NCBI GenBank assembly: GCA_963698035.1
Contig: OY969114.1
Location: 120,001-152,000 of the forward strand
From: Candidatus Saccharimonadota bacterium
GTDB taxonomy: Archaea > Micrarchaeota > Micrarchaeia > Micrarchaeales > Micrarchaeaceae
Reading direction: 5' to 3'
DNA: 32,000 nucleotides
Numbering within the stretch: position 1 is the first letter of the stretch; each line of letters begins with the position of its first letter. This document shows, one piece after another, positions 1 through 32,000 of the stretch. Position numbers and translations under genes: made by a program. Under the pieces are notes generated by a model. That model was given only the letters and a program-made list of their open reading frames with translations, was not told the origin of the DNA and ran no database searches.

Positions 1-537
1 CATGTTGTATCTCTTTCCTGTATCGACCAGCATTCCAGACCTTCCTATGTACATCCCATAGTCTTTGAATCTTCCATCTATCGGCGTGTCTATTATTGTG
101 TGCTTGTTCATCCTCCACTTCTGCGCATTGAGGAGCCTTGTGAAGAATGGTATGGGAGCCCCTTCTGGCAGTGTGCTTTCATCTACGATGCCGGTCGCCA
201 ACCCGACTCCTTTGTGCTTCTTGTGCAGTCCTACGTGGTCTTTGATCCAGTCTTTTGACACATATGCGTCATCATCAGTATGCATGACAATGTCCCCATC
301 TGCTTTCCTGTATATGGTGTTCAGCGCCTCTTCGAAGAGGCCATTATCTTGCTTTATGAGCCTCACGTCCAGACCGCTGTATTCCTTGGCTCTGCCAAGG
401 GTTTCGTTGCACCCGCTCCATGGTTTATAGACAAGCATTATACTGAAATTCTTGTAGGATTGCGACTGCAAGCTATACAGGAGCTTGAATATTGTATTCC
501 TTGTCTTGTATGTAGGTATGGCAACGGTGACGTGCAA
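1..537 (-). CDS. Glycosyltransferase family 2, partial (C-terminus runs off the left edge)
   Basis: Absent from the ORF track because it is truncated. My reverse-strand translation from TTG at 537-535 reads LHVTVAIPTYKTRNTIFKLLYSLQSQSYKNFSIMLVYKP, a typical GT2 N-terminus. In the same frame, ...DGDIVMHTDDDAYVSKDWIK gives a DxD-type motif. The + ORFs 65..430 and 280..555 are antisense shadows of this gene. Confidence 0.75.
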   Translation of the reverse strand, partial: MHVTVAIPTYKTRNTIFKLLYSLQSQSYKNFSIMLVYKPWSGCNETLGRAKEYSGLDVRLIKQDNGLFEEALNTIYRKADGDIVMHTDDDAYVSKDWIKDHVGLHKKHKGVGLATGIVDESTLPEGAPIPFFTRLLNAQKWRMNKHTIIDTPIDGRFKDYGMYIGRSGMLVDTGKRYNM

Positions 538-541
538 ATTA

Positions 542-1717
542 TCACTTATTCTTGACGATTTTCCCATTTATTATACTTACAGCAACATCCCTTCCTTGTG
601 CTGCAAAGACGACATTGCTCACAGCGTTTTCCCTGTCCAGTGGCATTAGCGATGCGCTCTTGCCTACAATTATGATGTCGGCCTTCTTCCCCTTTTCTAT
701 GCTGCCCATGTTTGCCCGCAGGGCTTTCGACGCATTTACTGTAGCCATATCGAGAGCCTCTTGCGCGGTCAGCCCGTTCATCAGCGCTGAGAACTTCATC
801 GTTTGGAACATGTCAAGGCTGTCGTTAGATGCCGCGCTGTCCGTTCCAAAGGTAACGTTGATACCGCTGCCCAGCATTCTCTTAATGTCTGCGGTTCCGC
901 TTCCCAGCTTCGCGTTGCTTATTGCGTTGTTGACTATGGTGGTGCCAGACCTAGCGAGCATGGCCGTCTCTTTCCGGTTCACCCAGACCCCGTGTGCTGC
1001 CACCAAGTCTCTTGACAGGAAACCATTCCTATACATCCATTCTACAGGTCTGAGCGAATAACTTGCCGTATGGTTCGCTACCTCCTGTCTTGTCTCCGCA
1101 AGATGCATGTGAACGATTGTGTTATACCTCTTGGAGAGCGCTTTCGTCTGTCGAATCGTATCTTTGGAGCAGACATAGACCCCTTGGAGGCCGAACGACG
1201 GCATTATCATTTTCTTGTTCCTGTACCTCTTTACGAACGCCTCGGCATTCTTTATCGGAATGCCCTTTTGGGTTGTATACTCCTTGTCGAGAACCACCCA
1301 CGATAGGAATGCCCTCAGTCCGAATCTTGAAACCGTGTCTGCGATCGTGTCCTCGGAGTAGTAGAGGTCGAAGAAGGAGGTTGTGCCCGATTTTAGCATC
1401 TCTCTTGCGGCCAGCCCTGCAGACCTCTTTATCATCTCCTTTGTGTTCTTTCTGTCGAACTCGGAGGTCTTCTCGAGAAACTGTTCGAGATTCATCCCAT
1501 TGCACACGCCTCTCAGCATCGTCATACCTATATGGGTATGCATGTTCACCAGACCCGGCATGACCACAGATCCAACAGCGTCAACCACGACGTCGGACTT
1601 GTTTGACTCTTTTCCAACAGATGAGATGGTGTCTTCTTCTACCAGCACGTTTCCGGTCAGTACTCGGCGCCGTTCGTCTTGGGTTACTATCAGCCCATTC
1701 CTTATCATTATGGTCAT
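542..1717 (-). CDS. Metal-dependent amidohydrolase, MtaD/DadD-like (5'-methylthioadenosine/S-adenosylhomocysteine or deoxyadenosine deaminase family)
   Basis: 391-aa ORF. PGLVNMHTHIGMTMLRG is the HxH metal motif of the chlorohydrolase/ATZ-TRZ family. It also has HLAET, a late FGTDSAASN motif and a GKKADIIIV tail. Confidence 0.8.
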   Translation of the reverse strand: MTIMIRNGLIVTQDERRRVLTGNVLVEEDTISSVGKESNKSDVVVDAVGSVVMPGLVNMHTHIGMTMLRGVCNGMNLEQFLEKTSEFDRKNTKEMIKRSAGLAAREMLKSGTTSFFDLYYSEDTIADTVSRFGLRAFLSWVVLDKEYTTQKGIPIKNAEAFVKRYRNKKMIMPSFGLQGVYVCSKDTIRQTKALSKRYNTIVHMHLAETRQEVANHTASYSLRPVEWMYRNGFLSRDLVAAHGVWVNRKETAMLARSGTTIVNNAISNAKLGSGTADIKRMLGSGINVTFGTDSAASNDSLDMFQTMKFSALMNGLTAQEALDMATVNASKALRANMGSIEKGKKADIIIVGKSASLMPLDRENAVSNVVFAAQGRDVAVSIINGKIVKNK

Positions 1718-1799
1718 TTCGATCTACTATAGTACAATTGCTATTAAAGGCTTATACCATGATTTTTAATGATTTATGTAGAAATAAAAGAGTGCCTTT

Positions 1800-2522
1800 A
1801 TGGTAGAAGTTAGCATAATCGCTCCGACGATGCATGAGGAGCGAGCCCCCGAAATCGCAAAGGAGATATTTAAGACCTTTGGCAGGGATGCAGAGGTCAT
1901 AATAGTAGATAAAAGCGACCTCAGCTACAGGAGGCTCTTCAAAGGAACAGGCGCAAGGGTTAGGGTGCAGAGGTCAAAGGGCTACGAATATGCGATAATG
2001 GAGGGTCTCGCGGTTGCCAGGGGCACCAAGGTGCTGGCTTCCATAGATCCAGATGGGACGTATTCTGTGCAGGACCTGAAGAGGGTGGTCGATGCCGTGA
2101 GAAGAGGAGAGGCAGACTTCGTATCAGGCGATAGGTCTGGATGCTCCTTCGAGGCGATGGGACCATACATAAAGTTCGGCAACTTCCTATTTGCCGCCAC
2201 GTTCGACATACTCTTCCTGCAAAGGCTCAAGGATGTCTTCAGCGGCTCTTTTGCGATGAACAGGGAAGCATACAAGCAGATAAGGCACGTGAAGCCCTAC
2301 TATAGCGGCACCCTCTTCTTCGAGATGGAGATTGCCAAGAGGGGCTTTCTCATGAAGAACGTGCACGTCTCGTACGAGCCGAGAAGAGGCACCAAGTCCA
2401 AGCTGGCCAAGTCTAAGACGGTCTACGCGACGAAGGTCATGGCAAGCATACTAAAGGACCGCCACAAAGAAATCTCCTACCTCCTCTCCAACATGTTCAG
2501 GGGCCGTTTCGGGGAAGGCTAA
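1800..2522 (+). CDS. Small GT2 glycosyltransferase (dolichyl-phosphate sugar synthase-like), paralog a
   Basis: 240 aa. VSIIAPTMHEE...EVIIVDKSD...IDPDGTYSVQDLKRVV...SGDR is the GT2 Rossmann core with a DxD-like DPDG motif. About half of the first 110 residues are identical by eye to ORF 3977..4663. Confidence 0.8.
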   Translation: MVEVSIIAPTMHEERAPEIAKEIFKTFGRDAEVIIVDKSDLSYRRLFKGTGARVRVQRSKGYEYAIMEGLAVARGTKVLASIDPDGTYSVQDLKRVVDAVRRGEADFVSGDRSGCSFEAMGPYIKFGNFLFAATFDILFLQRLKDVFSGSFAMNREAYKQIRHVKPYYSGTLFFEMEIAKRGFLMKNVHVSYEPRRGTKSKLAKSKTVYATKVMASILKDRHKEISYLLSNMFRGRFGEG

Positions 2523-3154
2523 TAGGGGCTCTCCAGCTTCCCGCGCCTTGCCGGACCCAGATACCTGCGCACAAAATTCGCCACTGTCGCTCTTGTATGG
2601 CCGTCATAAGCCTTCAGGTATTCTAGCAATTTCTTTCGCTCTATGAGGTTGAGTATGCCGCTATACTGCTGTATAGGGAGTCTCACCTTATAGAAAAAGA
2701 GGTCGATGAGAGTCTTTTCCGGGTCGGACACCGGGACCCTCATTTTACCGTACTCCCGTATTGAGAAGCCAAAAAAATACGCAGGCCTGGAGTGGTGCAG
2801 CATGATTCTGGCATGCCCGTCCAATACGGATATCCTTGCCCTTTTTACCCTCCTCAGCGTGACCACCTCCGGTATAGGCATCTGGGTCCATGCGTCCATT
2901 ATCGTAAGCGCGGACCTAAGCCCGTAATAGAACGGTTGGAAGGCGAATCCGGCTGTCATGGCGTCCATGCTTGTTGTATATGCGCCCTTTACTATGCCGT
3001 GCAACCTGCCGGTCTTTTTCAGGTATGCGAGCGTCCTTGCAAAGTCATGTTTCTCACTAGTACGACCAAACAGCATCTTTACGTCGCCGTACGTAAACGT
3101 CGGATATCCTGAGAACTTTTTTAATATGTCATCTGCAAGGGTCATCCTATCCAC
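2519..3154 (-). CDS. AbiEi-like wHTH protein (type IV TA antitoxin family), copy a
   Basis: 211 aa. ...LAYLKKTGRLHGIVKGAYT... matches the AbiEi N-terminal wHTH signature (L-x-K-x-G-x-l-x-r-i-x-rG-x-Y). GFAFQPFYYGLRSAL is shared with ORF 5364..5975. The real start is probably ATG at 3145, which forms an ATGA overlap with the stop of the upstream NTase gene. The track start at 3154 is GTG. Confidence 0.7.
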   Translation of the reverse strand: MDRMTLADDILKKFSGYPTFTYGDVKMLFGRTSEKHDFARTLAYLKKTGRLHGIVKGAYTTSMDAMTAGFAFQPFYYGLRSALTIMDAWTQMPIPEVVTLRRVKRARISVLDGHARIMLHHSRPAYFFGFSIREYGKMRVPVSDPEKTLIDLFFYKVRLPIQQYSGILNLIERKKLLEYLKAYDGHTRATVANFVRRYLGPARRGKLESPY

Positions 3155-3816
3155 GACCGTATTGATTCTATCATAAATCCAAATGTGGGGGCAATGCCGG
3201 ATATTATAAGGTTGCCAAGGCCCGGCATGTCGGGAGGCTGATCCTCATCAATACTTTCAAGAAGCTTGCCGAGTCTGGCGGCGGTCGCAGCACTTCTCTC
3301 TTTTATAATGGTAGTTAAATAATAGATGTCGTAGAGATCCTGGGCTTCGGGCTGTTTTATGGAGCTTGGATGCGAGAGCTTATCCGAATATGCGTCTATC
3401 TTTTCATTCAGAAGCTCTATGGGCTTCAGGGCGAGCACGACGCTTTTGCTGCCATCCATCCTTGTGTAATCGGCAGGGCTGCCTTTCTTGTAACCCAGAT
3501 TTATATCCACCTTCATCTTGTCTCTCGCTTGGACAAGGAACTGCATGGTTTTGGTGTCCCTATTGTAGCTGCGTTTTTTTAGGGTGAACTCCCTCTCCTT
3601 GAAGAAGTTGGAAAATTCTTTATTGCATTCCTTTGGAGATTTTGATTTTGCATTGTAATAGAAGTCAATATCTCTTGAGAAGCGATTACCGCCATAGCAT
3701 CTCCAGATGGCGGTGCCTCCGTGGAAGACGAGGTCCTTGTATTTGTTATATAACAGCTCCACCAGCACGTCCTCCCATACCGCCTTGGCCCGCTTGTCTG
3801 CATCGGGTAGCTCCAT
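3142..3816 (-). CDS. AbiEii/AbiGii-family nucleotidyltransferase (DUF1814-type), copy a
   Basis: 224 aa. FHGGTAIWRCYGGNRFSRDIDFY is the pol-beta NTase hG[GS]...DxD motif as seen in AbiEii. The later EKIDAYSDKL...AQDLYDIYYL matches AbiEii motif III (K..A...R..D.yD). Confidence 0.75.
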   Translation of the reverse strand: MELPDADKRAKAVWEDVLVELLYNKYKDLVFHGGTAIWRCYGGNRFSRDIDFYYNAKSKSPKECNKEFSNFFKEREFTLKKRSYNRDTKTMQFLVQARDKMKVDINLGYKKGSPADYTRMDGSKSVVLALKPIELLNEKIDAYSDKLSHPSSIKQPEAQDLYDIYYLTTIIKERSAATAARLGKLLESIDEDQPPDMPGLGNLIISGIAPTFGFMIESIRSWIG

Positions 3817-3976
3817 CTAATCATTTATAAGTGCTTATTATTACATTCTTTGGTAATAATAGGGCATCATATAAATATAAAAATCTTTGCCCTACACACG
3901 CGAATCCAATCAAACTTTTTATAATAGGTCTGTAATATAAAGTTTAGGTCTTATAAACTACAACTACTGTGCTTTC

Positions 3977-4663
3977 ATGGTGAAACTCAGCTTCATAGTG
4001 CCGACAAAGAACGAGCGTACGACTCCAGGCATAGTGCGCGATATCTACAAGACCTTCGGCAGAAACGTGGAAGTGATAGTTGTCGACAAGAGCACCCCCG
4101 AGTACAGGAAGCCGCTCTACAAGACAGGAGCTAAAATAGTGATACAGAAGCATGGCGTATACGAGCACGCTCTTGTCGAGGGCTTTAGGCTCGCGCATGG
4201 AGAGATACTCGCAGCGATAGACCCCGACGGCACGTACTCGGTCAAGGACCTCAAGAAGATAGTCGATTACATCTCGAGGCACAGGGAGTATGCATATGTC
4301 GGCGGCGACAGGTTCGACTGCCCCTCCGAAGCGATGCCCGGTTCGATAAGGTTCGGCAACCGCCTCTTCGGCGTGCTTGCCAGCTTGCTCATGATGCAGA
4401 ATATGCGTGACACCTTCAGCGGCTCTTTCGCGATGTGGACAACCGCCTACAACACCATAAGGCACATGGATGGCTATGTTGCCGGCCCCACAATCTTCCA
4501 GATCGCGCTTGCACGGAAGGGCTTTAAGGTTAAATGCATACCCATATCATACAGGCCCAGGGTAGGCTCCAAGCCCAAGACCACAAACTTCAAGCAGCTC
4601 TTCGCCTTCAAGCTGGTGTGGAACATGTTTTGGGGGAGGTTCAGGCCGCTTGGCCCCTTATAG
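3977..4663 (+). CDS. Small GT2 glycosyltransferase, paralog b
   Basis: 228 aa. LSFIVPTKNE...EVIVVDKST...IDPDGTYSVKDLKKIV...GGDR...FSGSFAM is colinear with ORF 1800..2522. Confidence 0.8.
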   Translation: MVKLSFIVPTKNERTTPGIVRDIYKTFGRNVEVIVVDKSTPEYRKPLYKTGAKIVIQKHGVYEHALVEGFRLAHGEILAAIDPDGTYSVKDLKKIVDYISRHREYAYVGGDRFDCPSEAMPGSIRFGNRLFGVLASLLMMQNMRDTFSGSFAMWTTAYNTIRHMDGYVAGPTIFQIALARKGFKVKCIPISYRPRVGSKPKTTNFKQLFAFKLVWNMFWGRFRPLGPL

Positions 4664-4719
4664 AAGGGTTTTTATATTAAACTACCTAACTTATATTATA
4701 ATATAGGTATGGTAATTTC

Positions 4720-5367
4720 ATGTCTGACCCCATCGAGAGGCTGCTCAACAACGATGCGCAGGTGGCATTGGCAAGGCTCGAAGACGCAGTTGTCAAGGTG
4801 ATATACGAGATAGACTCGGGAGTGGTGATGCATGGAGGCACTGCCATATGGCGGTGCTACGGAGGCTATAGGTTCTCTTCTGACGTTGATATATACCTCA
4901 ACGAGGCCCAAGTAAAAAAATTCAATCTTGAATTGACATGGAAGATCTCGAGATACCAGCTAAAGCACGATCCGCCAGCACATACCGGAAGGAGGATCAA
5001 GGTATTCAATGATAATGCAAAAACGCAAATCGAGGCGATGAAACCGCCGCCTGGGCTCAAATCGGTACCGGCCCTGTACGAAATGGCGAATGGTACAAAA
5101 ATCGCAATCAAAACATTGAGCGTAGACGATTTCATTAAGGAAAAAATGCGCACATACGAAAAAAGATTTTATGCGAGGGATTTCTTTGACGTATACCAGT
5201 TGATCATAAACCATGATGTTGGGCGAGGCACCAAAAAATCAGTTCTCAGATTCATAGAAACGGCATCAAAGCCTAAAGATGAGGATGTATTGAAAGACAT
5301 AGTGTATACCGGGCCTGCTCCAACATTCAATGATATGGTAAGCGCCATCCGCGGTAGATTAAAATGA
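4720..5367 (+). CDS. AbiEii/AbiGii-family nucleotidyltransferase, copy b
   Basis: 215 aa. It has MHGGTAIWRCYGGYRFSSDVDIY and EKMRTYEKRFYARDFFDVYQL. Its C-terminal APTFNDMVSAIR parallels APTFGFMIESIR of copy a. Confidence 0.75.
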   Translation: MSDPIERLLNNDAQVALARLEDAVVKVIYEIDSGVVMHGGTAIWRCYGGYRFSSDVDIYLNEAQVKKFNLELTWKISRYQLKHDPPAHTGRRIKVFNDNAKTQIEAMKPPPGLKSVPALYEMANGTKIAIKTLSVDDFIKEKMRTYEKRFYARDFFDVYQLIINHDVGRGTKKSVLRFIETASKPKDEDVLKDIVYTGPAPTFNDMVSAIRGRLK

Positions 5368-5975
5368 AATATATGGATTTTGTGAGGCAGACATTTAACA
5401 GCGCCGATTTCCCCATATTCAGCATACGCGATCTGAAAATAGGGCTTAGCGAGAGGAAAATAAGCACAAAATACTTATACACCCTAGTGCACGGACTTTT
5501 ACGCAAGAAAGAGATAATACGCATAACGCGCGGGATCTATACATTCCACGACGACGCCTTCGTGGTCGGATTTGCATTCGAGCCGTTTTATTACGGGTTG
5601 GAATGTGCCCTGTCCCTGCGCGACCTCTCAACACAGGGGGCAAATCCAATAGTGATAACCGCAAGAAAGGTCAGGGTGGGAGTGAGGACTTTCAAGAATA
5701 GGAATTATAGGATACGGAAAATTAACGGCAATCTCTTCTTCGGGTACGAGCTTTTAAAATATGGGAAGTTTTGGATACCAGTTTCTGACGTAGAGAAGAC
5801 AGCCATAGACTTGGTTTATTTTGGCTATGGCATAAGGGAGGAGCTGCTCGAGGGCATCCATAAGAATATTGACATAGGAAAACTTAATAGGTATCTTAAA
5901 AAATACGATATAAGATTTAGGAGGAGGGTCTTTGCGGAGTTAAGAATTAAGGAAACCCGAAGTGTATCATTATGA
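5364..5975 (+). CDS. AbiEi-like wHTH protein, copy b
   Basis: 203 aa. It has LLRKKEIIRITRGIYTF and GFAFEPFYYGLECAL. The start overlaps the NTase-b stop as ATGA (5364-5367), and the stop overlaps the GT4 start as ATGA (5972-5975). Confidence 0.7.
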   Translation: MKYMDFVRQTFNSADFPIFSIRDLKIGLSERKISTKYLYTLVHGLLRKKEIIRITRGIYTFHDDAFVVGFAFEPFYYGLECALSLRDLSTQGANPIVITARKVRVGVRTFKNRNYRIRKINGNLFFGYELLKYGKFWIPVSDVEKTAIDLVYFGYGIREELLEGIHKNIDIGKLNRYLKKYDIRFRRRVFAELRIKETRSVSL

Positions 5976-7102
5976 AAATCGCATTCGTATCTGACGCGGC
6001 GTTCCCCTGGCATGTAGGCGGGGTCGAGCAGACAGAGAGGCTAGAGGCTGAGGCGCTAGCAAGGCATAATGAGGTACACTTCTTCTCCTTCAAGTGGAAA
6101 GGAATGAAAGGGGATTTTATTGACAGGAATATACACTACCACTGCTCCCACTACCTTACTGACAAGCAGTTCTACAGACACAAGAGAAGATCCATACGCG
6201 AAGCATTCTACTTCTCGCTCGTCGCGTGGAGGATCTTCTCCGACAGGTTCGATGTTGTGCAGGTGAACGCGTTCCCTTATCTGCATCTGCCCGTGGTAAA
6301 ATTCTACTGCGCGATTTTTGGCTCGAAGCTCATCATGGACGTTGCCGAGGTATGGAGCAGGGACCGTTGGGTAGGTTACCTTGGCCCGTTCTTCGGCAGC
6401 ATCATGTGGCGCTATACAAATTGGACACTCTCTGGGGCGGATGCGTACATAGCGAACCCGGGCAACGCATGCGAGGAGCTTGATGCGCTGGGCGTAAATC
6501 GGTCAAGGATACATTCATTCACGCCCATTCTGGACGATGACGAGATATCGAAGGTGAGAGCACCCCAAAGAAAGGGCATTGTCGTCTATCTGGGCAGACT
6601 GATAAGGGAGAAGAGATTCGACAGGTGGCTCGATGTCCTTAGGGATGCATCCCAGAAAGATAGGAGCATAAAAGGGATTATAGTCGGAGACGGGCCTGAA
6701 AGGGGGTCCATACTGCACACCATATCGGCTCTTGACCTGAAAAGGATAGTAAAGCTGCACAGCTATTACAGGAACAGGAAGGATGCGCACAGGATACTTA
6801 AGGGCGCTTCCCTTTTCCTCAACATGTCAGAGAGGGAGGGCCTGAGCGCGACGACACTGGAGAGCCTGGCGCTGGGTACGCCTGTCGCGCTACCGAGCTA
6901 TTCTCCGATACCTGACATGGTAAAGGAGATGTGCATCGTGGCTGACAAGGACGACCTTCCAGACGTTGTGGTTAAGGTTGCCAGGTCAAGGAGCAAGGGC
7001 TCATTCATAAAAAACAGGAGGAACCTGGAGAACTTCCGCGCCTCGGGGATAATCCCCTTCTACGATAGGCTCTTTAAGAGCCTCAGCAGATGCTCACACT
7101 AA
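5972..7102 (+). CDS. GT4-family (Glycos_transf_1) glycosyltransferase
   Basis: 376 aa. The N-terminus MKIAFVSDAAFPWHVGGVE is typical of the family. The C-terminal SEREGLSATTLESLALGTPV is the E-x7-E retaining-GT motif. Confidence 0.85.
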   Translation: MKIAFVSDAAFPWHVGGVEQTERLEAEALARHNEVHFFSFKWKGMKGDFIDRNIHYHCSHYLTDKQFYRHKRRSIREAFYFSLVAWRIFSDRFDVVQVNAFPYLHLPVVKFYCAIFGSKLIMDVAEVWSRDRWVGYLGPFFGSIMWRYTNWTLSGADAYIANPGNACEELDALGVNRSRIHSFTPILDDDEISKVRAPQRKGIVVYLGRLIREKRFDRWLDVLRDASQKDRSIKGIIVGDGPERGSILHTISALDLKRIVKLHSYYRNRKDAHRILKGASLFLNMSEREGLSATTLESLALGTPVALPSYSPIPDMVKEMCIVADKDDLPDVVVKVARSRSKGSFIKNRRNLENFRASGIIPFYDRLFKSLSRCSH

Positions 7103-7132
7103 CAAAAAAGAAGAAAAAGAAAAAAGAGAAAG
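7101..7132 (-). terminator. Oligo-T (polypyrimidine on the - strand) tract just downstream of the membrane-protein gene; probable archaeal intrinsic terminator
   Basis: The + strand reads aacaaaaaagaagaaaaagaaaaaagagaaag (31 of 32 purines). The - strand therefore reads as T-runs starting 3 nt after the stop at 7135-7137. The tract fills the whole gap between two convergent genes. Confidence 0.45.
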
Positions 7133-7134
7133 CT

Positions 7135-7530
7135 TTACGCCTTCTCTCCCATATACAATCCCGATCCTACCAGGGTCAGGATGAAGCCGAATATGGCGAT
7201 CCACATCGCAGGCGTGCCCGCTGTTAGCACTAACAATGTAGCCGCTGCTATCCAACCCAGCTTTGCCATCATACCGGATACCTTCTTTCCCCAGCCGATG
7301 ATATACGTGAAGCTTACCAGGAATATTGCTATCGAGGCAAGTATCGCCGCAGGGTAGATGAAGGGTAGCCATATGCTAGCGTAGCTTGTGTTCCATACGC
7401 CCAACGCCGAGGAGTATCCCGCGCTAGTGAAAAACGCGGCAGTTAGTAGGAAGAGCAATCCTCCCAGGAACTCCAGGCTGAAGGCAGCGTATGCTAGTCC
7501 CATACCTTTACCTTTTGCCATCTTTGTCAC
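7135..7530 (-). CDS. Small integral membrane protein (about 4 TM helices), function unknown
   Basis: 131 aa with four long hydrophobic stretches (LEFLGGLLFLLTAAFF, IWLPFIYPAAILASIAIFLV, LGWIAAATLLVLTAG, MWIAIFGFILTLVGSGL). I recognise no family motif. Confidence 0.6.
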   Translation of the reverse strand: MTKMAKGKGMGLAYAAFSLEFLGGLLFLLTAAFFTSAGYSSALGVWNTSYASIWLPFIYPAAILASIAIFLVSFTYIIGWGKKVSGMMAKLGWIAAATLLVLTAGTPAMWIAIFGFILTLVGSGLYMGEKA

Positions 7531-7717
7531 CAGTATACAGCTTCAACGTAAAGCTTTTAAACCTATCGCAGGGGGGTTGCTTCCTGACGAATGCCCGGGG
7601 ATGGCGCCCGGCATTTTCCTTTGGCGTGGTCGCATCGGTGCGGGGAGAGCTATCAAAAGTTATTTATTACTTTTGATTCTATATATAATGCCTTGCACTC
7701 TGTAGTAGAGGAACTTA

Positions 7718-7966
7718 TTGTTAAACGGTGAGCCTTTGGTAGCGTCCCCTCTTAGACTAGTGGTAAAGCACTCAATCCTAAGCGAGAGCGAGGCGAAGAA
7801 GGTATCCAAGAGGTTCAAGACACCACTTGAGAAGTTCCCAAGGATACTTGAGAGCGACCCCCAGGCGGTAAAGATTGGCGCCAAGATAGGGCAGCTTATC
7901 GAGATAAGCAGGAGGGATCCCACAGGCGATTACCTGTACTACAGGCTTGTGGCAAAGAACGCGTGA
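7718..7966 (+). CDS. rpoH: DNA-directed RNA polymerase subunit H (Rpo5)
   Basis: LVVKHSILSESEAKKV...KFPRILESDPQAVKIGAKIGQLIEISRRDPTGDYLYYRLV matches the RpoH pattern (vPkH.il.eeE...LP.I...DP.a..lgak.G..i.I.R.s...g....YR.V). TTG start. The TATA-like element ctatatataatg lies at about 7677-7688. Confidence 0.85.
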   Translation: MLNGEPLVASPLRLVVKHSILSESEAKKVSKRFKTPLEKFPRILESDPQAVKIGAKIGQLIEISRRDPTGDYLYYRLVAKNA

Positions 7967-9445
7967 TCTATTGAGCGACACCCATGAATTGCTTGAGTCC
8001 TACCTGAGCAACACCTCGATGGTGCAGCAGCAGATAGACAGCTACAATAGGTTCGTCAGCATAGGCATACGGAGGATTGTCGAGAGCCAGAGCAACATAG
8101 AGCCGGAGGTATCAGACTTCGCGATAAAGCTAAACAGCATACGTGTTGGAACCCCGGTGGTGATAGAGTCCGACAGCTCATCCAGGAGGATAATGCCGAA
8201 CGAGGCGCTTGTGAGGAACCTTACCTACAGCGCACCCATATACCTCACATACACGCCGGTGATCAGCGGAATCGAGAAGACGATAAACACCTCTGAGGTC
8301 TTCATAGGGGAGCTTCCCGTCATGGTCAAGAGCGACCTCTGCTACACCAGGAACATGTCGAAGGAGCAGCTCATAAGCGAGGGGGAGGATCCGGATGACC
8401 CAGGCGGCTATTTCATAATCAAGGGGAGCGAGCGCGTGCTCGTGGGCATCGAGGATCTCGCCCCGAACAGGATAATCTGCACGAAGGAGAAGAAGGGGGT
8501 GGTAAGCAAGGTCTTCTCCACGACGCTGAGCTTCCGAGCGAGGTGCAGCATAACTAGGGATGAATACGGGGTGTACAGCGCGCTCTTCCCGACCGTGTCT
8601 AAGGGCATAGACCTCGTACTGATACTAAGGGCGCTGGGCATGCAGCCCAAGGAGATGCTGGCGGGCGTGGAGGACATAAAGGAGATAGCGAACGACATGC
8701 TGCTCAACATCGACCTCAGCAAGGCCAAGGAGCTGCCCCAGGACGAGTGCATGATGGAGCTCGGGAGGATGTCTGCGCCGAACCAGGCGAAGCCCTACCA
8801 GCAGAAGAGGGCTGAGATGCAGCTCGACACCTACATACTGCCGCACATAGGATCAAAGCCATCGGAGAGGAAGGAGAAGGCGGAATACCTTGTAAGGATG
8901 GCGAAGAGGGCCTCGATGGTGGCATATGGCTACGCAAAACCGGAGGACAAGGACCACTACGCGAACAAGAGGGTGAAGCTCGCAGGCGACCTCATGGAGG
9001 AGCTGCTCAACAACGCGTTCAAGTTTTTCGTAAAGGACATAAAGTACCATGTCGAGAGGACGACGGCAAGGGGCAGGAAGCTAAACGTCAGGACGAACAT
9101 AAACCCAGACGCGCTCACAGACAAGATACTCTACGCGATGGGCACCGGATCGTGGCCAGCGGGCCAGACCGGCGTCTCGCAGGTCCTCGACAGGACCAAC
9201 TTCATCAGCGCAATGGCGCACCTGCGCAGGGTAAAGTCGCCGCTGACAAAGAAGCACCCCCACTTCAAGGCTAGGGACGTCCACGGGACCTATCTCGGCA
9301 AGATCTGCCCGAGCGAGACCCCAGAAGGAACAGAGGTCGGGCTCACCAAGTATCTTGCGATAATGGCAAGATCACAGTTGGCGCGGACCAGGCGATGCTG
9401 GAGCAGAAGATAAAGGAGCTCGGCCTCCTAAAGGGCGAGAAATAA
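7947..9445 (+). CDS. rpoB2: RNA polymerase subunit B'' (N-terminal half of a split Rpo2); a frame change near 9370 disrupts the last ~25 codons
   Basis: ORF 7947..9413 carries QQQIDSYNRFV..., ...GGYFIIKGSERVLV... and ...KICPSETPEGTEVGLTKYLAIMAR. The expected continuation ITVGADQAMLEQKIKELGLLKGEK* is read in another frame and ends at TAA 9443-9445. Confidence 0.8.
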
Positions 9446-9481
9446 GGTGTTATGCTTGGCTCAACAGACCGATAAAGACAA

Positions 9482-11297
9482 ATGTTAGTGTACCTTGACG
9501 GAAGGATGATAGGTGCGGTAAAGAGCGGCGCGGCCTTTGCAAGGGAGATACGGAGGAACAGGAGGGCGGGCGTCATCTCCGGACGAGGTGAACGTCGCAT
9601 TCATAAGGAAGCTGAACGAGGTGCACGTCAACGCGGACAGGGGGCGTGCAAGGAGGCCCTACATAATAGTGGAGCAGGGAAGGAATAAGTTCACCGAGGA
9701 GCTCAAGCAGAAGTTGGTTAACAAGGAGATAGACTTCAACTACCTGCTCAGGAGGGGGATGATAGAGTACCTCGACGCGGAGGAGGAGGAGAACGCGCTG
9801 GTCGCGCTCGAGGAGACGGATATCACCCAAAGACAACCCACCTGGAGGTCGACCCGGCCTCTATTTTCGGGCTCACGGTGAACATAAGCGCATTCCCGGA
9901 ATTCAACACCGTAGGAAGGCACTCGATAGCGCTCAACTTCATCAAGCAGAGCCAGGGGCTCTACGCCACTGAACTTCAACAGCAGGTACGACCCGAGGGC
10001 GTTCCTGCTCTACTACCCGCAGACGCCGATAGTGGACAGCCTCGCCTACAGGGCGCTCGGGATCGAGCAGGCACCCGAGCGGGCAGAACTTCGTGGTTGC
10101 GCTGTCGACATATTACGGATACAACATGAAGGACGCATTAGTGCTCAACAAGGCTGCGGTCGACCGGGGCCTGGGCAGGAGCGTCTTCTACAAGACCTAC
10201 GCTGACGAGGAGAGGAGATACCCCGGAGGGCAGCAGGACCATTTCAGGATACCCCCGCCACAACCGACGGCTATCTGGGCGAGCACGCCTACTCGAAGCT
10301 TAGCGAGGACGGAATAATAGAGAAGGGGATGGAGGTCAAGGAGGGCGACGTGCTCATCGGGAAGGTATCGCCGCCCAGGTTCCTCGAGGAGCAGACGAGC
10401 TTCGGGGTTGGCGAGGAGAAGAGCAGGGACGACTCGATGGCGCTGAGGGCGGGCGAGGAGGGCATAGTAGACAGCGTCATGCTCAGCGAGACCACGGGCG
10501 CGACAAAGATAGTGAAGGTGAGGGTAAGGAGCATAAAGATCCCCGAGAAGGGCGACAAGTTCGCAAGCAGGCACGGGCAGAAGGGAGTGGTCGCGCTTAT
10601 AGTCGAACCAGGAGGACATGCCGTTCACCAAGGACGGGATAGTGCCGGACCTGCTGCTCAACCCGCACAGCCTTCCGAGCAAGGATGACGTTCGGGCCAC
10701 ATGCTCGAGATGCTGGCGGCGAAGGCGGGCTCGCTCGAGGGCACGCACATCGACGGCACCGCCGTTCAGCAAGAGAGGGCAGCGCCCGCATAGACGAGTA
10801 CGGCGCGATGCTCGAGGAGTACGGCTTCGACAAGTTCGGCGACGAGGAGCTCTACGACGGGAGGACCGGGAAGAAGTTCAAGGCCAAGATATTCACAGGA
10901 GTCGTATACTACAACAGGCTGTTGCACATGGTGAGCCTCAAGATGCAGGTCAGGAGCAGGGGACCGGTGCAGATACTCACCCACCAGCCCACAGAGGGCA
11001 AGCCGAGGAAGGGCGGCCTCAGGTTCGGGGAGATGGAACGCGACGCGCTGGTGGGCTACGGGGCGAGCCTGCTGCTGAAGGAGAGGATGCTCGACCAGAG
11101 CGACAAGGCGGAGATCTGGATCTGCAAGAACTGCGGCGACGTCGGCTATTACGATTACATAAAGAACGTGCCGGTCTGCCCGCTCTGCAGGCGGGAACAA
11201 CCTCGAGAGGGTGGAGATAAGCTACGCGTTCAAGCTGCTGCTCGACGAGATAAAGTCGCTGCACATACTGCCAAGGATAAAGCTGAAGAGTGAATGA
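9482..11297 (+). CDS. rpoB1: RNA polymerase subunit B' (C-terminal half of Rpo2), broken by about 10 frame changes in this sequence
   Basis: Conserved blocks are spread over ORFs 9482, 9537, 9878, 10093, 10329, 10618 and 10685. They include [139 protein letters not shown] and CKNCG...CPLC. The true C-terminus [28 protein letters not shown] ends at TGA 11295-11297. Confidence 0.8.
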
Positions 11298-11300
11298 TAC

Positions 11301-13871
11301 ATGCAAGCTGAAAGCATAGATTACATAAAGTTCACGACGATATCGCCAGAGCATGATCAAGAAGATGAGCGTCGCGAAGCTCATCGTCCCAGACACCTAC
11401 AACGAGGACGGCTACCCGATAGACGGCGGGCTGGTGGACCAGCGCCTCGGGGTGATAGACCCGGGGCTGAAGTGCAAGACCTGCGGCGGCAGGGCGAAGA
11501 CCTGCCCGGGCCACTTCGGGCACATCGAGCTGGTGAGGCCGGTCATCCACCCGGAGTTCTCGAAGATAATCTACCTGCTGCTGCAGTCAACGTGCGACAA
11601 GTGCCACAGGATACTGCTGACGACGACGCAGATCGCAGGAGATAAGACCAGCGATCAAGAGCATAGTCGTCGAGGCAGAGGAGCTTGACAGACGAGCGAC
11701 GATCCCGAGCACGTCAAGGACGAGAGGACGGGAAGCCGGAAGGCATGCTCAAGAAGCTAAGAGCGTAAAGAAGTGCCCGCACTGCGGCAGCGCTGCAGAG
11801 GAAGATAAAGCTCGAGAGGCCGACCTTCTTCTACATCGACGAGCAACAAGCTGAAGCCGGACGAGATACGGGACTGGCTCGTCGAAGATAAGCGACGACG
11901 ACCTCAAGCTGCTGGGCATAGACCCGATGCGACCAGGCCGGAATGGCTCATACTAACAACGCTGCTTGTGCCGCCGGTCAACGTGAGGCCCTCCATCACG
12001 CTTGAGATCCGGAGAGAGGAGCGAGGACGACCTGACCCACAAGCTCGTGGACATAATGAGGATAAACCAGAGGCTCGAGCAGGACATAGACGCCGGCGCG
12101 CCGCAGATAATAATAGACGACCTCTGGGAGCTGCTGCAGTACCAGGTCACCACATACTTCAACAACGAGACACCGGGCATACCGTCGGCAAGGCACAGGA
12201 GCGACAGGCCGCTCAAGACGCTGGCCCAGAGGCTGAAGGGCAAGGAGGGCAGGTTCAGGTACAACCTCAGCGGAAAGAGGGTCAACTTCTCCGCAAGGAC
12301 GGTCATAAGCGCTAGACGCGAGCCTCGACCATAAACCAGGTGGGCGTGCCGACGAAAGATGGCCGAGAAGCTTACGATACCGTTCTACGTCGACGCGAGT
12401 GGAACATGGAGCAGGCGAAGGAGCTACCTCGCAGAGGACGGAATACCCGATGGTACTCAACGTCATAACAAAGGACGGAATAAGGAAGAGGGTCACAGAT
12501 GTGAACAGGGAGGAGCTGCTCAAGGCGCTCGTACCCGGATTCATACTCGAGAGGCAGCTCATCGACGGCGACATTGCCCTCTTCAACAGGCAGCCCACGC
12601 TGCACAGGCTGTCGATCATGGCGCACACGGTGAAGGTGCTGCCGGGCAAGACGCTCAGGATGAACACGTCTGTCGCGTGTCGCCGTACAACGCGGACTTC
12701 GACGGGGACGAGATGAACCTGCACGTTCCGCAGTCGACTGGAGGCGCAGGCCGAGGCGAGATACCTGATGCAGCCGAAGGACCAGGTGCTCTCGCCCAGG
12801 GACGGCAAGCCGATAATGTTCATAGAGGAAGACCAGATAGTCGGGCTTTACATGCTTACGAAGGACGGCGCGTTCTTCACCAAGGAAGAGGCATCGATAA
12901 TGCTCGCAGCTGTGGGGATCTACGAGCTGCCGAAGAAGGAGAAGAGCGGGCTCTACAGCGGCAAGGCGATATTCTCGATGATACTGCCTAAAGACTTCAA
13001 CTACATATCAACATCGCTGAACAAGAAGCTGGTGATAAAGGACGGGCAGCTGATCGAGGGCACAATCGGGGAGAAGAACGTTGGCGGCGGAGGGGGGGCA
13101 ATGATAATGGAGATATTCGTGCAGTACGGCGCGGATGAATGCGAGAGGTTCCTCAAGAACATATCCTCGATATCGTTGAGGGCGGTGTACAGGGTGGGGA
13201 TGACGATAAGCTTCAAGGATTACTACGAGACCGAGGCGATGATAAAGGAGCGCGAGCGGATAATCAAGGAGGCCGACGACAAGTCAGAGGCGCTGGTGAT
13301 GACTTACAGGGAGGGGAAGCTGGAGGCGCTGCCGGGATACACAAGAAGGGAGACGCTCGAGCTCGAGCTCAGGGTACAGCTGGACATAGCGAGGGACATA
13401 GCCGCAAAGTTCCTGGAGAAGAGCTTCGGCCCTGAGAACAACGCACGCCTCATGGCAATGGTAAAGGCGAAGGGCAGCATACTAAACTTCGTGCAGACAA
13501 GCATGCTGCTGGGCCAGCAGGCTGTGCGCGGAAGGAGACCTTCAAGAGGATACAATGGTCGTGTACTCCCCTACTTCAGGAGGAACGACAAGAGGCCCGA
13601 GGCTAGGGGATTCGTCGGGTCGTGCTTCCTTGAGGGGCTCACCCCGACAGGGTTCTACATGCACGCTATGGGGGCGAGGGACTCTGCAATGACAAAGTCG
13701 CTCATCACAGCTGTAAGCGGCTACATGCAGAGGAGGCTGATCAACGCGATGCAGGACTTCTACGTGGCAGAGGACCTGAGCGTCAAGGATGCGAGCGGCG
13801 CGCTGATAGAGACGCTCTACGGCGGCGACGGAGTGGATCCGACAAAGGAGCTCGAGGCAATGAAAAAGTAA
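11301..13871 (+). CDS. rpoA1: RNA polymerase subunit A' (Rpo1N); the N-terminal ~1.45 kb is broken by at least 14 frame changes and the C-terminal 367 codons are intact
   Basis: Conserved blocks lie in different frames: [146 protein letters not shown] and [18 protein letters not shown] (catalytic NADFDGD). A clean ORF 12768..13871 follows. Confidence 0.8.
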
Positions 13872-13878
13872 TGATAAT

Positions 13879-14910
13879 ATGGCAGCAAAAGAGAGTATAA
13901 GGGTGGCGCGTGGCGAGCCGGTGGGCGTGATCGCGGCGCAGTCGATAGGCGAGCCGGGGACGCAGATGGTGCTGAGGTCGTTCCACTCAGCAGGAATATC
14001 CTCGATAATCACGACGACAGGTCTGCCGAGGATCATAGAGATAGTAGACGGCAGGAAGAAGCCGAAGTTCCCGATGATGATGATACCCTTGGAGAAGTCG
14101 GTCAACAGGAACTACGAGAAGGTGAAGAGGATCTGGAAGGAGATCGAGGAGGTGAAGGTCACGAGCGTCATAAGCGGGTTCGAGGAGAACCTGAAAGGCG
14201 GCACGATGATACTCTTGCTTAACAGGGAAAAGATGGCGCACTACGACATAACCGCGAGGACGATAGCGAGCAGGCTCTCGAAAATGGAGGGCGTTGAGGC
14301 CACCATAGAGGGCGATACGATAAAGGTGAAGGTGAAGGACAAGGAGATAAAGAGCGTAAGGACCAGGTTCGTCAAGGTGAGGAACTCTGCGGTCGGAGGG
14401 GTGAGTGGGATCGTGAAGGTCGCGGTGCAGGAGGGCGACGGGGTCTTCTACTTCACCACGAGCGGCAGCAACATAGAGGGACTGCTCGAGATAGAGGGGA
14501 TAGACAAGGAAGGAATCTACAGCAACGACATATTTGAGGTCATGAGGGTCTACGGCGTGGAGGCGGCGAGGAACATAATTGCGAACGAGCTGCTGACCAC
14601 GATAGGCGAGGAGGGCATAACAGTGAGCTTCAGGCACCTTGGCCTTGTGGCGGACGCGATGACCCACACGGGCGTCATAAAGAGCGTGGGCAGGCACGGC
14701 ATAGCGGGCGAGAAGGAGTCCGTTTTCGCGAGGGCGGCATACGAGGAGACTGTAAAGCACTTCACCAACGCCGCCGTATTCGGCGAGACGGACTGGCTGA
14801 AGGGCGTGGCGGAGAACATAATAATAGGGAAGCAGATAGGGGTCGGCACCGGGAGGGTGAAGCTGACTGTGAAGAGGGAGGAGCTCAAGAAAATAAAGAG
14901 GGAGGACTGA
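13879..14910 (+). CDS. rpoA2: RNA polymerase subunit A'' (Rpo1C)
   Basis: 343 aa. [31 protein letters not shown]...[15 protein letters not shown] is the hallmark N-terminus of A''. [13 protein letters not shown] and [27 protein letters not shown] are also present. Confidence 0.9.
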
Positions 14911-14911
14911 A

Positions 14912-15136
14912 TTGCAGAACGAAAGGCCGTTCGACCTGCTGAACAAGGTTCTGGGAAAGACCGTGCTGGTCAGGCTGAAGAGCAACCTGAACGTACGGGG
15001 GAAGATAACATCGTTCGACGCGCACATGAACATAGTGCTAGAGGATGCCGAGGAGCTCGACGACGAAGGCACCAAGGCAAAGCTGGGAACGATACTGCTC
15101 AGAGGCGGCAACATTATATTCGTTTCCCCCGCATAA
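14912..15136 (+). CDS. Sm-like archaeal protein (SmAP/LSm)
   Basis: 74 aa with a TTG start 1 nt after the rpoA'' stop. PFDLLNKVLGKTVLVRLKSNLNVRGKITSFDAHMNIVLEDAEE...LGTILLRGGNIIFVSP carries the Sm1 and Sm2 motifs. Confidence 0.85.
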   Translation: MQNERPFDLLNKVLGKTVLVRLKSNLNVRGKITSFDAHMNIVLEDAEELDDEGTKAKLGTILLRGGNIIFVSPA

Positions 15137-15144
15137 TTATACGT

Positions 15145-15246
15145 GGGCTTCTGGCGCAACGGTAGCGCGCCTGCATGGCATGCAGGAGGTTGCGGGTTCA
15201 AAATAAACTTTTGTTTTCAAAGGTTATGGAAATCCCGCGAAGTCCA
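15145..15246 (+). tRNA. tRNA-Ala (anticodon GGC) with a ~30-nt intron inside the T-loop
   Basis: Hand fold:
- Acceptor stem GGGCTTC/GAAGTCC, including G3:U70, the alanine identity pair.
- D-stem GCGC/GCGC.
- Anticodon stem CCTGC/GCAGG with loop A-T-GGC-A-T.
- Variable loop AGGTT.
- T-stem GCGGG (15192-96) / CCCGC (15234-38), separated by 37 nt instead of 7.
- Discriminator A; no encoded CCA.
- Removing 30 nt restores the T-loop TTCAAAT. Confidence 0.8.
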
Positions 15247-15279
15247 CTTTAATGCGGGGATCAACTACAACGTGATTGC

Positions 15280-15801
15280 ATGGCTGACATCGAGGTAATA
15301 CTGGTCGACAAGAACGACAATCAGATAGGAGTAGAGCAGAAACTGAAAGCGCACCAGAACGGCGGAAAGCTCCATCGAGCCATATCGGTATTCATATTCA
15401 ATAAAAAGGGCGAGACGATGCTGCAGAGGAGGGCGCTGACCAAGTACCACGCGGCTGGCCAGTGGGGCAATACGGCCTGCAGCCATCCAATGCCGGGAGA
15501 GAAGACGATGGATGCGGCGCACAGAAGGCTGGGGGAAGAGATGGGATTCGACTGCGACATGAAGGAGGCGTTCCAATTCCGCTACAAGGCTGATGTAGGA
15601 AAGGGATTAACAGAGCACGAATACGACCACGTCATATTCGGATTGTATGACGGGGAACCCACCTGCAACAGCGAGGAGGTGGCGGAGTGGAGGTGGATGG
15701 CATTGGAGAGCCTGAAAGCGGACATCGAGAAGAACCCGGACAACTACGTGCCGTGGCTCAGGCTTATGATAGACAAAGTAATCGATGCCAGGAAGGCTTG
15801 A
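15280..15801 (+). CDS. idi: Isopentenyl-diphosphate delta-isomerase, type 1 (Nudix fold)
   Basis: 173 aa, colinear with bacterial Idi. Shared blocks are LHRAISVFIFNKKGETMLQRRALTKYHAAGQWGNTACSHP (catalytic Cys in the NxxCxHP context), AAHRRLGEEMG and TEHEYDHVIFG (catalytic Glu region). Confidence 0.85.
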   Translation: MADIEVILVDKNDNQIGVEQKLKAHQNGGKLHRAISVFIFNKKGETMLQRRALTKYHAAGQWGNTACSHPMPGEKTMDAAHRRLGEEMGFDCDMKEAFQFRYKADVGKGLTEHEYDHVIFGLYDGEPTCNSEEVAEWRWMALESLKADIEKNPDNYVPWLRLMIDKVIDARKA

Positions 15802-15861
15802 CCTAAATAATCTGGATCTGGAATCCTGAAGGGATAAAAAGGTGGAGGAAAGATCGCCCAG

Positions 15862-16131
15862 CTACTTCCTGTACTGGTAATAGCTCACTACCTTGCCATA
15901 GCTCTGGCCTATGTGCTTCTCTATGTATCTGACAAGGTTGCTTGGCTCCTCGCCCTTTGAGAACCTTGTCTTTACTATGAAGCCGAAGTCCCCATCAGTT
16001 AGCAGCACCTCCTCCACGTGCTCGAGGGATATGAGCTTGTTGGCGAGAGCATCGGAATTCATGTTCTGCTTTGGGGATATGAGGTAGAACCTGTGCAGGG
16101 AGCTCCTCTTGCTCCTCTTCGACTCTTTCAT
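15862..16131 (-). CDS. Stand-alone Lrp/AsnC ligand-binding (RAM) domain protein
   Basis: 89 aa. FYLISPKQNMNSDALANKLISLEHVEEVLLTDGDFGFIVKTRF follows the AsnC_trans_reg pattern (ayvli...a..l..ipeV.ev..vtG.yDlil.v). No HTH is present. Confidence 0.55.
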   Translation of the reverse strand: MKESKRSKRSSLHRFYLISPKQNMNSDALANKLISLEHVEEVLLTDGDFGFIVKTRFSKGEEPSNLVRYIEKHIGQSYGKVVSYYQYRK

Positions 16132-16367
16132 TTGGATCCCGGAAGGTCTCTTTCTGAGAAGGTCATCGCGCTAATCGTCAACCTGTCGTTCTGCTGGGAG
16201 AATGGGGGTGGGTTGGGGACCAAGACGAACAGGCCCTGAAGGGTGATTTTCATCTTGTGGGTAGAACTCTTACCTAAAGGGTAGAGGAAGGATTCCTCAT
16301 ACATTATAAGGTTCTTAGACTTAGGCTCCGCTCTTTTCCTATTGTTAGGCTTGCTTGATCCCACCAT
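16128..16367 (-). CDS. Hypothetical small protein (79 aa), possibly co-translated with the RAM-domain gene
   Basis: The ORF stop overlaps the downstream start by 4 nt (16128-16131). It has a basic N-terminus and no recognisable motif. Coding status is uncertain. Confidence 0.3.
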   Translation of the reverse strand: MVGSSKPNNRKRAEPKSKNLIMYEESFLYPLGKSSTHKMKITLQGLFVLVPNPPPFSQQNDRLTISAMTFSERDLPGSK

Positions 16368-16547
16368 GCCCCACCGTATAATATTATGAAGTTCTTTTTA
16401 TTTATATAGCGGTGTTATATATGCTCGGTATTGCGGATATGTTTTATGTCATTCAGAGATAAACGGGCAGCAACTGCGGCTTTGGTTATTATAAAATAGC
16501 AGTGTTATACCATAACTATTAAATATCTGTTATGTTAAAATAATACT

Positions 16548-17978
16548 ATGACTTTGGCCGAGGCTCCAAAAGCGGTTAGGGAGCGATTTGAAGAGCTTAA
16601 AAAGAGCTTTCCTTTCCCGATAGTGCTGAGGAGGATAAGTGGGAGGTACTACCTGTACAAGCAGATAGCGAAAAGAAACAGCAAGACGGGAAAGACAGAG
16701 ATTGTAGAGGCAAAGTACCTCGGCAAGATAACCGAGACGGGAGCTTTTGTGGCGAAGGGGCTGAAGAAGCCCGAGTACGACCTTGAGGTGGCGAAGAGTG
16801 TAATTCTATCGCACGGCGGGAAGGTGCTAATGCCCCAGGAGAACGAGGGAAGGACCTTGGAGAGCAACGGCCTGCAGCTCACAGAGGCGGAGCAGAAGAT
16901 CCTGACAAACCTATCGATGAACGCGAGAATGCCCATACCGATGCTTGCAAGGAAGCTGAACATGAAGGAGGATGCGGTAAGCGCGAGGATAAAGAAGCTG
17001 GAGAAACTTCTCGGAATAAACTATACTGCGCATATCAGACTACTAAACTTAGGCTTCCTCTATTTTGTAGTATTTATAAAATTTTTAGATACTCTGCCAG
17101 ACCCTCTAAAAGTAAAGGAGGAGATCGAGTCGGTACCAGAGGTGCAGTTCGCAGCCTTTACCAAAGGAGAATATGACATGTTTATTTACCTGATTGCAGA
17201 GAATACTGTGGATTTCCAATTGATAATTGAAGCCAAATTAAAAAGTATGAATTCGCTCAAAAATAAGTCTGCAAAATGGTATACCTCCTTATTTTATCCT
17301 ACCTATCAGATAATTCCGCTCAGGGATTCCTTTTTTACTGTGCTTGAAAAGAGGATTTGGCATAGAACAAGAGAGCAGCCGAGGCCTATTCCTGGTCAGA
17401 TGCTTCAAAGCGAGTATTTTGTTCTCAGGGAGCTCAATCGAGACGCATCTATGCCATTTGCAGAAATTGAAAGGAAAAATAATATGCCAAAAGGTAGTGC
17501 AAGATATATCTACGAAAGGCTCAGGGAGAAAGATGTTGTAGCGAACCTGACTCTAACTATGGATAACATTGGAATAAAGTATAATGCGCTAATCATGTTT
17601 GAGATACTAGAAGAAAATAAATTTAGAGAATCAAGAAAAGTATTTTTGGAATATATAATGGAGGAGAATCCGAACCACATCATCAATAAGTTTTCATTGG
17701 TTGGTGATATTTATGCACCCACGGGCACTTTATTAATGGCACCAATATTCCAAGATGGCCAATTAGGGTTCTTAGAAAAGGACTTAGAGAGAAATATAAA
17801 TGGTGGTAGAATATACTCAATTTCAATAACAGGTATACTGACAGGAAGACTACTTTATAGAAGATTTGATAACTTATACTCTGTTGCGTATGAAACTCTT
17901 GTAAGCCAATATAAAATGTTGCCTAAAAACAGAGAAGTGTATGAGGAACAAGAGCCTAGACCAGAAAAGGTACGCTGA
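16548..17978 (+). CDS. Multidomain transcription regulator: unknown N-terminal domain plus two tandem Lrp/AsnC-like (wHTH + RAM) modules
   Basis: 476 aa.
- Module 1: LTEAEQKILTNLSMNARMPIPMLARKLNMKEDAVSARIKKLEK, then LGFLYFVVFIKF...PEVQFAAFTKGEYDMFIYLIA.
- Module 2: SEYFVLRELNRDASMPFAEIERKNNMPKGSARYIYERLREKDVV, then IKYNALIMFEI....
- The N-terminal ~100 aa (RISGRYYLYKQIAKRNSKTGKTEIVEAKYLGKI) are unassigned. Confidence 0.6.
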   Translation: MTLAEAPKAVRERFEELKKSFPFPIVLRRISGRYYLYKQIAKRNSKTGKTEIVEAKYLGKITETGAFVAKGLKKPEYDLEVAKSVILSHGGKVLMPQENEGRTLESNGLQLTEAEQKILTNLSMNARMPIPMLARKLNMKEDAVSARIKKLEKLLGINYTAHIRLLNLGFLYFVVFIKFLDTLPDPLKVKEEIESVPEVQFAAFTKGEYDMFIYLIAENTVDFQLIIEAKLKSMNSLKNKSAKWYTSLFYPTYQIIPLRDSFFTVLEKRIWHRTREQPRPIPGQMLQSEYFVLRELNRDASMPFAEIERKNNMPKGSARYIYERLREKDVVANLTLTMDNIGIKYNALIMFEILEENKFRESRKVFLEYIMEENPNHIINKFSLVGDIYAPTGTLLMAPIFQDGQLGFLEKDLERNINGGRIYSISITGILTGRLLYRRFDNLYSVAYETLVSQYKMLPKNREVYEEQEPRPEKVR

Positions 17979-18239
17979 TATTTACTCAGCACACTAGCCG
18001 CTAGGTTCCTTGCCGCTACCACCTGGACTTCCTTTATCATCTTTCTTCTCCGGTTCTGTCATAACTTCACCTTTTACAATAAAGGTTAGAAATGGTGTTT
18101 TAAATAGCTTTCTGTGCGCATGTGGGAGAAACGTATTATTGCCGGCTGCCCTGCCCTCCTAGATGGTTCCCTCACCCTACAACCATAATACCATTTATAC
18201 TTTGACAAACAATATTAATAGATTATTAAGGTGCTATTG

Positions 18240-19445
18240 ATGCCTTTGGGGAGCGGGGGGAAAGAGGTTGGGCTGGATGAGCTTGAGCAGCTTCTCAACA
18301 GCGCTTTCGATTCCAAGATATCTGGGATAAACGCAAAAGCTTCCTCCCTCGTAAAGGGGATTGATGATGCAAAGGCGCTGCTGCTTCAGGCGTGCGACCA
18401 GTTCGACATGAACGAGGCTGCGCCCGACACGGAATACATGCGCATTGCGAATACCAAACAGATAAAGGAGCAGAAACCGCTCTACACGGCCGGACTGAGG
18501 CGCATAATCGGCTTGGAACGCCAGGCAGACGCGAAGAACCTCTACTCGTCATACTATTCGAGGCTGAGCTCTGCGCGGTCGATGATGGACGACATACTGA
18601 AGATAAACAACAAGTTCAGGCCTGTGCTGGAGGCGTATGCGAACCACCTGAGCAGGTTCAGGGCGGGGTTCAGCACAATGGGAAGATATGTGAAGGAGCT
18701 TAATGCGAGGCTCAGCTCGAGGGCGCAGGATTTCGACGAGTATAAGAGGGTGCTCGAGGAGATCGAGAAGATGAAAACATTCGACGACGAGCTCGCGTCA
18801 TTAGGTAAAATCTCAGCAGACATGGCTGACGGAAAAAGTGGCGACACTGTGGAGCAGGAGAAGGATGCGGAGGAGCTTACCAAGAGGCTGTCGGTGAAGA
18901 TGGCCGAGATAAACGAGATTGACAGGGCGATAGGAGACGTAAAGGCAAACATAATGCATATACTGTCACCCCTCGACAAGGCGGCAAGGAAGTACGAGCA
19001 CGGCCTCAGCTCAAAGATGTACCTCACCCACTACATGGAAGACCCTGTTGGAAGGCTGTCCGGAAGCGACGAGGCTATGAAGGAGTTTACAAAGCTGGTA
19101 TCCGCACTAAAGAAGGAGATTGAGGAGAGCAGGATAGTGGTGAAGAACAGGATAGAGGCGCTGCAGGCGATAGAGTTCATACTGAGGGGCGACATGCTGT
19201 CGTTCCTGAAGGAGATAGAGCTGCTCGAGGCGAAGAGGAGGCCCCTCGAGCGCGAGGCAGACAGCATAAGGAGCTTGATACGCGAGATAGACAGGGCACA
19301 AGCAGGGAAGAGGAAGAGTGCGATGGCGGCAGACGAGATAAGGGGCAGGCTTGAGAGGGTTGCAGCGGCGAGGGAGTCGGCAACTAGGAAGACAGAGGAG
19401 CTCCTTGAGAGGTACTACAAAATGCAGATCAAGATAGCCCTCTGA
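18240..19445 (+). CDS. Hypothetical coiled-coil protein (~400 aa)
   Basis: Long ORF (track start GTG 18231). ATG 18240 is preceded by aAGGTGctattg, an SD-like sequence. The protein is rich in E/K/R/L/A heptad-like segments and has no nucleotide-binding or catalytic motif that I recognise. Confidence 0.6.
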   Translation: MPLGSGGKEVGLDELEQLLNSAFDSKISGINAKASSLVKGIDDAKALLLQACDQFDMNEAAPDTEYMRIANTKQIKEQKPLYTAGLRRIIGLERQADAKNLYSSYYSRLSSARSMMDDILKINNKFRPVLEAYANHLSRFRAGFSTMGRYVKELNARLSSRAQDFDEYKRVLEEIEKMKTFDDELASLGKISADMADGKSGDTVEQEKDAEELTKRLSVKMAEINEIDRAIGDVKANIMHILSPLDKAARKYEHGLSSKMYLTHYMEDPVGRLSGSDEAMKEFTKLVSALKKEIEESRIVVKNRIEALQAIEFILRGDMLSFLKEIELLEAKRRPLEREADSIRSLIREIDRAQAGKRKSAMAADEIRGRLERVAAARESATRKTEELLERYYKMQIKIAL

Positions 19446-19492
19446 CGGCACGCAACCAATATAAGCCTTTATTAAGAATTAAGAGGGGTCAC

Positions 19493-20620
19493 ATGGCGGA
19501 CACAGCTTTCAAGGTCACACCGTGGAAGGTAGAGGGCAAGATAGATTACGAAGCGCTGGAGCGCCAGTTCGGGATAAAGCCGATAGGCGACGATCTCCTC
19601 AAGAGGATTGAGAATCGCACAGGCCCGCTGCACTGGCTCCTTAGGAGGAAGATAGTCTTCGCCCAGAGGGAGCTGGCCTGGCTCCTTGACGAGTACGAGA
19701 AGGGCAATAGATTTTACCTCTACACAGGGATCGCACCCACCGGCCCGATGCACCTGGGGCATCTCCTGCCATTCATGTTCACACGGTGGCTGCAGGAGAA
19801 GTTTGACGTTGAGGTGCTGATACAAATACCCGATGAGGAGAAATACTGGGCGAGGCAGAACCTTGGGATGGAGCTTGGTGAGTACCACAAGCTCGCAGAG
19901 GATGCAGCGTTGGACATAGCTGCGGTGGGATTCGACCCGAAGAAGACGAGGATATTCATCGACACAGACTATGCGAAGACCCTGTACAAGCAGGCCGTAA
20001 GGGTGGCAGGCCGCATAACCTTCTCAACGATAAAGGATGCGTTCGGAGTGGGTAATGATACGAACATAGGATGGATATTCTATACAAGCATGCAGGCAGT
20101 GCCTGCGTTCCTGAAGTCGGTCGAGGAGGGCAGGAATGTCCCATGCTTGATACCGCTGGGGGTCGACCAGGACGTACACTTCAGGATCGCAAGGGATGTT
20201 ATAGGAAAGCTGGGGTACTACAAGCCCGCGATAATGCACAATATGTTCCTGCCGTCGCTCAGCGGCGAGACGAAGATGTCGGCGAGCGAGAAGTTGAATA
20301 CCATATACCTGAATGATACCGAGCAGGAGGTCGTCAAGAAGGTGAACAGGGCGCTCACCGGGCAGCAGTCTACCGCAGAGCTGCAGAGGCTACATGGTGG
20401 CGACCCAGAGAAGTGCATGGTCTGCCAGTACTACAGGTTCCTATTCGAGCCTGACGACAAGAAATTAGAGAGGATCTTCGAGGCTGAGAGGAAGGGAAAG
20501 ATACTGGCAGGGGAGCACAAGGCAGACCTCGCTAAGAAGATAAACGCATTCCTCGAGGAGCACAGAAAGAAGAGGGAGAAAGCCGCCAAGAATATCGATA
20601 AGTTTATCATTAGGGATTAA
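19493..20620 (+). CDS. trpS: Tryptophan--tRNA ligase (archaeal/eukaryal type)
   Basis: 375 aa. VTPWKVEGKIDYEALERQFG is the N-terminal signature, YTGIAPTGPMHLGHLLPF is the HIGH region and KMSASE is the TrpRS variant of KMSKS. Confidence 0.85.
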   Translation: MADTAFKVTPWKVEGKIDYEALERQFGIKPIGDDLLKRIENRTGPLHWLLRRKIVFAQRELAWLLDEYEKGNRFYLYTGIAPTGPMHLGHLLPFMFTRWLQEKFDVEVLIQIPDEEKYWARQNLGMELGEYHKLAEDAALDIAAVGFDPKKTRIFIDTDYAKTLYKQAVRVAGRITFSTIKDAFGVGNDTNIGWIFYTSMQAVPAFLKSVEEGRNVPCLIPLGVDQDVHFRIARDVIGKLGYYKPAIMHNMFLPSLSGETKMSASEKLNTIYLNDTEQEVVKKVNRALTGQQSTAELQRLHGGDPEKCMVCQYYRFLFEPDDKKLERIFEAERKGKILAGEHKADLAKKINAFLEEHRKKREKAAKNIDKFIIRD

Positions 20621-20664
20621 CAAAAACGACCTTTAGGAAGATGTCCATTGTCCTTAAAGGCTAT

Positions 20665-20737
20665 TGGGGAGTCCGAGATTTGAACTCGGGTGTCCAGCTC
20701 CCAAAGCTGGAAGTCTACCAGGTTAGCGTAACTCCCC
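20665..20737 (-). tRNA. tRNA-Pro (anticodon UGG), with an atypical D-arm
   Basis: Reverse complement: GGGGAGT TA CGCTAACCTGGTAGACTT CCAGC TTTGGGA GCTGG ACAC CCGAG TTCAAAT CTCGG ACTCCCC A. The acceptor, anticodon and T arms are perfect and the anticodon is TGG. The D-stem pairs poorly (CGCT vs AGAC). Confidence 0.75.
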
Positions 20738-20838
20738 TAAAAATGATAAGGTAGCAAACTACTTTAAGGATATTAATAAATACTTTCTCTAAATATATCT
20801 ATCTGCCGGCTTATTTTGCTGCGTCTTTGGGGGTTATA

Positions 20839-21810
20839 ATGAACACGCTCGACCTGCCCTGGCAGGAGAAGTACAGACCGAAAAGCCTTTCGGAGGTGAT
20901 CGGCCAGAAGGTGATAGTGGAGAAGCTAGCCTCCTTTGTGAAGAAGGGCAACTTCCCGAGCATGATATTTGCAGGCAGCGCAGGCATAGGAAAGACCTCG
21001 TGCGCGCTCGCGATGGCGTACGACCTCTATTCGGACGACATGGGGAGCGCGTTCAAGGAACTCAACGCATCGGATGCCAGAGGCATAGACGTCATACGTG
21101 GCGAAGTTAAGGAGTTCGCCAAGACGCTGTCTATGGCAAAGGTTCCAGTGAAGATAATATTCCTTGACGAAGCAGATGCCCTTACCGCAGACGCGCAGCA
21201 TGCGCTGAGGAGGACGATGGAGAAGTACTCTGCGGGGACGCGCTTCATATTGAGCGCCAACTATGCGAGCAAGATAATAGAGCCCATACAGAGCAGGTGC
21301 GTGGTCTTCCGCTTCAAGCAGCTTGGCGAGCCCGAGATGAAGGAGTACATAGAGAGGATAGTTGAAGGGGAGAGGCTTCACATTGATGACAAGGCTGTGG
21401 AAGCCTTGATCTATGTGGGTGACGGGGACCTCAGGAAGATAAGCAACATATTGCAAAGTGCGGCGATACAGAACAGCAAGATAAACGAATCACACATTTA
21501 CGATATCGCTTCCAGGGCGCGGCCGAAGGAGATCTCATCGATGCTCAGGTGTGCGGTGGAAGGCGACTTCGAGAACGCGAGGAAGGAGCTCAACAACCTC
21601 AGCATATCGCACGGGATGAGCGCAGAGGACATACTCTCGCAGTGCTACAAGGAGGTGCAGGGGCTAAATGTGGATGAGAGAGCGAAGCTGAAGATTATTG
21701 TGGAGATGGGAGAGGCGAACTTCAGGATCGTTGAGGGCGCAGATGAGAGGATCCAGCTGGAGGCGATGTTGGCATCGGTTGCACTAATTGCAAAGGATTA
21801 TAAGAAGTAA
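20839..21810 (+). CDS. rfcS: Replication factor C small subunit
   Basis: PWQEKYRPKSLSEVIGQ (RFC box II), GSAGIGKTS (Walker A), IIFLDEADALT (DEAD box), ALRRTMEKY and SRC are all present. The track start is TTG 20827; ATG 20839, after a ttGGGGGttata sequence, is more likely. Confidence 0.9.
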   Translation: MNTLDLPWQEKYRPKSLSEVIGQKVIVEKLASFVKKGNFPSMIFAGSAGIGKTSCALAMAYDLYSDDMGSAFKELNASDARGIDVIRGEVKEFAKTLSMAKVPVKIIFLDEADALTADAQHALRRTMEKYSAGTRFILSANYASKIIEPIQSRCVVFRFKQLGEPEMKEYIERIVEGERLHIDDKAVEALIYVGDGDLRKISNILQSAAIQNSKINESHIYDIASRARPKEISSMLRCAVEGDFENARKELNNLSISHGMSAEDILSQCYKEVQGLNVDERAKLKIIVEMGEANFRIVEGADERIQLEAMLASVALIAKDYKK

Positions 21811-22506
21811 TTATTCCAATTTTACTTCCAGCGGCCCGGCATAGTCGGTCTCGGGGGCCTTTATGAAGAAGGTTACAAGGTAGCTGCTCGGCTCATTTAT
21901 CGTGAAGGGCAGCTTTGGCTCGGACTCCACGAACTCGAATGGCGCCCCTATGATAACCTTGTCTATCGCATCGCCGTAGCTCAGCGCCTTGTAGAGCTGT
22001 ATGCTGTTCTTGAATATTCCGCCTTTCGGCATGTTGAGTATAACGCCCGAATTCTCTATCTCCACGCTCTTCCTCTTTGTTGAAAGTATGACCTTGTTTA
22101 TCTGGACCTTTATCATGCTTGCCTCCTCGGAATTGAGCATCACAGTTATCGGACCGGAGTACGCATAATTGGGCCCGTCCACTGTTACAGTGAACTCCAT
22201 CTTCTCGCCGCTCGCTATTCTCCTAGGTACTGCAGGCTCCACCGAGACGAGCTTGAACGGATCAGACAGCTGTATCTCGTTTATCAGTATTGGGGGCTGC
22301 TCCTGCGCCCTGAACTTTTCCTTCAGCGCCTCGAAAGGCAGCGCATCCTGCGAGGTCTTGTTCTGGAACGGCACCTTTATCGTGAACCTGCTTTCTTTGG
22401 GGTGGAAGCCGTCTATCGCGTGCATCTGGCCGCGCCACCTAAGGTTTACGCTGGTTATGGTGATGGTACCCCTGTCCCCCTTTTTCTTGAATATGTTGAA
22501 GTTCAT
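21811..22506 (-). CDS. Hypothetical protein with an internally duplicated beta-rich domain
   Basis: 231 aa. Two segments share the pattern PF..V..EP..P..I....(n)..P...Y.GP..V.L: DPFKLVSVEPAVPRRI...GPNYAYSGPITVML and APFEFVESEPKLPFTI...APETDYAGPLEVKL. I could not assign a family. Confidence 0.55.
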   Translation of the reverse strand: MNFNIFKKKGDRGTITITSVNLRWRGQMHAIDGFHPKESRFTIKVPFQNKTSQDALPFEALKEKFRAQEQPPILINEIQLSDPFKLVSVEPAVPRRIASGEKMEFTVTVDGPNYAYSGPITVMLNSEEASMIKVQINKVILSTKRKSVEIENSGVILNMPKGGIFKNSIQLYKALSYGDAIDKVIIGAPFEFVESEPKLPFTINEPSSYLVTFFIKAPETDYAGPLEVKLE

Positions 22507-22589
22507 TTAATCAGCCAAAATAGGTAAAATAGAATTGGACAACGATATATAAAAGTCTAATGCGAATGATAAATGATTGGGGGGTTTCC

Positions 22590-23046
22590 ATGATAAAAGA
22601 GGGCTCGAAAGCACCAGATTTCAGGCTAAGAGGAGAGGATGGAAAGTTGCACAGCCTGAAGGATTTTAAGTCCAAGTATATGGTACTCTACTTTTATCCG
22701 AAGGACTTGACACCAGGATGCACGATACAGGCAATGACGTACTCGAAGAAGCTTGGCACCCTGAAGAAAGCTTGGAGCCGCTGTGGTCGGGGTGAGCAAG
22801 GACGACGTAATCCTGCACAAGAAGTTCAAGCAGAAGTGCAGGATAAAGTTCCCTCTGCTTTCCGACCCGACCAGCAAGACGATAAAGGCGTATGGCGCCT
22901 ATGGCGACAGGGGAATATTCGGAAGGGGAACGTTGAGGAACACCTACATAATCGGCAGGGGCAGGGTGCTCAAGATAGCGAAGAAGGTTGACCCATACAG
23001 AGATCCTTCGAACGCGATAGAATTCATAAAGAATAATCAGAGGTAG
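22590..23046 (+). CDS. bcp: Peroxiredoxin, Bcp-type (thiol peroxidase), interrupted by a single +1 frame change near 22772
   Basis: ORF 22560..22991 gives MIKEGSKAPDFRL...YMVLYFYPKDLTPGCTIQAMTYSKKLGTLKKA (the PxxxTxxC active site). ORF 22783..23046 continues in the next frame with (GAA)VVGVSKDDVILHKKFKQKCRIKFPLLSDP. Deleting one T of gcTTgg (22772/22773) joins them. Confidence 0.8.
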
Positions 23047-23261
23047 CCTAGCTCCCTAAGCCTCTTCTTTATCGCCTCAGCCTCATAGTTTGCCTTGCTC
23101 GAGGTGCCTTTCTCGCTCAGTACCGACCTCAGAAGAAAGGCTACGTAGCTCGATACAGAAGGAAAACCTGTGTCTTCTATGTGCCTTTCAGTCTTCTTGA
23201 AAAGAGTTGAGGGTATTGATATTGAGGTAAACTCAATCCTTTTCTCTCCCTTTTTCTTCAT
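23037..23261 (-). CDS. Ribbon-helix-helix (CopG/Arc-like) DNA-binding protein
   Basis: 74 aa. EFTSISIPSTLFKKTERHIEDTGFPSVSSYVAFLLRSVL fits the beta-strand/helix/helix RHH pattern. The C-terminal tail is ...AIKKRLRELGYL. Confidence 0.6.
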   Translation of the reverse strand: MKKKGEKRIEFTSISIPSTLFKKTERHIEDTGFPSVSSYVAFLLRSVLSEKGTSSKANYEAEAIKKRLRELGYL

Positions 23262-23298
23262 ATAATCAGATACTATTGGATAGCAAGCTTTTTATACC

Positions 23299-23314
23299 TA
23301 ATTATGCATAATTA
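23299..23314. promoter_or_regulatory. 16-bp perfect palindrome TAATTATGCATAATTA, candidate operator between the divergent RHH gene and the small-ORF/cysDN operon
   Basis: Read directly from the sequence; both halves are exact reverse complements. It lies just downstream of the TTTTTATAC box (23289-23297) on the operon side. Confidence 0.45.
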
Positions 23315-23339
23315 AATACCTTAATAATAAGGTGTTCTT

Positions 23340-23642
23340 ATGGTTGCGAAGAAGATTTCGGTTGTCGAGGCGCTCAACGCCCATCCAGACAAGGAGCACT
23401 GGGAGGCGTTCCGCAAGTACCTTTTGAAGAGCAAGGCGAAGTACTACAAGGCTTTCTTCCCGAAGAAGCTGAAGAGCAAGCAGGACATGAGGGAGGCCTA
23501 TGTAGTCATATATGACTCTAAGTACGTGCCGATGTTCAAGATACCGATAACAATGACTGCTGGGGGAAAATTGCAGGGCGCGACGATATACTTCAAGGAG
23601 CTGCTCAACACTAACAAGGACTACAAGGAGTGGATAGCATGA
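23340..23642 (+). CDS. Hypothetical Lys-rich 100-aa protein, first gene of the cysDN-like operon
   Basis: An SD-like AGGTG lies 6 nt upstream of the ATG. The 3' end overlaps the CysD-like start by 13 nt. I recognise no motif. Confidence 0.5.
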   Translation: MVAKKISVVEALNAHPDKEHWEAFRKYLLKSKAKYYKAFFPKKLKSKQDMREAYVVIYDSKYVPMFKIPITMTAGGKLQGATIYFKELLNTNKDYKEWIA

Positions 23643-24427
23643 TAAAACAGAACCTGAAAACGCTGGAAGAGAGAAGCATATACATCTTGAGGGAGGCAAA
23701 GATAAAGTTCAGCAACGTCGCGGCGCTGTGGTCGATGGGCAAGGACTCAACTACAATGCTAGCCCTATCGAGAAAGGCCTTCCTGGGGAAGGTGCCATTC
23801 CCTGTGATCCACATAGACAACAGGATAGACTTCCCTGAGACCTACTCCTTCAGGGAGCACCTTGCAAAGAAGTGGAAACTAAATCTAATCGTTGCATATA
23901 GCGAAGTAAAACCAGATATTATAGGATCTGCATGCTGCGGCAAGAACAAACCGGATACGCTAAAGAAGATAATGAAGGAATACGGATTCGATGCACTTAT
24001 CGTCTCGATAAGGAGGGATGAGCACGGCATAAGGAGCAAGGAGAGGTACATGTCACCGAGGAATGAGAAATTCAAGTGGAACTACAAAAACCAGCCAGCA
24101 GAGCTATGGGATGACTATTCCTCGAAGCTCGACCAGGGAGGGCACATAAGAGTGCATCCACTGCTTGACTGGAATGAAATAGATATTTGGAGCTACATAA
24201 AACAGGAACGCGTACCAGTAAATCCGCTTTATTTCTCTAGAAATGGTTATAGATACAGGAGCCTTGGCTGCACACACTGTACAGTTCCTGTAAAATCCGA
24301 TGCGAAGACTGTAGATGATATAATTAATGAACTGGCGACAACAAAAATTGAAGAGCGATCCGGCAGAAGCATGGACAAAGAAAACGAATACGTAATGCAG
24401 CGGCTCAGGTCATTGGGCTATATGTGA
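23630..24427 (+). CDS. cysD: Sulfate adenylyltransferase subunit 2-like PP-loop ATP pyrophosphatase (CysD / PAPS-reductase superfamily)
   Basis: 265 aa. AALWSMGKDSTTML is the CysD-type SxGKDS PP-loop. It also has DALIVSIRRDEH, VHPLLDWNEIDIWSYI, YRSLGCTHCT and a C-terminus ERSGRSMDKENEYVMQRLRSLGYM. Confidence 0.75.
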   Translation: MDSMIKQNLKTLEERSIYILREAKIKFSNVAALWSMGKDSTTMLALSRKAFLGKVPFPVIHIDNRIDFPETYSFREHLAKKWKLNLIVAYSEVKPDIIGSACCGKNKPDTLKKIMKEYGFDALIVSIRRDEHGIRSKERYMSPRNEKFKWNYKNQPAELWDDYSSKLDQGGHIRVHPLLDWNEIDIWSYIKQERVPVNPLYFSRNGYRYRSLGCTHCTVPVKSDAKTVDDIINELATTKIEERSGRSMDKENEYVMQRLRSLGYM

Positions 24428-24430
24428 TTA

Positions 24431-25660
24431 TTGATTATCATGGTAGATGTAAGAAGTATAACCTTGTTAGGGCACAAGGATCATGGCAAATCAACGCTTA
24501 TCGGCAATTTGCTTATGCTTACCAAGTCAGTAACGCAGACAAGAATAAAGGAAGCAGAGACCTATAGCAGAAGGCTGCACAAGGATTTCGAGCCCGCTTT
24601 CATACTCGACAGCTTCCACGAGGAGAGGGAGCACGGTCTGACCATGGACATAACAAGAGCTGAAATAGCCTACAAAGGCGTCGCATTCTCGTTCATAGAC
24701 GTTCCAGGGCACGTGGAGCTGATAAAGAACATGATAAGTGGGGCTTCGTATGCGTCAACGGCGCTGCTCCTGGTATCTGCCAAGGAAGGGGAGGGCATAC
24801 AGGACCAGACCAAGAGGCACCTCTTCATAGCGAAGATGCTTGGGATAGAGCACCTCGTTGTGGCGGTCAACAAAATGGATTCGGTAGGCTACGAAAAGGG
24901 GCAATTCGAATCGATAAAAGAGGGGCTCACTGGATTTATAGAGAATATAGGCTTTGCCGAGAAGGATGTCAGCTTCGTTCCGGTTTCCGCCCGCAAAGGG
25001 GATAACCTCGTAACAAAGAGCGCCAAGACCAAGTGGTACAGGGGGAGGCCGCTTATTGAGTTAATATACCAGAGATCTGATGAGGAGGAGCAAGGCAGCG
25101 AGGGACCGCTTAGGATGATAGTGCAGGGATTCATCGGGGGGAAGGAGCAGCTTGTCGTTGGCAGGATAGCGAGCGGCAGTATAAGGCTCGGAGAAGCGCT
25201 ATCGATAGTCCCTGCAGGGATAAGCGCGAAGCCCATCAACATAACCGTAAAGGGAAGGAGGGTGAAGGTCGCAGGTTTCGGGGAGAATGTCGCATTAGAG
25301 CTTGACAAACACATAAGCAAGGATATAAGGGGCTCTGTTATCGCGGAAAGGAACGGAGCGCCTGCAGCAAAGGGCACTATAAAGGCCCTCATATTCGTTG
25401 CAAAGAAGCTGGGAGGGGGTCTGAGCATAAAATTCAATGGGCTTGACATATCCTGCAGGGGCATGAAGGTGCTCAAATACATAGATGTTATAACAGGAGA
25501 GTCAACCCTGAAGGGAAAGATTGAGCCCTTAAATGCAATCGTCGCTGAGCTGAAACTCGCGGATAAGATTCCTGCTGAGAGTTTCTCGCGGACAAAGGAG
25601 CTCGGCAGATTTGTTCTCTATTCTGGAAAGGAGTTCGCAGGCATGGGGATCGTTGAATAG
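24431..25660 (+). CDS. cysN: CysN/EF-1alpha-family translational-type GTPase (sulfate adenylyltransferase subunit 1-like)
   Basis: 409 aa.
- G1: GHKDHGKSTLIGNLL.
- G2: EREHGLTMDI.
- G3: DVPGH.
- G4: NKMD.
- TKRHLFIAKMLGIEHLVVAVNKMDSVGY closely parallels CysN (TRRH.fi...LGI.hlvvAiNKMDLv.Y).
- ATG 24440 is an alternative to TTG 24431. Confidence 0.7.
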   Translation: MIIMVDVRSITLLGHKDHGKSTLIGNLLMLTKSVTQTRIKEAETYSRRLHKDFEPAFILDSFHEEREHGLTMDITRAEIAYKGVAFSFIDVPGHVELIKNMISGASYASTALLLVSAKEGEGIQDQTKRHLFIAKMLGIEHLVVAVNKMDSVGYEKGQFESIKEGLTGFIENIGFAEKDVSFVPVSARKGDNLVTKSAKTKWYRGRPLIELIYQRSDEEEQGSEGPLRMIVQGFIGGKEQLVVGRIASGSIRLGEALSIVPAGISAKPINITVKGRRVKVAGFGENVALELDKHISKDIRGSVIAERNGAPAAKGTIKALIFVAKKLGGGLSIKFNGLDISCRGMKVLKYIDVITGESTLKGKIEPLNAIVAELKLADKIPAESFSRTKELGRFVLYSGKEFAGMGIVE

Positions 25661-25732
25661 GTAGCTGCATGATACCGGTAACCGACATTTGGCTCTCAAG
25701 AAAGAGAAAAAGCGGAGTGACTCAAGATGAGG

Positions 25733-26563
25733 TCATAGGAAGCAGAGCGATGCATAATCGACCACGCTAGCTATATCTCCAGTCTCATCCCCGGAGTCAG
25801 AATTGTGCAAGAGCACTCCATTCTTCGCCCCGTACGCCTTTGCGAACATGAGCGCGGCCGCTATAGGCCCGTATCCGCATGCGCTCTCATTGGACGTCTC
25901 TTTGAGTGCGTAGAATCTATTGACATCCATCTTGCAGAGCTGTTCGAAGAGTGGCTTGTCCTTTTTCTGGGCGATTGCCCTAGATGCGTAGTGGTTGAAA
26001 TCGGAGCTTGCGAGTACAGCAACATTCCTTCCCGTCGCTTTTGAAGCATCGATTATCGCGTCGCAGACATTTCTCGCCGAGTCGGTCTCCTGCGCTCCCA
26101 TGCAGATAAAGCAGGCCTTCTTGCCTGGCAGGAGCCTCTGAAGGAATGGCAGCTGGACCTCTATGGAATGCTCATAGGCGTGGCCGCTCTCGTCTTTGTA
26201 CATGCCTCTGTAACTGGCGAGGCGCTCGGACAGCTCCCCATCATTTTCGACCGTACCGAGAGGGGTCGACCAATCCAAGAACGAGATAGACCTTGGCGTC
26301 CCGTATCCGGTGTGGTTGGGCCCAACCACCACAATCGTATCAATCGACTTTATGTCAGATTTCATTGACAGCGCCTTGAATGCATATGCAGCCGTCTTTC
26401 CGGAGTATATGTAGCCCGCATGGGGTGCAACGTACGACTTGGCCGCCGAAATATCGCCCTTGAGCTTTGCTTTCCGGACAGCATCGTCTATGAAGTCGGC
26501 AAGTTCCTGCCTCTTTGCGGGGTAGAATGTTCCTGCGACCACAGCATTCCTAGTTTCGGCCAT
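25733..26563 (-). CDS. Memo-like protein (AmmeMemoRadiSam system protein B family)
   Basis: MAETRNAVVAGTFYPAKRQEL...YVAPHAGYIYSG...VGPNHTG...EHSIEVQLPFLQ are family hallmarks. The track ORF extends to 26866, but the first 101 codons overlap dinB and look non-coding. I start the gene at ATG 26563. Confidence 0.8.
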   Translation of the reverse strand: MAETRNAVVAGTFYPAKRQELADFIDDAVRKAKLKGDISAAKSYVAPHAGYIYSGKTAAYAFKALSMKSDIKSIDTIVVVGPNHTGYGTPRSISFLDWSTPLGTVENDGELSERLASYRGMYKDESGHAYEHSIEVQLPFLQRLLPGKKACFICMGAQETDSARNVCDAIIDASKATGRNVAVLASSDFNHYASRAIAQKKDKPLFEQLCKMDVNRFYALKETSNESACGYGPIAAALMFAKAYGAKNGVLLHNSDSGDETGDIASVVDYASLCFL

Positions 26564-26585
26564 CAGATAAACAATGATGGCAAAC

Positions 26586-26592
26586 TTTATAT
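26586..26592. promoter_or_regulatory. Shared TATA-like box (TTTATAT / ATATAAA) for the divergent Memo-like and dinB genes
   Basis: The box is centred about 26 nt from the Memo ATG (26563) and about 35 nt from the dinB TTG (26624). It is the only A/T box in the 60-nt divergent gap. Confidence 0.4.
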
Positions 26593-26623
26593 GGATTCCA
26601 CGACAATAATTGCAGTGATTCTT

Positions 26624-27676
26624 TTGAGGCTCATCCTTTATGTTGACATGGATTCCTTCTTTGCAGCCTGCGAGGAGATCAGGCACCCTGAGCTGAAGGG
26701 AAAGCCGCTCGTTGTAGGGTCCAACAGCGAGAAAGACAAGATGCGCGGGGTGGTCCAGGCTTGCAACTATGAGGCGAGGAAGTTTGGGATACACAGTGCG
26801 ATGCCCACGACCATGGCTTACAAGCTCTGCCCCCAGCTCGCATACCTGCAGGTTGACGACAAGCACTACGAAGAGACATCATCGAAGATAATGGCTGCGC
26901 TGTCTGAGTATTCGCCGAGGATGGAGGTGGACAGCATAGATGAGGCGGCGATGGAGATCGATGTGAAGGACTGCCAGGCTGCGATTGAGCTCGGCAAGAG
27001 GATAAAGGAGAGAATAAGGAAGGATTTCAGCCTGGCCTGCACTGCAGGGATAAGCACAGGTAAGATGCTTGCGAAGATGGCATGTGACAGCGCAAAGCCC
27101 GACGGCATAAGGGCATTGGAAGAGAAGGACATCGGGGATTTCCTAAAGGACAGGGAAGTTGGGAAAATCCCGGGTGTTGGGAAGAAGACCGAGGAGAGAC
27201 TCGCGGCGCTGAAGATAAAGACGATAGGGCAGCTCGCAAAGACAAACCCGATGGTGCTGATAGACTCTTTCGGCTCTTTTGGAAAGGAGCTCTACCTCAT
27301 AGCCAACGGGAAGGATGAGAGCGTGGTAGAAGATAACTCGAACGTAGTTTCGATAGGGAGGGAGAGGACCCTTGACAGGAATGCCACCGGCATGGATGAT
27401 GTAGAGGAGATGCTCCAGAAACTGGCAAACGAGGTGATTGTTGAGGTGAAAAGGCAGAAGCTGATGTTCAAGACGATAGGAGTAAAGGTGCGCTACAACG
27501 ATTTCACGGATAGGATGAAGAGCAAGAGCCTTACTAACTACTCTGATTCTGAGGAGCTCATAATAAGCACGGCAAGGACCCTCTTCGCGGGGCTGCTAGG
27601 TGAGAAGCCAGTAAGGAAAATTGGTGTAAGAGTCTCATCCTTCACGAGCGGGAGCGGACAGAAGAAACTCTTCTGA
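26624..27676 (+). CDS. dinB: DNA polymerase IV (Y-family, Dpo4/DinB)
   Basis: (M)RLILYVDMDSFFAACEEIRHPELKGKPLVVG is the canonical Y-family N-terminus. SIDEAAMEI (catalytic DE) and IPGVGKKTEERL (HhH) are also present. The track ORF begins at 26420, which overlaps the Memo-like gene. A start at TTG 26624 or ATG 26591 is more plausible. Confidence 0.85.
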   Translation: MRLILYVDMDSFFAACEEIRHPELKGKPLVVGSNSEKDKMRGVVQACNYEARKFGIHSAMPTTMAYKLCPQLAYLQVDDKHYEETSSKIMAALSEYSPRMEVDSIDEAAMEIDVKDCQAAIELGKRIKERIRKDFSLACTAGISTGKMLAKMACDSAKPDGIRALEEKDIGDFLKDREVGKIPGVGKKTEERLAALKIKTIGQLAKTNPMVLIDSFGSFGKELYLIANGKDESVVEDNSNVVSIGRERTLDRNATGMDDVEEMLQKLANEVIVEVKRQKLMFKTIGVKVRYNDFTDRMKSKSLTNYSDSEELIISTARTLFAGLLGEKPVRKIGVRVSSFTSGSGQKKLF

Positions 27677-28606
27677 TCACTTTCCTAGTTCAAGATTCTG
27701 CAGATATTCCCTTACATGGAGTGCAGCCTTTATTCCGGATGAAGATGCTGTACCAGCCTGCCTATAATAGTGGTCCGCGCTGTCGCCCGCCACATAGACC
27801 CCTTCTATGTCGGTGAGAACCTCGTCCTTTGTGATTATGTAGCCGAGATCATCGAGCCCGAGCTTTCCGTTCAGGAAGGCGGTGCTCGGCGCATTTCCTA
27901 TCGCCAAGAAGACGCCGCCTGTCGGCATTGTAGAGGTTTTGCCGCTGGTCACATCCTTGATTATCACTGCATTGACTCCTTTATCGTCTCCAAGTATCTC
28001 GATGACTTCAGAATTCCACATGACCTTTATTTTCGGGCTCGCAAGGACCTTCTCCTGCGTTATCTTGCTTGCGCGGAACCTGTCCCTCCTGTGCACGATG
28101 GTGACGCTCTTGCAGAACCTAGTCAGGAAGAAGGAATCTTCCATCGCCGTGTCGCCACCACCCACTACGATTACGTCCTTGTTCTTGTAAAAGACAGCGT
28201 CGCATGTCGCGCAGGCGCTCACCCCGTGCCCAAAGAACCTGCTTTCGGAGGGAATTCTAAGAGTCTTTGCGTTCGCACCGGTAGCAACTATCACCGCAAG
28301 CGCCTCGTACTCCTTCGAGGCAGTACGGACCTTGAACGGCCTTGTGCCGAAGTCGACATCTGTTACATCATCGTTGACAATCCTCGCGCCGAATTTCTCA
28401 GCCTGCTTTCTCATGAGCTCTATTAGTTCTGGCCCCTGGATTCCATCAGGGAACCCTGGCATGTTTTCCACGGTAGTGGTAAGGAGGAGCTGACCTCCAG
28501 GAATCGACCCACCGATGAGCAGCGGGGAGAATTCCTCCCTTGCAGTGTAAATCGCTGCGCTAAGTCCTGCGGGACCAGATCCAATTATTATAACATTCTC
28601 TGCCAT
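27677..28606 (-). CDS. trxB: Thioredoxin-disulfide reductase
   Basis: 309 aa. VIIIGSGPAGLSAAIY (FAD GxGxxG), the CATCD redox-active disulfide, VIVVGGGDTAMED (NADPH site) and GVYVAGD are present. Confidence 0.9.
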   Translation of the reverse strand: MAENVIIIGSGPAGLSAAIYTAREEFSPLLIGGSIPGGQLLLTTTVENMPGFPDGIQGPELIELMRKQAEKFGARIVNDDVTDVDFGTRPFKVRTASKEYEALAVIVATGANAKTLRIPSESRFFGHGVSACATCDAVFYKNKDVIVVGGGDTAMEDSFFLTRFCKSVTIVHRRDRFRASKITQEKVLASPKIKVMWNSEVIEILGDDKGVNAVIIKDVTSGKTSTMPTGGVFLAIGNAPSTAFLNGKLGLDDLGYIITKDEVLTDIEGVYVAGDSADHYYRQAGTASSSGIKAALHVREYLQNLELGK

Positions 28607-28774
28607 GAAAGCGCCAGATGCTTATGCCTAATCAATATGCTGCTGCACAAATAAATAGCTTTATCTTGCGGACTTGAAGCCTTGCATCATAGGATGTCAC
28701 AATAGTGCAATCTTCTGACTTAAGTCATAGGATTTCTTGCCCGTGGTATTTTAAATTGCTTAATGCATTGTTAA

Positions 28775-30154
28775 ATGGCGTGTTGTGTGGCGACGACATC
28801 TGGAAGAACACAGCTTTCTGCAGCAGGTACGGCAGAAGAAAGCCTCTCAACCAGAACCGATAAGGATGTAATTCACCTCGTATCGCAGGTAAGGCACAAT
28901 GGCTACATTGCCGCATCACCCGACTACCCGGCGTATTCTCCACATTGGATAAGGGATGCCTCCTGGGTTGCGATGTCCCTTATTGATTATTCGGAATTCA
29001 ACTCGCGGAGTGAGTCTAAACTTGCAACATTGGCACACGACGCGGCAAGCAGGATAAACAAGTTCCACTGCTTAGTTCTCGACAGGCATCTGGCGAGGAT
29101 GGAGAGAGGCATTGATTTGACCTTGGAAGATAAGGACAAGCAGCTATTCAATTCGCTCCAAAGCCACGTGCCCGCACGGGTGGACGAGTTTGGAAGGTTC
29201 TACTATGGAAAGTTCAGGTCTGCAGCAGGCACGCAGTTCATTATCGACGACAAACAGCAGCTTTACAGCGACAGCTGTTTGAGACAGTACGACACGGTGC
29301 CTTTGGTGCTGATGGCACTGGAAAGGGAGGTAAGGGCCTTTGGTGCTGATAGCCTAGGATTAGAGCAGAGGGAGTTCCTTAGGGAGAGCGGGGAGCTTTT
29401 GGCCAAATACATAGGAAAGATATACATGACGCCATCGGCAAACTCGTGGGAGGAGGACATCAACAGGATACATGCGTATGACATCGCAGCAGTGCACTCA
29501 GGCTTCAGCTCGCTTAAGTACCTATCCGGGGAGGGCATCGTCCCGCTTTCAGAAAGCGATCTGGATAGAATTTCAGAGTTTTACCATGGCAAGGACAGCA
29601 GGGGCCCAAGAGGCTTCTTGAGGAAGCATGTCGTAGGTGGTATTCTGACAAGGCGCCGCGAGCCTTTTGTTGAGGGAGTACAGGAAGGGGTGGACAGCGA
29701 AGAGATGTTCATATTCACAAGGTTTGGCATAGGTGATAAGGAGCTTGGGGAGGGGGTGGTGCGAACCACAATGCATAGAATCGACTCCGACCTTTTCGAT
29801 GGCAACGCCGCGCCGATAAGATACATAGGTGATGAGTATTTCATGGGGGGAAGATGGCTCAACCTGCTCTTTGAGCGCGCGATATATGCAATCAGAAACG
29901 GAGACCTGGACCTTGCAGCGCAGAAGATAGGATATGTTGCAGCGAAATACGGCGACTCGCTGCCCGAACAAGAAATAGTGAACCCAGCAAGCCCTGGCAG
30001 CTTAAGAGGGATGAGAGATCTTGAGGAGAACAACGGATTGCCGGTACAGAGACTTGCTTGGTCTTATGCAGCTAGGATAAGCGCCATTATAGAATTCCAT
30101 AGGCATATGGATGAAAGCGCTGATGAACCACTTTCTTCAGTTGCAAGGAGGTAG
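28775..30154 (+). CDS. Glycoside hydrolase family 15 catalytic-domain protein (glucoamylase/trehalase-like)
   Basis: 459 aa. YSPHWIRDASWVAMSL (the Y..W.RD motif), NSWEEDINRIHAYDIAAVHSG (WEE catalytic acid region) and the C-terminal LPEQ...LAWSYA are present. There is no N-terminal beta-sandwich domain. Confidence 0.7.
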   Translation: MACCVATTSGRTQLSAAGTAEESLSTRTDKDVIHLVSQVRHNGYIAASPDYPAYSPHWIRDASWVAMSLIDYSEFNSRSESKLATLAHDAASRINKFHCLVLDRHLARMERGIDLTLEDKDKQLFNSLQSHVPARVDEFGRFYYGKFRSAAGTQFIIDDKQQLYSDSCLRQYDTVPLVLMALEREVRAFGADSLGLEQREFLRESGELLAKYIGKIYMTPSANSWEEDINRIHAYDIAAVHSGFSSLKYLSGEGIVPLSESDLDRISEFYHGKDSRGPRGFLRKHVVGGILTRRREPFVEGVQEGVDSEEMFIFTRFGIGDKELGEGVVRTTMHRIDSDLFDGNAAPIRYIGDEYFMGGRWLNLLFERAIYAIRNGDLDLAAQKIGYVAAKYGDSLPEQEIVNPASPGSLRGMRDLEENNGLPVQRLAWSYAARISAIIEFHRHMDESADEPLSSVARR

Positions 30155-30307
30155 TTTCGTTTATGCTCTTTAAGTTAATTGCTGGGATATATACTATCTC
30201 TTAAAAACTAGAGTCCTATAAAATAACTTTTACATATGTTATAGACCTAGAGGAAAAACTAGAGTGTTCTCAATTTATTAAGAAACGACCTTCCCTGGCT
30301 CAAAATC

Positions 30308-31039
30308 TCAGTCAGTTCTTGTCACATTCAGAATTTTACCGCTATTATTGACGTAAAATACAATTTGGCAGGGATATGTTGCGTTTTGAGGCGCGCAGTT
30401 TACATTAGCCTGTTTCACAGACTGGTTGCCATAATACGTATTTGTTATGTTGGTTATAGTGCCTGTCGTGTTCATCTGTTTGAGCCAAGCATTAACTTCA
30501 GCAGTTATTGTACTATTAGAGACATTTGCAGGAGCCTGACATTGATTGGTGTACCTATTAACAACATATCCGTTTGTGCAACCACAATCTATAGCACACG
30601 AGTTATTTGCACGCTCTTGCGCAGTGCAGATAGCATCTCCACAATAAGCTTTCAAGCATGCACCATAGCTACTGCAGTAGTACCCAGACTGGCAGGAGGT
30701 TGCAGTACAAGATAATATGGGTTGGCTACTTGAGGATTGGTTATTCAAGTTAGTATTGGTTAGGAGAAAGAATCCCCCAACTATAACTATTACAACTATA
30801 ACGCCAATAATCAAGAAGAACTTTGGTTTGAAATGGCCAAATATTAACTTATTTTCAGCTTTCTTGTTCTCTTTTTGCACTTCGGCCGCAGATCTCGCTT
30901 TGCTCTCGACTTTGCTTTCAATAATTTCTAATTTTGCACCGCAGCTATGACAGAATTTTGATTTAATGGAGTTTTTAGCGCCACAGTTAGGGCATTCTAC
31001 TCTTTTTGACTTGATCGTTTTTCTAGTTTTTGCAGCCAT
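30308..31039 (-). CDS. Zn-ribbon / single-TM / Cys-rich, sequon-rich extracellular protein
   Basis: 243 aa. The N-terminal CPNCGAKNSIKSKFCHSCG is a CxxC...CxxC ribbon and FFLIIGVIVVIVIVGGFFLL is a TM helix. The ectodomain has about 16 Cys and many N-x-S/T sites (NVS, NST, NTT, NIT, NQS, NAT, NNS, NVT). Confidence 0.6.
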   Translation of the reverse strand: MAAKTRKTIKSKRVECPNCGAKNSIKSKFCHSCGAKLEIIESKVESKARSAAEVQKENKKAENKLIFGHFKPKFFLIIGVIVVIVIVGGFFLLTNTNLNNQSSSSQPILSCTATSCQSGYYCSSYGACLKAYCGDAICTAQERANNSCAIDCGCTNGYVVNRYTNQCQAPANVSNSTITAEVNAWLKQMNTTGTITNITNTYYGNQSVKQANVNCAPQNATYPCQIVFYVNNSGKILNVTRTD

Positions 31040-31044
31040 TTAAT

Positions 31045-32000
31045 CTACCCATAAGTTAAAGTTGGATCTCCATAAAGCTGCAATTCTTGTGCGGTATCTC
31101 TCTGCAGCTGAGTGGGCGAGTTAGTTAAGAAGTTCCGTTTCATCGAAAGAAAAGCTTGACCTATAGTTTCGCCAGATTTAAATTTATTGTATATGTACTC
31201 TAGATTGGTTGGCGTATAACCTCCAAACCCTTCTTTAGTGTTACCTATATAAGCGGATGCTCCATCCTCTAGCATTTGCAAAGCAAGCGGAGTTGTTCCG
31301 CCGGGTATAAGATAATAGTACAAGGTAGTATTGCTTGGTTCTGTAATCCCATCATAACATGCGGCTGATAGTATTATTGGATTTGTATTAAGTTGTGGTA
31401 TACTTGAAGCAGACCAATAGAGAAAAGTGGAAAGAGTAGTATAATTGCCTGACCACGTACCACAAGAGTATCCGCTACCGTGGCAGTCATAATATTGGAT
31501 TCCGTACACAGAGGATATGTCAGTTTGAAAGTTTGAAGCGCTTGTGCAGCTCGATCCTAAACAGTAAGGTGGAACACTAAGGCAATTAGAGTTACTTGCA
31601 CATGAACTGCCTGTTGTGACTTCTGAAAAAGTATTTACGTCACCTCCAATGAAGGAGTCATGCTGATCATTTAATTCATCTCCAGATATCAGTAGATTAT
31701 TATTGGTCTCCGAATGCCTTTTTGTATCGTTTGATAAGATAGAGGCAATCTCATCAGCATTAGAACCTGGAATTCGCGCAACCACTATTGTTGGAACGCT
31801 GCTATTCGTTAAACTTCCATACGGGTCGTCGGTTGGTATGATGTATGAATTATACCCACTGTCATCTACATTTACTCCTAACGAAGAAATGGTTGGCATT
31901 GGTACAATATTTTCATTACCCAAGATAATTAGATAAGTTGCATTGGTCAAGTATTCTATTCTGTTTATTGTTGATTTAACGCTAACCCAACTGTTCGCAT
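31045..32000 (-). CDS. Clan CD cysteine peptidase, C25 (gingipain)-like, partial (N-terminus beyond the right edge)
   Basis: The reading frame stays open to position 32000 (upstream codons read ...ANSWVSVKSTINRIEY). YLIILGNENIVP...PTDDPYG...VARIP matches the C25 N-terminal pattern. His sits in YDCHGSGYSCGTW (HGS...W) and Cys in ILSAACYDG (AC..G). The protein ends LYGDPTLTYG. Confidence 0.6.
   Translation of the reverse strand, partial: ANSWVSVKSTINRIEYLTNATYLIILGNENIVPMPTISSLGVNVDDSGYNSYIIPTDDPYGSLTNSSVPTIVVARIPGSNADEIASILSNDTKRHSETNNNLLISGDELNDQHDSFIGGDVNTFSEVTTGSSCASNSNCLSVPPYCLGSSCTSASNFQTDISSVYGIQYYDCHGSGYSCGTWSGNYTTLSTFLYWSASSIPQLNTNPIILSAACYDGITEPSNTTLYYYLIPGGTTPLALQMLEDGASAYIGNTKEGFGGYTPTNLEYIYNKFKSGETIGQAFLSMKRNFLTNSPTQLQRDTAQELQLYGDPTLTYG

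Follow-up and report, generated by a model that had tools for sequence, protein, structure and literature searches.

The window analysed here (32,000 nt; OY969114.1, positions 120,001-152,000 of the forward strand, assembly GCA_963698035.1) carries two different AbiE toxin-antitoxin (TA) cassettes which, with a probability of roughly 0.85, were inserted separately at the junctions of an older GT2a-GT2b-GT4 operon, a pre-existing and vertically inherited glycosylation operon that adjoins the rpoH-rpoB operon and has become a TA-insertion hotspot. Cassette a lies inverted between GT2a and GT2b, and cassette b is co-oriented between GT2b and GT4 (Table 1). Both are ordinary members of the known AbiE kind, and the apparent duplicated module of three genes is a coincidence of neighbourhood, not a functional unit. 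We regard the two cassettes as independent in origin because the same locus occurs without TA genes in related genomes, because the gene trees are incongruent, and because surveyed AbiE pairs elsewhere have no GT2 of this family beside them.

Table 1. Features of the glycosyltransferase/AbiE locus, in window positions.
Feature	Position	Strand	Description
GT2a	1800..2522	+	Small family-2 glycosyltransferase, 240 aa; first gene of core operon; PF00535 35.8 bits
AbiEi-a (HTH-a)	2519..3145	-	Two-domain wHTH, predicted antitoxin/autorepressor; second gene of cassette a; PADLOC AbiEi 4.1e-14
AbiEii-a (NTase-a)	3142..3816	-	DUF1814 nucleotidyltransferase, predicted toxin; first gene of cassette a; PF08843 67.1 bits; PADLOC AbiEii 7.8e-16
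Divergent intergenic region	3817..3976		A/T-rich; created by insertion of cassette a
Cassette a operator-like inverted repeat	3836..3861		TATTATTAC-N8-GTAATAATA, 19 nt upstream of NTase-a ATG, TATA-like boxes on flanks
GT2b	3977..4663	+	Paralogous small GT2, 228 aa; second core-operon gene; PF00535 44.2 bits
Cassette b putative promoter/operator region	4669..4706	+	T-rich TATA-like box TTTTTATATT (4669-4678) and palindrome TTATATTATAATATAG (4691-4706)
AbiEii-b (NTase-b)	4720..5367	+	DUF1814 nucleotidyltransferase, predicted toxin; first gene of cassette b; PF08843 48.3 bits; PADLOC AbiEii 1e-13
AbiEi-b (HTH-b)	5364..5975	+	wHTH, predicted antitoxin/autorepressor of cassette b; PADLOC AbiEi 2.8e-18
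GT4 glycosyltransferase	5972..7102	+	Third core-operon gene; Glycos_transf_1 63.9 bits, and Glyco_transf_4

Much of what the initial annotation described at positions 1800-7102 was borne out. All six open reading frames were found where it had placed them, on the same strands, and the paralogy it saw by eye between the two copies was recovered by BLASTP for the GT2 (45% identity, 238 aa, E 3e-70), NTase (31%, 221 aa, E 4e-24) and HTH proteins (35%, 178 aa, E 6e-29), similarities far above chance. The motifs it quoted, HGGTAIWRCYGG.RFS.D.D.Y and APTF for the NTases and GFAF.PFYYGL for the HTH proteins, are all present in the window proteins. The glycosyltransferase-cluster setting is confirmed as well: GT4 lies directly downstream, and on an identical Logan contig (L001) the region 5' of an amidohydrolase gene encodes a GT2, four GT1-type proteins, a DegT aminotransferase and an epimerase.

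Its assignment of the 215-224 aa proteins to the AbiEii family was likewise upheld, by profile searches in which both NTases exceed the Pfam AbiEii (PF08843) gathering score of 22.5 bits, by PADLOC, and by structure prediction. The AF2 model of NTase-a (pLDDT 94.1) matches JHP933 and MenT4 in Foldseek, and a profile of the NTase family retrieves JHP933 (5e-7), AbiGII (6e-4) and MenT4 (9e-4) from PDB sequences. NTase-a contains the motif GG-x14-DxD, with S47 two residues ahead of D49; both the motif and this serine are invariant in 47 family members, including the two window copies, and S47 occupies the position of the phospho-acceptors T65 of Streptococcus agalactiae AbiEii and S78 of MenT3. 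The AbiEi-like identity of the partners rests on PADLOC matches for both and on the HTH-a model (pLDDT 94.5), whose top Foldseek matches are S. agalactiae AbiEi (6Y8Q, E 1.3e-6) and Rv2827c (1ZEL); HTH-b scores 23.6 bits against Pfam AbiEi_4, slightly below the cutoff of 25. The maximal HTH-a reading frame extends to a GTG at 3154, but the most likely start is the ATG at 3145, the one called on L001 and L092, giving a protein of 208 aa and an ATGA overlap with the NTase-a stop. HTH-b overlaps the stop of NTase-b by the same 4 nt (ATGA).

Each cassette is self-contained, comprising a TATA-like box, a class-specific palindrome (putative operator), a short AbiEii gene and an AbiEi gene with the 4-nt overlap. 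The cassette a inverted repeat has a single occurrence in the window (0 expected by chance) and is kept in L092; other genomes have it in their clade-A loci as TTATTACA-N-TGTAATAA. The palindrome of cassette b, TTATATTATAATATAG, ends 14 nt before the NTase-b ATG and is also unique in the window (chance expectation again 0). At the matching position L010 and L092 have a perfect 20-bp palindrome, AGTTATATTATAATATAACT, and L075 and L091 have close variants. A class-specific palindrome between the TATA-like box and the NTase ATG is present in nearly all loci examined. The divergent region between NTase-a and GT2b must supply promoters both for NTase-a on the minus strand and for GT2b on the plus strand, and we consider it a product of the insertion because in L010 and L094 only ~10-12 nt separate the stop of GT2a from the start of GT2b.

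Related genomes have a patchy TA content at this same locus. L094/L095 are free of TA genes, with the order amidohydrolase-GT2a-GT2b-GT4-small membrane gene-rpoH/rpoB and identities to the window of 66% (GT2a), 78% (GT2b), 61% (GT4) and 90% (RpoB''); in L094 the GTG start of GT4 overlaps the GT2b stop directly. L006-L009 similarly have syntenic GT2a-GT2b-GT4 without AbiE genes. The closest relative, L010 (RpoB'' 96%), contains pair b only (NTase-b 72%, HTH-b 62%), its GT2a and GT2b lying 10 nt apart, together with an added MNT-HEPN pair between AbiEi-b and GT4, which has a 26-nt stretch of the 5' end of GT4 directly repeated on its flanks, and a third AbiEii adjoining a DUF2283 gene. L092 contains both AbiE pairs (NTase-b 66%) in the GT2-pair-GT2-pair order of the window. 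Since both the window and the more distant L092 have pair a and L010 lacks it, either its precise loss in L010 or recombinational transfer is required. No integrase, terminal repeats or viral copies of the cassettes were found, and the window contains no integrase or transposase. Of the glycosyltransferase genes, GT2a orthologues (64-80% identity) are located in AbiE-free loci, GT2b orthologues (74-81%) occur in L006, L010, L092 and L094, and GT4 orthologues (53-79%) in every syntenic locus, TA-free ones included.

The initial annotation held that GT2, NTase and HTH genes formed one module that was duplicated whole and diverged, one TA pair being inverted later. The paralogy of all three members and the gene order common to the window and L092 are what such an event would leave, but we reject it, as the least probable of the readings weighed here, on the TA-free orthologous loci, in which GT2a and GT2b are direct neighbours (L094/L095), on the presence of pair b alone in L010, and on the incongruence of the GT2, NTase and HTH trees. 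The GT2a and GT2b orthologue clades (bootstrap 99 and 100) both include AbiE-free genomes, and the GT2a/GT2b family is restricted to one narrow lineage (26 database matches); GT2a and GT2b are old, lineage-specific tandem paralogues, and GT2a lies outside any TA unit. Sixteen sequences from other genomes group with NTase-a in clade A (bootstrap 100), which is separate from clade B with NTase-b (91), and the two window NTases are sisters in 0/100 bootstraps, as are the two HTH proteins (0/100). The window NTases and HTH proteins are each much closer to proteins of dozens of other genomes (37-80%) than to their window paralogues (31-35%), and the two AbiE clades span Micrarchaeota, Thermoplasmata, Nanoarchaeota and others. 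The acquisition of the AbiE cassettes was independent of the GT2 duplication.

We surveyed the neighbourhoods of this AbiE clade in 80 other species genomes. The HTH gene is directly downstream of the NTase gene in 79 of the 80 loci, an NTase-first order throughout the clade that is mildly noteworthy in its own right. The proposed linkage of AbiE pairs with GT2 genes did not recur: a GT2 of the GT2a/GT2b family is adjacent to the pair in none of the 80 genomes and lies within ±8 kb in three, and Glycos_transf_2 is absent from the top 25 of the 160 Pfam families represented among 143 immediate neighbours.

It has also been suggested that the pairs were recruited to glycosylation, the wHTH controlling transcription of the glycosyltransferase genes and the NTase having a sugar-nucleotide or lipid carrier as its substrate. 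The stop of AbiEi-b and the start of GT4 share 4 nt (ATGA), an overlap mildly noteworthy in itself, which makes co-transcription and translational coupling of GT4 with cassette b probable; cassette a makes GT2b depend on a new promoter, situated in the divergent region that the two share; and at least three lineages (the window, L010 and L092) keep the arrangement. Against this, the same glycosyltransferase genes function in sister lineages that lack AbiE, and glycosyltransferase genes are not enriched around the 80 other pairs, while the palindromes occur upstream of NTase genes only, are class-specific, and move with the cassettes into unrelated contexts. The NTases retain all toxin-type catalytic and phospho-acceptor residues, and the MNT-HEPN insertion in L010 breaks the coupling to GT4. 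We therefore find no support for recruitment and consider it very unlikely. The other suggestion, that these are addiction or defence modules in a glycan island, is compatible with the data. In its stricter form, in which post-segregational killing stabilises the adjacent glycan cluster against deletion and antiviral abortive infection is not the main role, it is still very unlikely, if slightly less so than recruitment. Bacterial AbiE does stabilise an unstable plasmid (Dy et al. 2014), several TA types meet at this locus (AbiE a and b and, in L010, MNT-HEPN and the third AbiEii), and the upstream glycan cluster is a variable region whose gene content differs between L001 and L094. Yet the GT2a-GT2b-GT4 core is equally retained without any TA (L094, L006, L096), and TA presence is patchy even in close relatives, which resembles selfish turnover more than stabilisation.

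Judged from the homologous systems, AbiE of S. agalactiae and MenAT of Mycobacterium tuberculosis, each NTase would be a toxin that adds nucleotides to tRNA 3' ends and so halts translation. The C-terminal domain of AbiEi may bind the toxin and induce its auto-phosphorylation on the conserved serine (S47 in R-F-S-R-D-I-D), silencing it, and the wHTH domain would bind the palindrome and repress the promoter of its own cassette. Should virus infection or loss of the locus cut off the supply of antitoxin, the toxin would then be freed, in keeping with a possible role in defence or addiction. The bacterial homologues behind this scheme share <20% identity with the window proteins in structural alignment, with TM-scores of only 0.53-0.65. 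The gene order is reversed relative to canonical AbiE/MenAT operons, so the regulatory logic could differ.

One of the closest known systems is AbiE, found in S. agalactiae and on Lactococcus lactis pNP40; it is a TA system of type IV, lately proposed as type VII, that acts in abortive infection. Common to both are the DUF1814/PF08843 NTase with an hG[GS]-x~15-DhD motif and a Ser/Thr two residues ahead of its first Asp, the two-domain wHTH partner (the window model matching 6Y8Q), and an operon of two genes that overlap by 4 nt, its promoter region containing an inverted repeat. The archaeal clade differs in its reversed gene order, the window promoters are archaeal in context, with a TATA-like box, and the putative operator is a single palindrome that differs between classes. 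The window NTases are also short, their PDB relatives MenT4 (6Y56) and AbiGII (9HLO) having ~290 residues, and the window proteins are only 16-19% identical in sequence to the bacterial structures. The closest functionally characterised relatives among solved structures are MenAT4 (Rv2826c/Rv2827c) and MenAT3 (Rv1045/Rv1044) of M. tuberculosis (MenT4 against NTase-a, E 1e-6, TMq 0.60; Rv2827c against HTH-a, TMq 0.65); MenT3 likewise has R-x-S-[KR] ahead of its catalytic Asp pair (R76-x-S78-K79), although in these bacterial systems the antitoxin gene comes first and the proteins are larger. The Helicobacter pylori DUF1814 nucleotidyltransferase JHP933 (4O8S, 4OK0) gives the best match both by sequence profile and by structure, and at 227-232 residues it is similar in size, if from another organism.

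GT2a and GT2b share the PF00535 fold and the IDPDG (DxD) motif with archaeal dolichyl-phosphate sugar synthases and AglJ/AglD-type GT2 enzymes of agl N-glycosylation clusters, and the accompanying GT4/GT1, DegT and epimerase genes are also as in agl clusters. Their best NCBIfam likenesses are AglJ and dolichyl-phosphate hexose transferase, but at scores far under the equivalog cutoffs (85.8 vs 325, 79.8 vs 375), and they are shorter than AglJ, matching positions 1-203 of a 293-position profile. At the level of the locus, COG5340-DUF1814 pairs are abundant in archaeal and bacterial defence islands (Makarova et al.), and here too unrelated TA modules (two AbiE classes, MNT-HEPN and a further AbiEii) pile up and turn over at one spot, although this hotspot falls within a biosynthetic operon that is small and conserved and adjoins RNA polymerase genes, and not in a large island.

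Two small family-2 glycosyltransferase genes (GT2a and GT2b), two nucleotidyltransferase genes encoding putative AbiEii toxins (NTase-a and NTase-b) and two genes encoding putative AbiEi antitoxins (HTH-a and HTH-b) are present in the window as six reading frames, and all three paralogous pairs are significantly similar: 45% identity between the GT2 proteins (E 3e-70), 31% between the NTases (E 4e-24) and 35% between the HTH proteins (E 6e-29). The surroundings are those of a glycan cluster, with a further glycosyltransferase gene (GT4) directly after HTH-b and, on Logan contig L001 (100% identical to window 1-9057), a GT2, four GT1-type genes, a DegT and an epimerase upstream of the amidohydrolase. 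The observation made in the initial annotation is therefore confirmed. The interpretation attached to it, that GT2, NTase and HTH duplicated together as one unit, gives way to a different one: two independently acquired AbiE members have inserted into a conserved glycosyltransferase operon.

Features of the glycosyltransferase locus and its two AbiE cassettes, in window coordinates
Feature	Position	Strand	Remark
Amidohydrolase	542-1717		larger glycan cluster upstream of it on L001
GT2a	1800-2522	+	
Cassette a (NTase-a, HTH-a)	3816-2519	-	
HTH-a	2519-3154	-	likelier start is the ATG at 3145
NTase-a	3142-3816	-	
Inverted repeat of cassette a, TATTATTAC-N8-GTAATAATA	3836-3861		19 nt before NTase-a ATG
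GT2b	3977-4663	+	
TATA-like box of cassette b, TTTTTATATT	4669-4678		
Palindrome of cassette b, TTATATTATAATATAG	4691-4706		ends 14 nt before NTase-b ATG
Cassette b (NTase-b, HTH-b)	4720-5975	+	
NTase-b	4720-5367	+	
HTH-b	5364-5975	+	
GT4 glycosyltransferase	5972-7102		start overlaps HTH-b stop
Small predicted membrane protein, 131 aa	7135-7530	-	between GT4 and rpoH; without Pfam family

Downstream of the identical part, window 9058-12267, and probably on to ~15200, departs from L001 by 175 mismatches, biased toward G/C in the window, and 54 gap positions (mostly 1-nt indels), and rpoB' (intact, 611 aa on L001) and rpoA are broken into many short ORFs. Since both genes are essential, the broken frames are almost certainly assembly or consensus noise, for example from a strain mixture, and pseudogenisation is very unlikely.

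That the 215-224 aa NTases belong to AbiEii, as first proposed, is borne out by Pfam, PADLOC and the catalytic motif, and for NTase-a by the predicted fold. PF08843 (AbiEii/DUF1814) scored 67.1 bits with NTase-a and 48.3 bits with NTase-b against a cutoff of 22.5, and many PADLOC AbiEii models matched both proteins (best E 7.8e-16 and 1e-13, respectively). NTase-a has HGGTAIWRCYGGNRFSRDIDF as its catalytic motif and NTase-b has HGGTAIWRCYGGYRFSSDVDI; across a 47-member alignment of the NTase family H32, G33, G34, T35, R45, S47, D51, E138, K139, D160 and D163 are invariant and D49 is kept in at least 90% of members, and both window copies have these conserved residues. Among PDB sequences the family profile recovered JHP933 (5e-7), AbiGII (6e-4) and MenT4 (9e-4), and the top Foldseek matches of an AF2 model of NTase-a (pLDDT 94.1, pTM 0.90) were JHP933 (4OK0 and 4O8S) and MenT4 (6Y56), with E values of 2e-7 to 1e-6 and TM of 0.56-0.60; the predicted structure is thus of the DUF1814/MenT fold.

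The AbiEi-like identity of the HTH proteins likewise stands. PADLOC AbiEi models matched HTH-a over residues 9-155 (4.1e-14) and HTH-b over residues 10-183 (2.8e-18), and some homologues carry the NCBI label 'AbiEi family antitoxin domain-containing protein'. Taken by itself, Pfam AbiEi_4 is equivocal: HTH-b scores 23.6 bits (cutoff 25) and HTH-a has no match, while 27 of 42 HTH family members match the model. Searches of PDB sequences with single HTH sequences and a profile HMM returned no meaningful match, and it was structure comparison alone that recovered AbiEi and Rv2827c as PDB relatives: the AF2 model of HTH-a (pLDDT 94.5) matched AbiEi of S. agalactiae (6Y8Q, E 1.3e-6 over 207 columns) and Rv2827c (1ZEL, TMq 0.65). 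As modelled, HTH-a has the two-domain build of an N-terminal wHTH and a C-terminal antitoxicity domain. AbiE was already known from MAGs of DPANN and acidophilic archaea, and relatives of these proteins already receive the names AbiEi and AbiEii from annotation pipelines.

The glycosyltransferases are less specifically placed. For GT2a and GT2b Pfam supports only the general GT2 family PF00535; both are similar to AglJ and to dolichyl-phosphate hexose transferases, yet fall well short of the equivalog cutoffs of the corresponding NCBIfam models, with 85.8 (GT2a) and 71.1 (GT2b) against 325 for TIGR04182 (AglJ), and 79.8 and 74.4 against 375 for NF041391 (dolichyl-phosphate hexose transferase). 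GT4 reaches 33.1 bits on PF20706, 'Family 4 glycosyltransferase in conflict systems' (cutoff 26), a match noted for the window gene and its orthologues in L006, L010, L092, L094 and L096. A role as a conflict-system glycosyltransferase was considered and rejected, given that generic GT1/GT4 families score much higher over the same region and that the PF20706 match recurs in GT4 orthologues of loci free of toxin-antitoxin (TA) genes; the match is probably a cross-match.

The history of the locus is most clearly seen in its orthologues, whose relatedness was gauged roughly by percent identity to the window proteins. Homologues of these proteins are labelled Micrarchaeota, Micrarchaeaceae or Marsarchaeota, and for GT2a comprise 26 clusters at E <= 1e-10, from archaeal MAGs labelled Marsarchaeota or Micrarchaeaceae. 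The closest locus, L010 (RpoB'' 96%, RpoH 86%), lacks pair a and carries pair b (72% / 62%), in the order GT2a, GT2b (10 nt apart), NTase-b, HTH-b, an MNT-HEPN pair, GT4, membrane gene, rpoH. L092 (RpoB'' partial, RpoH 71%) has the layout of the window, with pair a at 80% / 78% and pair b at 66% / 67%. Both AbiE pairs are absent from L094/L095 (RpoB'' 90%, RpoH 67%), which reads amidohydrolase, GT2a (66%), GT2b (78%), GT4 (61%), membrane gene, rpoH, rpoB, rpoA; from L096 (RpoB'' 84%, RpoH 57%), with GT2a, GT4, membrane gene and rpoH; from L006-L009, where GT2b (74%), a 95-aa ORF, GT4 (56%) and GT2a (68%) occur in rearranged order beside an IS605-type OrfB; and from L002-L005, where a GT2a-like gene (76%) stands alone in another context. 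Comparison of the AbiE-free with the AbiE-bearing loci identifies the conserved core as a GT2a-GT2b-GT4 operon beside rpoH, to which AbiE pairs have been added patchily at the junctions between genes. Pair a is 78-80% identical between the window and L092, where the flanking GT2a, GT4 and RpoH are 71%, 63% and 71% identical; since the window shares it with L092, a more distant locus, and it is missing from L010, it was either cleanly lost in L010 or exchanged between lineages by recombination.

Two further features of these loci were noted. The 131-aa membrane protein keeps its position in the syntenic loci where rpoH stays beside GT4, with 47-75% identity in L010, L092, L094 and L096. The IS605 OrfB/TnpB-like gene (397 aa, L006:9259-10452) lies two genes downstream of the rearranged GT2b-GT4-GT2a cluster and may be linked to the rearrangement of the operon in that lineage.

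Gene trees (neighbor-joining, Poisson distances, 100 bootstrap replicates) tell the same story for the proteins themselves. NTase homologues fall into 854 clusters at E <= 1e-5; among the best 120 of these, 89 are nearer NTase-a (41-80% identity, against 25-33% to NTase-b) and 31 nearer NTase-b (43-79%, against 28-35% to NTase-a). An NTase clade A, holding NTase-a of the window, its L092 counterpart and sequences from 15 other genomes, has a bootstrap of 100, and clade B one of 91; the HTH grouping A + A2 is likewise at 100. The two window NTases were sisters in none of the 100 replicates, as were the two window HTH proteins. Orthologues of GT2a (bootstrap 99) and of GT2b (100) each form a clade, and GT2a and GT2b group together against their ~300-aa relatives at 72. 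The two AbiE pairs derive from separate clades, which are spread over Micrarchaeota, Thermoplasmata, Nanoarchaeota, Woesearchaeota, Thaumarchaeota and others, and the GT2 duplication is lineage-specific and older than the split of the AbiE-free lineages. One complete 853-kb chromosome (OY969902.1) holds a clade-A and a clade-B pair ~148 kb apart (L022, L075). The similarity within each of the three gene pairs is what a co-duplicated triad would have explained; the incongruence of the trees, together with the orthologous GT2a-GT2b-GT4 loci free of AbiE, rejects it.

A wider linkage of AbiE with GT2 genes, also raised in the initial annotation, did not materialise. We surveyed 80 loci out of 146 relatives in GTDB species-representative genomes with an HMM of the GT2a/b family, and assigned Pfam families to 143 immediate neighbours. 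A GT2 of this family adjoined the AbiE pair at 0 of 80 loci and lay within ±8 kb at 3. The 143 neighbours yielded 160 Pfam families, the commonest being AAA_14 (9) and DUF4143 (6), and Glycos_transf_2 was not among the 25 commonest. Glycan-type neighbours amounted to three sugar epimerases and two Glyco_transf_4 genes, counts that, judged informally, are not obviously above the share of glycan genes in such genomes. GmrSD_N and NTP_transf_2 occurred twice each among the neighbours and, with AAA_14 and DUF4143, hint that these reduced genomes have small regions given over to defence or variable genes. Viral carriage of the cassettes was also considered, and a scan of IMG/VR found no relative of the NTases. 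That GT2 genes adjoin AbiE pairs in the window is an accident confined to a single narrow lineage, and the absence of such neighbours from the 80 loci counts against the triad as a unit alongside the AbiE-free loci and the trees.

Insertion has altered the host operon at both junctions. Cassette a, inverted, sets GT2a and GT2b ~1.45 kb apart and leaves between NTase-a and GT2b a divergent, A/T-rich stretch of 160 nt from which GT2b must now be driven. Cassette b is co-oriented, and its HTH-b stop overlaps the GT4 start (ATGA); in L094, without AbiE, the GTG of GT4 overlaps the GT2b stop (GTGA), the ancestral overlap that the one in the window has replaced. No convincing terminal repeats or target duplications flank either cassette in the window, and the direct and inverted repeats found in the cassette region are coding homology between paralogues. 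In L010, a 26-nt direct repeat (7630-7655 and 8736-8761, 96% identical) brackets the MNT-HEPN pair, whose MNT is of the NTP_transf_2 family. The repeat, ATGAAAATCGCATTCGTATCGG[G/A]CGC, is the 5' end of GT4, one copy being a remnant of the HTH-b/GT4 junction, and marks a later insertion in L010; it is either a duplicated target or a recombination scar left when a TA cassette inserted, no recombinase gene lying close by, and may help to explain how cassettes of this kind move in the absence of a recognisable recombinase. In closely related small-genome archaea, this 6-kb stretch beside the RNA polymerase operon is a hotspot where TA genes turn over, with at least four different TA cassettes gained or lost. 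A third, unrelated AbiEii gene (4004-4618, -; 204 aa, PF08843 6.6e-14) lies directly upstream of GT2a in L010, adjoined by a DUF2283 gene (3632-3883, -); tblastn at E 1e-5 gave it no similarity to NTase-a or NTase-b, and no AbiEi-like gene was detected beside it.

The cassettes themselves are compact. NTase and HTH reading frames overlap by 4 nt in both window pairs, and at 79 of the 80 surveyed loci the HTH gene follows the NTase gene directly, in the same orientation and mostly with overlapping ends. We compared the 75 nt that precede each NTase gene of the window, L010, L092 and the 80 loci (L012-L091). Palindromes sit between a TATA-like box and the NTase ATG, where none would be expected by chance in the window. 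The cassette-b site has a perfect 20-bp palindrome, AGTTATATTATAATATAACT, in L010 and L092 and close variants in L075 and L091; the cassette-a repeat is kept in L092, with TTATTACA-N-TGTAATAA as the clade-A form across genomes; and other AbiE classes have TGATAACAATATTGTTATCA (one further subclade) or AAACTTATAG-N-TATAAGTTT. This operator-like sequence co-varies with antitoxin class, as one would expect if the cassettes regulate themselves, and the AbiE subclades thus appear to offer a natural set of co-varying putative repressor/operator pairs. By homology with characterised systems, the NTase would extend tRNA 3' ends and block translation, and AbiEi would bind the toxin, inducing its auto-phosphorylation on S47, and would repress its own promoter through the palindrome by way of the wHTH domain.

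A more adventurous proposal is that the NTase-first, short AbiE clade is a regulatory variant that inserts precisely at gene junctions and captures downstream host genes such as GT4, which would be translationally coupled to the antitoxin and lie behind a putative AbiEi-repressed promoter. The ATGA overlap of the two genes is what speaks in its favor; we hold the proposal to be highly improbable. If it held, a surface-glycan glycosyltransferase would be expressed more or less strongly according to how the TA system stands, its derepression under virus attack would remodel the surface glycan recognised by viruses or host cells, and AbiE and glycosylation would have a secondary functional link in this lineage. 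The main value of the analysis is a corrected annotation, of two independent insertions of AbiE, an abundant and well-known TA and defence system, into an older, tandem-duplicated glycosyltransferase operon, which keeps a false 'AbiE-glycosylation' linkage from spreading.

The motif hG[GS]-x~15-DhD represents Pol-beta-type motifs I and II, and in AbiEii of S. agalactiae the phospho-acceptor T65 accompanies D67/D69; in MenT3 (R76-x-S78-K79) the acceptor is S78. The archaeal NTase family has the Pol-beta motif as hGG-x14-DxD with a serine, S47, two residues ahead of the first Asp, that is, at the position of T65 and S78. The short, NTase-first clade is widespread in DPANN-type and other archaea and is large (~850 NTase and ~1,870 HTH cluster representatives, with gene order examined in 80 genomes); both window pairs and 79 of the 80 loci begin with the NTase gene, an order of which a non-exhaustive search found no discussion in the literature. 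In AbiE and related pairs as described, the regulator gene precedes the NTase gene (Dy et al. 2014), whereas the archaeal clade is toxin-first: the operon layout differs, and the protein family is the same.

Follow-up and report, generated by a model that had tools for sequence, protein, structure and literature searches.

The window analysed here is a 32,000-nt stretch of a genome that is available as one contig of 776,853 bp (95% complete), and it contains on the forward strand, at 15145-15246, a tRNA-Ala(GGC) gene with an intron in its T-loop: the two halves of the T-stem are 37 nt apart, where 7 nt is normal. The 5' exon (15145-15202, defined by the sequence, the fold and ARAGORN on the spliced sequence) includes the 5' strand of the acceptor stem, the D arm (15154-15168), the anticodon arm (15170-15186, with GGC at 15177-15179), the variable region, the 5' strand of the T-stem and T-loop nucleotides 54-59. 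The 3' exon (15233-15246) includes T-loop nucleotide 60, the 3' strands of the T-stem and the acceptor stem, and the discriminator, an A at 15246 directly after the acceptor stem. The acceptor stem pairs 15145-15151 with 15239-15245 (G3:U70 included), the T-stem pairs GCGGG (15192-15196) with CCCGC (15234-15238), and the encoded 3' end lacks CCA. A preliminary description, made from the letters of this DNA, had proposed a tRNA-Ala(GGC) with a T-loop intron of about 30 nt, and this core reading is supported: checked letter by letter, all cloverleaf arms are canonical as it had stated, including G3:U70, and removing 30 of the 37 nt between the T-stem halves does leave a TTCAAAT loop.

Directly upstream lies a gene for an Sm-like (LSm) protein (14912-15136, forward strand), which ends 8 nt before the tRNA gene and serves as a synteny anchor. 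The final codons of the Sm-like gene (Asn-Ile-Ile-Phe) contain a TATA-like string, ATTATATT, at 15113-15120, about 25-32 nt ahead of where the tRNA begins, and similar strings occupy the equivalent place in several relatives. This string may be a tRNA promoter inside coding sequence; alternatively, the tRNA and the LSm gene may share a transcript. The tRNA gene is also bracketed by an 8-bp inverted repeat, CCCCGCAT / ATGCGGGG (15127-15134 and 15253-15260). We considered this repeat as a conserved leader-trailer processing helix and rejected it, because complementarity in relatives is at chance level; the repeat is probably fortuitous or species-specific. Two mechanical ORFs overlap the tRNA gene, one of 404 aa (13987-15201, reverse strand) and one of 51 aa (15143-15298, forward strand), and gene callers could over-call both and mask the tRNA.

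Standard tools do not recover the gene as it stands. ARAGORN, with and without its intron mode and on the window as well as the whole genome, does not call the interrupted tRNA-Ala(GGC), because its intron mode expects introns in the anticodon loop; this miss is a limit of the tool and no evidence against the gene. A search against Rfam at the gathering threshold gives no match at the locus, and in E-value mode the Rfam tRNA model gives only a partial, distorted match of 21 bits. The preliminary description had named tRNA predictors, and an intron-free copy elsewhere, as checks on its reading: ARAGORN rejects the raw gene and calls the spliced form tRNA-Ala(ggc), and no second tRNA-Ala(GGC) was found among the 42 Rfam and 37 ARAGORN tRNA matches of the whole genome, in which 15145-15246 is the sole tRNA-Ala(GGC) gene. 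The minimum free energy (MFE) structure of the 102-nt RNA, at -42.3 kcal/mol (z = -4.2), is a cloverleaf whose T-loop contains a hairpin, and none of 200 shuffles folds as stably.

A strict 3-4-3 bulge-helix-bulge (BHB) motif of the hBHBh' form fits the locus without mismatches, with two 3-nt bulges on opposite strands, a 4-bp helix between them, and an outer and an inner helix. Its outer helix is the 5-bp T-stem. The 4-bp central helix pairs UUCA (15197-15200; T-loop nucleotides 54-57) with UGGA (15227-15230, near the 3' end of the intron) through U-A, U-G, C-G and A-U, one pair thus being G-U. Bulge 1 is AAA (15201-15203), with the predicted 5' cut between 15202 and 15203, and bulge 2 is AAU (15231-15233), with the predicted 3' cut between 15232 and 15233. 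The inner helix h' with its loop (15204-15226, taken from MFE folds) pairs 15204-15206 with 15224-15226 and 15208-15213 with 15218-15223 around a UUUU loop (15214-15217) and requires a bulged A15207; the preliminary description had offered this register as an alternative, and it is the one that the MFE fold adopts. In archaeal BHB motifs the 4-nt helix strand comes before the 3-nt bulge on each strand, and archaeal EndA cleaves after the second bulge nucleotide. Applied here, this rule gives a 30-nt intron at 15203-15232, at tRNA position 59/60; no other strict-BHB register exists at the locus. The motif is strict, not relaxed; the preliminary description had failed to fit a strict motif by hand and suggested a relaxed one, a point that is overturned here and replaced by a fixed position.

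Cutting out the intron at the bulges leaves a canonical tRNA, as judged by ARAGORN on the spliced sequence (tRNA-Ala(ggc)) and by comparison with an uninterrupted orthologue. The predicted 72-nt product is identical (72/72) to the uninterrupted same-locus gene of G018, a genome from a related genus, which scores 66.2 bits with the Rfam tRNA model and is called Ala(ggc) by ARAGORN, versus the 21 bits of the interrupted gene. When strict 3-4-3 motifs were sought across the genome and each of the 9541 candidates was spliced and passed to ARAGORN, the locus came up in one register only, with the cut after 15202 and 30 nt removed. Deleting 30 nt after 15199, 15200, 15201 or 15202 yields the same 72-nt product and other registers fail, so the ambiguity of the junction noted earlier stands at the level of the product and the exact cut sites are unreadable from the mature tRNA.

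In the T-arm region the BHB conformer has -12.6 kcal/mol versus -14.9 kcal/mol for the MFE structure, that is 2.3 kcal/mol above it, with an ensemble probability of about 4-5% for each central-helix pair. Such a gap is usual for BHB motifs, and since the BHB conformer is not the MFE structure, the enzyme must select or stabilise it. The same fold leaves room for a reading in which a real intron is recognised through a relaxed motif (hBH or bulge-helix-loop) and not through strict hBHBh': in the MFE structure A15203 is paired with U15227, and 15197-15202 and 15228-15233 form an internal loop, and the epsilon2 EndA of ARMAN-2 accepts relaxed motifs (PMC3239211).

Comparison with relatives bears on this choice. 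We parsed the tRNA-Ala(GGC) gene of 38 relatives, which belong to two families of the order, and the loci are orthologous because the LSm gene is directly upstream in 35 of the 38 (tblastn), as it is here. An intron at the same T-loop site is found in 24/38, with lengths of 13-42 nt and largely unrelated inner sequences, and the other 14 have no intron, among them 7 of the 10 parsed relatives that belong to the same genus. We aligned the T-stem, the central helix and the first three inner pairs of the 24 intron-bearing orthologues. Overall, 95% of the cells in this alignment are paired, with 99% in the central helix and 80% in the first three inner pairs, which show 7-9 double changes each among the 24. 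The central helix is retained in 24/24 orthologues with compensatory changes; at its fourth pair, five sequences have G-C and two have G-U in place of A-U. No shuffle out of 500 attains the observed values, and slid controls are 37-54% paired. A conserved frame with a changing filling is the expected look of a splicing substrate.

These data weigh against the relaxed motif, which we consider improbable: the strict 3-4-3 motif fits with zero mismatches, and the retention of UUCA/UGGA with compensatory changes in all 24 orthologues would go unexplained if the central helix did not form. Less likely still is a cut at 56/57, 57/58 or 58/59 in place of 59/60. Cuts after 15199, 15200 or 15201 would leave the mature sequence unchanged, but only 59/60 puts both cuts in 3-nt bulges beside a 4-bp helix, and 59/60 is the site reported and cleaved in vitro by EndA in ARMAN-2 (PMC3239211). 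A decaying pseudogene, or a never-spliced tRNA with an enlarged T-loop, would fit the rejection of the locus by standard tRNA finders but is very unlikely for the sole GGC-anticodon alanine tRNA of a nearly complete, streamlined genome, with both exons perfectly conserved versus an intact orthologue and a splice motif that covaries across relatives.

The genome encodes putative enzymes for both steps of splicing. The EndA candidate, P0001 (386 aa, genome 397643-398803), identified by alignment and Pfam, aligns over residues 7-386 (E = 7.8e-166) with the structure of the ARMAN-2 epsilon2 EndA (PDB 4FZ2; Hirata et al. 2012, PMC3488258). In the ARMAN-2 enzyme Y236, H251 and K282 are catalytic and K161 is the specificity-loop lysine (PMC3488258), and P0001 keeps the residues aligned to all four. 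Pfam finds in its one chain a catalytic C-terminal domain and two N-domain stretches, and three tRNA_int_endo-like stretches are present in total. Judged from this alignment, P0001 closely matches a three-unit epsilon2-type EndA and is an orthologue of ARMAN-2 EndA from another species, with which it shares an end-to-end alignment, the catalytic Tyr/His/Lys and the loop lysine; it would act as a homodimer that cleaves strict as well as relaxed BHB motifs. The EndA architecture, which the preliminary description had left to be identified, is accordingly a predicted single-chain, three-unit, epsilon2-like one, and the earlier suggestion of an ARMAN-type host with a broad-specificity endonuclease gains support from the end-to-end match of P0001 to 4FZ2, which marks the organism as a Micrarchaeum-like DPANN archaeon. 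The ligase RtcB is also encoded in the genome (E = 9.6e-163).

In the proposed pathway, tRNA-Ala(GGC) would be transcribed as a precursor with a 102-nt body that carries the intron between T-loop nucleotides 59 and 60. The T-stem of this precursor would extend into a helix-bulge-helix-bulge-helix, with UUCA/UGGA as the central helix followed by the inner hairpin; homodimeric epsilon2 EndA would cut each bulge after its second nucleotide and RtcB would join both exons, with a 72-nt tRNA bearing a normal UUCAAAU T-loop as the expected outcome. Gene structure, motif, conservation, covariation and the presence of the enzymes are established, and we infer from them that the precursor is cleaved and ligated. 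Taken as a whole, a single tRNA-Ala(GGC) gene with a strict-BHB intron at 59/60, cut by EndA and joined by RtcB, is very probably the correct account of this locus.

An intron of this kind in the T-loop, at 59/60, is an already known feature in the Micrarchaeota-type lineage. In ARMAN-2 (Candidatus Micrarchaeum acidiphilum), tRNA-Cys(GCA) has a 13-nt intron of the hBH type at 59/60, and tRNA-Pro(GGG) has introns of the strict type at 53/54 and 59/60 (Fujishima et al. 2011, PMC3239211). The intron described here resembles these in its position, in the T-stem as outer helix of the BHB and in the predicted three-unit epsilon2 EndA of its host, and differs from them in that the host tRNA is Ala-GGC and the intron is longer (30 nt); tRNA-Cys(GCA), on the other hand, is uninterrupted in this genome. 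As related in PMC4033280, Thermoproteales have non-canonical BHB introns at many sites including the T-loop (Sugahara et al. 2008; Fujishima et al. 2010), and similar introns in different tRNA species have been read there as transposition (Fujishima 2010). The present case shares with them, as far as that account goes, non-canonical BHB introns that include the T-loop and sequences common to several tRNA species, whereas Thermoproteales are Crenarchaeota with a heterotetrameric (alpha-beta)2 EndA and the present host is a DPANN-type archaeon with a predicted epsilon2 EndA.

Introns at 59/60 are found in five tRNA genes of this genome, all with a UUCA/UGAA-type central helix: Ala-GGC (30 nt), Arg-UCG (31 nt), Arg-CCU (18 nt), Pro-GGG (16 nt) and Ser-GGA (about 17 nt, plus a canonical intron). 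The preliminary description was right that T-loop introns are real here, but with five in one genome and one in 24 of 38 relatives they are not as rare as it implied. The 59/60 BHB intron in tRNA-Ala(GGC) is genuine, well supported and ordinary for the lineage. Some other tRNA genes of the genome have features of their own. Both tRNA-Gln(CUG) (genome 623351-623444, reverse strand) and tRNA-Leu(UAA) (genome 360562-360658, reverse strand) have an insert in the D-arm region, and Rfam matches their 3' part only. At three intron-bearing genes the ARAGORN label is wrong, judged by the anticodon loop: Ala(tgc) versus a loop that reads Ile(UAU) (genome 382441-382553, reverse strand), Ser(aga) versus CAU, i.e. 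Met or Ile2 (genome 644576-644692, reverse strand), and Arg(cct) versus Leu(GAG) (genome 543627-543733, forward strand). In tRNA-Pro(UGG) (window 20665-20737, reverse strand), Infernal marks two of the four D-stem pairs as non-standard, a weak D-stem that matches the weak D-arm of tRNA-Pro(CGG) and tRNA-Pro(UGG) in ARMAN-2 (PMC3239211).

Within this genome, the Ala and Arg-UCG introns share 83% identity over their inner cores, a value reached by none of 2000 shuffles. The pattern GGTTCAAAATAAACTTTT, which joins the end of the T-arm to the start of the intron, is found with at most one mismatch in 42 out of 201 sampled genomes of the order (41/200 without G046) and at most four times per genome, and the reversed control gives 6 matches in total. 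After splicing, the hosts of introns with this pattern are Ala-GGC, Arg-UCG, Arg-CCU and Arg-UCU; by sequence reading, Ser-GGA also hosts an intron of the UAAACUUUU family, with a different T-stem (CTGGG or TTGGG). The Ala intron is a member of this 'UAAACUUUU' family, which occurs in several tRNA genes across the order and suggests mobility. We consider it about as likely as not that the core 'UAAACUUUU...GUUUA' marks a family of BHB introns that are mobile in this order of Micrarchaeota, moving or being copied from one tRNA gene to another at 59/60, with Ala-GGC, Arg-UCG, Arg-CCU, Arg-UCU and Ser-GGA as its candidate hosts. The Ala and Arg introns of G011 share 93% identity, compared with a maximum of 58% to any orthologue, and in G000 and G003 the identity of Ala and Arg(UCG) introns within the genome is barely above that of the best orthologue. 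Mobility is plausible and not established, because the excess is marginal in G000 and G003 and clear in G011 alone; for the same reason, we do not claim recent gene conversion that would have homogenised the Ala and Arg(UCG) introns of the genome studied here. A 'long form' of the UAAACUUUU intron, found in the relatives G001, G003, G009 and G167 (loci L009, L024, L050, L087 and others), has inside it a segment, ...AAAGUUUAAUCAAAAG..., in which part of the inner helix's 3' strand recurs; this looks like an internal duplication offering two alternative hairpins.

For annotation, the set of alanine-decoding tRNAs in a streamlined genome becomes complete with the intron-bearing gene, one that standard finders overlook and long spurious ORFs overlap. 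The 24 intron-bearing orthologues, with one constant 3-4-3 frame, are a natural mutational series that shows what an epsilon2 endonuclease requires at a T-loop site. A mobile family, if true, would mean transposition or homing of tRNA introns outside Thermoproteales, in hosts with an epsilon2 and not an (alpha-beta)2 endonuclease, and presence and absence within a genus, together with the shared family, make this a tractable case for the gain, copying and loss of archaeal tRNA introns outside Thermoproteales.
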